This document shows positions 1 to 64,000 of a DNA stretch of 64,000 nucleotides, one piece after another. How positions within the stretch are numbered: the first letter of the stretch is position 1; each line of letters begins with the position of its first letter. A program made the position numbers and the translations under genes. A model generated the notes under the pieces. It saw only the letters and a program-made list of their open reading frames with translations, was not told where the DNA came from and made no database searches. This DNA is from Rhizodiscina lignyota (taxonomy: Eukaryota). The stretch spans positions 2,480,001 through 2,544,000 of the forward strand of contig ML978121.1 of assembly GCA_010015805.1 (NCBI GenBank), written 5' to 3'.

Positions 1-861
1 CTCATTGTCCATCATCACCGTTATTAGGTGACCAAGGCCGATCAATAGTCGGCTTGAATTTTGCCGAAGTTGTGATTCAGAAGGTGGTTTGCATCTAGAC
101 GCTCTTTCTTTGTCCAGACGCTCTTCTTTGTCCATAATGCTCATACATACGACATTGAGAGACCGAGATGAGGCTGAGTATGTCTGATAAATACGGCCGT
201 GGAGCCGAATCATCGCGCAACCCTTCCGAGAAGTCAATCGTCTTGCTTACGTTCGTCTCCTGTTGCTTTATTACTCCCCATTAGGTGTTCCTCGAGTTCT
301 CGGTCTTGCCGTAACTACTAAACACTCAGATGCAGCTGGAATGTAACGGCAAAGTCTATTGAGGGATTCACACATCGAAGCGGGATGGTCATTCAATGGA
401 ACCGCTTGCAGCATGGGGACTTCTCTTCGTCTGCCAATGGAAATCAAATTCCCTTATGATCCAATGACCTTCTTAAATCTCTATCTCTGATCTTGTCATG
501 GGAAGCAGATTCTCGAAACTATCGAGCCGAGTGTATCCAAACGCCAATGCGAAGTCATTAACCTGCGACATTTGCCCCTCAATTTCTCCATTGCGCTTCT
601 GCGAGACTCGATTCTAAGATGCGCTGACGAGCATCGCAGAGAGCAGTATCCCCTGGTCGAATTCACCACATTCAGTGTATTGGTTCGTGAGCGCGCGGAT
701 GGGGTGTGGAGGGTGGTTTCCGCGTTAGCGTTTTGAAGAAAAGGCTCGTCGCCGAGGAGAGTATTCTTCCCCGGTTCTACAGTGTCGACTTTCAGCCACG
801 ATCCCAGCGATCCTATCGACATTCTCTACCTTGGGTAATGAGGAAGACAAGCCTTGCATCC

Positions 862-2233
862 TTACTCCCTCAGCAAGACCTGCGCCCTGATCAGTGTCTG
901 CAACATGGTCCCTCTCTTCGCAATCTCTCTGTACTCAATGATCGGTGTAATCTGCAACGACACCAGTCTGCCCCTGAATGCCGACTCGGGCTGCCCTGGG
1001 TGCAGATTGCGCGCCACCATCTGGTCCTGGTAGAACAACAGATCCTTATATTTGGGATTGTCCATTTCCGGATCCATGTACGGCTTCCAAATGAATAGCC
1101 AAATCCGTGCGAGACTGTTGATGCGGCAGAAGAGGTCGATCATTCTAAGGACGAGAGGTCGAAGTTGGATGAACGCGTCTCTCTGCAGATCTTGGGGAAT
1201 GGCAGGGCGGAGGAGGGCCTCGAGTCCCATCGGTCCGTTCAGAATTCGACTCGAGAATGCGTTCCTGAACTTTTCAAAGTCATTGTGCATTTGGATCTTC
1301 TTGAAGATGTAGGCGCGCGAAGACTCTCGCGCAGCAATGTCCTTGTCTCTGTTCCTGTTCCTGTTGACGGCTTTTCCCTGATTTAGCACTTCCTCCCAAT
1401 CGCGCAGAGTGTATATCAGTTCCGAAATGTCTTTTGCGTTTTTATACCATTCATCCAGAACATGCTCCTCGGTGAGATCGTCGAAGATCTCATGTATAAT
1501 GAGCGCGACGATGATGAAGGGCTTCATCGCCGCATTTTGAAGGAGCACGACAGCGAATCCAGGTCGAGTGTACTGCTCGCAGGCGTTGTAGAGCGACATC
1601 ATTGCCGGCTGCTGCTGGTCATTCAAGATGGCCAGCAATGGAAACCTCTTCGCCCAGTTCTCGATGAGGCTGTAGAGTTGGTTAAGGTTATTGATCAGCT
1701 CTCGATTTGTCGGTGCGTCGAATCCGGGCAGTGTTGACTTATACGACGGCCTTTGCATGGGAGGGCCATCAGACTGATGCGGTTGCTGGGATTTTGGACG
1801 CGGCGGTGGCTGGGTCTGCTGTTGCAGAATCTGAGGATCAGACACTGAAATAGGCACTTGGTGGGGTGGAGGGTGCACTGTGGGTTGCCTCGCTACCTTC
1901 AGTTGTGCCTCCAACTCTCTGGTTCTGTTATTCGCGCCTCGTAACTCCTGCTGTAGCTCTTGGTAATCATGTCGGTACTCATCGACTTCTTTCAGAAGCT
2001 CCTTGCATTCCCTGCGAAGTTCCTTGTTGTCACCCTCTAGCCGATTTACTTCGTCCTCCGCACGTATGAGGAGCTGGTGCAGGGTTGGTGCATGGCCTAT
2101 TTTGATTATTAGAAATTCAATTCTTGGTATAAAGGAAGTATAATATACTACCTGCTGAAGCGCCACCTGTTGTTGGAAAAAATCCTCGTGATGCGGGCCC
2201 CCCTCCCCCCCTTAAGTTGCCCCTGCCGTCCAT
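862..2233 (-). CDS. Hypothetical protein: N-terminal coiled coil, Pro/Gln-rich linker, helical C-terminal domain (2 exons)
   Basis: 434-codon ORF. ATG at 2233 and intron 2151-2097 (GTAGTA...CTAAT...ATAG) join in frame to GHAPTL. Heptad-rich segment LIRAEDEVNRLEGDNKELRRECKELLKEVDEY. Confidence 0.7.
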
Positions 2234-3708
2234 TTGATGGTCCCCCTGGTGTCTATGCTGTCAGGGTCTGTGAGGTGTTTGATATATATCAAGAAACCGA
2301 ACTGGTCTAAATATAGTATAAAAGATCTCTGCTGGAGGAAGATTTGTTGCGGAGGCCTTATCAAGAAGATGAGCGGGAAGAGGGCCTTGAGGAAAGTAAC
2401 GTCTGTAAGCCGCCACCGTGGGAGCAGAATAGAGTCTTGTATAGAGGAAAGTGGCAGAAGTGTAGATGATAATAAGCTATTCCGTGCACGGCCCGTGTTC
2501 GCTAGTTCCGCATCGTGATAATATGTGACGGAATATGTGAAGGAATATGGAACCTGGCATTGTGTACACTAATAGATGCACTTAAGTGCTCTTAGCACCA
2601 TTACGCACGCTAAAAGATATATTGGAGTGCTCTCTATCCCTTCTTATACGGCTTAGACGAGTGATTCAAAGTGCTTGCCAATGCATCAGTATGAATGATC
2701 TTATAGCAAGCATATCGCAGTACGTGATTAAGGAAAATTTTGACTTTTAGCAATACGTACTCATGTTAGAATGAAACAATTGAAAGACTAATTGCTGAGG
2801 GTCAGCTGTCCGATGATATGAATGCTTCTGCCCATCAATTGGCAAAGACAAACTTTCGCACAGCCGACATAAAGAGATCTCACAAATCTGGAAAATATAA
2901 CTGCAAAGACGACGACACAGAACAGAAGGGTGGAAATCAATGGCACCAAAATTAGCCACAACCTCACCACGCTGCGTCAACAGCCCAATTCCCCACAGCC
3001 ATAACGGTTTCCAGCGCCAGATGAAGACAATCAGCTGCTAGCATAGAAGCACGTTGAAGGACAAGTTTCTTCGCACTTGGCCGCGCTCCTATCGGGAATT
3101 ATATTGATCCTCCTTGAGATTCCTGGCGCTACTTGTTTCGATTGCCTTCTTTCCGAGGTAAGAGTTATGTTCTTGACTGAAATCTACCTCGCGTCGGCCC
3201 GCTCGATGTTATGCGATCGCTCCGCGAACCACTTTGTCATCTTCTGATTGCGAGCAATCACAGTCTATTAATATCCGTCGTAGAATCGACAGGTGTCGCC
3301 GCCAGTGTGTGAAGAAGGCGACCTTGGCAGCGAGTATGATGTCCAGAAAGGGTCCGCGTCCCCCCTAGGTTGATGTACTGTAGAGCCCCACCGTAGTCTA
3401 ACCACTTTCGACTACATGCAATTGAGACAACGTTAAATACCACGTTTTCAATTAGAATAATTGTAGACGCTTTTGAAATCCAATATCGTATTCTTCTGCG
3501 GAGGTGCATATCACTGTATTCGCTATTATCTGCTTAATCGCCTCGGAGCGATCCAACAAGAGATCAAAGCATTCAATTCATGACTGCTAAACCAAGTCCA
3601 TCCATTTTCCCTCGATTTTCCATTCGTGTTGCTGTGATGTCCATCTGTAATTCAATCACAGCCAGGACATTTCCATATCTCAAACGTCTTCCATAAACGC
3701 AGATGACA

Positions 3709-6106
3709 TTAAGTCCTGCGTCCCGCCTTAAGCAGCTCCTGCCAAGCCAAATCCAATCCTCTCTTGACCTCTCGATAACTGACGACAAGCACATTCTGCT
3801 CATCCCGACTCGTCAGCACAACCTTCTCCTCGCTGCCCGCATCCAACTTGTTCAGGCACCCAATGACATGCGCCAAATCGGTGACCGGTGCCCCGCGCGC
3901 GTCCACCTGGTGGAAGACAAAGTCGCGGAACAACTTCAGGTAGTATCGCTCGCCCGTCTCGCTCCACTGTGACTGCTCGAAGAAGTCTGGGCGCTCGTTG
4001 ATCATGTTTAGCTTCGTCATGAGGCGCACAATACGGCCATTCTCGAGTTCGCGTGAGAGCACGGAGGTCAGCGTGTCCTCGGCGTGGAAGGTGTTGTCGA
4101 GGACGGCAGTAACCTGCGCGGCGATCTCGGATATGAAGATATCGATGGACTTCAAAGTCTGCTGGTTAGGTGTGGTCGGGGATGTTGGGCTGAGAGGGGT
4201 CGAGGGTGGAGGCGCTGGGCTGAGTAACCAGTTGACGCAGTCCTTAAGACGTGGACTGTAGAAGCGGGTTAAGGTGTCGAAAGATTTCTGCGGGTTCTGG
4301 AGAGGATTGATATTGTGGCTGGCAAGTGCGAGGACGAGTCTGCCGAGTTGGATCAGATCCTCTTGCTGCAGCTCGCTAACGCTTCTTTGAGCCTCGTACT
4401 GGACCACGTCGAGGATACCGCAGGAATTGAGGCGAATACGGCCTTTGGAGGTTATGAGAACCTTTGTTGGTGAGATGACCTGTGCAGCTAGTCCATTGCT
4501 ATGGATAGCCTTCAAGGCAGAAGCGATCTGAACGATGTAGCTCCACAGATCTTGCTCCGGGATAGCTTGAGGAGAGGGACGGGTTCCTGGAAATCGGCCA
4601 GCCTGCGTGAAGAAGTGCTCCGCAAGCGTCTTAGCCAGCGGATGATAATCGGTAACGAAGACGAGAGAGCTATCACCAAATGCTCGAGTGGTGATTGCGG
4701 CGTGTACTGAGACTACACCGCCATTTCGGATACGATTCCAAGGGCGCACAGCGCGAATAGTTCGTTCGTCTGTCAGTTTGTAGCCTTCAAGCCTTCGGAG
4801 CGCATAAGTGGATCCATCTTTGCTGGAAACTGCTTTGTAGATCCAGGTAGGATACCCAAAGAGCAACGCGTTCCTCTGGTGGTTGGTATCCAATGGAACG
4901 AGAGAGTGAAAGACATCAACCTGCGCAGGCAGTGACGATTGAGGGAGAATTTGGCGCGTAGCCTCGGATTTGCGGTGCAGGTCTTCTCTAAGATCTTCTG
5001 GGATAAAGAAATCATAGGCAGTGCGTTGGTAATCGAGGAGATGTTCCTTCGATGGGCCGGAAGGTGCATAGAGGTGGTACTGAAGCGGTTGTGCGAATCC
5101 GTTGTTCGGTTGAAAGAACTGTGTACCGGCGAGATTTGCGGCATCTTGTGCAGCATAAGGGTTGATCTGAGCGTTCTGGTTGCCATTTGACATGCCAGGA
5201 ACAGGTGGTTGGACCGTAAAAGGATCATAAGAGTTCAGCATGGATTGCTGAGCATTCATATCTTGCTGTACGCCGAAATTTAGCTGCGTATTTGCAGGGT
5301 CTAGGCAAGCGTAAGTCAATCATGTAGAAGGAAAATCAAACTCACAATTTGCGTAACGTCGTACGCTCCGGGGATGAACTCCTGGAAGTCGTGGGAGCCC
5401 CATTCTGCCGATGGTTCTCGGACCTGTGGGACAGGGGGTGCGGGCGCGGGTGTAAAATTCGCTGTCATGAAAAAGTCAGTGTCTTTGATCTTAAAAACAG
5501 CTTTGTCGCAGTAGTCCAGGTGGTGAGAGAAACACACCGGTTTTGGTAGACTTGGGCGTGAAGATTGCGGCGCTGGCTGCCTTCGGAGATATCGCTGCAC
5601 TCCCGATTCTAGAGGAAGATCCAGAGTTCAGTCCATTGGCCGAAGGTTGAAGAGGGGTGAAAGAGGGTGAATCAACATTGAGTCGTTTTCTTAAGCTATG
5701 TACGTTTAGGTATAAGTATATGAATTGAAGATGGAGGGCCTTTGATTTTCGAGGCTAACCTATCGTTATTGTTGTTGTTGTTCTGCATGGTGGGTGGCTT
5801 TGCTGTCTTTTCATGGAGAAACGCGCAACCTAAGCATCACGGTTAGCATGAGTTGAGTAATTGAACGCAGAGGGGGCGCGTACCATCATTCTCATATCGA
5901 CAATGGCCGTAAATGCTCACGTTTCGGCATAAAGTGTTCTTTGCGTTCTCTGTTGCTCCCGTATCAACAATCTTGTTTACTTCCCACGCGTCTTCTACCA
6001 GTGTTGTTTCCACTGGCACCAATCAAAACATACCGCGTCCTTTTGGTCTTGGTGAGGAGATATTGCGACGCGTGTCACCCGAGCCACCACCAATTGTTGT
6101 TGCCAT
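3709..6106 (-). CDS. PAN3: PAN2-PAN3 deadenylase subunit PAN3 (CCCH zinc finger, PAM2-like motifs, pseudokinase, C-terminal knob); at least 5 introns
   Basis: CCCH finger CRNVSIYGHCRYENDGCAFLH rebuilt across introns. PAM2-like LNVDSPSFTP and FQEFIP. Pseudokinase FGDSSLVFVTDYHP. C-terminal ELENGRIVRLMTKL...WSETGERYYLKLFRDFVFHQVD. Confidence 0.95.
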
Positions 6107-6909
6107 GAAAGGCGAGGGATCGCGCGGAGAGGATCGAGGTCCGGAAGCGCCCGGTGACGTCTTTGAGCGCTTGCGTGTAGTGCCTCCTACGTATTGAAAA
6201 GTGTCTCGAGCTGGGTGTGTTGGAAGAGTGTGGAGGTTTCCATAGGTTAAAGCTTTTGGTTTCGAATTCGGCCTTGGCACTGCGGGTATTGAAGGTCCAA
6301 GGCTTGGAGTAGGCTGACACGCGGATGTAGGACCAGGCTCGCTCGCTGAATCTTGAGGGAAGCTTTGAGGTTCATCTACGCCTCTCTCGTGCGAGGCTGG
6401 AACGCGAGTCTCTTCAATGTGCTCCGCGGGGCGTTCCTCCGAGGCTTCGGCGTTCGTTTTGCATTGACTGGATTTGGTTGATCTTCTGCTTTTGAATTAG
6501 CGCCATCTTTGAACAGATCCGCCCAGAGGTGCCCCATTGCTGGTTCATATTCCCCGAGTATGCGGCATGGGAGGGTCAACATACGGCGTCAAGTGGTATC
6601 AGGGACGCTGGGTGGCGCTCCCGGTCAATGATCCTTCCTTGAAAGGCACTCGCCTGGTGATGCGTAAGGGACGATCCATGAGCGTTGGAAGGAGCAGGTG
6701 TCGGGATGGGGGGGATGGTGGTGAAGAGCAAGCGATCCACGCCCGCATATGGCCTTTCAGCGCGATGCAGCAGATCTCCGAACACGCGCGCCAAGAAACG
6801 TCACTCCCGCGCCGCATGGGAACATTTCAACACGTTCACCTTGGATAAATGCTCCCCATCAACAGCGCAATTTCTCATCAACTTCATTCTTTATTTCAGA
6901 GCTCCTACG

Positions 6910-8507
6910 ATGGCGAGCTCTGGCGCGGATCTCTCGAGGCTCACCGAAGACCAGCAGCTCGCTTTGCAGCAATTCACCTCCGTTACTGATCAAGGCCACG
7001 AGGCAGCAATACCATTATTGGAGCGCTGTCAGTGGAATGTGCAGGTAAGAGTTTGGTAGACTTAACATATATTGGATAATACTAATTCTTACTCAAGATT
7101 GCAATATCGCGTTTCTTCGATGGAGAACCCGCCGACCCTGTCGCAGAGGCGATCGACAATGGCCCTCCACCAGCCGATATCAGGCGACAGGAGGTGCTCA
7201 TGAATGGCTTCTCCTCCGCACGATCCTCATCTTCTCGAAACAGAGATCTCGAACCTGCGCCACGGATAGTTCCACAGCCGGAAAACCAACAGCTCGCCCA
7301 GCCAGCACCACTTGTACTATCCCTCCTCTTCGCACCCGTCAATCTTCTCTACAGCGTCCTCTCCAAGACTTTGGGCATAATAGGCTACCTATTTCCCTTC
7401 CTTCCTCGGTTGCTCAATCGCATCTCCGGCCGAACGCCCTCACGAGCCTCCCGTGGCAATACCAGCGGCCGACGACCACTCAACTCCCGAGACACAGCAG
7501 CTCGCTTTATCCGCGAGTTCGAGGAGGAATACGGTAGCAACACACTTCAATTCTTCGAGAATGGCTACGCACAAGCGTACGACACCGCAAAACGGGAGCT
7601 AAAATTCCTCCTCGTGGTACTCCTCTCTCCTGAGCACGACGACACCTCGTCCTTCGTCCACGACACTCTTCTCTCCTCCGAAGTCAGCACTTTCCTCTCA
7701 AATAACAAGGACAATATCATACTCTGGGCCGGCAATGTGCGAGACCCGGAAGCGTACCAGATTTCGACCGAGCTGAACTGCACCAAATTCCCTTTCTCTG
7801 CGCTCATTGTACACACGCCGAGTCAGTCATCGACATCAATGTCCACAGTACTCCGGATAACAGGGCCGACACCCGCAGGGTCGTACGTGTCGAAACTGCA
7901 AGCGGCGATCGCACAGCACTCTGCCGACCTCGATCGGTCGCGAGCAACAAGAGCAGAGCAGCAGGCAGCACGCGATCTACGGCAGCAACAGGACACAGCA
8001 TACGAACGATCACTGGCACAAGACCGAGAGCGCGCGAGGCAGAAACGGGAGGCGGAAGAGGCACAGCAACGTGCAGAGCAGGAGGCGAAAGAGCGCGAAG
8101 AAGCAAAAGAGAGAGAAGCGCAAAATCTCGAGCAATGGAGGAGATGGCGGGCGAAGAACGTAGCACCGGAACCTGGAGCTGATGTCAAAGATGCTGTGAG
8201 AATCAGCGTCAGGATGCCCGATGGGGAGAGGGTAGTGAGAAAATTCGGTGCTGAGGCCGAAATGGAGGAGCTGTATGCTTTCGTGGAATGCTATGAGATC
8301 CTGAATGCCGGAGAAATTGCAGAGGATGTAGAGAAGCCGAAGAACTTCAATCACGAGTACAAATTCAGACTTGTCAGCCCGATGCCGAGACAAGTGTATG
8401 AGCTTGCGGAGGGTGGGAATCTGAAAGAGAAAATTGGGCGAAGCGCGAATTTGATTGTGGAGAGGACGGATCTAGCAGATGACGAGGAGGAGGAGGAAGA
8501 AGATTGA
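6910..8507 (+). CDS. UBA-UAS-UBX domain Cdc48/p97 cofactor (FAF2/Ubx2/Ucp10-like) with hydrophobic hairpin
   Basis: Exon 1 6910-7044, intron 7045-7097. UBA-like ALQQFTSVT...LLERCQWNVQIAISRFF. UAS AKRELKFLLVVLLSPEHDD. Coiled coil. UBX RISVRMPDGERVVRKF...LVSPMPR. Confidence 0.9.
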
Positions 8508-8721
8508 GCGTCACTTTATCGAACATATGGGAGGAATCGTCTACAACTAGCCAAATGCCATGCATTGCAAGGCGTTAGAATACCCTGGTTAAAAAGCCAA
8601 TACGGAAGTTGGATGTCAAAATTCTGTAAAACTAGATCGGAACTATAGACGCAAGCGCTATTCGTATTGCATCTGAGCCAACAGCTCGTCTTCGAACTTA
8701 CCTCATCCCCTCCTCAGTCAA

Positions 8722-11174
8722 TCACAAGTCAAATTGCAGCACCGTGATTGAGAACTTCGGCACATCCCATGAAAACGTGCCATTGCCATAAGATGGAGGA
8801 GTAGACGGCAAGTTGAGTGGTCTCGGCACCACAGCGTCCATATCGTCGACGGAATTGAAAGCATGGAGGTTGTCATTCTGGATAGTAGTTCCGTTCATGC
8901 TGCTCCATTTTGAGCCCAGATCTACGCTTAAGGGTACTGTGAAGTTGGCGGAGTTGATGACCTGGATGCATTATGTTAGTAACTTGGGTTTCACCACACG
9001 CCACGGCATATTCAGCTCTGCTGCAACTCGTGGTCAAGCCTTGAAGTACGCACCTTTAGGTAAACGCAGCTCTCGCCATCAATGCTAGCAGCCCACCAAA
9101 GTGGATTAATATGGCCCTTACTCGCCATTACGGGTAGAGTCTCAGTTCCTCTGTAGTGCGCAAACAGCCTTTGCTGCCAATAACTCGCGCTCGGCACCGT
9201 CTGGTTTGGGTTTGCCGTATATGAAATCATGTCGGGCGTCCAATTGAACCAATTCCTATTCATCAGACTTGGCGCATAACTGCTCATCTTAACGGTATTC
9301 GGATTCCGTTCTGCGCCTAGTGCGTACACCCCCTCTGCAATGGCAGAGAGGAGCTGGGGGAATGGAACGTGGATTTCCGGGGGATTGGAGAAGTCCACGG
9401 CACCGCTGGGTGTGTCGACTTGATAAACGCTATACTCGCCGAGCAGGATCGTGACTTCCTCGTTGTTCGTGGATTCCTGCCAGTTGTCGTAGAAGTTAAA
9501 GTTCTTTAAGAAGAACGACGGCTCCTCGTAGTGGTGGGTATCCCACATCGCACCTTTGGGGATCTTGATCGTGTAGTTGTACCCTTGACCTGGAGCCTCG
9601 TTGTACGCCGTGCTGATGTACGTGATGTTGGGGTATTTCGATTTCAGTCCCTCATACATGATTTGGAAGCGGTACGGGTAGGTGGCACTGAACCAGTCCT
9701 CGTTTCCGATTTCGATAAACTTGATATCAAAGGGCTCCGGATGCCCGTGCGACGCACGAAGGGCGCCGTACTTCGTAGATGTATCACCCATACAGTATTC
9801 AAGTTCATCAAGGGCTTCTTGAAGGATGATCTGCATCTCATCAGAAGGAAAGCTGGTGCCCTTTTGCCCCCAGATGTCGAGCGAGAAACCGGAATATACA
9901 GCAAGCACAGGGGTGATGTTCATGTCTTCTGTCCATTCAAGATACTCCAAGAGGCCAAGACCATCAGTGTTTCTGCGGAATTGTTAGAAGGGTTTTCTGG
10001 GCCAAAAATGCGGTCACATACGTGTAAGACCAGTCGGCTGGTCGGCCAGGCCTGTCTTTAAGGTCACCGATCGTCTTCCACCACTTCCAGCGCTTGGCAA
10101 CAGAAACGCCTTCGATGTTGTTGCCTCCAGGGAATCGCAAGAACTTCGGGCCCAAGTCATTGAAAGCTTGGGCGATATCCTTTCGTAACCCATTCTGACG
10201 TCCCTTGAAAGTCTCCGGGAAGACTGAAATGAGATCGAAGTAGAAAGTAGAGTCTGCAACTTGCTTGGCGTCCATTGTGATGGCAAAGGTGTTGTTTGAA
10301 TATGGTGCAGAAACATCACAATCAATCGTAGCTTCGTACTTCTTGTAATCCAGCGTGGGGAACGTGACATGGGAGAGCTTGGTGCTGCACCACGTCTCAT
10401 TTGTTAGATTTGAGCGAAGTGAGAGCGTTATGTCGAAATTGTTTTTGTGGCGCGGAGCATTTGCAAGTGCGTAGAAAGATACCGTATACGTTTGCGGACT
10501 GACATCCATTCCCCACCTGAGGCATATTAGCACAACTAGCAGTTCTACATGGCACCGGGGAATATCAAACCAGCCGTAGTTTTTGAAGCCTACTTCGCCA
10601 GTGGCGTTTGATGATATGTCGAGTTCCATGGCGACTGGCAGAGCATCCGAAAGAGGGTGGAGCAAATCGAGAGACATGGTTACATTTCCGATTGTGTCCC
10701 AACCCGTAAGCACGGGGCCGTATGGGATAACTTTGTTCTCGCTGTCCACAATTACGCTGCCGGACAGATCCGACTTTACACCGGTAATGACATTCGAGCC
10801 TTTTAAAGTGTGAGAAGCAGTCACGGGCAACTATTTGGTCTCTTACCTTGAAAGGCTCTATTGGTAATGAGTTCTCCATAGATGCCTCCGTCACCGGAAT
10901 GATTGATATCCTCGAACATCAGGCCATAGAGATACCTAGAGGCCCCGTAAGCATCGGGTGTAGAATGGGACTGGAGTCTAACTCACGGAGATGTCTTGTT
11001 TCGTTTCGAGGTATCCGAGAGATCAATGTTAAGCGCAACAGGCGAATTGTCGCTCGAGCTTGCATTGATAAACTGATTTTGCATCTGTCTGGCCACCAGT
11101 AGATCTCGTGCATCAGCCCATAGTGGCAGCAGAGCGGCAGCCCAGGCCAGCGTCGCTGGTGATGGTCTCAGCAT
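8722..11174 (-). CDS. abfA: Secreted GH51 alpha-L-arabinofuranosidase A; 5 introns
   Basis: Signal peptide. [39 protein letters not shown] (acid/base Glu), IEIGNED, LGEY (nucleophile). Introns 10986-10936, 10846-10800, 10570-10517, 10021-9973, 9053-8962. Confidence 0.92.
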
Positions 11175-11309
11175 TTTGGACAATGTTTCGACGATCAAAT
11201 GACTTGACGGAAATGGAATGCTGTGCTCTCGAAGGAAGAGGGGAATAGTAGAGACTCTTTCAATTTATGAAATTCCCAACATACCCGTATACCGATTCGA
11301 ACCATTCTA

Positions 11310-11870
11310 CCCCACCGCGTCGCAACGGGAATTCCGATGCAGGTACCTAGATGATATTACAAGGGTGAAAACGTGATCCGGGTGGTCATGACGGCTATTG
11401 AACGCCAAAAACCTTGCAAGTCATAATGAAATCATCGATGAGGAGAATGCTCAATGAATGAGCTGTGGGGTTTTGGAGCTACAGTATGCACAGTATGCGT
11501 TGTGACGATCATAGAGAACCTCGTCGCTTTTAGCCGAAGGACTTAAGGGCAAGGCGAAAGCCATCAATAATTCACCGCGACATCAGATGAGACCGAGGAG
11601 TATAGGAAACGGAAGCTGAAAATGTCCGGAAAAATATCCTTAGTGCATTTTAGGGGCTTTCCGACGATATCGTACTCGAAGCTATTGATGATGAAAATGC
11701 CGTGGCGACTTCGCATGTTCCTCTATTCAATCAGGGGGAACCGCTGTGCAGGCGCTTTACCTCGCCTATGCAGGTGAAAATTAATCTGCGTATGCGACCG
11801 GTTCTTCTGCCAAATAATCGAAACTGTAGCTGATCTTCAAAGGTAAGGCAACTGTACGGAGCACGCGGAG
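11310..11870 (-). promoter_or_regulatory. Putative XlnR-type site and CreA sites upstream of the GH51 gene
   Basis: CGGCTAAA on the minus strand at 11529-11536 (XlnR consensus GGCTAAA). SYGGRG matches at 11310-11315, 11465-11470 and 11865-11870. These are short motifs, so chance matches are possible. Confidence 0.4.
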
Positions 11871-12370
11871 GTAGAGACAAAGATACCCCTTGAACTCGCT
11901 CTAACCCGTTCTAGAATCGCGCGGCTTTGAATCCACACCTTTTTCCAACTACACGGGGGAGAGAGTGCATGGCAAATTTATATGGATGATAGAGAGGCCA
12001 GAGGTTCCCAAATTAATTGACCGCCGGACAGACTGTAATGCCTCAAAGTAAGCAGCTTTTGCACTCCCAAGGTAATCGAGGGTATCTCTGAAAGCAAAGA
12101 TCTACGTCCTTTGAGGATAGTTACGGCATGTACACGCAGATCAAGCATTGCTTTAATTGAAAGTCGTCTCTCAGCTCCCTGCTTACGTGTAGATTTGACC
12201 TACAACTTGATTATATGCAGACGCTCAACTTCCAGAGATAAATGTGTAGCTAAAGGCTTTGAGATCACCTTGGGTAGACGCTCATGCTTGCAGACATTAT
12301 CATATCATTCGTGGCATATATTGTACAGTTTGGTCGTACAATTCATTGCACGTATAGAAGCAGGAAACCT

Positions 12371-14518
12371 CTAAGATCCGATACCGATTTCGTAACCCAG
12401 GAGCACCTCCGTAGATGCTCCGTCCCAACCCCGATTGCCTGCCGCCGAAATGAGAAATCTGCACATAGGGTCTATGTACAACTGCGAAATCACTCCTGTG
12501 CGATGTCCGGGGACGATGAGGAATGGCACCACCGAGTGCTTCGAAGATTCCTGCGCCTTCACGTCGTAGAGACGCAGAATGTCATAGCTCGCACTACACT
12601 ATGTTAGCAGAAGAACAATTGTTAATGATAGGAATATGGCATACCAGATGAGATGCCTTCCGTTCGGCATTGCCCTGACCGCACTCACCGGTCCACTACC
12701 ACCTGGGAATTTGAAGGTTCGGCTTGGTTCCCTCAAGCCTTTGTGTAAGTTGTACTCGTCGACTGTGCCATTCCTTCTGCCCGCGAAGATGTAGTTGCCG
12801 TCGGGGGACCAGCACGCGTTCATGCACCAAGGCGAGGTCGCGATAATACGTGCAATGGGATTCGGCTGCCTCTTGTCCCACACACGAATCGTGCCATCAA
12901 TCGCGGCGTCGAGGAAGGTAGTGTCGGAGGCTGGCGGAGAAGTGTCCTGTGTATCGTTTGCTCCATCTGTCACAACGGGTTCTTCTGAATGCGGAAGGCC
13001 ATTTTGAACATCATCAGAGTCTGCCACACCATTCGTGAGATGTCCATCGGGCTTATCGGTTTGATTAGCTCCATCTGTTGCTGAAACAGACTGATCAGGC
13101 GGCTGGACAGGACCACCAGACTGTGTCGCGTTCATCTCCGCCTCAGCACGTTGCGCTTCTTCCGCTTCTGCCTGTTCTTGCTGAATGCCGCTTGCAATAG
13201 CTCTTGAAAACTCATCGTCATCGTCATCCATACCTGGAACTGCAGCACCATCGTCAGCCAAGCCTAAAGAAGGTGCACCAGCTCCAGCATCTTCATCATC
13301 TCCAAACAGCGAGTTCATATCGTCTGGAGAACCGGGTGCATCTTCATTTTCGGCTTGTGCATCGTCCTCTGCCTTGGGTCTCACTCCACTTCCTGCAGCA
13401 GTTCCATTTGCAAGCTCACCATTAGCTCTTGGCCGTGAGGCATTATTTGAACTGAAAGTCCCGTTCGTCTGTAGCTTGACGCCGAGTGCGGGTGGAACTG
13501 GCAAAGTCGAGAGCGGCCGGGGCTCGAGGGCAGAAATCTGACCCGCACTGCCCTTGAATGCTCGCTTAATCTTTCCAGTGTTAAGATCCCAATCAAGAAT
13601 CGTCTTGTCCCAGCTGCCAGAGAGCACTGATTGCTCATCCTCAGAAAGCTGAAGAACAGATACTGCTGAAGTATGCTGTCGTAGCGTCGTGATCCTTGTG
13701 CCCTCGCTATGTCGCACAGATTGAAGATTGATACCGCCGCTCTCCCCTCCTGAGAGTAGCCAGAGAGCGTGGTGAGGTACTGCGAGTGAATAGACGGGTG
13801 TTGTAGGGGTGGAATCCTCGACGCCGTGGGGTGGAGGTGTCCGTACAGTCGAATCTTCATTCTCCCAGTAGCTCATAAGCACACCAGCCTTGGTCACGCT
13901 GTCTACAAATGGATGTCGTTGTGCCACCGTCAACATCAATTTCCCATTCGCAGTATCCGGCCAGTTGAACTTTCGAATGTAACCATCTGAGCCTCCGCTG
14001 AACACCCATCGCATGTCTGGCGTCGCCGTGACCGTATTGATCGAAGTGCCTTGAGGCGCCGCAATGGTAGGCACGATGTCGTAAACCGGTGCTGTGAGAG
14101 CTTCTGGCCGCACTTGAGGTCGCCATGATGCTACTATTGGCCCACTTGCAGCTGTGCCTGAAGCTTCTCCATTTGAGAGTGTACCGTTGGGAAGAGAGGA
14201 TGAAGGTGGGGGTCTGCTGGTCCGTCTCGAGCGTGAAGGAGAGTGTGGTTGCGATTCGCCGTCCTCCTGGTCGTCATCCTCATCATTGTCGTTCTCGCCC
14301 TCATCATCATCATTATCTCCATCGTCTCCGTCTGCATCCATGTCCGCATCTCCATCTCCGTCGCCGTCGCCGTCGCCGTCGTCAACGTCTTCCATGGTCT
14401 CATCGACGTCATTGTCGGAGCCGGACTCTGAGATTATGTTAGAAAGCTATGCTGCCTTGGAAGGCGAGGGTTGCTACATACCAGCACCATTCTCGTCGTC
14501 ATCGTCAAAGCCCACCAT
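12371..14518 (-). CDS. SPT8: SAGA complex WD40 subunit SPT8
   Basis: Acidic N-terminus. YDIVPTIAAP, SGGSDGYIRKF, LTVAQRHPFVDSVTKAG, ICASYDILRLYD, VPFLIVPGHRTGVISQLYID...GNRGW. Introns 14481-14428 and 12644-12594. Confidence 0.95.
14358..14382 (-). repeat. (GACGGC)n hexanucleotide repeat encoding DGDGDG in the SPT8 acidic tail
   Basis: Plus strand reads ccgtcgccgtcgccgtcgccgtcgt. Confidence 0.7.
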
Positions 14519-16259
14519 GGTTGTTACCGCGCGGGATTTGACCACTTAGGCGCGTCTGAAGGAGCGATTGCTGAGCAGATAACTTGCGATGATTTGCGAA
14601 TTTGCAGGCGCAGCTTTGTGTAGATCAGATTTCTGTTTCCCAAGCTGATTTCCTGCGCAAACATGCAAGATGTAAAAGCGATGCTGAGAGGTAAATTACT
14701 GTTAGTAGGACAATAGGATTGCAGTTGCTGGCGCATTGGCGCTCTCGGATGCTCCTCATGCGGCTGGCTGGTGGCTGGCTTGCCGACCCACCTGCATGGG
14801 AACGGCCCTGGAGGCAGGCCCATGCCATGCCAACAGGGGGCTTCATCGACGCTATCCCGCATTGGGCCGAGATACTTGGCGGCGTTTGCACTTCACCAGA
14901 GACATCAGGGACACCAGAAGATCCTTTCATCCACGGAATCGTTCACTTATACACCAACAGAACCTCTAGCCATCACACGTGCAAGCACAATCAATTCTGT
15001 AAGATAAAGAGTCCCTCGAATCTGGAATGGCAATACTTTTATGCGTAATTCAAGGACAAGCGGTGTTCACCTCAAGAAAGACCTGGAGTAACGGATGGGG
15101 ACGATACTCCTTTAACTGCCCCTCCAAGTTGGATCCTGCACCCATTAGACATAAGCCATATAAGAACGGTTGATAAAGTCTCGCTTTATCGGTGAGGCGG
15201 TGTGCTGCCGTGAACTATCAGGTGAGGGAGTGAGCTTCAACCGGCTGGATTGGAACAGTTTGAGCTCACGTGCGTCCCTGAATCATAGCAAGCAGAACGT
15301 GTGGATGCCAGGCCTTCTTGCCTTTGATTGATTTTGATCTTAAATTTAGCAGTAAACGTTTTCCGAGGCATTCAGCAAACAAGGCGTAGAACTGCTTGCT
15401 CGTCTGTGTTGCTCGCGGCTTCCTCGTCAACAACTGGCCGGGCGTACAAATACTCCGCGGGCGGCAAGTGTTGCGTGTCAAAGCCCCGCGCACTGTGAAA
15501 ATTGGAATTTAGGTGCGTCGTGTGGATTCTTCTCCTCTACCGTGTTCATTCCTCCTTCAGTCATCCACCAGCTTCATCTTCAAATAGCGTACATCACCAC
15601 GCCATTATCAAGGTGAACTTCATCAAAAGTTCATGATCAAGAACCGGTGAGCTTTTCCACGCTGCATTTGAAAGCGAAGGCACGTTTCCCCATCCGCGGC
15701 CGGCAGATTGCCGGCTTCTCGCAGCTATATCATCTCCTCCTGCTTCCCCAATCTTCCTGCACCTTCAACACCCAACGCTCATTCCCCTTCTGCCTCAGCA
15801 TCAACCGTTCTGCTTGCTGCGGCTTGTGGCAATTCACAATTGGCTTTGTGCTGTCCATTGGTAAGCTACGCAGCGGACCAAGCATTTCCAATCCCTTCCG
15901 TTTGCATGTTTCTGCTTTCGCACGCGACGAGTTACTTGACAGATCTTACTTGATTTCGAGCAGTTGCTGTGCACTCCATGTGCACAGGCGTCCACTTGGG
16001 TCCTGTAAAATTCGGCAGTTCGATGGCGGGTTGGTGTTGCGCCCCTCTTCACTCCAACCTGCTCCCTCCTCAGGCGCGAGTCTTGGCATGGCGTGCTTGA
16101 CCACGCGCTTTGTTTACACGACAATCTTTAACCGCCCGACCTTCTTCCTTTTTCCACTTCACAACAACACAACATTTCATTTGCCTCCACAAAACTAACG
16201 TTCTTTTCTACCACCAGATCGTTCTGTCGTACATCGAATAAGACACTTCTACCGCGAAC

Positions 16260-19200
16260 ATGGATTCGTCGGTAGAAGATTCTCCTTACATTCGCTACTT
16301 TGATCCGTTACCTTCGGCTGGGGCTCCGACCAGCCAAACAAAAGACGAGCCAACTGCAGCAACCTCTGCCGGATCCAGTGACCTCGATCTCGGCCCTGAA
16401 TTCTCTGTCTATGCCAAAGACACAGAGACAAAACCAAGTAAGAATGTTCGCCTCGTCGAAGCATGGGTGAAGGATCTGGGTGCCACTGCACCTACAGAGC
16501 CTACGGGATGGGAAGAGGGCTCAAAAGCCACGGCGAAGGGCAAATCGAAGGCCAGAAGAGGTATGCTTTCCTCTTCATTAACTCAACCTCAGCTGACGGC
16601 GATTGTGTTACAGCAGAGAAACGCGAGAACTTTCGATCTCGCAAGGAACCTGGCGCTGGACCAAGCGCCCGTCACTTCGATCATCCCAAACAGGAACTCC
16701 ATGTCGCCGGTGAAGAGGAAGAAGAAGAACTCAATGCGACAATCAATGAGCGCATTCCAGCTGGCCGCGTTTTCGACCATCGCGACGTCATGACGACACA
16801 CGCCAATCCAGCCTTCCACCAACCACGCCGCGCTCCTAAAGACGCCATTTCAAGCTACTTCGCTCTGTCAAAGTTGGAGGACGACCCGGACAAGTGGTCT
16901 GGCCTTCCAGAAGTCCCGTCATCGGCAGAGGTGACGGGTGAGAAACCGGATAATGGCGTGCCGCGTAATATAATCGAAGAACCTTGGGAGAGCAAGGAGG
17001 CATACCTGAGCTCTCACTACGATCTCATTCGCGAAGATACCGTCTTTCCCTTGCGTGTGGCCGTACATCAACTGCGAGATGCTCCGACTTCGAAGGAAGA
17101 TTATTTCAGCGGATCAGTTGGTGTTTACGACCGTGTTCGAATCATCGGACTGACATGCAACTTTCATGGTGGCATCGCCGTGAGGGTGGCCTTCTCACTT
17201 GCCCGCGCTGGCAAGCGTGTCCACTGGGAACAATCGAAGAGACTGATTCCTGGCTCCATGGTGGCTCTAACACCAGTGAACGATATGTTTCAGACCAAGT
17301 GCGTCATCGCGACGATCGCTGCCCGTCCTCTTGATGGTCTCAAGCAGAACCCTCCGGAAGTTGATCTTTACTTTGCACGCTCGGAGGAGCTCGAGATCGA
17401 CCCAGCGGAAGAATGGGTAATGGTGGAAGAACGATCCTCATACTTTGAGGCTTCGCGACACGTTATGACTGCTCTGCAGAAGCTTTCTCGCGAAGGATTC
17501 CCATTGCAAGAGCATCTTGTGGACATTGAGACAGAGATCCAGCCCCCAGAATACCTCAAGAACAATCCCTTTGTCAACCTGTCCAAGGCCATAGATCCAA
17601 CAGAAGAAAAGTCATACGAGAACGTCGACATCCTCAATGATTGGCCGGTCCGTGCAAAAACGGCTCTTGATAAATCCCAAGTGATTGCTCTTCGTGCAAT
17701 CCTTTCTAAGCGCCTGGCAATCATCCAAGGCCCACCTGGCACAGGCAAAACCCACGTCTCAGTCGTCGCTCTACGGGTCATGCTCGACAACTGGCGACCT
17801 GGCGACCCTCCAATCATCGTGTCGTGTCAGACGAACCACGCGTTGGATCAGCTACTGCGGCATGTAGCAGCGTTTGAGGAAAACTTCGTCCGCCTCGGCG
17901 GTCGCTCGAAAGACGAAGACGTTGTGAAGAGGCGTACCTTATACCAATTGCGCCAGTCAGGCAGTGTTCGCCCCCCAAAGAGCGGCCTCTTCAATACGTC
18001 GCGAGCAAGGATGGCCGTTCTCTCAAAAGAGATAGAGGAGCTTCTCTTCCCCCTTGCGCTGGGCTCACAGGCTCTCATTGACGCAGATGCCCTGCTCAAG
18101 CTGAAAGTCTTAACTGCTGAACAGCATCAGTCACTGGTCATGGGCGATCAAGACTGGGTCGACACCAATCGACCGCAACAAGACACAGCATACGTAGCAG
18201 CTTGGCTGGGTCCTCAACTCCAAATAGTCCCAAAGAATCTACAGGCCGACGAGATGTACGCCTTCGAAGAAGCCGATCTGGAGTTTGAGCAGCTCCAAGA
18301 GATAGAAGCTGAAGCCACCGCTCAGGATGACGAGGACAACGAAGCACTAAAAGGCCAATACATTGCCATCGCTGATAACTTCACCGGAAAGAGACTTTCG
18401 CGCATCTCAAATGCTCAGATCGAAACTTTGCTGCAGACCTCGGATCTTTACTCCATTCCCGCAAAGCATCGCGGATCGGTCTACTGGTACATGCAGCGCC
18501 AGGTCAAGCAAACCATCCTTCGAAGCCTGCGTGATCAAGCCAAAAAGTTCGGGGCACACTCAGTTCAAAGGCGAATTGGCAGATTCGAATGTGATCTTCC
18601 CATATTGAGAGATCAGAAGCTTATTGGCCTGACAACAACTGGACTGAGCAAGTACCGTCCACTCATTTCTGCACTAAATCCCAAGATCGTCCTCATTGAG
18701 GAAGCCGCAGAAGCAATCGAGGCACCTGTCGCAGTAGCATGCGTCCCCTCGCTCCAGCACCTTATCTTGGTTGGCGACCACCAACAACTCCGACCAAATT
18801 GCTCTGTCACAGCCCTCGAAGGACAGCCTTTCAACCTCAACGTTTCGTTGTTTGAGCGCATGGTTTTGAATAACGTTGGTTTCAGTATGCTCAAGAGGCA
18901 GCGCCGCATGATTCCAGAGATCCGACGCTTATTGCGACCTATCTACGGCGAGTCCATTGTCGATCATCCTTTGGTCAAAAACTCTGTACATCGTCCACCG
19001 GTGCCGGGAATGGGTGGGGTTAACTCCTATTTCTTCACGCACGAGTGGCCGGAAAGTCGCGATGAGAACATGTCCTCCTGCAATCACATGGAAGCCGAGA
19101 TGATTGTGTCATTCTATGACTACCTCATTCTTAACGGCATGAAAGGAAATCAAATCACGATCATCACATTCTACAACGGCCAGCGCAAGGCTCTACTCCG

Positions 19201-20311
19201 TCGCCTTCACCGTCATCCAAACCTTCAAGGACGTGTGTTCAAGGTGGTTACTGTGGACTCATACCAAGGAGAGGAGAATGAAATCATCTTGCTTTCGCTA
19301 GTTCGTAGCAACGACAATTACAGCATCGGCTTCCTCAACGTCGACAACCGCATTTGCGTTGCTCTTTCTCGCGCTCGACGTGGCTTCTATCTCTTTGGCA
19401 ACGCTGAACTGCTATGCAGTGCGCATAGCACGTGGAAAGAAGTTATCAGGATCATGCGAGGCAAGAAGGGCGAGCGAGCTCCAGATCCGATCAAGCGCCT
19501 CGATTTTCACCTTCCCCTGACTTGTGATAACCACAACCGGAAAACGTACATCGAAGAGCCTGAGGATTTCCTCAAGATCAATGGTGGTTGTGACGTCGAT
19601 TGTGAAGGAGAGTTGCCCTGTGGTCATCCATGCGAACTTAAGTGCCATCCCTTCGAGCATTCGCAAGTGACTTGCACTAAGCCTTGCATGCGCCCTATGC
19701 ACTGCGGACACAAGTGTGTTGCGGAATGCTGCGAGCCCTGCCGCTGTGCAGAATGCGAAGAAGAAAACAGCAATGATGCACTGGAGTCGATGGAGCCTCT
19801 GCTCCAAGCCCTGCCCGCTGGTCGTCCCCCTCACTCTGGATCCACGCCGCTGGGAGGCACAACAGCACTCGGAGGAATGACAGATGTCTCTGGTACAACC
19901 TTTGACGCCTATTCTGGTGTCAACGCTTGGAACAATTATGCTCACAACAAAGTAGTAGAACATGATCGCCAGCTCTACGCAGAGCCACACAAGACTTTCG
20001 ACAAATGGAATGCGCCACACGCCCAGGCTTCTCGTGAGCCATTCGAGGCACTTACGACACTAGAGCGCACGTCTTCTACGAGTTACCCTACGCTTGCATC
20101 TCCGCCTACTACTCTCAAACCCTCGAGCATCTCGGAGACGATGACTCAGGGCGGCAGTGAGGCCCCGCGCAAGCATCATGACATGGATGGAATGTTCCAA
20201 GAGGAGGACGAGAGCGACAACACCGACGATACCATCGTTGAGCGCCTCCGTGACAATCCGACCCCACGCAAGGTGAACACTACTGAAATGAATTTGATTG
20301 ATTTCGACTGA
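16260..20311 (+). CDS. UPF1-like SF1 RNA helicase with NFX1-type zinc fingers (Hrr1/SAD-3/ZNFX1 family)
   Basis: Exon 1 16260-16560, intron 16561-16613 in frame. Walker A QGPPGTGKT, CQTNHALDQ, Walker B variant IEEAAE, VGDHQQLRP, SLFERM, TVDSYQGEE, NRICVALSRAR. Cys-rich LPCGHPCELKCH...MHCGHKC. W.QSKRLIPG motif. Confidence 0.9.
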
Positions 20312-20689
20312 GGCGATTTCCGACTGCACCTTCTTTCATGCGAATAGCGGTGTTCCGACTACCCCCGATTTCTTACCATCCTTTCTCCTTTGCGTTGCTT
20401 TTACCTGGACTTTACGTGGCTTTTACGTGGAATATGGACAGACTGATGGCTCCTCAAGGCTGGGTGGAGCGGATTACTGGCACGATGTTGTTTGCACTAC
20501 TCCAAGCTAGACTGCTGTCTACGGTAGCAAGCATCTGTGCCTTCTTTTTGACCAAAAGTTTACTTTCTATCGGTGGTTACACAGAATCCTGTCTGCCTAG
20601 GGGATAGGGACGGATTTGCTTCATTTTCTCTTCTATTCAGTCACTACCGAAATGTAACTAGAATGGTCCTCCTTTTTGAATGCAATCAC

Positions 20690-22165
20690 TTAAAACGCCG
20701 AATCCAGCCTTAGAAGCAGCTTCTGAATGACTACGTGCTCCCTCAAGGCGGCTCGCATGCTCGTGTGAACGTCTTGATGTCTCACATCGCCATTGCGGAA
20801 GAATTCGGCCAGAAATCTCTGCACCTCCATATTAGATGCCGCGAGGCCCATCAGACTCCTCCGATCGAACTCATGCAGTATTGGAAAGACTGAGGGCGAT
20901 TCTTTTATGACTTCCCAAGCTCTCTCCAGATTGCCAACTCTGCACAGTGCATACGCTACGTTTGCATCGCCTTTTAACTTGATGCTCCCAAGTACTCTTC
21001 TCTGTCTCCCTGGTGCAAAGAAGCCATCCGTGTTTCGTACATGTGAGTCTCGCCAGAGCCTCCATTCTCGCCATATCTCTTCCACCTTCCCCGCTTTAGC
21101 CAGGACCTGCAGCCACGCATGCATCTTCTGCCAGTTGTACAAACCTCTTTCCAGCCAGGACTCTAAATGCGCGTCAACCTCCCACCCACGAAACCCAAAC
21201 AATATCTCATGCAGGTCTTCCATCTCCCATTTGCCATTGCGAATCTCACCGTACCCGTTCTTGCCGATGCTCAACTTTGCAATGACAGACCGAAACAGAT
21301 CCCTTGGAAGCGTAAGCTTCCTTACCCGGAATTCCGTCAGATACCACCGCATGTATTCCAGCCGCCGACTCCGCGCCGCGAACTTCAGCCCGCATGCATA
21401 CAGGTCGTACGGCACGGGCAGTCCCCCGATGTGCAGCCGATTGATGATCATGCGGATCACGCTGCACACCCGACTGTCTGAAGCGCGCACCCGTGAGCGG
21501 AACAGGGCCTGGATGATGCGCAGGTTCATGCTGGGGAGCTGGGCCGCGACTCGTGGGCGTTGCATGGCGGCTGCGACGACGCGCAGGACGTCGGTGGCGG
21601 TTTGGCAGGCGCCGAAGTGGATGCGCAGGACTGCGTTGGCAGCTTTGGGGTATTGAGCGGCGGCAAAGGCGGCGCGGTCGGGTATGAGGGTTGGCGTATC
21701 CAGACCGGGAGGGGGGATGCGGAAGGGAGAGAGGCCGCGCATTGGCGGGGTGGATATTATGCGGATCTCTTTCAGCTCTGGTGGTTTGGGGGATCCGAAT
21801 TTGAATTGGACGGAGAGATACTGTGTTGGAGAGGAGAGCCACGGAGGATTGGGTATCTGATCCAGAGTGAGGGATGCTGCTTCGTGGACGGCTTCATGGA
21901 TCGCGTCGTCTGAGCCATCGGAATAATTAGTGGTCTGAAGGCTGAATGAATTGGTGCCTAGGACAACCGCAAGCTCTGGCCGCGATGCTGGGATAGTCTC
22001 TACGCCTTTGTCTTCTCTTGAAAGCGTGAAACTCCTCTTGCGAGGATCAAAGCCGCCTCTTGATTTACTACACACGGGACATGTCCAAGGTCTGGTAATC
22101 GCCCTTGCTCTTGAAGTCGGAACAGCCACATCCCAAAGCCACAGGCCGTTAATGGCTCTGCTCAT
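20690..22165 (-). CDS. Fungal hypothetical protein, probable mitochondrial presequence, helical C-terminal region
   Basis: Long intronless ORF with first ATG at 22165. Arg/Ser-rich N-terminus with a WTCPVC motif. Helical segments LYACGLKFAARSR and VEEIWREW. Confidence 0.65.
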   Translation of the reverse strand: MSRAINGLWLWDVAVPTSRARAITRPWTCPVCSKSRGGFDPRKRSFTLSREDKGVETIPASRPELAVVLGTNSFSLQTTNYSDGSDDAIHEAVHEAASLTLDQIPNPPWLSSPTQYLSVQFKFGSPKPPELKEIRIISTPPMRGLSPFRIPPPGLDTPTLIPDRAAFAAAQYPKAANAVLRIHFGACQTATDVLRVVAAAMQRPRVAAQLPSMNLRIIQALFRSRVRASDSRVCSVIRMIINRLHIGGLPVPYDLYACGLKFAARSRRLEYMRWYLTEFRVRKLTLPRDLFRSVIAKLSIGKNGYGEIRNGKWEMEDLHEILFGFRGWEVDAHLESWLERGLYNWQKMHAWLQVLAKAGKVEEIWREWRLWRDSHVRNTDGFFAPGRQRRVLGSIKLKGDANVAYALCRVGNLERAWEVIKESPSVFPILHEFDRRSLMGLAASNMEVQRFLAEFFRNGDVRHQDVHTSMRAALREHVVIQKLLLRLDSAF

Positions 22166-22688
22166 AATGTCACCGTGCCTGAGAACGAGTGGAGATGACT
22201 GAGCTATCAATGCCGCAAAGAGAATGTGCCATAACGTGGTCCGCCACTTTCAAGTTCCGGTTTGCGGTGGTTTGCAGATATCAAAGTGTTTGGCTATTGG
22301 GCAATGGCTTTCATTTCCCGTAGCAATTCGTCATGCGCTCATATTTATCAATATAATGATTGTCATCCTCCAATATGTGACATCGCTTCACAGGTGTGGA
22401 CGTCTTCAAAGTGGAGGGGCAGATTCCATCCAATCACTTTGAAGCTGGGCGCACGTGAGTGGCTGGCGCCAAGCCCCGCGCTGGACTTCAACGCTTCACT
22501 TGATGACGATGAATTTCAATTAGTGACACACGAGCACCAGAAAGTCATCGTCTTTCCACTCTTCCTGCTCGCGCTCGCATTCCCACATCTACCCTCCGCT
22601 GGAAAATACCAACCATCCGGAACACAAGACCTTCCATCTACAAAACAAGCCCGATCGCCGACAGAAAAATCACCCTTCACAAAGCGCA

Positions 22689-23468
22689 ATGTCCACTGAA
22701 AGCGAAGGCCAAACGCCGCCGGTGTCTGAGTCTGAGTCTCGCGCAGACCTTTTCAAAAAACTCAAAGCTCGGCAAGCCGATGCCAGAAAGGCCAATCTCA
22801 AAGCCACCGCAATCGAGAAAGAGCGCAAGGAGACCGATCCAAGCCTCCTCTCAGCAGTGTCGCGGAAGAGAGCAATCGCATCGCACAAGCTCCTCAAGGC
22901 AGAAACTGAAGAAGGTGGCGAAGACTTCGAGCGGAAACGCGCGTGGGATTGGACAGTGGAGGACAGCGAGAAGTGGGATCGCAGGTTAGAGAAGAAGGCG
23001 AAGCACAAGGAAGACACGCTGTTCCAAGACTATCGGCAAAATGCGCGTAAAGTCTACAAGAGACAGATGCGCAACATACAGCCTGATATGGAAGAATACG
23101 AGAAGGAGAAGAACGACCTCATCGAGAAGGCCGCTGCGCAAGGCCGGCTGGATATCGTGGAGACGGACGAAGGAGAGCTAGTCGCCATAGATCGAGATGG
23201 CATATTCTTCAGCACTGCAGATAGTACAGACTTTGTGGAGAACAAGCCATCCAAGGCCAACGTCGATCGGCTGGTGAACGATATCAAGAAGGCGGAGGAG
23301 GTTCGCCTGAAAAATAGGAGAGATAGACTCAAGGAGCAGGGCGATGACGGAGGTGATGTGACGTACATCAATGCGAAGAACAAGCAGTTCAACGACAAGT
23401 TGAAACGGTTTTACGACAAATACACGAGCGATATCAGGGAGAACTTTGAGCGCGGGACGGCGATGTGA
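22689..23468 (+). CDS. SYF2: Pre-mRNA splicing factor SYF2 (NTC)
   Basis: DFERKRAWDWTVEDSEKWD; DVTYINAKNKQFNDKLKRFYDKYTSDIRENFERGTA. Confidence 0.95.
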   Translation: MSTESEGQTPPVSESESRADLFKKLKARQADARKANLKATAIEKERKETDPSLLSAVSRKRAIASHKLLKAETEEGGEDFERKRAWDWTVEDSEKWDRRLEKKAKHKEDTLFQDYRQNARKVYKRQMRNIQPDMEEYEKEKNDLIEKAAAQGRLDIVETDEGELVAIDRDGIFFSTADSTDFVENKPSKANVDRLVNDIKKAEEVRLKNRRDRLKEQGDDGGDVTYINAKNKQFNDKLKRFYDKYTSDIRENFERGTAM

Positions 23469-24042
23469 ATGCTGTGCTTAGATGGGCTGGTTTACGATGC
23501 AGATTGTTCACGTCACATTGGTTTATTGCATTGCGTTGGCGTACAGAAGAGACTTAGCAACTGTATTATGGTCAGTGGGGTTTGTAAGCAGTTCCAAGGT
23601 GGAACATATTTCATTGCCTGGCGTGAGAGATTCGCCTACGGGGTCTCTCAAATCTCATTTCCGCTCTGTGTTTTCCCGTTGATAACCGCGTGACGCCTAG
23701 TCGAAGTTATACTCCACTTCGACCAAGCCGACGCGCTCCAATTCTCCTACATATCAAGCAAGGCCGAGAATTTCAAACTCCAGCAGGAGAGCATCGCTTT
23801 CCATTACGCTCGATGTGTAATTAACATGTGCACCTCCCCGGTTCGCAGTGAGTGAAGCTAACCAGTTGTTTCAGGCTTGCTCGTGTGAATGTTTTTTTTT
23901 CAAACACCACGCTAGCACGCGCTCATTCACCAACCACTCTCCGCGGCTCTTGCCTCTTTCCTTCCTTTCGATTCCATCAACCCCACAAACCTTTTCAAAA
24001 ATTTCAATCCACCAACTGACGAACTCATCACGACTTTCAACG

Positions 24043-25652
24043 ATGCCTACCTTTCGGGGTCTTGAAGTACATGTGGTGGGCAGTGATGGGAAGGTGCTGG
24101 ATGAGTATCGCACTACAAAGCACCCTCGTGCAGGATTAGCAACATGTACCGTCCAGTCCAAGACTGATATGGTGTTCCATATCACCGTGAAGGCCGATAT
24201 CCCGTTTTCTTTCAAAAAAATTGAAAAGGAAATGATCGAGGAAGAGGAAAAGGCTAAGAATGCAAGGGCATTGGAAAACAAAATGAGGAAACAAGAGGCA
24301 CAAAGGATTAGTCGGTTACGGGAAATTGTAAACTTCTCCCTCCCAATACGTGAAGAGCCAATATTACCAAAACAGCAACCCATACTCTGGTTCGACGGTC
24401 CCAGTTATCACTTACTCGCGTCCGTCTATCTCGATGGTCGTCAACAACCGGAACGCTCTAGCATCTTGTACCTTGACCCCCGGAGCGAATACTTCAACGG
24501 TGGCGATATCTCGATAAGTCGCACTTTGGTGAATGATCCAGAGAAGGGTGTTGTGTCACATTCGTGGGTGTTCAAAGAGGCGGGCATTGAGACATTGTTC
24601 GATAAGCTGCTGCTAGATGGCGAAGCCCATGGTGAAGACAGTGTCTGCAAACCTGCGGATGAGGACCTTGTGAAAGCCCTTGGATCTACCAAACTCGAAG
24701 ACAAAGTTGAACCGAATAAGCGTCATATCAGGGTGACTCTTCGCAAAGTTACCATCAAGAAGACGTATCAGAATGACAACTGGCGCCCCAGTACTGTGGC
24801 CAGCGCCCACGACGACGTCGACATGAAAGAGCTGGACGGTCAGACCCATGCGGCGGGTCTGTCGAAGGGAGAAATCCGTGGTGATCATATCCCCAGGGAA
24901 ATTGTGGAGTACAGTGATGTTGCTGGCACAGCGGCTGTCGATATGGCTACGTTCAAGTTCTTCTACTGCGGTAAAGAGAAACTGCAGAAGATGGGCGCTA
25001 TCCCTTGTGAACCGGAAAGCAAGAACACGAAGACAGCTTCGAAGCGTCGAATGAATGAGCACCTTGCTTGGCTCCCGCCTCTGAGCATTCTGAACAGGAC
25101 TGGTAAGTCGGAGAGGAAGACGTCTAACCCTAATGAGAGCATTTTATTCACGCATGTGCAGGTACTGCACCAGCAGCTCCCTCGTCAACCGCAAGTGGCA
25201 AGGACACCACTGGACCCAGACCGAGCTTCGCATTCAAAGACATGCGAGCTGCATCTGAGAAGGAAGAGGAGGACGATGACGCGGAGTACGGCCAAGCGGG
25301 CCCAAGTACGGGCAGCAAGTGGACGCCTATCAACGCCGGTGGCCACTCAAGCTCCGGCCCAGCAGCGGCACGAGATATCGACAAGAAGTACACCTCGTTC
25401 CGCAACATGCAGGCTGGCGTCGACGACGCCGACGACGAAGGCGAGGGACCTGTGCGCGTGAGCAAGCACGTGAGCGGCCTCGAGGAGCAGGAGGACGGAG
25501 CGGGGGAGACGAGAGACGAGGATGATGAAGGCCTTGGCGAAGGCGTGGAGAAGGTTACGCTCGGCAAGCGTAAGCAGGAGGAGGAGGAGGAGGAGGAGGA
25601 GGAGGAGGAGGAGGATGGTGAGGAGATGAAGAAGGCGCGATTGGAGAAGTAG
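24043..25652 (+). CDS. Fungal hypothetical protein (beta-rich N-terminal domain, acidic tail, C-terminal NLS-like KKARLEK); 2 exons
   Basis: ATG 24043 (MPTFRGLEVHVV...). Intron 25103-25161 (GTAAGT...CTAAC...CAG) joins in frame to the 25242-25652 ORF. Motifs LLASVYLDGR, WVFKEAGIETLFDKL, ATFKFFY. Confidence 0.75.
25578..25613 (+). repeat. (GAG)12 coding microsatellite (poly-Glu)
   Basis: Twelve perfect GAG units. Confidence 0.95.
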
Positions 25653-27134
25653 CGAGGTGATGGCTGGGGTTGGCGAGAGAGAAGACGATGCGTGACAATG
25701 GCTACTTGGTAGCATACTTAAATGACACAACATAAATACCCACTTTCCTCTCTTTTGCGCTCTAGCTGTGATATGGATGGTATGGTGGAAGTAGTAGGGA
25801 TTCCAAAATCTCCGCTACTTGGTAGCAACAACTCAGATCGCGGTCGCCTCTTTTCCGCGATGACGAGAAGTAAATCCTCTAAGTAAGGCTTTGTAAGCTA
25901 CTCTCTAATAACCTCGAATATAAACTCACTAATATATAGAGCCTTCTTGTAGATACTGAATGCAGCTGTAGTAGAGTGGCTCTGTGGATACGCTCGATGG
26001 AAGCCAGCTCGTTCGTAGGAGGAACTCGCCGTCATGCTAATGCTTGCGCGTTGAGGTACGAAGGAGCTAGTTTCTCTTGAGCATATCAGACCCATAACGA
26101 GGTCACTTTAACCGTGGAAACGAGAGAAAAATTCGTTCTTTCTACAGCCGTTCAATTACAACGAGCTCAATTATGTGTCCCCTCGCGCCTCCACCAAGGG
26201 ATCCTCCACATCCTCTAGTCCCATAATGTCACTCGCTTCGAGACAAAATACTCTCCGAGCACCTTTTCAATGAGGTAGAATCCCATGTCGAGCAGGATGG
26301 GAAAGCTCTACGCGCCATAACATTGAGGTCTGAGAAATTACCTTGGCAGTTTCGCCATCGCGGATCCTGGAATTCGACCCCCTGTTTGGCCTATGTGTTT
26401 GGCCTCAGGCGGCGGTCAGGCACACAGAACCCGGAAATATCAGAAGCCCTACATACTTATCAGACGGATCAGCACCAACGGCGGCCGCTGGCTCAAGGAA
26501 CCCCACGCTACCGTAGCTGCCGCTGTACGTCAACGGTCCAAGGGTTTTGCCAAGTTCTCCGCCGCCAACAGTGAGCGCTCCACTGGGCGCCTAGACGCGA
26601 GTCCAAATTTCCCACGTCGCTTTCTGGGATATCCACATACCGAATTCGTGCACGGTGCATGATGGTACTTTCGAATCGGAGAGTTGGGCGAATCGCACAT
26701 TCCCACTATTGCGGGCCCCGTTGTCGATGATACAGATGGGAAATATAGCTCCGAGTGGCTTTGGCCGAATATCACGATTGCTGTCCAAACAAGTTTTCTT
26801 GCCACGGATTTCGCTGCTGTTTGGGAAGGATCACCAAATTACTGCTGTGCTGTCACTGACCGATGAGGCAGCAGCTTCATGCCTTGCAAAAGAGAAAGCG
26901 GAGCAACACGATGTCATCGCGGTTCCAGGTTATCGTACCTGCAGCAATGATATCAGTTGTTACCCTGAAACGAATAATAAAGGTCTGATGTTGTTGCTGA
27001 ACCTTTCGCTATTGTTAGTTTCTTAGACTCTCGAACCTCCCCTCTCTATCACTTGAGTGGCTCATTCAATCGTTCGTGTCTTCGTTACCGTTTCACTCTT
27101 TTTGATATAGCGACTCATACATGTACTTGTCGAA

Positions 27135-29150
27135 ATGAGCAACCAAAATCTTTCCGAGAAAGGCAACAATGACTTGGCAGACGTTCCATTGACTCCCACT
27201 CCGAATGATCCGGATCAGCTTGCTGCACCAACTTCAGCAAAAGTGACCTCCCACAATCCAGACGAAACTTTGTCACGCTATGAGCGCCCTCCCTTCCGGC
27301 AGTATTCTCTCCTACCAGAGACTGGTAACAGAGATAAGAGTGTCAATCGACAACCATCCAAGGCGAGCAGCTTTCTCAGTCGGCTTCTACAGCGGCAGGA
27401 CAGGAACGAGGGTAATGTAAACTCTGGTGATAATGGAGGCGCTCCTGAGAGAGGGCGGTCGAGGAAGAAGAAGCAAGACTATTCTCTCGCAGGCCCGAAG
27501 CCCGAGGAAGAATATAGTGAAGAGGAAGCCGGTGAGGATCTTGGATACAAGAATGGCCAAACGTCAAGACCACAGCCGAACTGGGGCTTGGGTAGACCCT
27601 TCCCGCACACCAACCGGCAAAGATGGTCCAAGAAAGCCAAGGGAAAGAACAAGAACAAAGCAGCTAAGGGTGAACCTAAGCGAGCCCAAAGCGGGACTAG
27701 AGTTGAGGAGACAGGTGATACTGGTCATCCTCAAGGTCAGGTAAGCTACAACATGCATGTATCTCAATGGCTGCTCGAATCCTGATCATTACTCTTAGGT
27801 CGGCGGTGGACCAGGTGGCCATCATGGCTCACCAGTGCGAGGAAAGCCTCAGGGCGAGACGTCCGGAGGACCTGCTGGGCATGGCAGGAACACAGAAGAC
27901 GAAGACGAAGCTGGAAACTCAAACTGGGTTGAGCAACTTGCCGATGGTACCAACGACTATAGCGGAACTGCGCGACACGATAGTGAACAGACGCTTACCG
28001 ACTCCACCAACGATGGTGACGGTGAGGACGAACAGGTCCCAAACTATTGGTTTTCCATTCGTCGCAAAATAAGAGAGCCACTGGCAGAGTATGTGTTTCA
28101 TTTTCGCGACGTCTTGAAAGTATTTCTAATCAGTTACCAGGTGGCTTGGGACACTCGTCTCCGTCTTGTTGGGAGTATCGGGCAACTTGCAAGCACGAAC
28201 ATCAAATGGAAAGTACGGCACCTTCACCCAGTCCGCTGCAATGTGGGGTCTTGGAACGATGATGGCAATCTATATCGCTGGTGGAGTGTCTGGCGCCCAC
28301 TGTTCGTATTCGCTCCCCTTTCGTAAGAATCTTACCAGCGATGCTAACCTATCATGTAGGCAATCCAATGATCTCCATCGTGCTTAGTGTCTTCCGAGGG
28401 TTCCCTGCTCGCAAGGTCATTATCTACATATGTGCTCAAATCCTCGGCGCAATCTGCGCTGTCTGGATTGCCTACGGGATATACAAAGATGCGATCATGA
28501 ACTACGACCCTGGCAAGACCTCAACGCCCACTGGCACCGGGACTGCATTCTTCACACTCCCCCAGCCGTTTGCGACGCCTGCCACTGCGTTCATGACGGA
28601 TTTCACATCCGCTGCTATCATGTCAGTAACAGCGCGAGAAGTGGAATGTGTTCAGACTAACAATTGTTGTAGGTGCGGAACAGTCCTCGCAATGGGAGAC
28701 GACACCAACTCTCCACCGGGAGCTGGCATGCACGCTTTCATCATCGGCCTCGTCGGTTTTGCCATGGCATCCACTCTTGGCTACAACACCGGTCCACAGA
28801 CCAATCCGGCCAAGGACCTCGCCACACGCTTCGTCCCCAACGTCGTTGGTTACGGCTCCAACATGTGGGAGCAGGGCTGGTGGGCCGAAGCGTGGACCGC
28901 CGCCGTCGTCGGCGGGCTGGTGGGCTGTCTTATCTACGACGTTGCCATATTCGAGGGCCCCGAGAGTCCGGTCAATTATCCGATGTTGAAGAGGAAGAAG
29001 GCTAGGCAGGGCACAAAGGCGAAATGGCACCTGACGGGCATGTTTGGAAGCGATAAGAAAAAGAGGGCCAAGGCGGACCTGGAGGCTGGCCACATTGGTA
29101 TAATGGAGAGAGCGGAGGAGAGGAGGTTGGATGGACATGGAGAGAAGTAA
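27135..29150 (+). CDS. Aquaglyceroporin (MIP family) with long hydrophilic N-terminus; 4 introns
   Basis: IREPLAEWLGT, IYIAGGVSGAHCNPMIS, FRGFPARKV, AQILGA, GYNTGPQTNPAKD, N-terminal PNWGLGRPFPH. Introns 27741-27798, 28089-28140, 28302-28359, 28622-28672. Confidence 0.92.
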
Positions 29151-29682
29151 GGAAGTGGTAATGTGTAATTGAGGCCAATACATGCGCGGACGGGATAATG
29201 TATACACGGGAGAAATTGCTTATAGAGTCAGCGATGTTGGTGTATGTAATAGTACAAGAACATAAGGCCATCCGTACATATTCTAGCAAAGTGTAAAGAA
29301 ACTTCTTTCAAACTATTGTGCGGCTATGGATCTGAACATAACAGATGCTGCCTTCATGCGTTCTTCAGTATTGCACAACTTTGACTTGTGCCATCAGCAT
29401 ATGTTCGATGCCCAGCTTGAGAGGAGCGTAAAGCTATGTCAAAGTCACGCGAAACTACGGTAAGATGTGCACTCAAAGACATGCTACACAACGGATTCGT
29501 TACACCTATCTGTGATGGACCCATGTTAGGACTTCCGGGAGCTTTTTGCAAGATCTAAGAATAGAAAAAGCTGCATTCGTCATATTTGACAACTGCCAGT
29601 ATTCAATTGGGTATCATAATGAAGCCAGAACTTATTTGTTGCGCCGCAATCCACATGCATATTACCCGCGCAGAGTGTACGC

Positions 29683-30201
29683 CTAATTCAAACTGCTGCG
29701 CCTCCTCTCCCGGCGTCTTTCACGGTTCTCACTTTCATCATCCGTCATCACTGGCGTCAGGTCCATCTCTTTTCTGCCGATTCTCTTTTTCACCCTCCCC
29801 TCCTCGTCGCTCTCCTCCCCTGCCTTAGGGACCATGTACATGTTCATGTCCTCATCATCTCGAACCTTATACCGCGCATGATCCACGCTGATCTTGCGCC
29901 CCAGCACCATTGCGCCATTCAGATTGTCCACCGCGAGGTCGCAACTCCGCTGGTCCTCGTACTTCAGCCACGCGAAGCCCTTGCTCTTTCCCGATTCCTT
30001 GTCCCGCGCAAGCTTCAGCCACACCGGCTCGCCATACTGGCTAAAGACGACGACGATGTCACCCTCGGAGAGGTTGTACGGCAACCCGCCAATGTAGATG
30101 TAGGCGGTGTCGCGGTAGTCGGTGTGCCAGGAGGCATTGGGCGGCGTCACATTGTCGAGCTCGGTTTGGTTGAGCTTTTCAATCTGGCGAATTTTGTTCA
30201 T
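29683..30201 (-). CDS. IST3: U2 snRNP/RES complex RRM protein IST3/Snu17 (RBMX2)
   Basis: SWHTDYRDTAYIYIGGLPYNLSEGD; KSKGFAWLKYEDQRSCDLAVDNLNG. Confidence 0.95.
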   Translation of the reverse strand: MNKIRQIEKLNQTELDNVTPPNASWHTDYRDTAYIYIGGLPYNLSEGDIVVVFSQYGEPVWLKLARDKESGKSKGFAWLKYEDQRSCDLAVDNLNGAMVLGRKISVDHARYKVRDDEDMNMYMVPKAGEESDEEGRVKKRIGRKEMDLTPVMTDDESENRERRRERRRSSLN

Positions 30202-30635
30202 AGTGCTCGCGTGAGAGTAGGAGGTAGTTTCGAGGTAGAAGATCAGGCAATCTCGTGACGCCCTGAGACCTCGTACGGGAACATAAATGACGGGTTTAAG
30301 ATTGCGATTGATGTTAGAGAAGCGTCCTTGTAGTATCGCGGCACCAGTGAATTGGACTCTGCTTGGAGGTTGAAGCAGAAAGAGTAATTGTGATCCCGTG
30401 GAAATGATATCTTAAAAATTTGCGGCGTACTACAAGTGAGATGTGCCATTATCAATTCACGGTGTATACGGCGTACTACAGCTCAATTGCGCCATATCCA
30501 ACGCGTTACCCCAGACGCGGAGAATATTTGCGCATCATTCCTATTCAAGACTACACAAGGTGCTAGACCCTAGGGGCGTTTGACTCTTGATTGCGTAGTA
30601 TCAAAAAATCACCAGAATCTCCACAGACACTAGCC

Positions 30636-32454
30636 ATGGCGACCACAACGCGCAGGTTATCCACAATCCCTACATCTTCGAATCGGGAGAGCATCTATAA
30701 GGCAAAGGACAAGGATGCGCCAAAGAAAGAGATATGGTCGAGCATGCTGGATGGTGTCTCGAGCGGGAGGAGATTGCCGGAGAAGACAGCTTTCATTCTC
30801 GGTATGCGAAATATGGACATCTACTACGTAGTATATTTATGAAACAGCTCCTAATCTGTCGCCAGGCGGCACGCCATCTTCACAGCGCGACTTTCTGGCC
30901 TCCCTCTCCACCGAACCAAAGACCCGCAGACCTCAAGATCGCTCACAACCGCGCCAGCCTCCAGTCGCGAACTCATTCGCTCTGGGATACACGTACCAGG
31001 ATGTAATGGACGCCGACCAAGAAGACACACTCGCCCGTCTCTCCCTGTACCTCCTGCATACGCCGTCGACGTCTTTCGCCCCACTACTCCGTCCGCTACT
31101 TACGCCGTCAAACATTCCACACTCAACAATTGTCATCCTGTTAGATTGGAACGAACCTTGGTCATGGCTGCGGCAGCTGAGAGCTTGGATCAGAGCGCTG
31201 CGCCAGCTCATGCTCAGCCTCGACGATGAATGCAAGTACGCGCTGGAAGATAACATGAAGTCATGGCGAGAGGGAAAGAGCCAGCCGTCTTCGGGCGCCT
31301 CAGCGAACGCCGACGCAGCTCCCTCGACCGACGAAGATGTGCAGATTCCCTTAGGTCCTGGAGAATGGGATGCTCCTCTTGGCTTGCCACTCATTGTTGT
31401 TGCGCAGAATGCTTCGCACATTGAGAATCTTGAGAAAGAGCGCGGCTGGAAGGATGAGGAGTTCGATTTCATCCTGCAATATCTACGCACTGTGCTGCTG
31501 AAACATGGTGCGGCGCTCATGTACACAATGCCGGCTGCGACTGTCCAGACGAACGCACAGCTACAGACACTCGTCCACTCATGTCTTGGCATCACGAATC
31601 TCTTGGGTAAGGACAGAGGAGGTGGCACTGTCAAACACAATGTGGTGGACAGGGAACGGGTGCTCGTGCCTGTGAGATGGGATAGCTGGGGCAAGATCCG
31701 CATTCTCAGAGAAGGCTTCGATGTCGAAGGCGTGAGCAAGCAATGGGGTCAAGACATTGAAAAATCGGACTCGAAAGACCCTCAATCTGGCGATACAAGT
31801 GCCGATGAGCCGACTTCTGACGCAGGGGAGCCGGACACCGCAGACTCTGTCACACTTTACGAAGACATTATCCGCTCCCCGGATGCAGACAATGTCCTTA
31901 TCAGCACATCAAAGGCATCCTCGAATGGTACTAGCGTGGAGGTGCAAGCACAAGACCAGCAGCAATTTCTAGGACAACAGCTTGAAATTCTGGAACGATT
32001 ACGTCTCGAAGACGAGCGCGAGAAGGCGAGCAATGCGGCCAAGAAGCCTCCGAGCGCCCTACCACCTGTTTCGTCCGATGGCGGGAGGAGTGCATCAGCT
32101 GCTAGCGGGAGTGGTGTCGTGGAAGAGCATATCGGGCCGGTACAGTTCAATATGGGAGGTATTCAGGTGGACGCGGAGGATGTGGTGAGGAGGATCAAGG
32201 TATGCCGCGCTCTATTTGGAGGGCACCAAAAGTCAGTCACGCTATGTGCTAACGAATTATCGAATTAGGACCGCAACGCCACCCCACAGCCCGAGACTCT
32301 TGGGCGAGAGCCCCATGAAAATATGGCGGTAGCTTCGCCAGGTGCATCAACGCCATCAGCTACTGACAATATGGACTCGGACACGCTGATGAGTTTCTTC
32401 TCCGGCCTGGCGAAGAGGAAGACCCCGGCTGGAGGGAACAGTCCTCATAGATGA
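30636..32454 (+). CDS. Cytoplasmic dynein light intermediate chain; 2 introns
   Basis: IWSSMLDGVSSGRRLPEK, ANSFALGYTYQDV, ILLDWNEPWSW, FDFILQYLRTVLLKHGAALMY, VPVRWDSWGKIRILREGFD, C-terminal LMSFFSGL helix. Introns 30802-30865 and 32200-32268. Confidence 0.9.
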
Positions 32455-33557
32455 TTACTGCATCTCGCCAATTCGCGTCGTGTTTAAAGAGAGATACCCA
32501 ATGTGCTCGAGGTATAGAAAATCAACATTGCAATCACTTGCACTTCTTCGGATCACGAATTTGAACTGAGAATAAGTGTATTCAATGCCGCTTTTAACTG
32601 ACAGATCAGGTGCCTTTTGATTGAGATTAACGTTAGATATCGCTGATCAAGAGATGCTAAACCACGCCCGAATACGCTCGATGCAAATGCTCAAAAATGA
32701 AATAATCACATCTTCTCTCTTACATCACTACGCATGGCAGCCCGCGGTTGTTCAGGTAAACCAAATGCCACACTGACGTCTCAATATGTGCAGGCATCTA
32801 CTTTCTTTGTAGTAGATACTGGAGGTGTATCGATTGCGCTCAGAGGCTCAAGAAGGATTTCGTGGGAGAATTGCGGTGTTTGTGGGGTACGCGTGCTTTG
32901 TGGTTTGATTTGTTGGAGTAGTGTAGAGAGCATTCAGTGGTTGATGGGATCTTAGGAAAGCTTATATCCACCTTCGGAGGGCATTGCACAGCCTCTAGAG
33001 ACAGCTGCATGGACTTGTGCCGAAGATGAAGACGTTCTTTGTCGTTGAGATCATGTGGGAAAGCGGTGTTGAATGGTATTGTTCAGAATGCTCGGAGCGA
33101 ACAAAGAATCGTCGGGGTCGGAGATTTTGCTTGCCGGCGTTTCATTGATGCCGGAGAGATAGGGAGAAGCAATGGTCTCAGATTGTACGGAGTGGTCGGT
33201 GATTGATTCAAGCAGCTAGCCAAGAACTACGGTCTCAAAGACTGGCTCTGCTTCCACCCAGCCCCGAAGGTACACAAGGCCGATACCAACCCGACGAGCG
33301 ATTCCATTGCCAGGCACATGCCTCGATTCAATCATCATCACCTTAAGTGCAGCGACGTCGTCAATAGGATGTATGGGAAATCCTTGGACCGATTTCCACC
33401 TTGCTTGTCTAAGTTATATCTTTACTTTCCCCATCATTTGCGCCCTGAAAATGCACGATTCTGCTCCGCTTCCCGACGCCTCATGCGCTCCAAGTCAACG
33501 TACAAATCCCGCTCCAAGATTCGCTATGCCATAAAGCATCTATTGCCGCCTACCCAT

Positions 33558-36500
33558 CTACCCATGCCTGACGCAGTCCCATTCGCACTGGAGTAGCAGT
33601 CAGTCCAAGCAGCTTCAAACGGAATTGGATACACTCACCACCCTGCCGTCATCATCGCCAGTATACACCACGCTTGCCATCGGCAGAATGCATGTTATCG
33701 GCGCAGGAGCAACAGCATTTCCAGCATTCCGGTCCACCTTCGGATCACTATGGTCGAGCCTTTTGATCAGAGCGAGCATCCACTTCCCATCCGACGTGAT
33801 GCTGATCTTGAAGATGTTGACAATACCCCTTGAATGCCCAGTGAACACAAGCTCTGCTTCAAGCCACTCGTTGCCTACGCCCTCGTAAAATGCACAGCTG
33901 ATGATTGGATCCTCGTTGCTTGAAACCCTCTGCTCAAGCAGCAATTGACCATTCAGCGAGAAGAGCAAGACTCGAGGACCACAGCAAAGCAGCACTTTAC
34001 CCGTGACACTGTTGATACGCGCGCATTGGACGGCCTGGCCGTTCGTGTTCAGCTCGCGAACGAACTCTGAACGGTTGAGATCCCACAGATACACCTTCCC
34101 ATCTGTCGAGGCGCTCAAAAACGTGCTGAAAGCCTTACTTGTCGCTAGTACAGTTACCGGAGCCCTATGGCCGAAAAAGCTGACGCGCGGTTGCAGTTCC
34201 GTGGCCTTGCTAGACGAATGCACGTTCCACACGCTGACAACGCAGTCAGTGCCCGCAGTAATGAGCGTCTTACTGTCCACGAAGATCGCCGTACTGATCT
34301 GGCCGTGATGTAAGTGCTCAAAGAGCCCGATCAACTTGCGGCTATCGGTGGCGAAGAAGCGGAGGCTACCATCCGCAAAACCCCATTCCATGTAGCGCTC
34401 GTAGGTGGGCGGGATGTTGATCCTAAATGCGGCGGAGCAGAACAGCTTATCTTGCTTGAATGAATATAGCAGGCTCGACACTCGCTCGCCACTCTCAAGC
34501 AACGGAAATGGAAGTCTCGTCAAATTCTCTGCGCCAACGTCAATTCGCGTGTCTCGCGATGCACCATCATCCCTGTGCGGATGCGCTCGTTGGAAGACCT
34601 GGTGTGGTGTTTGACCAAAGTTATGGATGATGCCGATTGTCGCGAGGCGCTCGACAGGATCCTGGATGCTGTCCAGATCCTTGGCTCCATGGTACGACAG
34701 ATGATGGAAAACATTGGTAGCTTCAACTGCCGCATCGCCACGCTGTTTGAAGCCAAAGACAAGGTCGATCCATTTATGGAGATGGGCGCTCACATACGGG
34801 CTTTCCAAGGCCTCTCTGTTCTTCGCGATGAAAATGTTCGGATCTCCTTTTGCCCACGGCGGAAGTGCAACGTCACTAATTTGCTCGCCAGTCGCTTCTC
34901 TGGAGCCGAAGTTGTAGCCATTGACGTTCGTCAAGAAGTCGGGAAGATAAAAGAACTCTGGGGTAAGTTCGCGAACGTCAGTCATATTGTCCTTCGACGC
35001 GGAAAGCCAGGCCTTTTCAATAGAGTAGAAGAGGCGATCCGCATGGTCAAAGCTGCCGCCTTGGAGCAGTAGGTAAGACTGTACGAATGGCTGAAGACGA
35101 ATTAGATAGGAAGTGACAATCATTGCAGAAGAGTAGTGTGTTCCATAGTGGAATGGAGGAGCATTGTTGTCACCCATTTCTGCAAATGTACTGTAGCGTT
35201 CTCGGAAGTCGGTTTCTCGCGAGAGGGTCTGAGAGCCCATTGGCTTGGAGAAGTCGCGGAATGTGCGTGGATCGGACAGATCGAGCTCTTCACTCGTATA
35301 ATCGGCCAGGACCCATGGGAATACCGGATACTGGGTGAGGTCGTTGAATGTACGGCCTGCCATGGTGTTTACGAGCATGAGATACGCAAAATTTGACAGT
35401 TCGCCTCTCATCCACCGTCGCGTAGCAGGATTCGATGGCGTCTGGTTGAACACGCTCGCAAACTTCGACCCAATTGTTTGCGGAACTTCCTCGGGATTGC
35501 GCAAAGATTCCAGCCTCCATCGTTCTTCAGACTCCAGCGCTGATGCAGAGCCATGGACTTGCGGAGCTCTTGCGATGAGCTTCATGTACAAGTCGTTGCG
35601 AATGTCAGGTAACTTTGTTGTCAGCAAATAACTCCGGCCGTCGGTGAAGAACAGTTCGATTCCCACTTCGCGGAAGAGAAACCTCCTCTTTGAAATGCTC
35701 AGAACATCAGACCATGCCCAATGCCTTGCTGAGCGTTCTCCAGTACCGGCAGATTGTCTTCTGGCTGTCGATTGCTGATGCCCTGAAATCATGCGTAGAT
35801 ACGGATCACGTTCCTCCGGCGGCGCCTGCCAACTCCTCACAACTTCTCGATCAGACCGCTCGAAGAAATCATCAAGCATATAGAGATGATTTTTGCCGAC
35901 TACGAGAAGCCCTTCGATTGCTTCCAGACCGACAATTCGCGCAACGTTGCAGACAGACAAGATAGTGTCATTCATCTGTAGGCTGCGTTGAACTCTTCTC
36001 TTCTTGTCATCAAAGGCTTCGTCTTCATTTGGATCCTCAACAATCTCATATTCCTCATCTTGCTTTCCAGACCCTGTTGAGAGCTGGCTGTTGCTCCTCG
36101 ATCTTCCAGTCTGACTCTCCTCCCGTGCCTCTTCTTTCAGGTCAGCGATTGGTCGTGATACCGCTGGTGTCACACCAACCATCTCCTTCGCGGAGACTGG
36201 CTTCACGTTGGTATCGAGCTTCAGCCGATTCCTTGCGGCCGTGGTATTCCTTCTCTTGGGCTGGTAAGCCTCTTGCCGCACAGTCCTATCTTTGATTACT
36301 CTCAACCTCATCCGATTTCTCCCTTCGCTTTCATCAAGCTGCCACATTGTCGCCGACTGTGCTTGTGCTGCCGGGAAAACACTCACGGGCTCTTCGAGTC
36401 TCTGCTGGAATCGACTCAACGTCGTTGCTGTAAATGCCAAGTTCTCTTGTTGATCTTGTAATGCCCGTTGATGTTTCAGCCGCTCTGCTGCATGGACATT

Positions 36501-39500
36501 GTGCCGCCAGTGAGGCGTACTGGTCTCATGTCTTCTCCAGACGTCTTCCGCTCGAGTCTGTTCTATCTGCCACTGCCTCAGTCGGTCTTTGCGCTTCGCT
36601 ACACGGTTCTTCGCGCTCTCTTCCGTCTTTGCATTTTCCTCATTGACAAATGTCTCCCAAGCCTTGCTCATGCTTCCAAAGAAGAGGCCATGCAGATCCG
36701 AGCGGTGGTCATCGATCCAATGCAGAAAAGCGTCATTGTCGGTATGTGCAAGACCAAGGAAGCCGTCAACTAGATGCTTTTGCGAAACCGCCGCATGATA
36801 ATTGAGTAGTTGAGATGACTCGGCTGGCTTTTGAACAAGAAGCATGCGCCAGTAGTTCGCGGCGGCAATCCGGACTGCATTATCTGGAGAAACGAGCTTT
36901 GTATATAGCAGAAAGCAAATCAAGCGAAGCCAGTAGCCATCCGCAGTATCTGAGTTGAGGATGACAGTCTGCCAGTAGGTGAGTTTATCGAGAAACGAAA
37001 CTGTATCCGCCGTTTTCTCGGCAGTCTGCAATTCGGAGAGCCGGAGCAATGCAACTTTGAAGAAAACTGAGCGCATTGTAGCAACTGCACCACCACACAA
37101 GCGGACGTCCTTCAATTGAGCGATATCCGGTCTCTGGAGAAACTCGAGATAAGTACCGATGAAATCGAGCAGCGGCTCTGTTCCATTCATGAACCAGCCT
37201 TCGAAAACTGCCTCTGACATGTGCAGCGTATAGCGTGCTACGTTGGTCAGTACACGGGGCTCAGTCATGAGCTTTTGGTTCATTCTCAGGCTGTTTGAGA
37301 GGACGTTCATGGCATACAAGAGTACATATGACTCAAAATATGCCTGATGTTCCTGGAATCCAGGTGGTACTTTCAAGAAGAGTCCGAAACCAGGGAATTC
37401 TTTCCGTTGAAGTATCTGGTCTAAGAAGACGCCGACGATGACCTCCAAGAGACTATCAACAAGCGCATTGCCCACTTGAAGATTCACTGGCGCAGAGCCA
37501 GTGGGAGACATGACTGGCATTAACTTTGGTAGGGCTGGTTGCGGTGATGCTCCTTTCTCTCTATCTTTTGTCAAAAGCACAAAACTGCTCCCTCTCCTAA
37601 GTGGCGTTGCTCTCTCAGAGGTGGGGCTCGGCGGAGGCTCAACCACGCTCGTTCTCACGACTGGGGGCTGCTGGGTGCTCGCAGTGTTGTGCGGTCTGAT
37701 CTCGACATCTTTGCCTTCAAAATTCAGCGCATTCCCTCTGCTGTACAGCTCCATCTCCGCACTGACCGCGTCAGAGGTGACAACGATCGGATAGAGTACA
37801 AAAAGTAGCTCTTGGACGTAGTTTGAGGAGAGCGCATAAGTACGGAACGATGCGTACTTTGAATGAAGATCGACGAGGAAGTGGATAACGGCGTGAAGCA
37901 CCTCGGCGTCTGAGGTGATTCGCTGTTCAGGAGTGCGAGCACCTTCGCTGCGAGCATTATCCTGTTCAGTCCTCAAAGACATTGAGCGTGGTCTGGTTCT
38001 GGTAGTTGGTGGGTGAAGCGATTGCTGATCTTCCTGTTTAATCTGCTCAGGAAGTGGCTTGAGATGCTCCTGCTGCTTCGCCAGCTCTTCGGCACCCGTC
38101 TCCGCATCGCCGCTCTTGTCATTCACGATGGACCGCAGTCCCGCCTCTAGCATTGCTCCAAGTATAGGGAGGACATCAGGGTTGACAACCTTTAGCTCTG
38201 CACTTCCGAAGCTCTCTGCTAGGCTCAAAAAGTTGAAGTCTCGCTCAAAGTCAATCAGCGCGACATCATAGCCAAATAGCATGCCGAAGCAAAGAGTCCA
38301 CATTGCTGGCATGTTCCACCAATTACGGAGCCTCTGCTTCATAATTGTGAACCCACCGCTCTTCTCCGCGAAGTTCTGTCGATACGGGTGCCCATGCAAG
38401 ACGAGCAAGCGGGCTAGGATTTTTGCAGCCAGGAATACGACCTGCGGAGATGGCTCTGCAAGCAAGTAGAGCAACCATTTGTTCGTGACGGTTTTAGCGA
38501 AGCGCTTTATTTCTGTGGTATTCTCCTTTTCGCAGAGCAAATCGGCATACATTTCCAAGAGACGCACGCCAAGCTCAGCATGGGTCATCATCGGTTCGTC
38601 CTCAAGAGCTCTCAGTGGTGGAGTAGATGTCTCGGACCCATGCGACCCATGATTAGGAGGCCATGTGCGATTTCGTTTGATGGTAGTTGCGCGAGCGTCG
38701 TGCAAGGCATATGTAATGAAAAGTGCAAGAGCACGGAGAATATCAGCAGAAGTATTGCTCCGCAGCATTGTCTCTAGAGTGTGCAGGAAGTCCGGGACCG
38801 CTGCTGAAGGCATTGGCTCGCTCTTCAGAGGATCGAGCAATCGCTTGATGATGCGGATCCTGATCAGTCGTTTGGCGTTGAACTGACGGTATTTGTTTGC
38901 CTCAACGAACATCGAAAACTGTTGATAGTAGAGCTTTTGTGTCGCCACGGGCATTTTGACCCAGGTGTCAAAGTCAAGTAGGAGCACGCGGTACGCTAGT
39001 GGATTGATGATGACAGAATCATCTGGTCGATCAGCATTGAATCCGACGAAATGGAGGATACGCATGAGCAGTCCCATGGAAAATATTTCCAGCTCCTCCT
39101 TGCTTCTTGTAGGGTTGAATGGACGCCCATTTGACGGATGGGCTGTGTCTCCCGCGCTATTCAAAGAGCCCAAGCCAAGCTTTTCTCGCAGAATGGTCAT
39201 CAGAGCTGCAAATCCTGCTCCATTCTCTTTTTCCATGGCCTCACTGTTCCGCCAGCTACCCTCTACTGCTGCAAAAGTGATTTCGACAGCTCTTAGGACG
39301 GCGTCATCATTAGGAGCTAATTCAATGAGCTTCAGACAAAGCGGAGCACACCCGTCCAGTCGCCAGATCATATCATCAAGTGCTTGTGGTACAGCAACGA
39401 TAGGCTCTCCCGTAAGGATTCCAACACCATGGGACTGTGTCAGTGCATCGTTGATGGATGCGACAGCTCCATTGATGACGATGGCGTTACCGCTATGTAT

Positions 39501-41516
39501 GTACTTTGCAAGGTTGCGGCCTGCATGTTTTGACAAAGCTTTGATTAGCTGTGATTCATCAATATTGTTGCGGTCGTCGTCATCCAGGACATTTATGGGG
39601 GAGATGCTGAGCAGAATGCGGTCTTCTGGTAGCACTGAGCTGCCCTTGCCCTTGATAGCCGCGACAATCTCAGATTGCTCCTCTTTCCCAGGATGTAGCA
39701 GCTCATTATAAAGATTCAGTTCTGCAGAGGCTTGGTATGTCTGGAAGCTTCCAAGACAGTCCTGAAAGTTACCATTGTATCGTGGCCCGAGCTTCTGGAA
39801 AACAGTAACGAGCTCATCTGAGAGAGCCTCTGAGAGCAAGTGGAATGATGCAAGCGACCATCGTGTGGAGACCACGTTAGTCCCAAGCCTTGTCGCAAGG
39901 TCTTGAGGGGTCCCTAGAAATGCTTGCACTGGCGCAGACTTTTGATTACTGCTCTTAGAGGAAAGAGAAGCGAAGCTCTCTTGGCTCCCATGTATCACAG
40001 CAGGAGATGAAGGATATTGGCATTTGATCTGCTCCAGAAATTGTCCATTGACAAACAAGGCGGCTTTGCTGGTAGTGGTCGTCTTCGGACGTCGATGAAC
40101 CAAGGCAATATGATACCAAAGTCCTTCCTCAAAAATTATGGTCTTGAAACGCACGCTGGGTTTTGACGAACTCATGGATGTCTGTAGAATGAAGTGTCGC
40201 GTATCTTTCTCAAGGTAGGCGAGTAGGAAGCACTTCTGACTGACATCGAATGCCCCGAATAGAGTGGTATGGCAGTCTGGATCAAACTTGTCGACTTTAA
40301 GCCAAGCTGTAAAGGTATATCCTGCGCTCGACTGTGGTGGAAAGGATCGGGGTCCGAGTGTGGGTATCTCAATAGACGAGTAGCCATGCAGAGAGAGGTC
40401 AAATTGGACGAAGGGTGGAAGACGTGAGGCACCCATGCTGATCAGAAGTAGCTCGGATGCTGAACTAGATGTAGCGGCGTGTTGAAGAAGTAACTGAGCA
40501 GAGTCAAGACAATTGAATCCAAAGGGCAAAAGTGAACGAATCAGCGATCGCAATGCCAAAATCTTCGGGGACAGTACGCCTCCTTCTAGTGCGAAAGGGA
40601 GCAGAAGGTTCAGAATGTGCGTAGAGTACATCTCTACTGCGTTGAATGTTGACAGTTCCGCAATTTCGATGAGTACTAAGAGAATCGCAGTTGACAGAGA
40701 TTCCGGTAGCTGCCCAGAGGCCCAGAAGTTCAGGATAATGGGAACAATCTCAGCATTTTTGAGCAGTTCACTCCCCGAAACGTGTTTTCTGAGCACAACC
40801 TGGGCCTTGTCGAGGCTGCTTGTCATCTTGGATTTAACATCGATGTTGTTCTGATTCTCTTCAGACGCGGATTGGAGGGAGTCGGCCTTTTCTTCGCCGT
40901 CCTGCTCTTCCAAAGCTTCTTTTGCGGCTCTCAGAGCAGGAGTCAAAGACTCCTCACCCAGTGCAAAGGCAAATAAACATCCAAAAAATTGCTCTTGACC
41001 AACTATGTCGTCTTCTCCTCCTTCATCCTGCACTTCAAGCACGCCAGTCTCTCTGAGCGCCTCTTGCAATGCAGACCACCCGCCGTGCTCCACACGCTTA
41101 GCGAAGTATCTTCTGTTCCCAGCATGTCTATTGAAGGCTTCTGATAGGACATTCAAGAGTGCCTTGAGCAATTCGAAGAATTCTATCCGTTCCTCTCTCT
41201 CGACATGGCCCGGCCTGTACCAGTGACGCAAGCTCCGCAATGTGTCTAAGGCGGCTTTGAAGCCATCTGCATGTCTGAATGCATCCCGAACTTGTATATG
41301 TTGCTCATGATCGATCAATATCTGCCTAATTGCCCGGAAGTCGTCGGCAAGTAATTGAAGGGTCGCGGTGGAAGGGGGGTGGTTGGCGTCGGGCAGCGCC
41401 TCCTGGAGCTTCTGGACAAACTCGCGAAGATCCGAGGTTATTGGGAGATTCGAAGTCGAGCTTGCAGAAGCCGCAGTGGAGGATCTATGTCGTGGGAGGG
41501 GGAGTGGGCCATCCAT
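33558..41516 (-). CDS. BPH1: Beige/BEACH domain protein (Bph1/WDFY3-like: ConA-like, PH-BEACH, WD40)
   Basis: 2633-codon ORF. [53 protein letters not shown], WD repeats. Final intron 33638-33588 leads to CEWDCVRHG-stop. Confidence 0.93.
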
Positions 41517-42266
41517 GATACTTCTTCAAAAGTCGAAAGCGCAGGACGATACCACCCGGCTTCTGACTCGAAATAGATCATGTCTCGTGCTACATGGACG
41601 GGCCAGGAAGCGATGGAGATGTTTGATCTTTTGTGTTAATCAGGCAGCCGCATAAAGCAATGGACAAGTCGCCCACTGTAGGCTTGGTGGAGCTACTGAT
41701 ACAATAAGCCTGCCTGGGGCTGATGTCCGCTGCGGCGCGAGGATGTGGGGCAAGCGATTGGTGGAGGCTTTGTTTCATCAAGGTATTTGCTACGCTGTCC
41801 TCCACGCTCCAGAAGACTGCACTCAGCAGTGCTCACAGGCGTGGAAGATGGTGAGCATTACGCGCAGGGCATTTTACGCGTCGTGATCAATCCACATGTG
41901 CCGTCTGTTGCCCACGCGACACGCCCAAAAGAGCATGACAGCACAGCCTCTGAGGTTGGAGCGGCCGAGGGATCCGCTAGGCGGCTCTGGGCTTAGCGGG
42001 GCCCAGTCACGTCACGAGCTGCTCGGCCTTGCTCGGTGCTCACCCGACCAACGGACCTCAGCCAACCTCTTGATAACAGCTCGCTCCCACTGCTTCATCT
42101 CCCTCACAGCTTCCCTTCTCTCTTCCCACCACTCATCACCCGATACGAGGTAGTCACAGGCTCCTTTCTTTTGTTACGGTCTTGCATCTTTCTCCTGTAC
42201 ACTACTTTTCCATCTCTTTGTTGATTAGCCAGCGCCGCGCAAGCCGCTGTGCCACCTAGCGCTATC

Positions 42267-44071
42267 ATGAAGGCAGCTACAGCTTTGCTATCATTCCTCC
42301 CTCTGCTCGCTGCAGCATCTCCAGTCTTCGTTGACACGATCCACAACGATGCCGCACCTGTAATCCAGTCGATGAATGGCGAGACCATTCCCGACAAGTA
42401 CATCGTCGTCTTCAAGAAGCACGTCAAGCACGAGGACGCTTTGGAGCATCATGACTGGGTGAACAGCCTGCACATCCAGAGTGAGGGCGCGAAGATGGAG
42501 CTCCGAAAACGAGATCTCCAGGTTCCATTCAAGAATGATGCCTTCGATGGTCTGAAGCACACCTTCAACATTGCTGGCAACCTGCTCGGCTACAGTGGGC
42601 ACTTCGATGAAGATGTTATCGAGCAGGTGCGGAGGCATCCGGATGTAAGTGACAGCCACTCCCATCTTCCACTCTTCAAGTTACATTAGTGATCTATCCT
42701 GTTTAGCGGGGATGATTCACACATTCCATGGCCAACTTCGCGATCTACTCAGCTCAGCGATAACGCTGCCAAGACTCGTGTGACTCGCTGACACACCACC
42801 CAACAGGTTGAGTACATCGAGAAAGACTCAATAGTCCATACTACCAAGGAGGGCTATGAGACCGAGAAGAACGCCCCGTGGGGTCTTGCTCGTATCTCCC
42901 ACCGTGACGCCCTCTCCTTCGGCACCTTCAACAAGTACCTCTACTCCGCAGACGGTGGCGAAGGCGTTGATGTATATGTTATCGATACTGGCACAAACAT
43001 TGAGCATGTCGACTTTGAGGGTCGTGCAAGCTGGGGCAAGACTATCCCGCAAGGTGATGTCGATGAGGATGGCAACGGCCACGGCACCCACTGCTCTGGC
43101 ACAGTCGCTGGCAAGAAGTACGGTGTCGCCAAGAAGGCCAACATCAAGGCCGTCAAGGTCCTCCGCTCCAACGGCTCCGGCACCATGTCAGATGTTGTCA
43201 AGGGTGTCGAGTTTGCTGCTGAGCAGCACTCTGAGACCGTCAAGGCAGCCAAGTCCGGCAAGAAGAAGGGCTTCAAGGGCTCTGCCGCCAACATGTCTCT
43301 CGGTGGTGGCAAGTCCCCCACTCTCGACATGGCCGTGAACGCTGCCGTTGACGCCGGTATCCACTTCGCTGTTGCTGCTGGTAATGACAACGCTGATTCT
43401 TGCAACTACTCTCCCGCTGCTGCCGAGAAGGCCGTCACCGTTGGAGCATCTACCTTCTCTGATGACCGCGCGTACTTCTCCAACTACGGAAAGTGCAACG
43501 ACATCTTCGCTCCCGGCTTGAACATTCTCTCCACCTGGATCGGCAGCAAGTACGCCGTCAACACCATCTCCGGTACCTCCATGGCCAGCCCACATATTGC
43601 AGGTCTTTTGGCCTATATGCTGTCTCTTCAGCCCGCCAAGGACTCTGCTTACGCTGTCGCTGACATCACCCCGAAGAAGCTCAAGCAGCACATCATTTCC
43701 ATTGGTACTAATGATGCTCTGGCTGGCATCCCCAGCGACACCACCAACGTACGTTCAAACATATGTTCTCTGTTACTTCTAATGCTAATATATTAACACA
43801 GGTCCTCGCTTGGAACGGCGGTGGAAATGGCAACTTCTCCGACATCATCGGCAAGGGTGGCTACAACGCCAAGCACAACGAAGAGGAATCTGAGTTCCGC
43901 ATTCTCCCGAAGCCAGAGAGCATTGAGAAGATGCTCGAGAACGCCGGCGAGACGGTCCGCCTTGACAGCGAGAAGATGGCTGAGAAAGTCAACAGGATCA
44001 CCGATGAGATCGAGGACTTTGTCAAGGATGAGATCAAGGAGCTCTTGCAGGAGTTCGAGGACATGCACTAA
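42267..44071 (+). CDS. PRB1: Vacuolar subtilisin-like serine protease (proteinase B/cerevisin, S8 with I9 propeptide)
   Basis: Signal peptide; I9 prodomain YIVVFK...GYSGHF; catalytic IDTG, GHGTH, SGTSMASPH. Introns 42644-42806 and 43749-43801. Confidence 0.95.
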
Positions 44072-44699
44072 ATGTCCATTTAAACTAGGATAAGATAGCA
44101 ACCCGACCGGGCTAAGTCTCGTCTGTGATCAACAGATTAGAGAATTCTGGGGAAGAGCTTCAGGAGTAATCCTTTACGCAGGTAGATACCCGTTGCGAGG
44201 GATGGTGTCAATGTGGATGGTAGTTTTCCATACAGTTTTCATCAATTGTTTTGGCTGCGTGTAGTAACTATCATTTGACTGTCGTTTGGTTGGGGCCGGA
44301 GAAGTCGTAGCATTAGTTGCATAGGCGCCAATGGAAATGAGATGTCTTAGATTAGAACCAGCTCGACATCCATGCAATATCACAGAGTGCACTGACACGA
44401 AGCGTGATTCGTTACTTCGCCATGTAAATTCAGTGCAAGGCGAGCAGACAAGGAGATGTTTACTTCACAATTTTCCCAGCCTTCGTGACTCCCCGGTTCC
44501 CATTGATGGAGAGCAGGTTTAATTATGCGTAGAGTCCACTCATAGCTTTCGCACAGCGTAGGAGAAATTCTTACTCTTTAAGCTTCAAGTCTGAAGAAGC
44601 AAAGTACGACTGCCGTTTGAGCTTATGTTCGATCATATTTAGAATCTATCTAAGCTACTCGTGCCAACCTACGGAAGATCGCATACTCACGCGGAAACG

Positions 44700-45900
44700 G
44701 GGAATCAACTCGTTCAACAAAAGTCGTTGACGACGGTGTGCTAGTTATAACGATTGAACTCAACGAATTGCAGTATGTAGATGTTCTCCTCAACAGCGAC
44801 TTGAACACCTCCCTTGTTTGCCCAGAAGTGCAGGCGCTTGATGTCGGTCACTGTGTCAATGTGCATCTCGTTCTGTTTGACTCAATCGGGAGCCGAGCAT
44901 GCGCTCGATTGCTTGCGGCATCTGGTCGAGCTTCTGCCGCCTATTTGTGAAAGTTGGCACACTCCATCAGAATTCTGTATTCGCTACATAGTGTATGGAC
45001 CTGTGGGCCCGCATGTGGTCCAGTCTTTGCGTTGGACAAGTTCCTGACGGGCCCAACTTGAGCAGAGATTGCTTCGCGCATTGAATCCACTTCTTGATCT
45101 GCACCAGCATGCAGTAATCGATATATTTGACCAGACGTGTATATTCATTACGAGGCGCGGGTCGTGAAGCTTGTAATTCGTAAATGTTTCGGCTGTGTGA
45201 TGAGTATACCTCAGCCGGCCGTATGTGGCCTCAGGGGTCGTATAGTTGTAATCCTGCGGCTCGTTCATTCGAAATCGGTATGGTGCACCTTCAATGGGGA
45301 AGTATTTGTTCCTGACGAAGGAGGGATTCTGTGGGAACTGGAAAGTCGTGGTTATATACACGAACCCGGGCGCTAAGATCTAGACAACACGCTCTGACAA
45401 TCTTGGTGTTCCGGGCCCTGCGTAACAACTACTCGCCGTGCTGATGATTGAACGCATGTTTGCACATGGGCAGCATCCACTTAAAGCTCTTCTGCTGACT
45501 TGTGGAAGTTTCTGTTTGGATCCCTCAGGATCAGCAAGATTGTTACGTCGCCGTCATCGAAGGTTGCATGATATTTCACACGCAGCATGCTTCACCATTC
45601 CTCGGGCCTGTCGTTATTTGGGATTCAACGACCGGCAAACCCATCCCATCCCATCTGGTCCTCCATTAACAATTTTCGTTGTTATCCGTAGCGTAGAGTG
45701 CCGGACTCCAGATGCGAGCAAGTCCGGCCTGTTGCCAAATACCCTATGTAGGAACTGGCCTGCCCAGAGAGACAAAGTCTACTGCCATTCTTTCGATAAT
45801 CACAAATACTCTTGCGCTCTTCAATCACAGCTAGCACTGCATTTATCATCCTGTAGATACATGTAGAGGTTGATAGACGGAGAGACTAGCAGGAAAGAAA
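44700..45900 (-). pseudogene. Possible decayed coding relic of unknown identity
   Basis: Protein-like segments broken by stops (125-aa ORF 44984-45361; further fragments such as EYRILMECA and LHFWANKGGVQVAVEENIYIL). No clean gene model. Confidence 0.2.
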
Positions 45901-46370
45901 TGCCCGAATAGCGAATTCGAAATAGATCTTTTAGATGTTGGGTCTTATCAAGGCAAGCAAGATATGATGAAACCATATTTGGAGTAGGCATGAGTACGAC
46001 ATATTGAATTATCAGACGAAGCTGAAGAACATCTGGATGCAATCAAACAGAGCCATCAAGACAAACCGAAGTAAATCACGAGACCATGGGTGGCATTATT
46101 ATCCAACAGGGCCAGATAAAATAGGATGAGGCAATCCCTTTGCGCCAGCGCAGTTATGAAATTTTCTCTGAGGTCTGTTTCTTCATCCAGAATGGCTAGG
46201 AAGTTAGAAATACGGATGGGAAGTTGCTTAAATAATATCTCCGTGCATCATACTTTTACGAGTTCTGTGAAGATGGGCTAGGAACTGTGAACACAATGGT
46301 GAAGAGGTTTGGTGGTGGAATTTAGCTCCACGGCAAGGTCCGTGCACCGCTAAATCGCGCTGACCGCGCC

Positions 46371-46452
46371 CGCGTCAAACGCGTCGCCAAACCTACAACT
46401 CACTTTGCGCACTGAAGACAATAGCATCTTTTTCTTTGACGCGCTCACGCGC
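46371..46452 (+). promoter_or_regulatory. Cluster of MCB-like (ACGCG/CGCG) elements upstream of SMC3
   Basis: Perfect ACGCGT at 46379-46384, CGCGTC at 46371-46376, GACGCG and CACGCG at about 46438-46451. Confidence 0.55.
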
Positions 46453-46470
46453 AGTGAGCTTACGATCAAG

Positions 46471-50314
<3,844 letters not shown>

Positions 50315-50451
50315 GGGATACGATGAAGTGCTTCGACTGCAATGGGAGTTGCTGGCGTTATTGCTTACATGAGCCGTACTGATGAGTTCAAAGATGACGG
50401 GTGGACATTATGGGTTTTGATGAATGGTCACGCGCATGAGGAATACCCAGC

Positions 50452-51234
50452 GTGATGGATAGGAGATATCGGAACATTGCTGAACCTTTACTTGCAACTT
50501 TTGCACGTCTGATATTAAACGAAGCCGAATGCGGAAATTCATTCCCGAAGAAGTCTATGATTGTTCAGAGTGCTACAATCGAGAATCTGACCCACGGAAG
50601 CTTCCGTGGGAACAAGGGGTCTACTTTCCGGGGAAATGTATTCTTCAGATGCAAGAGGTACGCACAGCCTTTGGCTCCTGTTGGTGGGAATTCTTGGGAG
50701 ACCCAAACGTTGAGAACCGCTCTCTAATCCGACACTGACGCTGACAATGGGGCGGAATCCCACAATACACGATGAGTTACAAGGGGACGGGAGCATGATG
50801 TGGGCCAATGAATTAAGCGCGCATAAAGCTACTGGAACCACTATTAGGTACACCTTGAATCCAAATATTACATTGGTGGGAACTCAGCTGTCGGTAGTTC
50901 TTTTGGCGTTAACCAAGGAATACATTGGTTCTTTAAACATTGCGTCAAGGTCAGCAAGCAACAGGAGCCCATGGTTTTTTGTCGTTAAAGACAACGGCTC
51001 CAGCTCAGCACATTTCGTTTGGGACAATGTTTCTACTTCTTTGCTTGCATTAAACCTGTATATACTAGCGTTTCCTCTATGAGAGCAACTTTTAAAAATG
51101 GTACGGAGGTGATTTCACAATTAGATCTTCAACCTCCAGCCAAGCATTCATACCTAGACAAAGACAACAGCAACCATTATGGGTTCTACAACGGTCCGAT
51201 CCGCACCTGCGTCCTACTCTGGACCAAAAAATAA
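50452..51234 (+). pseudogene. Possible frameshifted relic of a membrane/secretory glycoprotein gene (DUF3176-like?)
   Basis: Staggered short ORFs with N-glycosylation sequons (NIT, NGS, NGT). Fragments SDARGTHSLWLLL and CFYFFACIK...KNGT loosely recall DUF3176 motifs. Confidence 0.2.
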
Positions 51235-51979
51235 GCTTACTGAACATCTTCCATTTAACCTTCGTCTATACTAACCCAGCGCCAAGGTACCTAAATTACC
51301 TCTGCATCGGAACTCACTAAACTCCGCACTAATCCCCTCACGGTCCCGCAGATCACTCCGCATTCTGATATGCATAACATATTAGCCTATGCTTCAGAGG
51401 TTCGACAAACTCACTTTGGACTAGTTCCCAGAGTGTTTAGGATTATGCGGGCGATATTGTTCCAAGCAGACGTCCATAGAGAATTTCCAGATTGACACCG
51501 TTCCCGTACTTCGCCTAGAAATGTATAATACTAATCATATTCGTCCTTGGGTGGCAAGCTCCTGAAGTTACGTCAACACAGCCGTATATCCAGCATATAT
51601 CCAGTAGACACTCGGAGGTCGCTCGAGAGCGTATAGGCCCCGGTGTTTCACGTGAGATGTTGCCCTGCCGAGTGACAAGATGACACGAGCGCCACTAAGA
51701 GGACTTCTCTTATATCCTCATTGTTCCTTTTAGTTTCTGCTGCATATGATCATTTGCGGAAGGCCGCCATTGTCCGCTAGTCGTTCTTTTGCGGGGTTCG
51801 CTATGATTCGCGGAAGAACTTGTGAAAGCATCATATCGAATACCCACGCGACTTCGCTGACGCTCTGGGCCGAGTTGTTCAACTCTTTGATTGAGGGGAT
51901 GTTGCATCTTTTAGGATGATTGGCGATGTCTTCAAAGTGAGAAGCGAATGAAGGTCGGATTCCACTCCAACAGCTCGTT

Positions 51980-51987
51980 CATAAATA
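51980..51987 (+). promoter_or_regulatory. TATA-like box of the small secreted peptide gene
   Basis: CATAAATA about 100 bp upstream of ATG 52084, followed by a C/A-rich leader and ACAATG start context. Confidence 0.5.
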
Positions 51988-52083
51988 GGCCTCCATCCTC
52001 ACTCTTCATCCGAGCAGCCCTCTCAACTCCATCCAAACTCGATTCAAAATCATTCGGTTCAACCCAGTCCAAACTCTTGCACA

Positions 52084-52281
52084 ATGAAGTCCTTCAATAT
52101 CATTGTCATGCTCGGCCTTGCCATCGCTGCCGCCGCGGCCCCTGCTGCTGAAGCAAATGCGGCTCCCGATCTCGGTGCTCCTACACACGTCTTTGCCAGA
52201 CGCCAGTGCGGCTGTTCGGGAGGGCTGTTCTGCTGCGCTAGCGGAGACCAGACGCTCTGCTTCCCAAGCGACGATTGCTAG
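52084..52281 (+). CDS. Small secreted cysteine-rich prepropeptide (65 aa; predicted mature 25 aa with 6 Cys)
   Basis: Signal peptide MKSFNIIVMLGLAIAAAAA, Ala/Pro-rich propeptide, dibasic RR, then QCGCSGGLFCCASGDQTLCFPSDDC. Good start context and TATA-like box. Confidence 0.8.
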   Translation: MKSFNIIVMLGLAIAAAAAPAAEANAAPDLGAPTHVFARRQCGCSGGLFCCASGDQTLCFPSDDC

Positions 52282-52935
52282 AGATATTTGCCAGGTCTGA
52301 CAACCTCAAAGGAGAGGTAAGCGATCTATCAAAGCTAGACATTTAACCCAGCTGGCTAACCAAATGAGCGTCAGAGAAAAGGTTGACAGTATGGCCTGGA
52401 AACCGAAGGAGAGTTGGCATTTGTAGAGGGATGTCTTTCATACTGGCACAGGGACGGGAGGAATGATGAGCAACCTGGATTAAATAATGTTGCTTTAATT
52501 TTTCTCCTTTACAATTAGTGCCAATGACAAGCACATTCAGAAGCCATTTTGATAAAGGACTTTGTGGGATGCCTTTGATTATGATTCCGGAATGGTGAAG
52601 TTCGGTCCAAGGTCCAAGATTCGACTTCCAGAGGACTGATGATTATATGGCGGGTGCCTAGTTGATCAGGTGTCATGGCGTACATTTTGACTCCGATGGC
52701 CTCATTTCTTAGTTGGAAGGTAGGTATCCGCACCTCGACGCGCCAAGGAGGGGCGACGAAGTGAAGTGTCCTTTGTTGCGCTGCCGCCGGCCGCGGTTGA
52801 TGTCACGAACGCCTGCGCCACTATTCCAAAGCAATCGGCCGACATCTTCAGCTTCCATTTCTTTCTCCCCACCCAACTTCAACTTCATCCGCGTCCACGC
52901 TCAAACAAGCACATCGCCATCGACGCTCTCACACA

Positions 52936-53880
52936 ATGGCAGCCAATACGAAATACACACCCGCGCCGCAGCGCGACTCTTTTGAGGAGCAGGGCAGCTA
53001 CAGCCAGCCTCCACCATCGTACCAGGCTGAGGCCTCCAGTGGCGATGCACTGCTGGGTGCCCCTCGGAGCGAAGACGACAACCTGCCAGATGATTTCAAG
53101 GTGAGTCTCAAAAGATCGAAGAAGCAGGCGGTTTTGGAAATAGTAACTTGGCAATAGTTCGGTGGTGTCATCTCTGAAGCGACGCTCGACATTCGAATGC
53201 AGTTCATCCGCAAAGTCTATGCGATTCTGTAGGTCCCGAAACGCAGCGAGAGCATAGTGACAGTAGATACTAATATTTTCGGCAGGACTGTTCAACTTGT
53301 CGCAACCGCCGCCCTCAGCGCCGTGTCCTTCTGGAGCCCCTCATACAAGCAATGGATCCAATCCAACGCGTGGATGATGTGGATCAGTCTCTTCGGCGCC
53401 ATCGCATTCATGCTCCTTACCTTCTGGAAGCGCAAGTCTTATCCCGCCAATCTCCTCTTCCTCTCCGGCTTTACTGCGCTCGAGGCGTATAGCATCTCGG
53501 TTATTACATCCTTCTATGAGAGTAAAATTGTTCTGGAAGCTTTGATCTTTACCTTGGGCATATTCATCGCGCTCACGCTCTTTGCGTGCCAGACCAAGTA
53601 CGACTTTACTAGCTGGATGCCATATCTATTTGGAGGTCTTTGGGTTTTGATCATCTTCGGCTTCATGGCGGCGTTCTTCCCGTATAACAGCAAGGTCGAG
53701 CTGGGCTATGGCATTATCGCAGCTCTTATCTTCAGCGGATACATTCTTGTGGATACCCAGCTGATCTTGAGGCACTATCACGTCGAGGAGGAGATTGCCG
53801 CCGCGATCAGCTTGTATCTGGATGTTATCAACCTGTTCTTGGCTATCCTGCGGATCCTCAACAGCCAACAGAACAACTAG
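52936..53880 (+). CDS. BXI1: Bax inhibitor-1/TMBIM family protein
   Basis: DDNLPDDFKFGG, IRMQFIRKVYAILTVQL, seven hydrophobic segments, YILVDTQLI, ISLYLDVINLFL. Introns 53101-53157 and 53229-53285. Confidence 0.95.
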
Positions 53881-54592
53881 AGGGCTGTTTACCGCTTCAG
53901 ACTACCACCGATTGACGGATACATACGTCGGACTATTCCTTCTACTGACTGAACATCTAGGAGCTGGAGTTTGCTTGGATGCGGCACGGAGAATTGGCAT
54001 GGTGTATGAGGCTCTTTCTACATAGTATTATTCCGATCGCAGTTCAATGCATATGAGACTTGCAATTTCTTGCGTGCTTCTGGTGCAGTCTCCTGTCAGC
54101 ATCTTAACACGAATGGATATAGCTGTCCTCGGCTTGGATCTACAGCATGAAACGTGATAGTAAACTGCAAGTATGATTGGTGCGGAACTCAATCGAGCTT
54201 GTGGGGGACCCTGAACCTGCAAAGCTTCAGGGCTTCCCCAAAATTCGCGTGACACCACCAGGAGCTCTCTCAAACAACAGGAGCATCAGTGGCACATCCG
54301 CGAGAACCCGCCTGTCCTTTACATCCTCTATGATAATTTACGGCAGCTCAATCGTTCCATTCCACTCGCTCAATTGATCGCATTGCAACGTCGCGACCGA
54401 GAGCGTTGGGATTCTGCCCCCGCAAATCGCAAAATCAAGCTACACCGCCTTGCATCGGCACACCTGCTTCACACGACCTTGCTCCGCGCTTAAACCGCTA
54501 CCTGGTGTAGCCGATTTCGCTGAACGACTCTCTAAGACCAATCGATGTTCTGAATCGTAATCTCCATCACTTTACAATCGCTTGACAGCGCT

Positions 54593-56466
54593 ATGGCTGC
54601 TGCATCCTCCAGCAAAGACATACCAACCCTCGTCGACAACTTCGTGCCATTGAAAGAGAACTTTGATGGCGATAAGGACGATCCGAAAGAGAAGGATTCA
54701 GAGCAGAATTGGGAGTTGGAGAGGGATTTAGCTCTTCAACAGACTCCCGAATATGAGCTGGACGAGAAGAAGTCTGCAGTGGCAGCAGCAAAGCATGTGA
54801 GCGATGCGAGAGGAAACGTCAAACAGATGAAGAACGATAGTCTCTTGCGCGTGCTGTGCGCCTATGTGGTGGAGCATCAGATTGGTGAGTTTGACCTTTT
54901 GTACTCCAACTTCTCTAAACCAATTTTTGGTGGCTGCTATTTATCCCTTCTGAACGACTACTCTGCCACCACATGTCACTGACAAATTATCTCAAGGTAT
55001 TTCGGTGAACCTCCTCCTCCTTCTCATTTTGACCCATGGTCTGTTCCCTCGTGCTCGGCCGTTGACTCGCAAATTTTACGAACTCTCATACCACGACGCA
55101 TCCACTGGTAAATATACACAAGGATGGGACGACCTATGTTTCGTTGTCTTTTGGGTTGTTGTGTTGACTGGGCTGAGGGCGGCTCTGATGGACTACATCT
55201 TAAAGCCTGCCGCTCGTGCTGGAGGCATTAGGAAGAGTAGGGTCAGACTACGATTTGCAGAGCAGGCATGGATCGGAATATATCCCACAGGGTCTTGGAG
55301 TCTGGGAATGGTACGTTATTCTCAAAATGCTCGTTTAATCGATGCTTGGCAGCACATTTCCAGTTTTACTAACATGTAGACCAGTATATCATGTATCACA
55401 GCCCATACTGGTTGAACCTTCGCGAGATGTGGGCATCCTGGCCTAGTCCACAGATGGACGGTCTCGTTAAATGGTACTACCTTGTTCAGTTCGCCTTTTG
55501 GCTGCAGCAAATCGTCGTTGTAAACATCGAGGAGCGCCGGAAAGACTACGCTCAAATGTTTACACATCACATCTTCACCTGCACCCTCATTTTTTTCAGC
55601 TACGGCTCCTATCAGATCCCAGCTGGCATCGTCATTCTATGCATTATGGACGTTGTCGATATTTTACTACCCGTAAGTTTAGACGCCCAAAAATTGTTCT
55701 GGGGCTAAGCTGACTTTTGTGATAGCTGGCTAAATGCCTCAAATACCTTAAATTCACCACGGCGTGCGATATTGGCTTCGGCGTCTTTCTCATTACTTGG
55801 TTCATCGCTCGTCACTTGTGCTACCTCCTCGTCTGCTGGAGTCTCTACGCCCACGCCCCCCAGATCATTTATGGCTGCTTTTCAGCCTCTTCTGGAGCTT
55901 TGGTGTCTTCCGACATATCCAATTATCCTGGTGGCACTGAAATAATGTCTAATCTCATGGTCGGCTGGACAAATCCAGGTGGTGTCATTTGCTTCAATCC
56001 ACAGACCAGATGGACTTTCCTCGCCCTTTTGCTGGGATTGCAGGTGATCACGTTGATTTGGTTCGGCATGATCATTCGCGTTGCATGGGGAGTGATCATG
56101 GGTCGTGGCGCGGATGATTCAAGGAGCGACGACGAGGACGGAGACGAGTCGGAGGATGAAGAAGTCGATGGCCAGTCGAGGCCTCCGCCACCCACCGCCG
56201 CTATTTCGCTATCGACTTCCTTGGCACAACGACCACCATCTGCGGGCTCAAATGGTAGTCAGTCTAGTCGCTCCACCCCATACGAGGAAGAGGTCGGTGT
56301 TGATGAGCTGTATCTGGGAATGAGGAGGACACCGAGCCCGAGAATGAAGAGGATGAGAAGTGGTGGGAAGGGCAGAACGAGCGCGATCAGCATTCCAGGG
56401 CACTCGGACCCTAAGGACATCTTGAACCGCATCGGCTGCGAAACCAAGACTACAGACCAAGATTAA
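54593..56466 (+). CDS. Ceramide synthase (TLC/Lag1p motif), BarA/Bar1-type; 3 introns
   Basis: QGWDD, RFAEQAW, KWYYLVQFAFWLQQ, EERRKDYAQMFTHH, MDVVDILL, DDSRSDDED. Introns 54885-54996, 55311-55384, 55673-55725. Confidence 0.92.
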
Positions 56467-56771
56467 AGATGAGATATCCTAAGGAGAAGAAATACCTGGG
56501 GTGCGAGTAGATGTGGCTTTTGGCAGAGCACTCAAGCTCATGGCGTTTTCGTAGAGAGGTGGGCGCAAGAACACTTGAATATTGTCTCACATAAACTTTA
56601 TGATTCCCCCAGCTGCATTTTATAGAGTACATTGGGTTTAAATACATTTGCAGCCACACATGTATGATGACATCAACTTTGTGAATTTATGGCGACGATC
56701 ATTTGTTCAAGCTGAAGCCCTCCCTTCCTTGACGATACTTATAACCTGGTCCTGTCTTCGTAAGATTCGCA

Positions 56772-57030
56772 ATGCAAGGATTCCAAATCACAGTCCGCGG
56801 AGTTTCTAACATCCAGCGTCAGGCGGAGCTTGCGATTTTGTCGATTAGTGTATCAGGGGATTGCTACCGAAGTTCTTTTCAAGCCAACTGCAAGCCTTCC
56901 TCCGTGGCCTTGCATCGAAAGATGAATCTGGCGAACCGACGAGCGACGCGTGCGTTTCTAAATGGAGCATGGGCACCTTTGTAACATCCTCATATCTACC
57001 AAGGTGGCCCGATGGAGGATGGCGCACTGC
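56772..57030 (+). pseudogene. Frameshifted, truncated SIMPL/DUF541-family gene
   Basis: ITVRGVSNIQRQAELAILSISVS, then frame changes to IATEV and SSQLQAFLRGLASKDESGEPTSDACVSKWSMGTFVTSSYLPR. Similarity then ends. Confidence 0.6.
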
Positions 57031-57336
57031 ACCTGTCGTTTGCTCCGGAAGATGTGGTGTTGCGCTCTCAGGTCAAGACGACGTTCGTAGCGGAATGATA
57101 GAAAGAGCTAGGGCGAGTACATTAGTCCGAGATAGCTCTCTACTCGAGACACCCATCAAAGGCTATATTTCTTTTGCGCTAAATCACCAATATGGGCTTG
57201 ATCTTTAGAACCGCAGTTGTGATGAACGCTAAAACGGGCGACAGCTTAAAGTATGGTGCAGCGGTCCTACATGATCTGTAAATGATGAATGTACATGTAC
57301 GAAGACGAAGATTTCTTTATTGGTTCTTGCTGAGCT

Positions 57337-58811
57337 TCACGTCTTCACACCCTGTCTTAGATTGTCCATCTTCTTTCCACCACTGTGTGACCACGTAGTC
57401 ATATCTCTTCTTCCAAGCGACATCTTGTTTACCCATTCTCTACTCGTATACACCTCTTCTACCTCGTTCTCCCTTCCCGTCTTCTTCAAATGCTCCATTA
57501 TTATCTCGCTCTCTGCACCCAAATGCCGCAGCTTTACATCGTACTCTGGCCGCGTGAAATACACGAGAGAATACCGCTCACAGTCCGCTTGGGCACCAGG
57601 TGGCGAGATGACCCGGTGGATGTTAGAACGTAGAACTCCAGCGGAGAACTTGGTCATCGCATCCCCGAGGTTGATGACGGCATGCCCTGGGATGGGAACA
57701 ACATAAGCCCACTCCGAATCCTCCTCTGCTGTCATCTCGGAGCCGTCTTGAGAGTATTTTACCTTCCCAATCGTGGACGGGTCGTCCACATCAGATGGGG
57801 GTATGGGGTTCATCCCTGGAGGTAGCCTGATTTGCAGACCACCGACTAGAGGTGCGACGTCAGTACATTCCGAGATGCGGATAAGACTTCATTCACTGAC
57901 CTTTATTGAACAGGACAGTGACTGACCCAAAATCCGTATGCTCTCCATTCGACAGGGTACGATCATCAGGTGGCTGCGGAGGAACGTGGATGAGGCGGAC
58001 TTGATCTCCAGAAGGGCCATGGAGACGATGCCATTCTGCGAATGTGCCAGGCTGGAGCCCCAATTTATCGTTGAGAATTCTCATGATCAACGTGGTGATG
58101 GCATGGGTGTGGGTGACATACGAAGCGAAGAGCGGTCGCTTCTCCTTGATGACATCGGGGTTTGGCTGGGGTTCCGAGTCGCCGAGTACGTCGTTCTTCG
58201 AGACGTTCCAGTACTCATTTCTATCTCGGGTGCCTTTCTTGTCGAGGATGTTCCTCCCAAAGCTCTTGTATCTATGAGCCGTCAGCTTGGGTACATACGC
58301 GATTGAACCGGTCGAAGAGCAATGGGTGCCGTCTAACGTCCACAGATGTATCCTTCGAGAAGACCCATGCAAGAGCACAAGTTCCAGATATTCGTACCAA
58401 CACGAATATAATATGAAATTGACTTGAACATGCTCCGACTTACCCAAAGTAGATACCCTCAGCCGTGCGGTCGTACTTTACTTTCTCTTCTGCTGGAAGC
58501 GCATACATGTCCTTCATCAGCTCAAATAGCCGATCTTTCTCATCCAAGATTGCATTTCCATCGATCTCATTCTCTTTCACTCCATCAACGTCCACTGGTC
58601 CTGAATCGCCCATCCGCATGTCCAGGTAGAAAAAGCCGACATCACGGCATGTATCCCATAGACGAGCTTCCTCACTTTGATCTCCATTGGCGAGCTTTTG
58701 GAGCGAGATACGCAGTAAAGGAGCAGTTGGCACTGCCTTAGAGAACGGCGGTAGCGAAGGGAAGGTTGTCTCGACGTGGTCGAAGAGGTCTTTGTCAGCA
58801 GCTGGTGCCAT
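57337..58811 (-). CDS. 2-oxoglutarate/Fe(II)-dependent dioxygenase (DIOX_N + 2OG-FeII_Oxy); 2 introns
   Basis: CRDVGFFYL, facial triad EHTDFGSVTVLF...HRV, 2OG-binding RYS, INLGDAM. Introns 58443-58272 and about 57900-57846. Confidence 0.92.
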
Positions 58812-59697
58812 TTTGGTAGCCTTGGTACATATGAAAGCTGCACTACACGAGGAACATCAATGGTCCCATGCACATCCTCAGTGATATATTGCACGTCTAT
58901 GTCTCCTCGGCAATGCTTCCGAGCCGTTTGACCCCGACCTTTCCCTAATTTCCATTGTTATGCCCTAAATAAGATGTTATGAGATTCAGGGTTGTGAGAA
59001 ACCCCGCAAATTCAACGCGTCCGGAAAGACACATTCCGTAGATTGAACATATCACACGCCACTCAATTGAGTATGACGTTGAGTCCAATTATGAAAGGTA
59101 CCTAGTTCTGGTTGTAGCAGGAGAATATAGTCAGATATCTATGATCACGTTATCTTCCCCGGATGCCTATGCTCTCTAAGTCAAGGCACAGTGGTAACAA
59201 CTTCAAATCGGCTCGGCGGGCTCGGTCTTCTTATGTACTAATTCAACTAATGAATCAGATCTATCAGATGATTTAAACACCACAACTTCTCTATCCGCAA
59301 TTAAAAATCTGTTACGTTACTGGCGTAGACCAAAAATCTGCTATGGCGCCCCTAGCACGCTAAGGATAGACACCAATTTTCTTCAGTCAATATAATATTT
59401 TCATCAAAGTTATGTTTTCTCAATAAACACCGCCTAGATTGCATTTAATTAAACATTTAGAGACGCTATCGCCTGGGTTGAAGAGCAAAAGTCCACAACT
59501 GCACGAGTTCCGACTTCATCGGGCTCATTATTTTGTCGCTCCTGCATGGTGCGCACGGACCTGTAGCTAATCTAGATCTCGCATACTATGACGAAATCGC
59601 AGTTCCTCCATCTACCTAAGGCTATGCTCCATCTCTTTGCCACAACCTGAGACCACACCACAATATAAGCATTTCAGAAATTTCTGTAACCGTCATC

Positions 59698-60485
59698 ATG
59701 GCTATGCTTGGGCTTGGAGTCTTCTATGGCGGCGTCATCGTTGGCATACCCGTAGTCACAGGCGTCGCCGAAGGAGTCCAACATCAGAAGGAGCAGAACA
59801 AGGAGGCTGCGAACGAAGAGCGGATGGTCAAGTTTCACCTCGATGTGTTTTGCGGCGACAATTCGCCAAAGAGAAAGGAAGTGGATGGTACGATGGTAGT
59901 CATGCGGAATGGCAAGGTGCGCTCAACGACGCAATGCAACTGCATATTGGAGCTGACTTTTTTTCCCTGCAGGTCTACCTCTCACCAAAAGGCGAAGATA
60001 AGCAACCATTGCCACCAGCCGGTGGCGGTCCAGCTCCTCATCCGTTCACCGGCTTCTACATCATGTACCCTGATGACGATCGAAGTCCCCCCCAACGTGG
60101 TCTTGTCAGCACGATATCCGTCGACCCGCCAATGCTGAACTGGATTTACGCTGATCGAGATACATTGGAATTGAAATATGGCAATCGAACGCAGTCCATC
60201 GAGCACACTGTAGGACCGTGGGACTGGACTGAAGACGAGTCTGGTGTCACGCTGGAAGACTGGGAAGGCTTCGTTGCAGTTGAAGAGGATGATGGCTGGG
60301 CAATATATTACGACATCAATGACGATAGACTAGACAATGGAAACAAGGTTGGCGGCAAGAAGGTACTACAGTGCAGTTTGGAGAGGAGAGTTTTCGATGA
60401 AGAACAGCAGAAGCAGGACATGGAGGCTGCGGACAAGAAGATGAGCGTGAAGAAAACAGGCGATTTAAAAACTCAATGGGGATGA
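59698..60485 (+). CDS. Conserved fungal hypothetical protein
   Basis: Intron 59917-59972 joins two ORFs. Motifs IPVVTGVAEGV, HPFTGFYIMYPD, GLVSTISVDPPMLNWIYAD, GPWDWTED, WEGFVAVEE. Confidence 0.8.
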
Positions 60486-61555
60486 AATGTGAAAGGATCC
60501 GCAGAAACTCTGCGTACTCAGACAGCAATCGGCGCGGGAATCATTGCGCGCTGTACTTCAGAACCCTAAGAAATCATCGGTCATGGAGGCAAAATGCGTG
60601 GGGCTCAAGGCCCTTGGGTATCAACTGCAATAGGTTCTCTACTGCGAACTAGCTATATCTGGAGGGTTGTTCGCCCGACCGGCAGCAATTCGATAAAAGG
60701 GAGACAGCATGCATTGGAGTGGACTTCATTTGAAGTTGTGAGCTGTGTGAAGGGTCATAAACCACTTAGCCACTGAGCAAGTTGAAACGCCTAAGGGCGA
60801 GCAGCTCTCGCACTTCAACATTAGCGAGACTATCTCCGAAGGCTTAATTCTACGCTCCTCAGAGTGTATATAGCAATAACATACCATTGAAATCTTTCTA
60901 CGCTCTATTGGTTCTAGAGGCTATCAAACTCGTTCCATTCCCTGAAAGCTATTAACAATTTCTGTCACCCTGGAGTTCCCTTCCAACGCCGCAAAGCTCA
61001 TTCCAGACTATACAGGAGGTATGGCAGCAACACTTGAAGGTACAACATCCTTGAGACTTAAGCTACCTCTTCGGGGGCTCGATGAACGACACCTGAATAT
61101 ACTCTCTGATAATGTTGATCTGGGCGCTGTAAGCTGACGGAAGCTGAGCGGTCGAAAGTAGCGGGAGGAAAAGAACTACGTTTCGGCCTGGTTACTGAAG
61201 ACTGTTATGTAATTAAACTAGTCAAATATTCAATCCAGCACGATGAAGCAAGACCATTATTATACATTTCTGTTGAAAGGGTTTGTCTGAAGTTCAAGTT
61301 GGTGGGCATAATGTCTACCCCTATATCGTAGTCTCAGACGCGACTTGCCTATATCAGCACCTCCAAAACGAAGAAATGCACAAGAGAAGACAGCAAGATA
61401 ATTAGGGAGCTTTTATTATCTCCTAATAGGCAGGGCCTAAGAATACCAAAACCGCCAGGATTTAGAAATCTATTTCAATCGATACCATCCCGCCCAGGGT
61501 ATTAGACACTCCGAGGAATCGAGAAAGAAAAGTCCGAGTCAAATCTTCAGAACAA

Positions 61556-62569
61556 TCACCTCCGATGCAATTCCTTCGACTTCTTCCTGTCTAGTCTGCG
61601 GTTAACAGCGCCCAAGACTACTTTAAGCACCCCTTCGCCGGACAGTGGTTCGTCGCCCTCGCCAGTGTAAGGAACCGTGTCCACAATGTCGCGCAGATCA
61701 TCACCGCCAGCGAGCTCAGCCAGTTCGTCATCTAGCTGCTTCAAGTGCTCGCGGGCACCAGGCTCCTTGCCGACCTGGAAGAACTGAATGCCGACTTGCC
61801 ATGCTGGCGCATCGAATTTGTCGAGCTTCTTAGCAGCGTTAATGATAACACTCTCGACGTCATCGCTCGGTTCGCCATCGGTAATGACAATGATGTTAAG
61901 GGGCTTCGTGCCATCGGGATTAGCCTGATAGCGGTTCAAGTACGGCTTGAGAAGCTGATTGAGGCGCTGGCCAGTCGGAGTTCCGTACTGTGGTCGCACG
62001 GTAGAGAAGATTTCGCGCACAGTAGCTAGATCCTTGACACCCTGGAAGAACGGGTTGTCTGGCGCGTTAAGGAAATAGATGTCGATTCCGTCGGCATCAT
62101 GCTGCGTGCAGATGGGCGTAATAGTTTCGAGCGCGCCCTTCGTCTCCCGCCAGGAGCGACCGGCCATGCTGCCGGAGTCATCGATTAAGAAAACTGTGTC
62201 GAAGCTGCTAAGGAAGGCATAGCGATCATCTGCAGTCGCAGCTGAAGTTGACGATGTTTGCTCGCTTGAGCTAGTCGCCACAGGAGCGCTGTTAACTGGA
62301 GCCGCCGGAGTGTACGCTGGTGGCGGCTCATTCGACGGAACTGTAAAGGCGTTCATGCCGGGTCGGTCTTTGAAATTGTTAGAAGCTAGTTCCATATAAG
62401 TAGAGGCTTTGAACTCACCTGGTCGCCTCGTCGACGGAGCTGTCGAATTGTGGCGATTTGCGTTTCTAGCGTTGTTCAAATCTATTGGAGATTTGAAGCT
62501 TGGTTCTTTAGATTTTGATCCGGAGAGCTTGTGCTTTAAGCTCCCGAGAATGCTGTTCCTTGATGACAT
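61556..62569 (-). CDS. von Willebrand factor type A domain protein
   Basis: MIDAS FLIDDSGSM, GTPTG, IIVITDGEP, IQFFQVG, PPPAY motif. Probable in-frame intron 62418-62368. Start may be at an upstream in-frame ATG. Confidence 0.88.
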   Translation of the reverse strand: MSSRNSILGSLKHKLSGSKSKEPSFKSPIDLNNARNANRHNSTAPSTRRPGEFKASTYMELASNNFKDRPGMNAFTVPSNEPPPAYTPAAPVNSAPVATSSSEQTSSTSAATADDRYAFLSSFDTVFLIDDSGSMAGRSWRETKGALETITPICTQHDADGIDIYFLNAPDNPFFQGVKDLATVREIFSTVRPQYGTPTGQRLNQLLKPYLNRYQANPDGTKPLNIIVITDGEPSDDVESVIINAAKKLDKFDAPAWQVGIQFFQVGKEPGAREHLKQLDDELAELAGGDDLRDIVDTVPYTGEGDEPLSGEGVLKVVLGAVNRRLDRKKSKELHRR

Positions 62570-63359
62570 GCCACTGCTCGTTCGCCGCGGAAGGCTAGTT
62601 GCAGGAGAGTTGCATGAAGAGTTAAAGAGGTGAGAAGTATTTACGATGGTCGACATTGTGACACAGATTTTAAGCAAACACCGGTAGTGTGGCTCTTGCT
62701 TGCGGGGAAAGTCAGGTGGACTTGCTGTTATTTGTCTTGTGAAAATAAGTGCATGATTGTTGGTGAAGCCAACCTACCTTTATACATAACTACATAGTCG
62801 CCCCTTCTTCACGAAATGGGCATCATGATACGATCGCGTGCTCGAGGCAATGCAGAGGGCGAATATGCCTTGAGCGTACCAATCCCAACAGTGATAAGCT
62901 TTGAACCGCCGATACCCTTCATAATTCCCTCAAGGTGGACCTGGGCGTCTATCCGATGTTCTTTGTTGCGGCTCAGCCTCGTCACGTGAAATTTTAGTGA
63001 GCCACAATTAAGGCGGTGCATCGAGTAATGGGAGCCTGACTCCTGCAGCGCCACTATCAGGCTCCGCTTTGAATTCTGTGCCTTGTCTTGTCTCGTGTGG
63101 GGTACAGCCTGTGCACAGAGCCGAGTGGCTGGGTCGGGACCATTTGACCGAAAGAATTGTGAGGCTTCATCCACCCCCTTGATAATTTCCGGGTGACATG
63201 GCACAATGGCGCTATGTTATCATCCAGGGTCTCAAAAGCACGTTTTATGAATTGTCTGTGGCCTCATGGGCGGAGTCTATTGACAAGGCTTTGTGATAGA
63301 AGAGCAGGAAACCAGCCTTATCTGTGCAGGCGTATTCTCTCTGACAAATGCAGAGCAAC

Positions 63360-64000
63360 CTACACATCTCTGGAGGTCCAATCTCTTGTAACAGCCGTAA
63401 ACATGTCTCTGATATTGAGATGCCTCGTGAGGCACAAACTTCCGTGACCACGGTCACTGCCTGCCCTCGGTCTGCTACTCATCATCGAAGCGTTCCATAT
63501 GACCGGCCGCTTTGCATCGGTCCAGCTATAGTCTGCCCTACGGGCATCCCAACAGTCCGCACAAATTCCAATATCTATGTTTGCCGTATCAAGGCTGAGA
63601 TAGCGCTGGATATGATCAAGCAACGGCAAAAGCCTGCCTCGTAGGCCGCAATGCTTGTGATTCGTATCGATTTGGTATTCAGGGCATTGTCGCAGTGTGT
63701 CTATCAGGCGCTCGATGTCGCCTTGGTATTGCATCGGCCCATCTGGATTGAAGATAGAGCCTCGCAGAGGAAGCGTGTCAAGGCGATGGAAGAACCGCAT
63801 CATTTCGCCGAGTTGGAAAGAATCGCATTGAAGGGAGGAATCGTAGCCGAGTTTACATTGGCGCTCACCGTGGGTATAGAGCCTGAGAAAATGCGTTTGG
63901 ATGGATTGTAGGGTATCGAGGATGTATTCTCGACGCTGTATCATTTCCTCTGAAACGAATTAGCTGTATCATTCACCAGAAACCTCGATATCTTGATACC
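63360..64000 (-). CDS. 3' part of a conserved fungal hypothetical protein (possibly BTB-associated); continues beyond the window
   Basis: RREYILDTLQSIQTHFL...CKLGYDSSLQCDSFQLGEMMRFF...YQIDTNHKHCGLR. Acceptor TTTCAG at 63950. Confidence 0.7.

Follow-up and report, generated by a model that had tools for sequence, protein, structure and literature searches.

The 64,000-nucleotide stretch of Rhizodiscina lignyota DNA analysed here (the window) carries on its minus strand a gene that the public annotation starts at ATG 6106. PAN3 brings the PAN2 nuclease to the poly(A)-binding protein, and the PAN2-PAN3 deadenylase shortens mRNA tails. When the protein P0002 was threaded on the window it gave the exons listed in Table 1, separated by coding introns of 54–84 nt, and it is 100% identical to the main PAN3 exon. 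Pfam matches P0002 at zf-CCCH_PAN3 in residues 27–54 (E 2.7e-15), the N-terminal CCCH zinc finger, and at Pan3_PK in residues 535–672 (E 1.7e-59), the C-terminal Pan3 pseudokinase/knob. The gene is thereby identified as a Dothideomycete PAN3. The closest PAN3 beyond the window shares 72% protein identity, and the closest locus compared as DNA is 59–65% identical. A divergent gene with a UBX domain lies upstream, an arrangement (opposite strand, upstream of PAN3) shared by 22 of the 26 loci where a UBX match was obtained. Its first exon limits the putative shared promoter to approximately 180–230 nt above the CT tract that directly precedes ATG 6679. A CT-rich tract likewise stands ahead of the first ATG in the PAN3 leader of locus L056.

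Table 1. Features of the PAN3 locus and its leader (positions in the window).
Feature	Position	Strand	Remark
Annotated PAN3 CDS, 679 aa	3709..6106	minus	public model; start ATG 6106
PAN3 exons	6106-6034, 5949-5884, 5829-5760, 5695-5538, 5461-5346, 5265-3709	minus	P0002 threaded on the window
Leader exon 2, 126 codons, no stop, no ATG	6107..6485	minus	shares the PAN3 frame; candidate N-terminal extension, disordered
Out-of-frame uORF, 18 codons	6187..6243	minus	ATG 6243
Out-of-frame uORF, 42 codons	6247..6375	minus	ATG 6375
Out-of-frame uORF, 16 codons	6414..6464	minus	ATG 6464
Three tandem AG acceptors, 3-nt spacing	6483..6490	minus	ends 6489, 6486, 6483; best is the CAG at 6486
Predicted canonical leader intron, 99 nt	6486..6584	minus	GTATGT...CTAAT...CAG
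Candidate alternative GC-AG intron, 168 nt	6486..6653	minus	from sequence logic
Branch-like CTAAT	6496..6500	minus	its TAA is the stop bounding the open frame upstream
Canonical donor GTATGT	6579..6584	minus	GCC/GTATGT, G at 6584
uORF1, 26 codons	6599..6679	minus	ATG 6679-6677 to TGA 6601-6599; shares the frame of ATG 6106
Candidate GC donor GCGAGT after CAG	6648..6653	minus	exon would end at 6654
Pyrimidine-rich tract immediately 5′ of ATG 6679	6680..6732	minus	putative PAN3 transcription-start region
Divergent UBX-domain gene, first exon	6910..7044	plus	UBX domain in large exon 7086-8504

The initial annotation had proposed that alternative splice donors in the PAN3 leader switch an upstream ATG between a short uORF and an N-terminal extension of PAN3, and every coordinate that it gave for the leader was correct when rechecked on the sequence. 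ATG 6679-6677 is indeed in frame with ATG 6106, and it opens a uORF of 26 codons that encodes the peptide given there and is closed by TGA 6601-6599. Both donors are present, CAG/GCGAGT with its first G at 6653 and GTATGT at 6584; the latter hexamer also begins coding intron 1 of PAN3. The branch-like CTAAT at 6500-6496 is followed by the CAG ending at 6486, 11 nt past the branch A, which is a distance suited to a branch site and YAG acceptor. The short out-of-frame AUG uORFs, described there as several, are three, with ATGs at 6464, 6375 and 6243.

The two donors would have different consequences. By the logic of the sequence, splicing from 6584 to 6486 would keep TGA 6601 and so leave uORF1 closed, and GC-AG splicing from 6653 to 6486 would remove this TGA and fuse the first 9 codons of uORF1 to the extension. 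Because both donors share the same phase, the frame is kept with either splice, and after the canonical splice uORF1 and the extension are parted by TGA 6601 only. No other in-phase donor was found in the leader, which makes the GC donor the sole AUG route into the extension frame.

How readily such signals arise by chance was assessed on shuffled sequence. A strict GT[AG][AT]GT..CTRAY..YAG intron pattern occurred in 46 of 5000 shuffled leaders and an in-phase GC[AG]AGT within uORF1 in 215 of 20000 shuffles, frequencies that, like the p-values for the open frame given below, are optimistic because the tests were devised after the sequence was seen. The motif AGGCRAGT as such is not enriched: counting both strands, the 64-kb window has 3 copies (the GC donor at 6653 among them) against 4.1 expected. 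Outside the GC at +1/+2, CAG/GCGAGT has a near-full U2-type consensus, as GC-AG donors do, and the branch site and acceptor that go with it are ordinary. About 1% of introns are GC-AG in the accounts of PMC7072748 and PMC3033335. A point of difference is that a perfect GT donor sits inside the proposed GC intron, 69 nt downstream of the GC donor, and the GC intron of 168 nt is double the longest PAN3 coding intron. The GT donor at 6584 would be expected to compete strongly with the GC donor at 6653.

The frame of ATG 6106 is open from 6496 to 6107, a run of 130 codons with no in-frame ATG, and the 126 stop-free codons that had been claimed downstream of the acceptor were verified. Dinucleotide shuffles left this frame free of stops in 840 of 20000 cases when the region was shuffled and in 89 of 5000 when the leader was shuffled, and an open frame of this length upstream of ATG 6106 is thus moderately unlikely to be due to chance. 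Its composition was compared with a null of 1738 stop-free shuffles obtained from 40000. The fraction of hydrophobic residues in the extension is 0.138, compared with 0.207 +/- 0.024 in the stop-free shuffles (p 0.004), and T occupies codon position 2 in 14 codons rather than 23.5 (p 0.0006). The periodicity chi2 of 14.7 has p 0.02 among stop-free shuffles, and values of at least 14.7 were reached by 4.2% of 602 non-coding windows of the 64-kb stretch. As a calibration, all six proven Pleosporales-type PAN3 extensions tested gave p values of at most 0.04 for periodicity and at most 0.067 for hydrophobicity. The non-coding-looking leader frames of L056, L024 and L043, used as controls, gave p values of 0.15–0.91 and 0.28–0.35, respectively. 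GC1, GC2 and hydrophobicity of the extension (0.57, 0.63 and 0.14) are close to those of true extensions (0.51–0.66, 0.62–0.69 and 0.11–0.16). The extension frame is hydrophilic and poor in T at codon position 2, and this frame-specific pattern favours a coding exon 2.

Codon choice gives a different picture. The extension scores -0.026 for synonymous codons, compared with +0.055 (sd 0.056) for coding and -0.058 (sd 0.047) for non-coding windows, and all PAN3 main-exon windows score at least +0.012. GC3 is 0.45 in the extension and 0.60–0.80 in true extensions; among 102 hydrophilic coding windows from the same genome, 17.6% are as low as the extension. In synonymous codon usage and GC3, the extension looks non-coding. 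Since the frame above ATG 6679 looks non-coding by eye, the coding signal appears to begin at about ATG 6679.

Searches for relatives of the extension found none. Pfam contained no family matching the exon-2 extension, and word-index searches returned no homologues. HMMER against 1.84 billion representatives gave a single match, a 2447-residue repeat protein that we did not accept as a homologue and took for low complexity, as it matched in 24 stretches. Comparison of the extension with 21 known PAN3 extensions gave a profile E of 0.82 (in a one-sequence database) and phmmer E values of at least 3.8, and tblastn detected no in-frame similarity between the window extension and known extensions or P0021.

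N-terminal extensions of PAN3 are nevertheless present elsewhere among Dothideomycetes. Among the 120 PAN3 homologues listed, 21 have 147–216 additional residues immediately preceding the conserved Met; long Pleosporales forms include P0118 of Parastagonospora nodorum (831 aa) and P0084 of Alternaria tenuissima (849 aa). At the DNA level, 13 stop-bounded Pleosporales-type loci hold 191–269 open codons before this Met, and in L003, a cDNA-like contig, the PAN3 frame is open to the 5′ end. The pN/pS of the Pleosporales-type extension is 0.42–0.68 in eight pairs, and the extension is kept across genera. Collectively these comparisons show that PAN3 N-terminal extensions of about 190 residues are conserved across Pleosporales yet inconsistently annotated. 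Among titles and abstracts on Pan3 N-terminal extensions in fungi we found nothing on those of Pleosporales. A poor start context (T at -3, Phe/Leu before Met) was considered as a marker of extension and rejected; a pyrimidine at -3 is found also in loci with just 2–30 open codons.

Like the long Pleosporales forms, the stretch in the window is hydrophilic and disordered, lies directly before the conserved Met-Ala-Thr of the zinc-finger region and has the same GC1, GC2 and hydrophobicity. It differs from them in its lower GC3, in having no detectable sequence similarity to them and in being free of ATG, whereas all but one of the 13 stop-bounded Pleosporales-type loci possess an in-frame ATG of their own 102–268 codons upstream. 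The Pleosporales-type locus L027 resembles the window in having no contiguous ATG. In L027 an out-of-frame ATG 691 nt upstream encodes the first four residues of P0118, which suggests a short upstream coding exon and an intron; enumeration of donor/acceptor pairs gave many open solutions, none of them unique.

A different kind of leader is seen at L056, L024 and L043. These are long and rich in upstream ATGs, they show intron-like signals, and a short uORF ends in them at or just before the donor; they also contain long open frames that lack a coding signal. Gloniaceae-like relatives do not keep the similar leader frame, which counts against a coding exon 2: that of L024 is interrupted by an in-frame TAG and differs from L056 by a 1-nt indel. 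The best local alignment score between the leaders of the window and L056 is 21, with a shuffle mean of 21.9; because this score is at shuffle level, the architecture common to the two leaders is not backed by sequence similarity.

We tentatively favour, at somewhat less than even confidence, a spliced PAN3 leader in which exon 2 encodes a lineage-specific disordered extension, GC-AG splicing joins it to AUG 6679 and use of the GT donor gives a uORF-bearing transcript. In this model the 570 bases that precede the annotated start would be a transcribed and spliced leader, with transcription presumably starting above 6679. Exon 2 (6485-6107) would be translated into a hydrophilic, disordered N-terminal extension of PAN3 specific to the lineage. 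If donor 6653 is joined to the CAG acceptor at 6486, ATG 6679 would feed this frame and PAN3 would gain 135 residues. Use of the stronger-looking GT donor at 6584 would retain TGA 6601, so that ATG 6679 would open the 26-codon uORF, followed by the three other uORFs, and without reinitiation by ribosomes PAN3 would hardly be made from such a transcript, if at all. Donor choice in the leader may in turn be regulated.

The strongest competitor is an ordinary non-coding leader, in which PAN3 starts at ATG 6106 only, a 99-nt 5′UTR intron and four uORFs damp translation, and coincidence accounts for the open frame, for its composition and for the GC motif. The non-coding-like codon usage and GC3 agree with this, as do the failure of word-index, HMMER, profile and tblastn searches to find a homologue of the extension and the public PAN3 model, which begins at 6106. 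L056, L024 and L043 show that long leaders which have many upstream ATGs, a short uORF near the donor and intron-like signals occur alongside long open frames free of coding signal, and the present case was selected out of very many genes. However, several independent coincidences would be demanded: 0.018–0.042 for the open frame, 0.011 for the in-phase GC consensus, and one in three each for the in-frame upstream ATG and the in-phase donor. The frame-specific hydrophilic pattern, missing from the non-coding control frames, would have to be a further coincidence, and with four upstream ATGs before the main AUG PAN3 would be poorly translated. We regard this explanation as rather unlikely, though one to be taken seriously.

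Exon 2 could also be translated from the canonically spliced mRNA, with initiation at a non-AUG codon or by ribosomes that reinitiate once past uORF1. The coding-like signal of exon 2 and the better splice signals of the canonical intron are consistent with this, and a long, AUG-less leader frame open in frame with the main ORF and overlapped by uORFs is also the layout of Neurospora cpc-1 as described by Ivanov et al. 2017 (PMC5487733). That account describes conserved near-cognate codons in optimal context, kept across Pezizomycotina. In the window, none of the 10 in-frame near-cognates between TGA 6601 and ATG 6106 has both a purine at -3 and G at +4, and none is CTG; the best are ACG 6457 and GTG 6280. 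Translation by such a route would leave the in-phase GC donor as a coincidence, at the 215 of 20000 given above, and we consider it distinctly improbable.

Slightly less probable again is a relic, in which an ancestral long isoform was made from ATG 6679 or an earlier ATG through an in-phase GT intron, a recent nonsense change at 6601 closed it in this lineage or strain, and what is left is the short form that starts at ATG 6106. An in-phase canonical donor is present, a single stop breaks a frame otherwise continuous from ATG 6679 to PAN3, and the amino-acid pattern is still coding-like while codon bias is weak, all as expected of a relic. Such a state, though, needs a short time window before further decay; the low GC3 is unexpected for a freshly lost coding exon, and the GC donor turns into a coincidence. 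The stretch is also identical in one DNA run, as a contig showing no splice joints, though that run may be the source of the assembly itself. Ribosomal readthrough of TGA 6601 on the canonically spliced mRNA, fusing uORF1 to PAN3 across the one stop in the frame, is very hard to credit: the leaky stop context is UGA-C and here the next base is T, no promoting structure was seen in the leader fold, and we know of no fungal mechanism that fuses a uORF to the main ORF by readthrough.

Returning to the favoured spliced leader, the closest known parallel for its two donors is Neurospora crassa NMT1, which the initial annotation had cited as a gene where an alternative 5′ splice site governs inclusion of a uORF. 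This precedent is real (PMC3597705). As reported there, two 5′ sites and one 3′ site lie ahead of the main ORF, one product keeps a uORF, and the retained uORF blocks the main ORF; in the window the likeness is at the level of sequence. The alternative site of the window is a GC donor whose product would be a fused longer protein, whereas that of NMT1 is a uORF-free leader. NMT1 is also driven by a TPP riboswitch. In the window, Rfam gave no match at E <= 1 between 5700 and 7100, and the fold of 6700-6470 is no more stable than shuffles (z = +0.64), so that a donor-masking structure is not indicated.

The proposed splice switch thus fared unevenly. Its anatomy is exact and the exon-2 frame is coding-like, but codon usage and GC3 are non-coding-like, no Rfam element was found in the interval searched and the fold is ordinary. 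The last two results lend regulated donor choice no support, and on all these points together the switch is a hypothesis. A genuine two-state device, in which the GC splice would give an 814-residue PAN3 and the GT splice a four-uORF mRNA, is in our estimation unlikely. If it exists, the 814-residue protein would have a basic NLS-like cluster in its disordered front, the four-uORF transcript would be poorly translated or degraded, and 5′ splice-site choice could set the dose of a deadenylase subunit, or its isoform and localisation, possibly with feedback from mRNA decay. On that view Dothideomycetes would have invented a long PAN3 repeatedly, as the extensions of Pleosporales, of the organism of P0021 and of the window are not homologous.

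If the extension is not real, the locus is a calibration case showing that coincidence can produce an open leader that is long and clean and has splice-like motifs. If it is real, the public PAN3 model of Rhizodiscina lignyota is short by 135 residues because gene finders skip GC donors, and the AUG-less open leaders of other genes merit the same test. Rep and colleagues are said to have observed in 2006 that GC-AG first introns give truncated fungal gene models. The coexistence of long and short PAN3 could change mRNA tail metabolism, since the human isoforms Pan3L and Pan3S, which differ in a disordered segment near the N-terminus, are described as acting oppositely on the binding of PABP and on the activity of Pan2 (PMC5558910); there the difference is an internal 55-residue exon and in the window it would be an N-terminal extension or a uORF.

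The main exon of PAN3 in the window is 100% identical to the annotated protein P0002 (679 residues; source name PAN3, Rhizodiscina lignyota), in which the Pan3 pseudokinase domain and the PAN3 CCCH zinc finger are both present. Threading P0002 on the window gave six exons, with coding introns of 54–84 nt and the donors GTATGT, GTACGC, GTTAGC, GTGTGT and GTGAGT. Rhizodiscina is placed in the Aulographales in PMC7082219, where use of the JGI pipeline is also stated; poly(A) binding by the Pan3 zinc finger is reported in PMC4158885, and human Pan3 isoforms are described in PMC5558910.

The initial annotation had proposed that a choice between a GC and a GT donor could switch an upstream AUG between a uORF and an N-terminal extension of PAN3. 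When we re-read the window sequence, all of its coordinates proved correct: the 26-codon ORF that begins at ATG 6679, both donors, the branch-like site and the acceptor are in place, and the frame of the PAN3 ATG is stop-free from 6496 to 6107 and contains no in-frame ATG. The upstream bounding stop of this frame is the TAA within the branch site, so the open frame spans all of leader exon 2. The two donors share one phase, and the canonical splice of 99 nt likewise leaves the uORF in the PAN3 frame, TGA 6601 being all that separates the two. Among the 11 donor-like hexamers in 6035–6900, GT occurs in the one at 6584 only; 6653 is the only right-phase GC site upstream of the stop, matching the full consensus except for the C, and no other in-phase donor was found in this interval. 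A single branch-like site is followed by acceptors. Further ATGs in frame with ATG 6679 lie upstream in a shared 75-codon open frame that has a hydrophobic translation and takes in the CT-rich tract; these ATGs probably lie in the promoter.

Features of the PAN3 leader and its neighbour (window positions)
Feature	Position	Strand	Remark
PAN3 coding region	6106 to 3709	-	six exons
Leader exon 2 (candidate extension)	6485-6107	-	126 stop-free codons
Acceptor CAG	end 6486	-	common to both donors
Branch-like CTAAT	6500-6496	-	
GT donor GCC/GTATGT	6584	-	
GC donor CAG/GCGAGT	6653	-	
uORF	ATG 6679, TGA 6601	-	26 codons
Upstream in-frame ATGs	6748, 6817	-	
Open frame around these ATGs	6826-6602	-	75 codons
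UBX-domain gene	start 6910, region 6910-8504	+	divergent from PAN3

In chance tests designed after the case was seen, a stop-free frame of such length arose in 840 of 20000 dinucleotide shuffles of the region and 89 of 5000 of the leader, a strict GT[AG][AT]GT..CTRAY..YAG intron in 46 of 5000 shuffled leaders, and an in-phase GC[AG]AGT in 215 of 20000 shuffled uORFs. AGGCRAGT is found at 3 sites on both window strands versus 4.1 expected.

Two measures speak against leader exon 2 being coding. With training on 14 long ORFs from the window, the synonymous-codon score of the candidate extension was −0.026, with means of +0.055 (sd 0.056) for coding and −0.058 (sd 0.047) for non-coding windows and no PAN3 main-exon window below +0.012. 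GC3 was 0.45 versus a mean of 0.57 for coding DNA here; of 102 hydrophilic coding windows in this genome, however, 17.6% have a GC3 as low. Hydrophobicity, depletion of T at codon position 2 and periodicity count for coding when compared with the 1738 stop-free shuffles among 40000: the hydrophobic fraction is 0.138 versus 0.207 ± 0.024 (p 0.004; 0.25 and 0.22 in the other two frames of the exon), T occupies position 2 in 14 codons versus 23.5 (p 0.0006), and the three-base periodicity chi2 of 14.7 exceeds that of the shuffles (p 0.02), being reached by 4.2% of 602 non-coding windows and lying at the 20th percentile of coding windows. For calibration, six Pleosporales-type extensions gave p 0.000–0.040 for periodicity and 0.000–0.067 for hydrophobicity, whereas the open leader frames of the related loci L056, L024 and L043 gave 0.28–0.35 and 0.15–0.91; L005 was coding-like, L038 intermediate and L002 hydrophobic. 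In this calibrated test the candidate extension of the window groups with true extensions, which it matches in GC1, GC2 and hydrophobicity and from which it differs in GC3. We consider it probable that leader exon 2 is coding now or was so recently.

Window-like leaders also occur in relatives. L056 and L024, which are ~97% identical and both have the UBX neighbour, show a CT-rich tract, a first ATG with a 23-codon uORF, its stop just before a donor-like site, and then a GCTAAT branch and CAG. Their donors are weak (GTATTG, GTAGGC) and, unlike in the window, the upstream ATG is out of the PAN3 frame; the frame that stays open in L056 is interrupted in L024 by a TAG, and the two differ there by a 1-nt indel. 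Alignment found no sequence similarity between these leaders and that of the window. In L043 an 8-codon uORF ends exactly at a GTATGT donor. A uORF with a leader intron behind it may therefore be the common state of PAN3, which supports the view that the window's leader is transcribed and spliced. We also observed that a 200-base block of L056 and L024 (602 to 403 upstream of the PAN3 ATG), which runs from the last part of the first uORF through the intron-like stretch into leader exon 2, is 100% identical between them, while its flanks differ by ~3–7%. In both, a 30-codon uORF that begins 92 bases before the PAN3 start codon closes with a TAA whose last A is shared with that ATG (TAATG), a layout typical of termination-reinitiation.

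It is possible, and we propose it tentatively, that a GC-AG splice from AUG 6679 would yield a long PAN3. GC-AG introns in Neurospora were reportedly the subject of a study by Rep et al. in 2006. The proposed splice in the PAN3 leader calls for an uncommon intron type with a perfect GT donor lying within it, and it must explain the non-coding-like third positions and the missing extension homologue. About 1% of introns are given as GC-AG in PMC7072748 and PMC3033335, and NMT1 is described with an alternative 5' splice site and uORFs (PMC3597705). A plain non-coding uORF leader, which the layouts of L056, L024 and L043 support as well, is less likely; it needs the open frame, the frame-specific composition, the in-phase GC consensus and the in-frame upstream ATG to be independent coincidences. 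Entry from a non-AUG start, for which the AUG-less extension of cpc-1 (PMC5487733) offers a precedent, is improbable; the 10 in-frame near-cognate codons after the canonical splice include no CTG and none with both a −3 purine and +4 G. An Rfam search and folding against shuffles found no riboswitch or unusual structure in the leader. That the extension is a recent relic is quite improbable, and readthrough of TGA 6601 is highly so.

Of the 80 related loci, 26 gave a UBX match. In 22 of these (L001, L024, L056, L038 and L043 included) the gene sits upstream of PAN3 and is read from the other strand, the arrangement of the window and a divergent pair kept across many Pezizomycotina; in L006, L020, L021 and L028 it is downstream. 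It was not seen upstream of PAN3 in Pleosporales-type loci carrying the long extension. In the genomic contig L001, PAN3 (6136–8271) adjoins the UBX gene and is intronless, with 712 codons in one frame and a leader likewise without intron-like signal, as expected if all introns were lost at once. In L038, at 174 bases ahead of the conserved Met, an in-frame start codon in strong context (GACCATGG) would lengthen PAN3 by 58 residues.

The collections searched contain no close relative: the best foreign PAN3 is 72% identical, and the 80 metagenome loci show 39–65% identity. Sequence searches, HMMER over representatives and comparison with 21 known PAN3 extensions found no homologue of the window extension. 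Pleosporales PAN3 (L007–L021, L027, L061 and L078; proteins P0028–P0118) carries a conserved disordered extension of ~150–220 residues, ~570–800 bases upstream of the conserved Met, and public models within this order are split between long (816–885 aa) and short (656–673 aa, from the conserved Met) forms. In L027, close to the Parastagonospora nodorum protein P0118, an out-of-frame ATG 691 nt upstream encodes the first four residues of P0118; in Parastagonospora-like fungi the extension is thus probably fed by a short coding exon further upstream, joined to it across an intron. Many donor–acceptor pairs would give an open frame in L027. Stop-bounded Pleosporales-type loci keep 191–269 open codons before the conserved Met in 13 cases, and a fourteenth stop-bounded locus, L002, has 115; an in-frame ATG lies 102–268 codons upstream in 12 of the 14 and is absent from L027 and L002. 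Loci of other classes have only 2–30 open codons there. Extension pN/pS is 0.42–0.68 in 8 pairs. In L003, a contig without introns, the frame is open to the 5' end, which fits a long-form mRNA. Among the matches listed, the conserved Met is immediately preceded by 147–216 additional residues in 21 of 120 homologues. Such homologues and loci show that PAN3 tolerates extensions at exactly the position of the candidate extension in the window.
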